Shown one piece after another: positions 1-64,000 of a stretch of DNA of 64,000 nt. Below the pieces are notes generated by a model. That model made no database searches, was not told the origin of the DNA, and saw only the letters and a list, made by a program, of their open reading frames with translations. The stretch is from the human T2T-CHM13v2.0 reference genome, Homo sapiens. Position numbers and translations under genes: made by a program. Numbering within the stretch: position 1 is the stretch's first letter; every line of letters begins with the position of its first letter. Where the stretch lies: assembly GCF_009914755.1 (NCBI RefSeq), contig NC_060941.1; one strand, given 5' to 3'.

Positions 1-43
1 GTGGCAATCCGGGAAGGCTTCCCAAAAGAAATGACTTTTGAAG

Positions 44-569
44 TGTGATACCCTACTTTGTTTTAACCTGAGTGACTCTCTCCTAGCAGAGAGAGAGCCG
101 GACAGACTCCATTTTAGTTTCTCCACTGGCAGCCCCCTTTCACCTCCCTCCCTTAAGGCATAGCTAGTGTAAACTGACTCAAAGCACGTCCAGGAATGCA
201 CCTACTGATAAGATATTGAGGCAAGCTGCACCAGCAGCTCCTGGGGACGCGCTCGGTGGATGGCAAGCAAAACCCCTGCATTTATCTCTTTGTGATAGTT
301 TAAGCCCGTGCAATTGGAACTGTTTATATTTTGTAACTGCATTTGTAACCAATTAATTTTTCAACTTTTTGCCAGTTCTGCTTCTGTAAAAATTGCTTCA
401 GCTAAAATCCCCCCTCCCCTATTTAGACCACGGTATAAAAACAAAACTAGCCCCTTCCTCAGGGCCGAGAAAATTTTGGGCGCTAGCTGCCTCTCGGTTG
501 CCGGCTAATAAGGACTCTTTAATTTGTCTCAAAGTGTGGCGTTTCTCTGTAACTCGCTTGGTCACAATA
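44..569 (+). mobile_element. ERV1 solo LTR, LTR6A/LTR6B-like (HERVS71)
   Basis: Starts TGTGATACCCTAC, TATA-like GGTATAAAA ~431, 3' end GTCTCAAAGTGTGGCGTTTCTC...ACTCGC matches recalled LTR6 consensus; flanked by GAAG (40-43, 570-573) as 4-bp TSD. Confidence 0.75.
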
Positions 570-1096
570 GAAGCTGCTCCTAAAAGCAATGTAGACCCTT
601 ACAAAGAGACCAGCCCACCTAAATCCCTCCCTTGTTTGAACTCTAACAGTCCTAATATTTTAGACTTAGTAGTAGAACATATATGAACAATACAGTTCAT
701 TCCTGTGGCTTAGTCTAGCCTCCCCAGCGGGGTCACTCGTGGGATGCAAAAACCAGATTTGGTTACATATACAAATATACCTGGCACAGATGTGGGCGAG
801 GAATAATCAATTTATGCCTGACGGTGGATTCTGGGCCTCGGGAAGATGCCGTTAGCGGTACCCACAGGAGGGAACTGGAACAGGCAAGAGTAGCGGGACA
901 GGGCCGGGAATGGGGCACGCCGAGACCAAGAAGCCGACCGAGAGCAAGAAGGCCCAGTCATGCGCACCCGGCGCCTACATCCTCCTGCGGTCCCCCAGGC
1001 CTCTCCCCATAGGCATATGAGCTCTGCTCCACTCCTCGCTTGCCGGTGGACGCAGGCGCCGCGGCCGCCAGCTCTGTGAACGCAGCGGGGTCTCAC

Positions 1097-1240
1097 CTCC
1101 AGGCTACCCCCAACCTCCCGCTCGGTCGGGGGCCCCTCCACGGCCGCTATCACTGGGTCGCGGCTCCTAGCGCCACCATCTTGGACCCCGCGCCTGGGCC
1201 AGGCGAGAACTTCCGGTGCGCTCCCCGGGACTGCGGTCCC
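1097..1240 (-). other. ZNF594: Probable non-coding first exon of ZNF594 (gene continues off the left edge); TSS approximate
   Basis: Minus-strand donor GAG|GTGAGA at 1097/1096 within the CpG island; gene name from recalled gene order next to SCIMP, no zinc-finger coding sequence is in the window. Confidence 0.65.
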
Positions 1241-1399
1241 CCAGTCCGCGCCCCGCCCAGCCGTCCCCCGTCGGCTCCAGCCAATCCGCGCGCGCTCCCC
1301 TGGCCGTCTCCCACCGGATCAGGTGTCTCCTCTGCGCAGACTCCTCCACGACGCCAGTCGGCGCTGGCGTAGCTCGGCTCAGCCCGGCGGAGTCTGACT

Positions 1400-1512
1400 T
1401 CCGGAGGGCCAGCGGCGCGCTGGCTGGTTACCAAGGTTACCACCGAGAGGCCGCGTCCTCAGCTGGTCCTAGACATGCGTGGCGTCGGGGCTGTGGCACG
1501 GTCGGGTCCGGG
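1400..1512 (+). ncRNA. ZNF594-DT: Probable first exon of the ZNF594 divergent lncRNA, transcribed toward and antisense to SCIMP; TSS approximate
   Basis: Plus-strand donor GG|GTGAGT at 1512/1513 at the right edge of the CpG island; name from recalled annotation. Confidence 0.55.
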
Positions 1513-1516
1513 GTGA

Positions 1517-1841
<325 letters not shown>

Positions 1842-1909
1842 TGATGACTTCTATTTGCAATGCCCGGTCAAAGGCTAGGCGATACAGATCCCAACAAGGA
1901 CAGCTTAAT

Positions 1910-2120
1910 GTTTAAAAGTGTAAGTTCCGAAGTGAGAAAGTCAGACACTCAGAATCCTTGCCCCACCACTTAGGGGCTATGTGACTTTGAACAAGTTACC
2001 TATTAATAGCTTCTTCGCGCCTCCGTTGCTTCATTTGTAAAGTGAGGTAAATAATAGGACCGACCTCACTGACATATGTATGTGAAGTTTGCATGTGGCG
2101 AAGGCCAGATACATATTAGT
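1910..2120 (+). mobile_element. MIR fragment
   Basis: TGTGACTTTGAACAAGTTACCT...TCATTTGTAAAGTGAGGTAAATAATAG resembles MIR core. Confidence 0.7.
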
Positions 2121-2527
2121 TATTACTATGGAGATGATGTTGGTTCGCGTAGCGTAGGATCGTGGTAAGGGTTATATATGTATGTAAAGATGTAAGATGT
2201 CCAACCCCAAGCCTTTCCGAAGCAAAACTGTCAGTGCACTAGTCACTTTGGCTTCTCATATCTCTCTGTCCCAAACTTTGGGTTGCACGAATTATGCACG
2301 TTTCACTCTTGAATTTGTAAATGCAGCTACTACCAACTATTCCTTAATTTGCACAACTACATTTGAGATAGTATTTCATTGACTGTGTTACATTTTCATT
2401 GAAATACTGAGCCATGTCTCAAATAGACTTCAGTTATAGTTGCTTTTATAGTTCCTTTTGCTTTACCTCTCTTAATAAGAGTGCACTAATAGAAGTTACT
2501 CTTTGGAATTTAGAAATGGGTTTTTAA

Positions 2528-3197
<670 letters not shown>

Positions 3198-3218
3198 GGG
3201 TTTAAAAAAAATCGTACA

Positions 3219-3803
<585 letters not shown>

Positions 3804-4224
3804 TCAGGTTCCCTGAGAGTGCCTTGGGTTTTCCTCAACATTCACTGTATCACCAGTGCCCGGCACAGAGCCAGCACTCCATACATATTTGTAGAATGAA
3901 TAAATTACATAATGAATCCATGCTGCTGTCAGGGGTAGCATGTGAACTCTAAAGGAGATCAAAAAGAAGAGCTATTCTTTTTAAGACTAAAAAGCCAAAA
4001 TAACCACTTTTGGCAAGACTTATATATTTCTCAACAAAAAAATGCAGCTGCTGTCTTCCCCACACCCACTGCCTCCCATTTTCATTTTTCTGGCTTATGC
4101 AGATCTCAGTTCTTAAAATAAATTTTTTTAAACTTTATTTTGTTATTTTAAAAGTAGTATAAGAATTACAAGAAAACATTCGTACACATGTAAAATGGTT
4201 CTGACGACAACTAACCCTGACAGA

Positions 4225-5163
<939 letters not shown>

Positions 5164-5167
5164 CTCT

Positions 5168-5865
5168 TTACTGTCTTATGCGGTCACTCAACACAATACT
5201 TCTGACACCAGATGGGTGGGGGCTTTCTCCACATACTGAGCAATTCTCTAGCAGACACCAGATAGCTGTCCTCTAATTCAATTCAATCTGACACTATCTA
5301 CCTGGAGATAGTGTTAGATCCTGCAGTCCCACAAGACTACTGCCCACTTCAGATGCCAATTGTAAACTCTTGGCTGTGACCTGTATTTCTGACAAACTGG
5401 CTCTAAAGTGAGGTTCCCACAAATCCCTCCTAGGGTTTGCCAGGACAGCTCACAGAACTCAGGGAAACACCTTACTTATATTTACCCATTTATGATAAAG
5501 GATATTACAAAGGATATAGGTTAATAACCAGATGGAAGAGATGCATAGGGCAAGGTATGCAGAAAGGTGTGTGGCACTTCCATGCCCTCTCTGAGTGCCA
5601 TCCTCCAGGAACCATCCACCATCCTCCATGTGATCAGCTATCTGGAAGCTCCTAGAACTCTATCCTTTGGGGTTTTTATGAAGGCTTCATTACATAGGCA
5701 TGATTGATTAAATCATTGGCCATTGGTGATGAACTCAACCTTCAGCCCCTCTCCCTCCCCTCCCTTGGAGATCCTGCCTTGATCTTTTTGGCAACTAGCC
5801 CCCGTCCTGAAGTTATCTAGGGGCTCCCAGCCATCAGCCATCTCAGCAGCATACAAAAGACAGTT
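5168..5865 (-). mobile_element. MER21-family ERVL LTR
   Basis: AATTCAATTCAATCTGACACTATCTACCTGGAGATAGTG and CACAGAACTCAGGGAAACAC match recalled MER21 motifs. Confidence 0.7.
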
Positions 5866-6859
<994 letters not shown>

Positions 6860-7287
6860 TAAAGAGACATCTTAAATACGCCTTTATTTTTAGACAATAG
6901 AAAAATAAGCTTCCCATTATGCAAGAGTCCTATGGCCTTTGTGCTTTCCTACCCTGTGAACTAAGAGTCTAAATCTGTGAAAAGATGTCCATGAGGTAGA
7001 GTTGAATTAAAATAGCAGGTTGCAGAACAATATTTGTACCTCCTCACTTTCTTCTTTTCTGCCTCTCTCCCTTCCTTCTCTACTTCCACAAAAGTTGACT
7101 GAGCACCTATTGTGTGCTAATATATGCTAAGTTACTGGAAATGCAATGGTGAGCAAAGCAACACCAGTGTAGTCCCTGTGGATCTTATAGTCCCTCATTG
7201 ATGGACAGATAGGTTGGTTCCACCTTCTCATTATAACAAATAATACTACAAAGAACGTTTTATACATACACTTGAGTTTCTCTAGGG

Positions 7288-7867
<580 letters not shown>

Positions 7868-7934
7868 TCCCTCCATCATTTTTAAGTGCAATGGAGACCT
7901 GGTACCAAGTGGTTTGAGACTCACTGTTCTAGGG

Positions 7935-8247
7935 CAAGGGTCCCCATTGCCCGGGCCTGGACCAGTACAGTCTGTGGCCTGTTAGGAACCAGGCTGCACA
8001 GCAGGAAGTAAGTGGAGGGCAAGCGAGCATTACTTCCTGAGCTCTGCCTCCTGTTAGATCAGGGGCGGTATTACATTCTCATAGGAGCACGAACCTTATT
8101 GTGAACTGCACACATGAGGACTCTGGGTTGCACGCCTTTTACGAGAATGTAATGGCTGATGATCTGAAGTGGAGCAGTTTCATACCAAAACCATTCCCCC
8201 CTTTCCTCCCAACCCGTCCCTAGTGCCAAAAAGGTTGGGGACTGCTG
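7935..8247 (+). mobile_element. MER1B-like hAT DNA transposon
   Basis: CAAGGGTCCCC...GGCCTGTTAGGAACC...AAAAAGGTTGGGGACTGCTG termini; TTCTA-containing target duplication. Confidence 0.8.
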
Positions 8248-8359
8248 TTCTATGGTATCTATCCCGAAGTGGAGTTGCTGTGTTTTACAGTGTCCACAAT
8301 TTCAGTTTTACTAGGTGTTGCCAAATTGCTCTCCAAAGTGGCTGAAGCTAATTTATTAT

Positions 8360-9650
<1,291 letters not shown>

Positions 9651-10260
9651 TACATATCCTTGATGTTTTTGTCGTTGTTTTTCCCAAATCTCAAATTGTA
9701 AAGAATTGTGAAATTATTAGACTAGTAAAAGAAAAAAAAATAAAGTAGACTAGTGATACAATACAACAGTGAGTTGCTGTATGAAATGTTCATTTTCTTT
9801 TCTAAACAATACTGTGAAAAGCAGGGTCACATTTATCTTAAATGTTCTCAGAGGAAGTTTTTCTTGGTCACTGAGAATGGCTTTGTACAGTATCAACATT
9901 ACATGTATCGGAAAATTTATTTTTGTTTGGGGGCTCATTGGGGATAAAAGTGTACAAGTTATGCAAATAAACCTTTTTTAACATCAGGGGAATTTCATTA
10001 TTCTTAAATACTACCTTCTGCAATTTTTGTTAAAACCATGTTCCACTAACACCTAATTTGTAAAAAAAAAAAAAAAATACAGAGGGATCTAGTGTTAAAA
10101 CAACTTAAAGGCTGTTAGTTTATAGTTCACTTTGTAAATGAGAGTTTATTTTTACCAGTTTAGGGCTTTTTAAAATTATTCATAGAATATTTAATTGTTC
10201 AAGTGTAGCTGATCTAAAACTTTAATGGCATTAAATTTTGGCAATGGAATATGTTGATCA

Positions 10261-11670
<1,410 letters not shown>

Positions 11671-11684
11671 TAAGCCTGTATTGT

Positions 11685-13560
<1,876 letters not shown>

Positions 13561-13563
13561 GAA

Positions 13564-14545
<982 letters not shown>

Positions 14546-14626
14546 ACCCTGGGTATGTGGACCACTCCAGGCCAATGAGACATTAGGGAAAGTTGCTGGG
14601 GGCTCACCTCCCTAATAAAACGATAC

Positions 14627-14952
<326 letters not shown>

Positions 14953-15316
14953 TTATCATGTACAGATGCTTGGAGCTGTGGCAGCTATTTTGCCACCATG
15001 AGGATAAGGCTAAGCAATTTGAAATTAGTCCACACCCCTAAATTATGGAGCTGCTGAATTCTGGAGTGTTTACCTCTAGACTTCTTGCTTTGTGAAATTA
15101 TAAACTCCTCATTGTGTAAGTTATCTTTAGTTGGATAGTCTGTTCTTTGCAGCCTAAAGCATCCTATCGAATACACATGATTTGTAAAATTTGTTGTTGG
15201 TAATACCAGTGCATTTCCTGAAAACAATCTTGTTTGTATTGCAAAGAAGATCAGATAGTAATTATTATAAGGAAAACTATAATCCACTGATTTGTGGTAT
15301 GAGTAAAGCATCAGTT

Positions 15317-15610
15317 CTTTTTTTTTTTTCAAGACAGAGTCACTCTATCGCCCAGGCTGGGGCACAGTGGTGCGATTTCGGCTCACTGCAACCTCCACCT
15401 TCCAGCTTCAAGTGATTCTCCTGTCTCAGCTTCCTGAGTAGCTGGGATTACAGGCGCCCGCCACCATGCCCAGCTAATTTTAGTATTTTTAGTAGAGATG
15501 GGGTTTCACTATGTTGGCCAGGCTAGTCTCAAACTCCTGACCTCAAGTGATCCGCCTGCCTTGGCCTCCTAAAGTGCTGAGATTACAGGCATGAGCCACC
15601 GCACCTGGCC
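15317..15610 (-). mobile_element. Alu with TSD AAGCATCAGTTCTT
   Basis: Alu consensus; direct repeat on both sides. Confidence 0.97.
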
Positions 15611-15631
15611 AAGCATCAGTTCTTAAAACAG

Positions 15632-16114
15632 TTAAGGTGGCAGAACAGGAGTTCTTTCAAAATGATGATTTTCAGTATTTGTGGGTATTTCAACATCATC
15701 ATAGTCATCTTCAGGTTCAATATAGCTCAGGATGGAAACTATCTCCTTATTTCTTTTTTTTTTTTTTTTGAGACAGAGTCTCACTGTTGCCCAGGCTGGA
15801 GTGCAATGTCATGATCTTGGCTCATTGCAACTCTGCCTCCCAGATTCAAGCAATTCTCCTGCCTCAGCTTCCCAAGTAGCTGGAATTACAGGTGCCCGCC
15901 ACCATGCCCGGCTAATTTTTTGTATTGTTAGTAGACACGGGGTTTCACCATCTTGGCCAGGCTGGTCTCGAACTCCTGACCCCCGGTGATCCACCTGCCT
16001 CGGCCTCCCAAAGTGCTGGGATTCCAGGCGTGAGTCACTGCGCCCAGCCCTTATTTCTAACTTTATTTATTGATGAGTATGTATTCAATAGGTAACTTGG
16101 GGATTCCTGTGGTG
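15632..16114 (-). pseudogene. Duplicated SCIMP last coding exon, split by an Alu
   Basis: With Alu and one TSD removed it reads (S)[58 protein letters not shown]; ~81% nt identity (126/155 by hand) to 20162-20316; acceptor TCCAG| at 16115. Confidence 0.92.
15755..16049 (-). mobile_element. AluS-like element inside the duplicated exon
   Basis: Alu consensus; TSD CTTATTTCT at 15746-15754 and 16050-16058. Confidence 0.97.
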
Positions 16115-16499
16115 CTGGACTATACAAAAAGATCCTATTAAATCTTGATATATTTAAATCTCATCCAAACTGGTAACAATTTCCCTAGTAGAAAACTTGG
16201 CTTTATTATACGTTCCCAGTATAAAATCTCAGCCAAATTACACATGTCCAGAGGAAAAAAAATTGTTTTGTCAAACCAATTGGTAGATTTTCCATGAATG
16301 TTCAACAGTCAATAAATATTGCCTACCATGTGCCAGGTTTTGTGCTGGACATTGGGAATACAGCACTGAGACAATTTCCATCCCAAAGGAGCCCCCAGAT
16401 TAGAAAGGAGGATGGAAAGTAACCAGGTAATTATAATTATAATATATAATAATTATAATACAAAGGGAGAAGTATTTCCATAGGGCCAAGTATGGGAGC

Positions 16500-18080
<1,581 letters not shown>

Positions 18081-18453
18081 GAGGGGCCCACTGAGCTCAT
18101 GGACATTGGTGAGATCACTCGTGAGTGTTGGAGGCAGATGGGCAGAGACACAGGGACAGAACCTGAGGAAGACCAGCATTGAAGAGATGCTTCAGAAAGA
18201 GTGGGTGGCCCCAAAATGAGACGGAGACAGGAGGAGAACCAGGAGAGGGTGGCGTCCCAGAAACCAAGGAAGAATCAACATTTGTCTGGCATTTGTTTTT
18301 AACTTTTGTCATAGTCATGGAGGGTTTACAGAACATTTATAAGACGAAAGCATGTGTTTGAAACACTCCAATCCTTTGGCTTATTTTTGTTCTATAATTT
18401 GGGAAGAGTCCTCTCTTTGGCTGGTGGGATACCAGAGTCCCATAAGGCCATAG

Positions 18454-18843
<390 letters not shown>

Positions 18844-20161
18844 TGATTGAGGGAGAAAGCTTGAAAATGGGAGGAACACATTTTCCCATCTCTTGAGGGA
18901 AATCTGAGTCACTCTCAGGCCTTTCCAGGTTCACAGTGCTCTCTCTGCAAGGCTGTTCATTTGCCAGATTTCCCAGAGGTCACTTAGAAACCAGCATCTT
19001 GTGAGTATAGTTAGAATGAGTCAAGTCCTAGGGCTCTGGCGATCAGCTAGAAGGAATTGATGAGGTCTAAGAGCCTATAAAGCTGACTCGGGCCTTGTTG
19101 ACCCCATTAGGACACTTGTTTAACAAGACATCTGCCCATGTCCCTGGCCCATCTCATTGGCTGCAGCACATCACAGTGGACCTTCTGCCTCCTCCCAGAT
19201 GCCCAGGGACAGTGATCTGGAAGGAAGGGGCTTGAGGCTGTTTTCCTAGAACTCGAGTAAGTACTGATGAAAATGATGGACAGGGGATATTAAGCCCCCT
19301 GAACTCTCATCTTGTATATGCCATTGTTACATGCCCCTTTTCTTTCCTGTTCCCCATGATTTGTCCTGGGGGAAATGTATTTTTCCTGTAGCACCCCCAA
19401 CACACCTATTGCAAAATGATGCTTCTAGGTGTAAATCAGAAGGTAACTTTTGTCCTTTGTCCATTGTTACAGTACAACTTGCAAGCACGGGGAGAAAACC
19501 TAGGTGAAAACTCAAATCTCTATGGTCAATTTGGCCTACATCATATAAAGGCACTGGGGTTTGCAGGGTGTCTAGGTGGGGAGGGTTCACGAGAACAAAA
19601 GGTACTCCCTGCCCTTGCAAACTCGCGAGATGTGGTGTGGGAATCTGGGCACGAGAGCACTCAGCTGTAACTCACCCACAGCCTCACAGTGCAGGAGGTG
19701 GGTGGGGTGAGAGGGTAAAGACCAGCATGCTTGGTGAGGGCCTTGCTGGGGATGGGAGCCTGGGAGGGTCTGCACAACCAAATGCTGAGATTTAATATCA
19801 CTCAGAACCATGCAAACCAAAGGGAATGAAGGGGGAAAGAATGCCAAGAAATGAGTAGTTTCCCACAGGTGGGAGCCATGGAGCCCCGTGGTCCTTCCCA
19901 TGGAAAGTTTCCTCAACAGCACAAGGCTGACCCCTCTAAGTCCTCAGAGCCGAGCACCCATGTGTCTCCTCTGGCTGCAGTCATCCGATCGCAGGGGTGT
20001 CTTCATCTAAGGTTTGGGAAGTGCTTTATCTTATAGAGCTTCATAAAATCACCACTGGCTTTCAGGGCCCAGAGACCTACTGAAGTTCAACCATTCTTGA
20101 TTGTTTTAAAATAAGTTGTGTGAACCCTCTTCAGTTTTGCCAAAAAGAAGAAATGGCTGTT

Positions 20162-20316
20162 TCAAAATGATGCTTTTTCAGTATTTGCAGGGATTTCAAC
20201 ATCGTCATAGTCATCTTCAGGCTCAATGTAGCTTGGGATGGAAACAGTCTTCTTATTTTTAACTTTATTTACCAGTGAGTATGTAGCGGGCGGCTGACTT
20301 GGGGCTTCCTGTGGGG
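20162..20316 (-). CDS. SCIMP: SCIMP coding exon 5: (S)[50 protein letters not shown]
   Basis: Acceptor TTCTAG| at 20317, phase 1, TGA at 20162-20164. Confidence 0.97.
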
Positions 20317-20619
20317 CTAGAATACACAAAAAGCTCCTTAGATGCAAAGCTGTCATGTGTTTTTATATTTTTGAAGGCAGTGGCTCAGCGTGATTTTCAC
20401 GTTTCAGTGATCTTCCCACTTCTAGTGGGCCAGATCCCCATTTTACAGAGGAAATTTAGACACAGACCTGACAGAGCCTCAGGATCACCCAAGTGAGTAA
20501 CTGGAAAATATTAGTCAGACATCTTGACTCCCGTATCTTTCTGCCTAAGCCTGCACTGCATGGAAACCATGAAGCAAAAGCTTAGAAAAGAAACAGACCA
20601 GGTCAGGTGCAGAAGCTCA

Positions 20620-23267
<2,648 letters not shown>

Positions 23268-23280
23268 CTATAAATCCTAG

Positions 23281-23657
23281 TGTTACAGACTGAATGTTTG
23301 TGTCCCCCCAAAATTCAGGTGTTCAAGCCTTAACCCCCAGTGAGGCTATATGTGGCCATAGGGATGAGGCCTTGATCCAACAGGATCAGTGTCCTTGTAA
23401 GAAGAAACACCAGAAATCTGACTCCCTGATGCTCTTCCCCAGCTTGAATGCACCAAGGAAAGGCCATTTGTGGGGACATAGCAAGAAGGCAGCTGTCTGC
23501 AAGCCAGGAGGAGAACCCTCACCAGAAACCTCACAGAAATCGGCCAACACCCTCATCTCGGGCTTCCAGCTTCAGAACAACGAGAAAACAAATTTCTGTT
23601 GTGTAAGCACCCCAGTCTATGGTATTTTTGTTACAGCAGCCTGAGCTATCTAAGACA
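23281..23657 (+). mobile_element. MLT1B-like MaLR solo LTR
   Basis: TGTTACAGACTGAATGTTTGTGTCCCCCCAAAATTC ... GTTACAGCAGCCTGAGCTATCTAAGACA. Confidence 0.8.
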
Positions 23658-23666
23658 CCTTCATAG

Positions 23667-24282
<616 letters not shown>

Positions 24283-24316
24283 CTAAATGAAACTGCTACC
24301 AGTAAAATATACTTAC

Positions 24317-24390
24317 AAGAGTCTTCTAGAGAAGGCCAATTCCTCGGTGGCAGAGGCGGTAATTGAACTGGCGACTCATTAAGAACATTC
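24317..24390 (-). CDS. SCIMP: SCIMP coding exon 4: (E)NVLNESPVQLPPLPPRNWPSLEDS(S)
   Basis: Acceptor CTCTAG| at 24391, donor |GTAAGT at 24316, 74 nt, phases 2/1. Confidence 0.97.
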
Positions 24391-24631
24391 CTAGAGAGAG
24401 AGAAAGAGAGAGAATCAGTGTTTGGTTTGGGCCATGCCTGCTCCCAGCCGATTTAAGAGAAAACATCAAGGAAAGTGAATGGGTTGAACATTCAAATCTT
24501 GGTCTCTACTAATTGGAAGTATTTCCTTTCCTTTGTAGGTCCTGGTTCCCATTTGTAATTGGCACCCTAATGAAACCGTTTTCTGTAGCCCTGGAAATGG
24601 CTGAAAATGAGGGGAGGGAAATAAAGTGCTA

Positions 24632-26300
<1,669 letters not shown>

Positions 26301-26771
26301 TTTAACTAAAAGATAAACTCTAAGAAAACTTCCTTACTTGGGCCTCCATCCCCCTAGGTACACTGATTTGACTCCTATATGCTATAAAGTCCCCCTGAGA
26401 ATGAATAAACATTTTTAGGTTGTTAGGTTGAGTGCAGACGGGGACATGGGGGTAGAGCTCCACCGGCGGCTCTCACCATCCCTCTGTAGCTCTTCCTAAG
26501 AGAAGAAAGCAACTCATCTGACTGCTAAATTTGGGAAAAGTCTAGCTCCTCTCACTTTCTCCTCCAGAGCTGGCCTGACTGCAGAATTCACAAATCCTGC
26601 TCTGGTCTTTGCCATTCAGAAAAAGGGGTCTACTCGGTGGGGGAGACCTGAGGTTTTCCGGAGCTGCCTGTGAACTGGTTAGGAAAGTCACCCGGTTCCA
26701 AATTAGGAAACTCACTAGCTCACAGAAAAGAGCCACATTCTGCAATCCCAGTTTTATTCTTTTTTGTTTGC

Positions 26772-26772
<1 letters not shown>

Positions 26773-26804
<32 letters not shown>
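26773..26804. repeat. (TG)n microsatellite at the L1 tail
   Basis: ~16 TG units. Confidence 0.95.
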
Positions 26805-28315
<1,511 letters not shown>

Positions 28316-28317
28316 AA

Positions 28318-29505
<1,188 letters not shown>

Positions 29506-29693
29506 GATATTGGTCATAAAGCCCCAAATAGATCACAAAACACAAAAGTAAAGTGGATGGCATATTTTTCTTCAGCGCAGTAGCTTTTGGAAGACTATAT
29601 TTGGAATCCACCAAAAGAAAAGAAGTATAGACTGGGCGCTGGGCCCAGAACACAGAGCCCAACCTGTGACCTTTGTCAGAATAGATGAGAGTA

Positions 29694-30569
<876 letters not shown>

Positions 30570-30681
30570 CTACAGGAAATGCGGATGTCTCAGTCATACT
30601 GGTACGGTAGTGGAGGGGCAAGGGTGGAAGGGAACAGGCAGTTCTCAACAGTAAAAAGCGGAAGGATTCCCCCCTACTTAC

Positions 30682-30745
30682 TCATACATCTTTTCTTCAT
30701 CTACTTGCTTGTGTTTCAGGGGCTTGGCAATTTCCCATTTCTTGC
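30682..30745 (-). CDS. SCIMP: SCIMP coding exon 3: (G)KKWEIAKPLKHKQVDEEKMY(E)
   Basis: Acceptor CTCTTAG| at 30746, donor |GTAAGT at 30681, 64 nt, phases 1/2. Confidence 0.97.
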
Positions 30746-31187
30746 CTAAGAGGGGAAAAGCATGTTCATTGAAGAAGAATTAGCAAAAGTTGTGATTTTT
30801 TAATTTAACCCAGAGAAAACACACTTAGGGACACAGTTAATAAATGATAGAGCCGGACTTAGAACCCAGACAGTCTAACCACAGAGCCTCTGCACTAACC
30901 CAGTGAAGGCAGCCACAGCATGGGTGGTGTTTATTTTCTCTATGCCTGGCACTTAGGTGGCACTTAGAAATGTTGGTTGAATGAATAATCAAAAGTGTGG
31001 TTGGGAGGAAATCAGATAAAGAATCGGAAAAGCAGTTTGTATCCTGTAGATGGACATACACGTTGTTATAAATTATAGCCTGCTTGTTAATAGGAGTGGT
31101 TGAGGATAAAAAGAAAGTAGGTGAAGTTTTAGTTCTGGGTCATTCCTTTGTCCATATTTGAGAATGGAAACTATTTTCTCCCCCAAG

Positions 31188-32359
<1,172 letters not shown>

Positions 32360-32727
32360 GAGACAGTTCTTAATATTCCATATACTTGTGTTCTCGCAAG
32401 ATGCTGTGCGCAGTAGCCACATAGGGAAGAAAAAGCACTTGAGCATACTGTGCCTTCAAACAGATTCTGCTTTCACCCAGATGATTAGGGCTGGAAGGGC
32501 TCTTGGAGATTAGTTGATGTCCCTCCTTTCACTGTGTGGATGAGGAAACTGAGGCCTAGAGACATAATGTAGTGGCAGGGTTAGGACTCAAACCCAGAAT
32601 GCAAGATGCTTAATCCAAAATTCAGCTCATTCAGGCCCAGGATTGATTTGCTTGCCCTAAAGGAGCTCTACTGCACCGATAACCACCTGGCTCCTCCCTC
32701 CACCTGCCTAGGTAAAATGGCCATTAC

Positions 32728-32851
32728 CTCGTCTAAGCTGCCACTTACAGACACAGTACAGGATGAGGCCCAGGCCCACAGAGACAACAATGATGGCCAC
32801 AGCTAAGATGATCCAGAAATTATTCCTCCACCAGCTCATTGCAGTGGAATC
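32728..32851 (-). CDS. SCIMP: SCIMP coding exon 2 (transmembrane): DSTAMSWWRNNFWIILAVAIIVVSVGLGLILYCVCKWQLRR(G)
   Basis: Acceptor TTCTCAG| at 32852, donor GAG|GTAATG at 32727, 124 nt, phases 0/1. Confidence 0.97.
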
Positions 32852-32939
32852 CTGAGAAGAATGGAGAGAGAAGAATGAGGTATGAATGAAAGATATCCTG
32901 GGGTTGGGTGGAGTGGGGCAGTTATCTACTGTGGGTTGT

Positions 32940-35485
<2,546 letters not shown>

Positions 35486-35711
35486 ATACTCTTTAGAGCG
35501 ATAGAAATAAATACCACGACCTGCGCATTCAAAGCTGTTGTATCTGGATTGTGACTGCGTGGAAGGTCGAGGCGGGAAGACAGGGGCTGTTGCTTTTCGT
35601 TATAAACTCTGCATTACTTGATTTTTGCACTACGTACATTTACTTTGATAACACTGGAAAGAATAAATTGGCCATGTAGTGTAGCTTCCAAAAAAAACTA
35701 TTGCTTGGGTT

Positions 35712-35787
35712 TCAAGGTCAAGGAAATTTCATTCTCATCAGTTTCTTGGGAAAGAGGAAGTGGAATGATGTTGTCAGAAAGTGAAAC
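35712..35787. promoter_or_regulatory. Candidate myeloid/B-cell enhancer core in SCIMP intron 1
   Basis: TCAAGGTCA 35712-35720, kB-like AGGAAATTTC 35721-35730, STAT6-type TTCTTGGGAA 35743-35752, PU.1 AAAGAGGAAGTG 35751-35762, ISRE AGAAAGTGAAAC 35776-35787. Confidence 0.65.
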
Positions 35788-35872
35788 CATGGGTCATTTT
35801 CAGAACTACTCAGAGTAATAAATATTTTTTGTCAGTTTTGTTCTTACAAGTGAAATGGACCGCAGAGAGGCA

Positions 35873-39086
<3,214 letters not shown>

Positions 39087-39203
39087 TAGCATTTTTAAAA
39101 GAAGATCTTCAGTAAGAAATATGGTTTACGTTGTGATAGTTATTCACGTATTCACATAAATGAAGCGCTGAAGGGCCCTAGGCTGGCCATCAAGGGAACA
39201 AGT

Positions 39204-39380
39204 TCCCCTCCCCTCCCCTCCCCCCATCTCCTTTCTCCCCTCTTCTCCTTTCTCCTCTCTGCTCCTCTCCTCTCCACTCCTCTCCTCTCCGGTCCTCTCC
39301 TCTCTCCTTTCTCCTCTCCTCTTCTCTCCTTTCTTCTCTCCTCTCCTTTTTCTCCTCTCCTTTCCCTTCTTTTCCTTTTT
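39204..39380. repeat. Polypyrimidine (CT-rich) low-complexity tract forming the tail of an antisense Alu monomer
   Basis: ~175 nt almost entirely C/T. Confidence 0.9.
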
Positions 39381-39899
39381 GTAGAGACAAAAAAATGTTG
39401 TAGACACACAAAAAATGTTGCCTAGGCTGGTTTCAAACTCTGGGCCCCAAGTGATCCTCCGCCCCAGCCTCCCAAAGTACCAGGATTACAGGCATGAGCC
39501 ACTGCACCTGGCCAGAGGGAATAGGTTTCCTGTTCCCACTTAGCTGTTGCACTTGGAATAAGATGCTTAACGTCTCCTTGCAGGCTTCTGAAAAGCTTCC
39601 AAGAGATGTTGCATGCAAAAGAGCTCTGTGTGCAGAAGATCACCAAGCATGAGGCATTATTAAGGGCAAACCAACCAAGTTCTATTTACAATAGCAAGTG
39701 TCTTCTAAGAAGGGCAGCTACCGACCAGGAGAGTCCCCTATTCTCCCTGCAGAGGATCTGCAGATCTGCAAAGCTGGCTGGGTTAGGAATGAAGTTTGCT
39801 GGTAGGAACTGGGGAATGTTGAATTTCTCTGGGTTATAGAAGGGGAGAATTTGGAGTTCTGGGAGGGAAGGTGATGAGAAGAAGGGATGGAAAGATGAG

Positions 39900-41521
<1,622 letters not shown>

Positions 41522-41738
41522 AGAGGAGGAGCTGATAGAAAATGCTCAGGGATGGGCTGGCAAAGACATTTTCAGAGCAGCGCCGTGTTATGTTCTGTGT
41601 GCAGTTGTTTGCGCTGATGCGTTACAAGCCCCTCTGGTGGTCCCCCGCTGAGTCTTTGGTAAAGTCTGCTGCATCTGCCAATTCTTTTGTGAGCAGATTT
41701 GTTCTAGGGGTGTGGGGGACTAAGAAAGGGGTGGAATA

Positions 41739-41848
41739 TAAACAGTGCAGTGTAAACAGTGCAGTATAAACAGTGCAGTGTAAACAGTGCAGTATAAACA
41801 GTATAAACAGTGCAAACAGTGCAGTGTAAACAGCGCAGTGTAAACAGT
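41739..41848. repeat. 14-bp minisatellite (TAAACAGTGCAGTG/A)n, ~8 units
   Basis: Directly visible tandem repeat. Confidence 0.92.
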
Positions 41849-42109
41849 TTTACCCACAGAGGCTGCAGGCCCATTGCTGACCATGGAAAAAGAGGTGGGC
41901 TCCTCGGGAGTCCACAGAAGTCCTGGGGAGGGCTTTGGACTTCGGCAGGCCTGGAATGAGGGTTCGAACTAATCTCAGTCTAGATCTCGAGGGTCTGAGA
42001 GGCTGTAGAGAACATTTAGGCCGGTTGGCATGAGCAGTTCTTGCCCCAGTTCACCTCTAATTCCCCGACTGTTGCTGTTCATGCTAAGTGAGGCCTTGTT
42101 CCCACTCGT

Positions 42110-43700
<1,591 letters not shown>

Positions 43701-44140
43701 TTGACACAGTCAGTGCCTCGCTCCCACCCCCACCTCCAGCATAGCACCATGACAGTCTTCTCACATAACAAGTCCCAAAACACACCATCGGCATCCAGAA
43801 AGTGAGAGTAACTCGTTACAGTTGAGACCTCTCACTCCCGGTCATTATCTCATTTCAATCCAAGAGGTAGACTTCTTCATCGCCCCTGACATACACATGA
43901 GGAAAAGGCCCAGAGAGGTGAAGTGATGCCTCAGGTCACTCAGCCAGTTACCAGTAGAGCAGATCCTTCAATGCAAGTTTTTCTCCAACCCTACACAGCA
44001 GTCGTACCAGGGCCCCAGGCTGCAATCCCCTGGCCCAGTGCTGATCGGTGGCTCCCAGGGACACGCCCTGATGCCAGCGCTGGCAGATGTCTGCTGTGAA
44101 GAGAGCAGGAAACTGTCCCTTGGAAAGCTGAGATGCTTAC

Positions 44141-44161
44141 CTGAACTGTGAAAGTATCCAT
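44141..44161 (-). CDS. SCIMP: SCIMP coding exon 1: MDTFTVQ
   Basis: ATG at 44161-44159, donor CAG|GTAAGC at 44140, phase 0; matches recalled SCIMP N-terminus. Confidence 0.93.
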
Positions 44162-44199
44162 ATGTGAGCAGCTAAGGAGACAGCAGTGGCTGGAGTGCT

Positions 44200-44360
44200 G
44201 CAGCTCAGGCACAGCTGGTGAGAGGCATTCCTCACTCACAGGCCTTCACCCACTGCTAGAGACAGTGAGCCCCATCCTGACCACTTCCCCTTTCTAGTCA
44301 GCCCACGGGGCAGAGACCCTGGCGTCATCTCTAGGCAACCATCCCTTTTCCAGGGAAGCT
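44200..44360 (-). promoter_or_regulatory. SCIMP promoter (TATA-less, non-CpG island)
   Basis: PU.1/SpiB site AGAAAGGGGAAGTGG (44295-44281), STAT6-type TTCCAGGGAA 44348-44357, E-box CAGCTG 44212-44217, just upstream of exon 1. Confidence 0.7.
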
Positions 44361-45079
44361 CATGACCCACGGCTGTCCAGAAGCCAGAATCTTCTCACTG
44401 CCCCGTGTCGCTCCCGCAAGGCCTACCAGAGGACCCTCATGGTGTGGTAGGGGGTCCTGGCAGGGGCCAGGGGCCAGGGTGGAGACTTGGCAGTGGGGGT
44501 GGGTTTGGTGTCCCCACAGACGAGTTTGCCGTGAGCATTCCTGGATGTGGCAACCTCAGTCTCAAGAAGAGCGACAGGACGCCAGCTCCCATGCAGAGAC
44601 AGATCCAGGTAAGAAACCAGCTCATGTGTGACAAACTCACCATCTCACCATGAAGGTGACTCTTGAAAGCTCCTGTGCACCTTGGAACTGCTGAGACATC
44701 TTCTGCTTGGAGGAGGCAAGGGACAGGCTTCCTGTTTCTAAAGGCGTGTGAGTGGCGACCTTGAGAAATGTGGCCAGTGGAGCATTTTGACTGAGTTGGG
44801 TCCCCTCGTGCAATACTGTGAGACAGAACTCCCAGCGAGGCCCACGGCCTCTGACCATGGGGGTTGGAGTGGGGAAACCAATTAGCCATTTTGTTGAATT
44901 GGCTGGTTCTGACTCAAATGAGCAGTCACATTAGTAAAAATAGGCAAACGGATGTGCATTGTATTTGCCCAGAGCGAATGAGTTGTTATCCATTTCAGTA
45001 ATAATGATAACCAGATATGTCTGATAAATATCTGATAATGTCTGATATATGTCTGGTAAATTTAACAAACACCGGGCTC

Positions 45080-46188
<1,109 letters not shown>

Positions 46189-47131
46189 CTAACAAAGCTG
46201 TGACTTCTTGGTTTGTGTTTCATTCATTCATTCAATAAATTACTCAATAAATTATTTTGCTAACCTTTAAGGACCTCAGTTCAGCTGTGATATAGTAAAC
46301 TCTGTAGCCCTACTATTTCTAACAATGCCTTTTGCACAGCAAGTTCAAGCCTGAGGTGTCAGGTGATCAGAATTCCAGGCCCGGTTTGACAAAACTTTCT
46401 TTGTGAATCCTTCCCTTCTCTGAGCCTCAGTTTCCTTGTTGTAAAATGAAAGAATTCAATTGACAAATATGAAAGTGCTCCAGGGATTTTGCCATCTGCC
46501 CTCAAGAAAGTCCCGCAAAGTGTAGGAGGAAGTTGAAGCCATAATATGATGCAGGCTAAATACAATGACCTTCAATTTGTGCCAGACCCTGTGCTCAACA
46601 AGTAGAGACTCAGAACTGGGCAAGTCATTCATGGGTAGAGCACATGGCACATGTTCTACAGGACAGAAGGCACATAAGTTATTACTATGCAAAGTGATGA
46701 ATGCTAGTGCTGTGGAAGCACAAAAGTGGGAGAGAAGAAAGGGTCTGAGTGGTAGCATTTGAACTGGGCCTTGAAGGATGTGTAGGAGCTCACCAAATGG
46801 ACAGAATGTGGACAGACACAAAGCAGCCATAGTATTTGGAGAGAAAGAGATGGTTGCATGGCTGATCAAGAGTGAATGTGTTGGGCAGTCAGAGGCTTGA
46901 GAGCAAAGTTTAGGGACACACACCACGGCATCTGGATCTACCCACTTCCTTGCTATCTACATTCTTCCCCGACTCCACCATTTGTCTTTCCACCACAAGA
47001 GGAGGGCAGGAAGTTGGGGCGGTTGTGTTCTTTCTGCACATCTGAAATGCCACCTGCTGGTCTGGGCAACTAAAGAGGTCCCTGAGGGCCCTAGATTAGC
47101 GGCTGGACCAGAGGGTGTCAAGGAGAATGAA

Positions 47132-47150
47132 GGGCACCCTCTAGTGGTCA
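47132..47150 (-). promoter_or_regulatory. CTCF motif (reverse)
   Basis: Reverse complement TGACCACTAGAGGGTGCCC matches extended CTCF core. Confidence 0.6.
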
Positions 47151-47508
47151 CCTGTGGTGCTTTCTCCTCAGGATTCTGGTCCCTCTGACCTCCCCGTAGG
47201 GATGGCTGGACACACAAGATGTTCACCTCTTAAAGCTACAGAGACCATCAGGCTAGAGGACACTCAGAAGGGATTCCAGTCCACCCCTCATCTCATGACT
47301 CAACCTTTTTGTCAACATCCGGGTGGCACCCAGCTTCTGCCGTTTTGTTTCTTCTCACTCAGTCATCTAAGTCATGTGTAAAATGAGGTGTTATTCTTTG
47401 TGCCACTCACAAGTGTCAATCCCCATCATGAGAAAAAAACTGAAGAAAGAGAAATCATAAGATACAACATATAATTAGAACATTAATAGATTTTATTGCA
47501 GTTTTTAA

Positions 47509-48927
<1,419 letters not shown>

Positions 48928-49251
48928 CAATTTAACCCAACTCAGTCATCTCTCCTCTGGACACTCTCCCCATGACATACTTTGCAATGGTTTTAAAATA
49001 TGCTCATACATTTTTTTGACACTCCTCCCATTGAGCTGTGGGAATCTATGTCCCCTCTACTCAAAAGTGGGCTGACGTTAGTGACTCACTTATAACACTG
49101 ACTGTAGGGGAAGGAAAGCTGCTTAACTTTTGAGGATAAAAAATTATGCAGCTTTGGGCGGGACGCGGTGGCTCACGCCTGTAATTCCAGCACTTTGGGA
49201 GGCCGAGGCGGGTGGATCATGAGGTCACGAGTTCAAGACCAACCTGGCCAA

Positions 49252-51322
49252 TGGAAGGTCCCCTGAATGGGCTACACCATGGTTGAGCCATTGTGACCCC
49301 TGTGACCCACACGTTACAGGCCTCCTGGAGTCACAAAGCCTGGAGCAACAGGAGAACCACTAAAGAAGACGGAACAGCTAGTTCCTGCCTTAATGATTAA
49401 CCGACCTTGCAACAGTCCACCTTGTGATATGTTCCTGCCCTTCCCCAACTAATCCATCCACCTTGTGATATGTTCCTGCCCTTCCCCAACTAATCCATCC
49501 ACCTTGTGATATGTTCCTGCCCTTCCCCAACTAATCCATCCACCACTGTGATATGTTCCTGCCCTTCCCCAACTAATCCATCCACCTTGTGATATGTTCC
49601 TGCCCTTCCCCAACTAATCCATCCACCTTGTGATATGTTCCTGCCCTTCCCCAACTAATCCATCCACCACTGTGATATGTTCCTGCCCTACCCTAACTAA
49701 TCCATCCACCTTGTGATATGTTCCTGCCCTTCCCCAACTAATCCATCCACCTTGTGATATGTTCCTGCCCTTCCCCAACTAATCCATCCACCATTGTGAC
49801 ATGTTCCTGCCCTTCCCCAACTAATCCATCCACCACTGTGACATGTTCCTGCCCTTCCCCAACTAATCCATCCACCTTGTGATATGTTCCTGCCCTTCCC
49901 CAACTAATCCATCCACCTTGTGATATGTTCCTGCCCTTCCCCAACTAATCCATCCACCTTGTGATATGTTCCTGCCCTTCCCCAACTAATCCATCCACCT
50001 TTTGGCATGTTCCTGCCCTTCCTCAACTAATCCATCCACCACTGTGACATGTTCCTGCCCTACCCTAACTAATCCATCCACCTTGTGATATGTTCCTGCC
50101 CTTCCCCAACTAATCCATCCACCTTGTGGCATGTTCCTGCCCTTCCTCAACTAATCCATCCACCACTGTGACATGTTCCTGCCCTACCCTAACTAATCCA
50201 TCCACCTTGTGATATGTTCCTGCCCTTCCCCAACTAATCCATCCACCATTGTGACATGTTCCTGCCCTTCCCCAACTAATCCATCCACCATTGTGACATG
50301 TTCCTGCCCTTCCCCAACTAATCCATCCACCTTGTGATATGTTCCTGCCCTTCCCCAACTAATCCATCCACCTTGTGATTGTTCCTGCCCTTCCCCAACT
50401 AATCCATCCACCTTGTGACATGTTCCTGCCCTACCCTAACTAATCCATCCACCTTGTGATATGTTCCTTCCCTACCCTAACTAATCCATCCACCTTGTGA
50501 TATGTTCCTGCCCTTCCCCAACTAATCCATCCACCTTGTGATATGTTCCTGCCCTTCCCCAACTAATCCATCCACCTTGTGACATGTTCCTGCCCTACCC
50601 TAACTAATCCATCCACCACTGTGACATGTTCCTGCCCTACCCTAACTAATCCATCCACCTTGTGATATGTTCCTGCCCTTCCCCAACTAATCCATCCACC
50701 TTGTGACATGTTCCTGCCCTACCCTAACTAATCCATCCACCACTGTGACATGTTCCTGCCCTACCCTAACTAATCCATCCACCTTGTGATATGTTCCTTC
50801 CCTACCCTAACTAATCCATCCACCTTGTGATATGTTCCTGCCCTTCCCCAACTAATCCATCCACCTTGTGATATGTTCCTGCCCTTCCCCAACTAATCCA
50901 TCCACCTTGTGACATGTTCCTGCCCTACCCTAACTAATCCATCCACCACTGTGACATGTTCCTGCCCTACCCTAACTAATCCATCCGCCTTGTGATATGT
51001 TCCTTCCCTACCCTAATTAATCCATCCACCTTGTGATATGTTCCTGCCCTTCCCCAACTAATCCATCCACCTTGTGATATCGTGCCTTATGACTTCCCCC
51101 ACCTTGTGACTATGCACCTTGTAACATTCTTCCCCTGCCCAAAAAAACTGCCCCTAACTGTAACTTTCCACTACCTACCCCAAACCTATAGAACCAGTTC
51201 CACTCCCACCACCCTTCGCTGACTCCTTTCTCTGACTCAGCCCACTTGCACCCAAGTGAATAAACAGCCTTGTTGCTCCACTAAGCCTGCTCAGGTGGTC
51301 TCTTATACGGAGGCGTGTAACA
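49252..51322 (+). mobile_element. ERV1 solo LTR of the LTR7-related (HERV-H/F) group with expanded internal VNTR
   Basis: TG...CA termini, 5-bp TSD GCCAA (49247-49251, 51323-51327), CCTATA box ~51185, CCCTTCGCTGACTC...GACTCAGCCC...AATAAACAGCC R/U5 similar to LTR7. Confidence 0.85.
49416..51080. repeat. VNTR, 41/42-bp unit CCTTGTGATATGTTCCTGCCCTTCCCCAACTAATCCATCCA, ~40 copies
   Basis: Directly visible tandem array with a few variant unit types. Confidence 0.97.
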
Positions 51323-52051
51323 GCCAAGATGGTGAAACACTGTCTCTACTAAAAATACAAAAATTAGCCGGGCGCTGTGGCGGGCACCTGTAATCCCAGC
51401 TACTCGGGAGGCTGAGGCAGGGGAATCACTTGAACCCAGGGGTGGAGGTTTCAGTGAGCCGAGATCAGGCCACTGCACTCCAGCCTGGGCAACAGAGTGA
51501 GACTCCATCTCAAAGAAAAAAAAAATTATGAAGTTTCCAGTTCGTCCTCTTAAGATTCCCACTCAGTGGGAGGGGGAAGCCAGCTACCACATAAGAAGTC
51601 CAGCTACTCTGAGACCCCGCCATGCTGGAGAAGCCATGCAGAGCCCTGGGTTGGCAGCCCCAGCTGAGCTACCTGGACACAACCCATGCCAGCCATGTGA
51701 GTGAGCCATCTTGGACGTCCAGCCCTGTGGGGCCTTCAGATGACATCTGAGCAGCTGCTAGGGAAACACTGAGTGAGACCTGCCAGGCTCAGTCCTGTCT
51801 AAATTCCTGGCCCACAAAATCATGAGCAAACCAAGTGGCTATTTTAAGTCAACAAGATTTGCAGTAACTTGTTACACATCCGTAGTGGCTGGAACAACTT
51901 TTTCTCTACCCTCTTGCCCCACTTCCACGCCTCCAGGGGCAAAGCATAACGCCCATTTTGCTGCAAACAGCGTGCCTGGTCGGCCTCTCTATCACAGCTG
52001 AGTGTACACCTGTTATCTTGCCTTCCCAGGACTTCACTCCCTCTTCGGTGA

Positions 52052-52703
<652 letters not shown>

Positions 52704-52989
52704 TAAGTCAGTTCCAGGAAGGCTGCCACCATTTGCTACCAAAACAATCCTTACACAACAATAGCAAGTCTCCTTCCATCTCCTCTATTCTGGTCCTTGA
52801 AACCTTATCAATGGTGAGGTCACAGTCATTGTTTGTTGTTCGGTTGAGAACTGAGGGGGTGGGGTAGGAGGAAGAAGGTCTATTTTTAAAAATCACACAC
52901 ACTAAAAAAGGTTCAGGCTCTGAGAACCTGTGAAATCTTGACTAATTTTGGCTTTCCCCATGGGAACCCACCAGAAAAGTATTCAAACT

Positions 52990-54343
<1,354 letters not shown>

Positions 54344-54413
54344 AAATTAGCAAATCGTTTTCTTTAAAAAAAAATCATGGTAAAATGTATGTACCATAAG
54401 GCTTATTTTAATC

Positions 54414-55777
<1,364 letters not shown>

Positions 55778-55856
55778 GAAGGCCAATGTTATAAGAGGTT
55801 TAAAAGAAAATCCAAAGACCAGATAACATTTATAAATCAAGGTTATTGAAACAAAT

Positions 55857-57250
<1,394 letters not shown>

Positions 57251-57430
57251 ACGAGCAAATGTAAGCAAACTGTTTTTTAACAAAGGGGGTAGGGAAGAAA
57301 ATCAATGCAACTTCTATAGGACTGGACAGAATATCCACCTCTATAAACAAGAATTATTTTTGCATTGCTATCAGTCATCCATACTTTACAGAGAATTGAG
57401 ATCAGATAACCCAGAAATAGATCCTCTAGA

Positions 57431-57897
57431 ACAGGGGTCCGGGGCCTGTTAGGAACTGGGCTGCATAGCAGGAGGTGAGTATTGGGTGAGTGAGCGAAGC
57501 CTCATTTGTATTTACAGCTTCTTGCATGACTGCCTGAAATCCGCCTCCTGTCAGATCAGCAGGGGCATTGGATTATGATAGGAGTGAGAACACCATTGTG
57601 GACTGCGCATGCCAGGGATCTAGGTTCCGCGCTCCTTATGAGAATCTGATGCCTGATGATCTGTCACTGTCTCCCATCACCCCCAGATGGGACTGTCTAG
57701 TTGAAGAAAAACAAGTTCAGGGCTCCCACTGATGCTACGTTACGGTGAGTTGTATAATTATTTCATTATAATTACAATGTAATGATAATAGAAATAAAGG
57801 GCACAATAAATATAATGAGCTTGAATGATCCTGAAACCATACTCTGCTGCTCCATGGAAAAATTGTCTTCCATGAAATCAGTCCCTGGTGCCACAAA
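57431..57897 (+). mobile_element. MER1A-like hAT DNA transposon
   Basis: CAGGGGTCC...GGCCTGTTAGGAAC...TCCATGGAAAAATTGTCTTCCATGAAATCAGTCCCTGGTGCC. Confidence 0.8.
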
Positions 57898-58017
57898 ACT
57901 AGTCCCCGATGCTGCCCTAGAGTTTATATACTGCACAGCTTTCTGACGAAACACAAACTTCCCTCTCTATGAGAGATGGCTGCGGCTGAGAAATTCGAAA
58001 GAAGATCAGGTCAGTAG

Positions 58018-59489
<1,472 letters not shown>

Positions 59490-59529
59490 TCATCGGCTAA
59501 TTGTTAAACCAGACAAGAAGCCCTTATAC

Positions 59530-60756
<1,227 letters not shown>

Positions 60757-60854
60757 TCACACATCAAAACTAATTCCAGATTTTAGTTAAAATTTAAATG
60801 TAAAAAAATAAAACAAATATTCTTAAATATTCATGTCATGAATAGTAAATATAA

Positions 60855-61502
<648 letters not shown>

Positions 61503-61747
61503 TATGATTTTCTTAATAACATTTTCTTTTCTCTATCTTACTTTACTGTAAGAATACAGTATATAATACATATAACATACAAAATGTGTTAATCGATTGT
61601 TAATGTTATTGGTAAGGCTTCTGGTCAACAGCAGGCTATTAGCAGTTAAGCCTACTATTGACCAGAAGCCTTACCAATAACATGTGGGATGTCAACTGCA
61701 CCAGGGGTTAGCACCCCTAACTCCTGTGTTGTTCAAGGGTCAACTAT
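61503..61747. mobile_element. Tigger3/MER8-like DNA transposon end with an internal inverted duplication
   Basis: TTGGTAAGGCTTCTGGTCAACAG...CCCCTAACTCCTGTGTTGTTCAAGGGTCAACT terminal motif. Confidence 0.8.
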
Positions 61748-62019
61748 TCTTATTTTCCAACCTAATGTTGCCCTCCTCAGAGAGGCTTTGATTTTATCTA
61801 AAATAACATCCCTCAGTGAAAAATTACCAAGTATTCAATAAATCTGAAAAATACTTTCATGATGAAGAGAAAAATCAATTGCAACAGACCCAGGAATAAC
61901 AGAGATGATGAGATTAGTGGACAAGAGCATGTTATGTAGAGACATAGAAGATATATAGATACTGATAGACTATGTATGTATATATGAGTGTATCTATCAT
62001 CTATCTCTTCTAGAGATGA

Positions 62020-64000
<1,981 letters not shown>

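What the first reader, a model, noticed from the sequence alone, without database searches (positions are those of the whole stretch)
15632..16114. Hidden second copy of SCIMP's signalling exon, apparently long conserved and then broken by an Alu
Seen: 4 kb downstream of exon 5, same strand, is a ~81% identical copy with a phase-1 acceptor (TTTTTGTATAGTCCAG|). With the Alu removed it has no in-frame stop over the aligned length, keeps all three tyrosines, and in [15 protein letters not shown] all five differences are synonymous (TAC/TAT, GAG/GAA, GAC/GAT, ATC/ATA, CCT/CCC). Similarity fades within ~25 nt of the exon edges. Established: Y107 binds Csk and Y131 (YDDV) binds SLP65/76. Inference: this was a functional alternative terminal exon (or the end of a tandem paralogue) giving two cytoplasmic tails, inactivated in primates by an AluS insertion. 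Caveat: the synonymous changes could have fallen mostly on the functional copy.
Basis: partly seen in the sequence, partly recalled or inferred. Interest (0 to 1): 0.85.

Follow-up and report, generated by a model that had tools for sequence, protein, structure and literature searches.

The report
Old broken copy of SCIMP's last exon
About 4 kb downstream of the last coding exon of the immune adaptor gene SCIMP lies an old, partial second copy of that exon, now split by an Alu element and apparently unused in humans, which is an evolutionary curiosity rather than a working gene part.

Summary
With the Alu and one target-site repeat removed, copy 16136-15655 matches parent 20338-20160 (minus strand) at 146 of 179 bases, with an AG acceptor in the right phase, no stop and all three tyrosines. 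The genome holds only these two places.

Three points change the reading:
- The one gap is an extra base in the human parent. The copy keeps the older ...NHHFE frame.
- Similarity stops abruptly, 22 nt into the intron and 54 nt before the ancestral stop. The flanks score no better than shuffles, so about 180 bp was copied.
- One of 120 listed SCIMP protein clusters, cat isoform X1, ends in the orthologue of this copy, including copy-specific flank (0 of 20000 shuffles as close). The duplication therefore predates the human-cat split, but the cat version has lost the [11 protein letters not shown] stretch and changes frame twice.

Evidence for past coding constraint in the human line is suggestive only. 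The tyrosine-motif half has dN/dS 0.09, against 0.78 for the first half, and simulation gives P of about 0.003-0.05.

Verdict: an ancient, spliceable, now dead pseudo-exon. A past working role is possible (about 0.35-0.4) but unproven.

The parts
16115..16136 (-). Copied end of intron 4: a short pyrimidine run and an AG acceptor, matching parent 20317-20338. A second AG lies 5 nt upstream of the acceptor AG.
   Evidence: alignment (17 of 22 identical by my count from it). One search printed both strings, with 12 of 18 pyrimidines at -20..-3 in each. The extra AG was read by eye.
16050..16114 (-). First part of the exon copy: 2 nt plus 21 codons reading PQESPSYLLNTYSSINKVRNK. It holds the equivalent of Y107.
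   Evidence: Pfam SCIMP PF15050 is weak for this piece alone (E 0.052, 14.4 bits).
15755..16049 (-). Alu insertion in the same orientation as SCIMP, with an A tail. Its 9-bp target repeats are at 16050-16058 and 15746-15754. In the exon frame it gives GWAQ and then a stop.
   Evidence: Target repeats. Two Metazoa_SRP-like halves at 15932-16048 and 15768-15912. Stop. 8 CpG in 280 nt. Marked as a masked repeat (15741-16069).
15655..15745 (-). Second part of the exon copy, matching the parent as far as ...NHHFE. It holds the equivalents of Y124 and Y131 (YDDV).
   Evidence: Pfam SCIMP E 9e-11, 42.8 bits against a cut-off of 27. dN/dS 0.09.
15632..15654 (-). Copy-specific continuation of the open frame (RTPVLPP, then TAA at 15634-15632). 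It has no similarity to the parent.
15280..15647 (-). Copy-specific downstream flank (15647-15611 and 15305-15280, on either side of the second Alu). In another frame it is orthologous to the end of cat SCIMP isoform X1, with the stop codon aligned.
   Evidence: 9 of 21 residues identical; at least 14 base differences in 66; 0 of 20000 shuffles and 0 of 63937 offsets on the window's minus strand are as close.
15319..15610 (-). Second Alu, just downstream of the copy, with 13-bp target repeats at 15611-15623 and 15306-15318.
   Evidence: 7 CpG in 280 nt.
20160..20338 (-). Parent: the last 22 nt of intron 4 plus the coding start of SCIMP's last exon (coding part 20316-20162).
   Evidence: Pfam SCIMP E 2.6e-21.
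20173..20178 (-). Run in the parent that holds one extra base relative to the copy and to most orthologues. It shifts the human frame to EKASF followed by a stop.
   Evidence: six equally good positions for the extra base. (the old tail is readable in two other frames, down to a stop at about 20108-20106). Orthologue tails.

Best explanation
The feature is the relic of a short local DNA duplication of about 180 bp. The copied piece comprised the last 22 nt of intron 4, the acceptor, and the first 157 nt of SCIMP's terminal coding exon. It landed a few kb downstream on the same strand, before the human and cat lineages split.

Because it carried an acceptor in the right phase, transcripts that ran past the normal end of the gene could splice exon 4 to it. 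The cat gene model still does this. It was not kept as a coding exon across mammals. The cat copy has lost the YDDV stretch, and the first half of the human copy drifted like neutral DNA.

In humans it is dead. An Alu splits it and puts a stop right after the Y107-like motif. No AATAAA or ATTAAA follows within 5.4 kb on its strand, and no RefSeq transcript uses it. On this reading, the good preservation of the tyrosine-motif half is luck acting on a small number of sites.

Shown: the paralogy, the sharp edges, the age (older than the human-cat split), the break by the Alu, and the lack of annotation. Inferred: the mode of duplication, and that any use was occasional rather than selected.
For: - Paralogy: 146 of 179 identical; core score 194 against 17.9 +/- 3.1 in shuffles; only 2 places in the genome.
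- Sharp edges: blastn of the masked region 18100-22400 against 8000-18099 finds only the exon. The immediate 100-nt flanks score at or below shuffles (3' flank: 1712 of 2000 shuffles reach the observed score; 5' flank: 1126 of 2000). The 300-400-nt flanks behave the same (273 and 263 of 500).
- The 3' edge at 20160 lies 54 nt before the old stop at about 20106.
- Age: cat P0097 matches the copy locus in three collinear pieces, including copy-specific flank.
- Decay: the cat version lacks the [11 protein letters not shown] stretch and changes frame twice. The human first half has dN/dS 0.78.
- The total of 28 differences in 156 nt equals the neutral-copy simulation mean at d = 0.15 (27.5).
- Dead in humans: stop inside the Alu; no AWTAAA on the minus strand between 15632 and 10226; no transcript in RefSeq uses it.
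- Only 1 of 120 listed SCIMP protein clusters has a copy-type tail.
Against: - The tyrosine-motif half (codons 28-52) has dS 0.55 but dN 0.05. Under a neutral copy and a constrained parent, P(3 or fewer residue differences there) is 0.023 at d = 0.15 and 0.0027 at d = 0.2. P(an identical run of 15 or more residues anywhere) is 0.052 and 0.0099.
- There is no stop (P about 0.45-0.53) and no frame-shifting gap in the copy over 52 codons.
- The halves were chosen after seeing the data, which weakens these values but does not remove them.
- Isoforms that differ only in a 50-residue tail could be hidden inside the 90%-identity clusters. In addition, 42 of 162 hits were not listed.
Confidence: 0.5

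Rival explanations
1. The copy was a working alternative last exon that gave SCIMP a second cytoplasmic tail. That tail carried the same Csk/Syk and SLP65/76 docking tyrosines but not the conserved far-C-terminal tail. Purifying selection on the tyrosine-motif half kept it in the line leading to primates until the Alu insertion destroyed it. Cats lost the coding sense independently.
For: - dN/dS is 0.09 in codons 28-52, with dS 0.55. The region is therefore as old as the rest and lacks only residue changes.
- Simulation P = 0.0027-0.023 for so few residue differences.
- There is no stop and no frame shift in 52 codons.
- Of the 13 columns that are at least 90% conserved among orthologues, the copy keeps 12 and changes one conservatively, V to I (my count).
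- The motif around the first tyrosine reads YSSI, and many orthologues have YSSV there.
- The cat model splices to the orthologous exon.
- The number of residue changes since any loss of constraint is small, as expected if the Alu arrived late.
Against: - The cat orthologue lacks the motif.
- The first half of the human copy is neutral-like (dN/dS 0.78).
- The copy lies beyond the gene's annotated 3' end, and no poly(A) hexamer follows it.
- The acceptor has a competing AG 5 nt upstream.
- Only about 6-8 informative differences underlie the test, and the split into halves was made after seeing the data.
- None of the 119 other listed clusters shows such a tail.
Confidence: 0.38
2. The motif half looks young because the parent overwrote it by gene conversion some time after the duplication. 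The copy was neutral throughout.
For: - The two copies lie 4 kb apart on one strand.
- Fewer differences fall in the second half: 8 in 75 nt, against 20 in 81 nt in the first half.
- The P-to-L change shared with cat lies just outside that half.
Against: - Synonymous divergence in that half is not reduced (dS 0.55, against 0.36 in the first half). Conversion would lower it.
- The residual differences are mostly synonymous (5 synonymous, 3 not, with 1 of the 3 on the parent's side by comparison with orthologues).
Confidence: 0.08
3. The similarity is due to chance, to a shared dispersed repeat, or to a processed (retro-) copy of the mRNA.
For: None found.
Against: - 0 of 200 shuffles reach the core score.
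- Only 2 places match in the genome.
- The copy includes 22 nt of intron and only part of one exon, so it is not a retrocopy.
- Pfam SCIMP match at 42.8 bits.
Confidence: 0.01

Closest known systems
Tandem or local exon duplications that give alternative exons (described in genome-wide surveys of duplicated exons; recalled, not read here)
   Same: The paralogous exon lies on the same strand in the same locus. It has the same phase and its own acceptor, and at least one species' gene model uses it as an alternative exon.
   Different: Only part of the coding exon was copied, and the last 18 ancestral codons are missing. It lies beyond the gene's annotated 3' end rather than inside an intron. 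It is not kept open in cat and is broken in humans, and no human transcript uses it.
Exons or pseudogenes disabled by an Alu insertion
   Same: A full-length Alu with an A tail and perfect target repeats sits inside the reading frame and brings in a stop.
   Different: It is not known that the exon was still in use when the Alu arrived.
SCIMP's annotated alternative last exon (NM_001319190; coding part 24120-24229)
   Same: It is another alternative 3' end for the same gene, spliced from exon 4.
   Different: That exon lies inside a masked repeat and gives an unrelated tail without tyrosine motifs. It is annotated in humans, and the copy studied here is not.

Membership tests
SCIMP protein family (Pfam PF15050) | Match to the family profile above its curated cut-off (27 bits) | tested here: met
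   Copy part 2 scores 42.8 bits (E 9e-11, profile positions 103-132 of 132). Copy part 1 alone scores 14.4 bits (E 0.052). The parent exon scores 76.8 bits.
Duplicated exon serving as an alternative (terminal) exon | Paralogous to a neighbouring exon, on the same strand, with the same phase and the frame preserved | tested here: met
   146 of 179 bases identical, phase 1, and 52 codons without a stop or frame shift once the Alu is removed.
Duplicated exon serving as an alternative (terminal) exon | Used in transcripts of the species in question | tested here: not met
   No RefSeq transcript of the window uses it. RNA reads could not be searched. A cat gene model (P0097) does use the orthologue.
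Duplicated exon serving as an alternative (terminal) exon | Open frame and motif kept in other species | tested here: not met
   The one orthologue seen, cat P0097, lacks the [11 protein letters not shown] stretch and changes frame twice relative to humans. DNA of other mammals was not available.
Duplicated exon serving as an alternative (terminal) exon | Cleavage and poly(A) signal downstream | tested here: not met
   No AATAAA or ATTAAA on the minus strand between 15632 and 10226. Variant hexamers were not scored.
Duplicated exon serving as an alternative (terminal) exon | Purifying selection on the copy's own branch | tested here: inconclusive
   Pairwise dN/dS is 0.36 overall, 0.78 in the first half and 0.09 in the second half. 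Simulation P is 0.0027-0.052 depending on the statistic and the rate. Branch-wise tests need other genomes.
Processed pseudogene (retrocopy) | Intron-less copy of the mRNA with a poly(A) tail | tested here: not met
   The copy holds 22 nt of intron 4 and only part of one exon. Exons 1-4 are not found nearby.
Tandem paralogue of SCIMP | Copies of the other exons next to it | tested here: not met
   tblastn with four orthologues against the window; the printed part of the output (the rows for Pongo P0026) shows, apart from the SCIMP exons themselves, only the two halves of this copy and the frame-shifted old tail of the parent below E = 0.01.
Alu element | Dimeric 7SL-derived body, A tail and target-site repeats | tested here: met
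   two Metazoa_SRP-like halves per insert, 46-53 bits, below the gathering score of 70; target repeats of 9 bp and 13 bp. Subfamily not determined.

The most novel reading that the evidence does not exclude
Early placental mammals made SCIMP with two alternative signalling tails from a duplicated last exon. The second tail carried the paired Csk/Syk and SLP65/76 docking tyrosines but not the conserved far-C-terminal tail. Selection kept it in the line to primates until a primate Alu insertion destroyed it. Cats still splice to the same exon but now make a tail without the SLP65/76 site.
Probability: 0.35. Interest if true: 0.55.

Novelty: new member of a known kind. Interest (0 to 1): 0.35.

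Why it matters
If the copy once worked, SCIMP, an adaptor of MHC class II and Toll-like receptor signalling, would have had a second, switchable tail in early mammals, one that humans lost and some species may still use. That would matter when signalling results are carried over between species.

As it stands, it is a well-dated example of a short exon duplication that stayed spliceable for roughly the age of the placental orders. It is also a reminder that sharp edges of similarity can mark the breakpoints of a small duplication rather than selection.

I found no paper that describes it. Searches of the held library gave no relevant hit.

Tried and rejected
- **Flank homology.** Masked blastn, a permissive local alignment and a stricter one with shuffles all found nothing beyond the core. 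The gap costs were too lax and gave near-global alignments, so that call carries little weight (62 of 300 and 95 of 300 shuffles reached the observed scores; 54 of 82 unrelated control stretches did so for the 3' flank).
- **Tandem paralogue.** No further copies of exons 1-4.
- **Dispersed repeat.** Only 2 places in the genome. That tool warns that it scores only the best candidates.
- **Retrocopy.** Rejected, because the copy contains intron sequence.
- **Protein tree** of the exon-5 segment: 49 rows (46 orthologue clusters picked by me from the 120, one per genus, plus the human parent, the human copy and the cat copy), with 69 columns kept. It was unresolved (1 of 46 inner branches starred). 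The AU tests rejected neither 'human copy inside primates' (p 0.8) nor 'human copy plus cat copy' (p 0.74). The tree therefore gives no date.
- **Conserved versus variable columns.** The copy changes 1 of 13 conserved columns. I estimated about 10 changes in the 38 other columns but did not count them in a call. That would not be a significant difference, and I did no formal test.
- **TM-domain-like peptide match downstream of the copy** (15292-15242). It scores E = 23 at window scale, so I take it for chance in AT-rich DNA.
- **** (bacterial promoter and terminator scan) is irrelevant to a human locus and was a wasted call.
- **** printed wrong offsets for AG positions. I read the AGs by eye instead.
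- **Human residue numbers.** One search found no SCIMP paper giving human residue numbers. Y107, Y124 and Y131 are my own codon count. Their partners are taken from passages of PMC9052152, which give the mouse sites: Y58 Grb2, Y96 Csk and the Syk N-terminal SH2 domain, Y120 SLP65 and the Syk C-terminal SH2 domain. The first description of SCIMP is recalled only and was not seen.
- **Recalled rates.** The neutral rate for the human line since the placental radiation (d about 0.15) and the ratio of gaps to substitutions are recalled values, not computed here.
- **Limits of the protein searches.** All 3 were used. Candidates known from samples alone or of untold source were left out before scoring: 8, 8 and 7227. 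42 of the 162 hits were not listed. Clusters at 90% identity may hide isoforms that differ only in the tail.
- **Supplements.** No supplementary files were asked for.

Full report
**What is there**

SCIMP lies on the minus strand. Its last exon is 20316-18281, with the coding part at 20316-20162. It starts in phase 1, with two bases followed by 51 codons including TGA.

On the same strand, 4.2 kb further on and 2.2 kb beyond the annotated 3' end of the mRNA, there is an AG acceptor-like site at 16117-16115. It is followed by a stretch that resembles the exon.

That stretch is interrupted by a full-length Alu at 16049-15755, which has an A tail and perfect 9-bp target repeats. Rfam sees two signal-recognition-particle-RNA-like halves in it and in a second Alu at 15610-15319. 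The second Alu has 13-bp target repeats.

With the first Alu and one target repeat taken out by coordinates, parent 20338-20160 aligns with copy 16136-15655 at 146 of 179 bases (81.6%) with one gap. This score is far above shuffles (194 against 17.9 +/- 3.1; 0 of 200 reach it).

The copy translates as PQESPSYLLNTYSSINKVRNK and then [37 protein letters not shown], followed by a stop. The second piece alone passes the Pfam SCIMP cut-off (42.8 bits against 27). A search of the whole reference finds only the parent and this copy (2 places). Only the Alu subfamily was not determined.

**Three corrections**

First, the single gap is not a loss in the copy.
- SCIMP proteins of other mammals read ...NHHF(E) at this point, as the copy does. 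Examples are aye-aye P0001, tarsier P0025 and tree shrew P0016, whose tail ends ...NHHFETAVSSFWQAEEGSHNLF.
- The human parent has one extra base in the run 20173-20178, which gives EKASF followed by a stop.
- The old tail can still be read in the parent's two other frames ([15 protein letters not shown], then ...EEGSHNLF and a stop at about 20108-20106).

Second, the similarity between copy and parent therefore ends at 20160, which is 54 nt inside the ancestral coding part and not at an exon edge.

Third, the edges are sharp.
- Masked blastn of 18100-22400 against 8000-18099 finds only the exon.
- The flanks next to the core score no better than shuffles. For the 100-nt flanks, 1712 of 2000 (3') and 1126 of 2000 (5') shuffles reach the observed score. 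For the 300-400-nt flanks the figures are 273 and 263 of 500.
- The 22 intron bases are 17 of 22 identical and dS is 0.43. Neutral flanks of the same age should therefore still be roughly two thirds identical and detectable.
- The simplest reading is that only about 180 bp was copied: 22 nt of intron plus 157 nt of exon.
- There are no copies of exons 1-4 downstream, so this is not the end of a tandem gene copy. Because it contains intron sequence, it is not a retrocopy.

**Age**

I reached full-length SCIMP proteins in three steps. The last search gave 162 hits at E <= 0.01, of which 120 were listed. Among those 120 clusters, one has a tail of the copy type: Felis catus isoform X1 (P0097, 156 residues).

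Its tail differs from the cat-family parent tail (P0041) at many places. It matches the human copy locus in three collinear pieces:
- Residues 96-123 match 16112-15725 in the exon frame (15 of 28 identical, including the L of VSILS).
- Residues 127-135 match 15675-15649 in a second frame (8 of 9).
- Residues 136-156 plus the stop match 15647-15280 in a third frame, running across the site of the human second Alu (9 of 21).

This last piece is copy-specific sequence with no counterpart in the parent. The human DNA needs at least 14 base changes in 66 to encode the cat peptide, against 32.2 +/- 3.1 for shuffled peptides. 0 of 20000 shuffles were as close, and the closest needed 20 changes. No other offset on the window's minus strand is as close (0 of 63937).

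The cat exon is therefore the orthologue of the human copy, and the duplication is older than the human-cat split. The copy is of the placental type rather than the marsupial type by eye.

The protein tree of this short segment is unresolved, and its tests reject nothing.

The cat version has only three or four residues where humans have [18 protein letters not shown], and it shifts frame twice relative to humans. The cat model thus shows that the exon can be spliced from exon 4, and also that its coding sense was not kept in that line.

**Was the human-line copy ever under coding selection?**

I compared 52 codons after dropping the parent's extra base.

| Region | dS | dN | dN/dS | Differences |
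|---|---|---|---|---|
| All 52 codons | 0.43 | 0.156 | 0.36 | 28 nt |
| Codons 1-27 | 0.36 | 0.281 | 0.78 | 20 nt |
| Codons 28-52 | 0.55 | 0.05 | 0.09 | 5 synonymous, 3 non-synonymous |

By comparison with orthologues, one of the three non-synonymous differences (K for N) lies on the parent's side, and one lies at the very edge of the homology.

I simulated a neutral copy and a constrained parent.

| Quantity | d = 0.15 per branch | d = 0.2 per branch |
|---|---|---|
| Mean total differences | 27.5 (observed 28) | 34.9 |
| P(no stop) | 0.53 | 0.445 |
| P(identical residue run of 15 or more anywhere) | 0.052 | 0.0099 |
| P(3 or fewer residue differences in the second half) | 0.023 | 0.0027 |

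The rate d = 0.2 is the one suggested by dS.

Synonymous divergence in the second half is not reduced, which speaks against a late gene conversion. The copy also has no frame-shifting gap over 52 codons.

Against selection:
- The first half looks neutral.
- The cat copy decayed.
- The acceptor has a rival AG 5 nt upstream.
- There is no AATAAA or ATTAAA on the strand for 5.4 kb after the stop.
- The test rests on a handful of differences and on a split chosen after seeing the data.

I put the chance of a past selected role at about 0.35-0.4.

**How it works or worked**

In humans, any transcript spliced from exon 4 (last base T, making a Ser codon with either CC or CA) to the copy would read ...PQESPSYLLNTYSSINKVRNKGWAQ and stop inside the Alu. 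It would lose the equivalents of Y124 and Y131. RefSeq lists no such transcript.

Passages of PMC9052152 give the mouse sites:
- Y58 binds Grb2.
- Y96 binds Csk and the Syk N-terminal SH2 domain.
- Y120 binds SLP65 and the Syk C-terminal SH2 domain.

By alignment of rodent and human tails and my own codon count, Y96 and Y120 correspond to human Y107 and Y131. An intact copy would thus have offered the same paired docking sites on a tail that lacks the conserved far-C-terminal stretch.

**Comparison and novelty**

This is a duplicated-exon relic, which is a known kind of feature. I found no description of it: searches of the held library gave no relevant hit. It differs from textbook alternative duplicated exons in three ways:
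- It is a partial copy.
- It lies beyond the gene's annotated end.
- It is decayed in both species in which I could see it.

**Verdict**

The feature is an ancient, short, spliceable and now dead copy of SCIMP's signalling exon. A past working role in the line to primates is possible but unproven. A multi-species alignment of this one locus would decide it.

Noticed in passing
window 20106-20182 (minus strand): The human SCIMP parent exon has itself lost the conserved placental C-terminal tail (...NHHFET..SSFWQAEEGSH.LF in many orthologues). One extra base in the run 20173-20178 gives EKASF followed by a stop, and the old tail is still readable across two other frames. The orang-utan and green monkey models keep ...EKHHFET..., and carnivore proteins also end early (...EKQRF, ...EKRHF). 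The tail has therefore been lost more than once.
   Followed up: partly
window 24120-24229 (minus strand): The annotated alternative last coding exon of SCIMP (NM_001319190) lies inside a masked repeat (23669-24263). It gives a tail with no SCIMP motifs (...[35 protein letters not shown]). Similar tails occur in other primate entries (P0101, P0102, P0107).
   Followed up: no
window 15242-15292 (minus strand): Just downstream of the exon copy, one frame reads NQWIIVFLIIITI, a stop, then SSL. This weakly resembles SCIMP's transmembrane segment (up to 9 of 17 identical). It scores E = 0.001-0.03 only in a 226-nt search space and E = 23 at window scale, so it is probably chance in AT-rich DNA.
   Followed up: partly
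window 16062-16071 and 20264-20269 (minus strand): Both the parent exon and the copy carry AATAAA inside the coding part (the ...NK V... codons). The copy has two overlapping hexamers.
   Followed up: no
window 15425-15476, 15863-15914, 15498-15558: There are sub-threshold Rfam matches to mir-1268 and mir-1285 inside the two Alus. These are ordinary for Alu sequence.
   Followed up: no
protein P0103 (Bos mutus): A yak 'hypothetical protein' jumps from ...AAYSS straight into a frame-shifted reading of the parent exon's tail region (KIIILKQTFLPFGK...). This looks like a gene-model artefact and not a second exon copy.
   Followed up: no
whole window: AATAAA and ATTAAA hexamers are about twice as frequent as in shuffles (129 against 67.8 +/- 7.6). 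Many of them occur in closely spaced runs.
   Followed up: no
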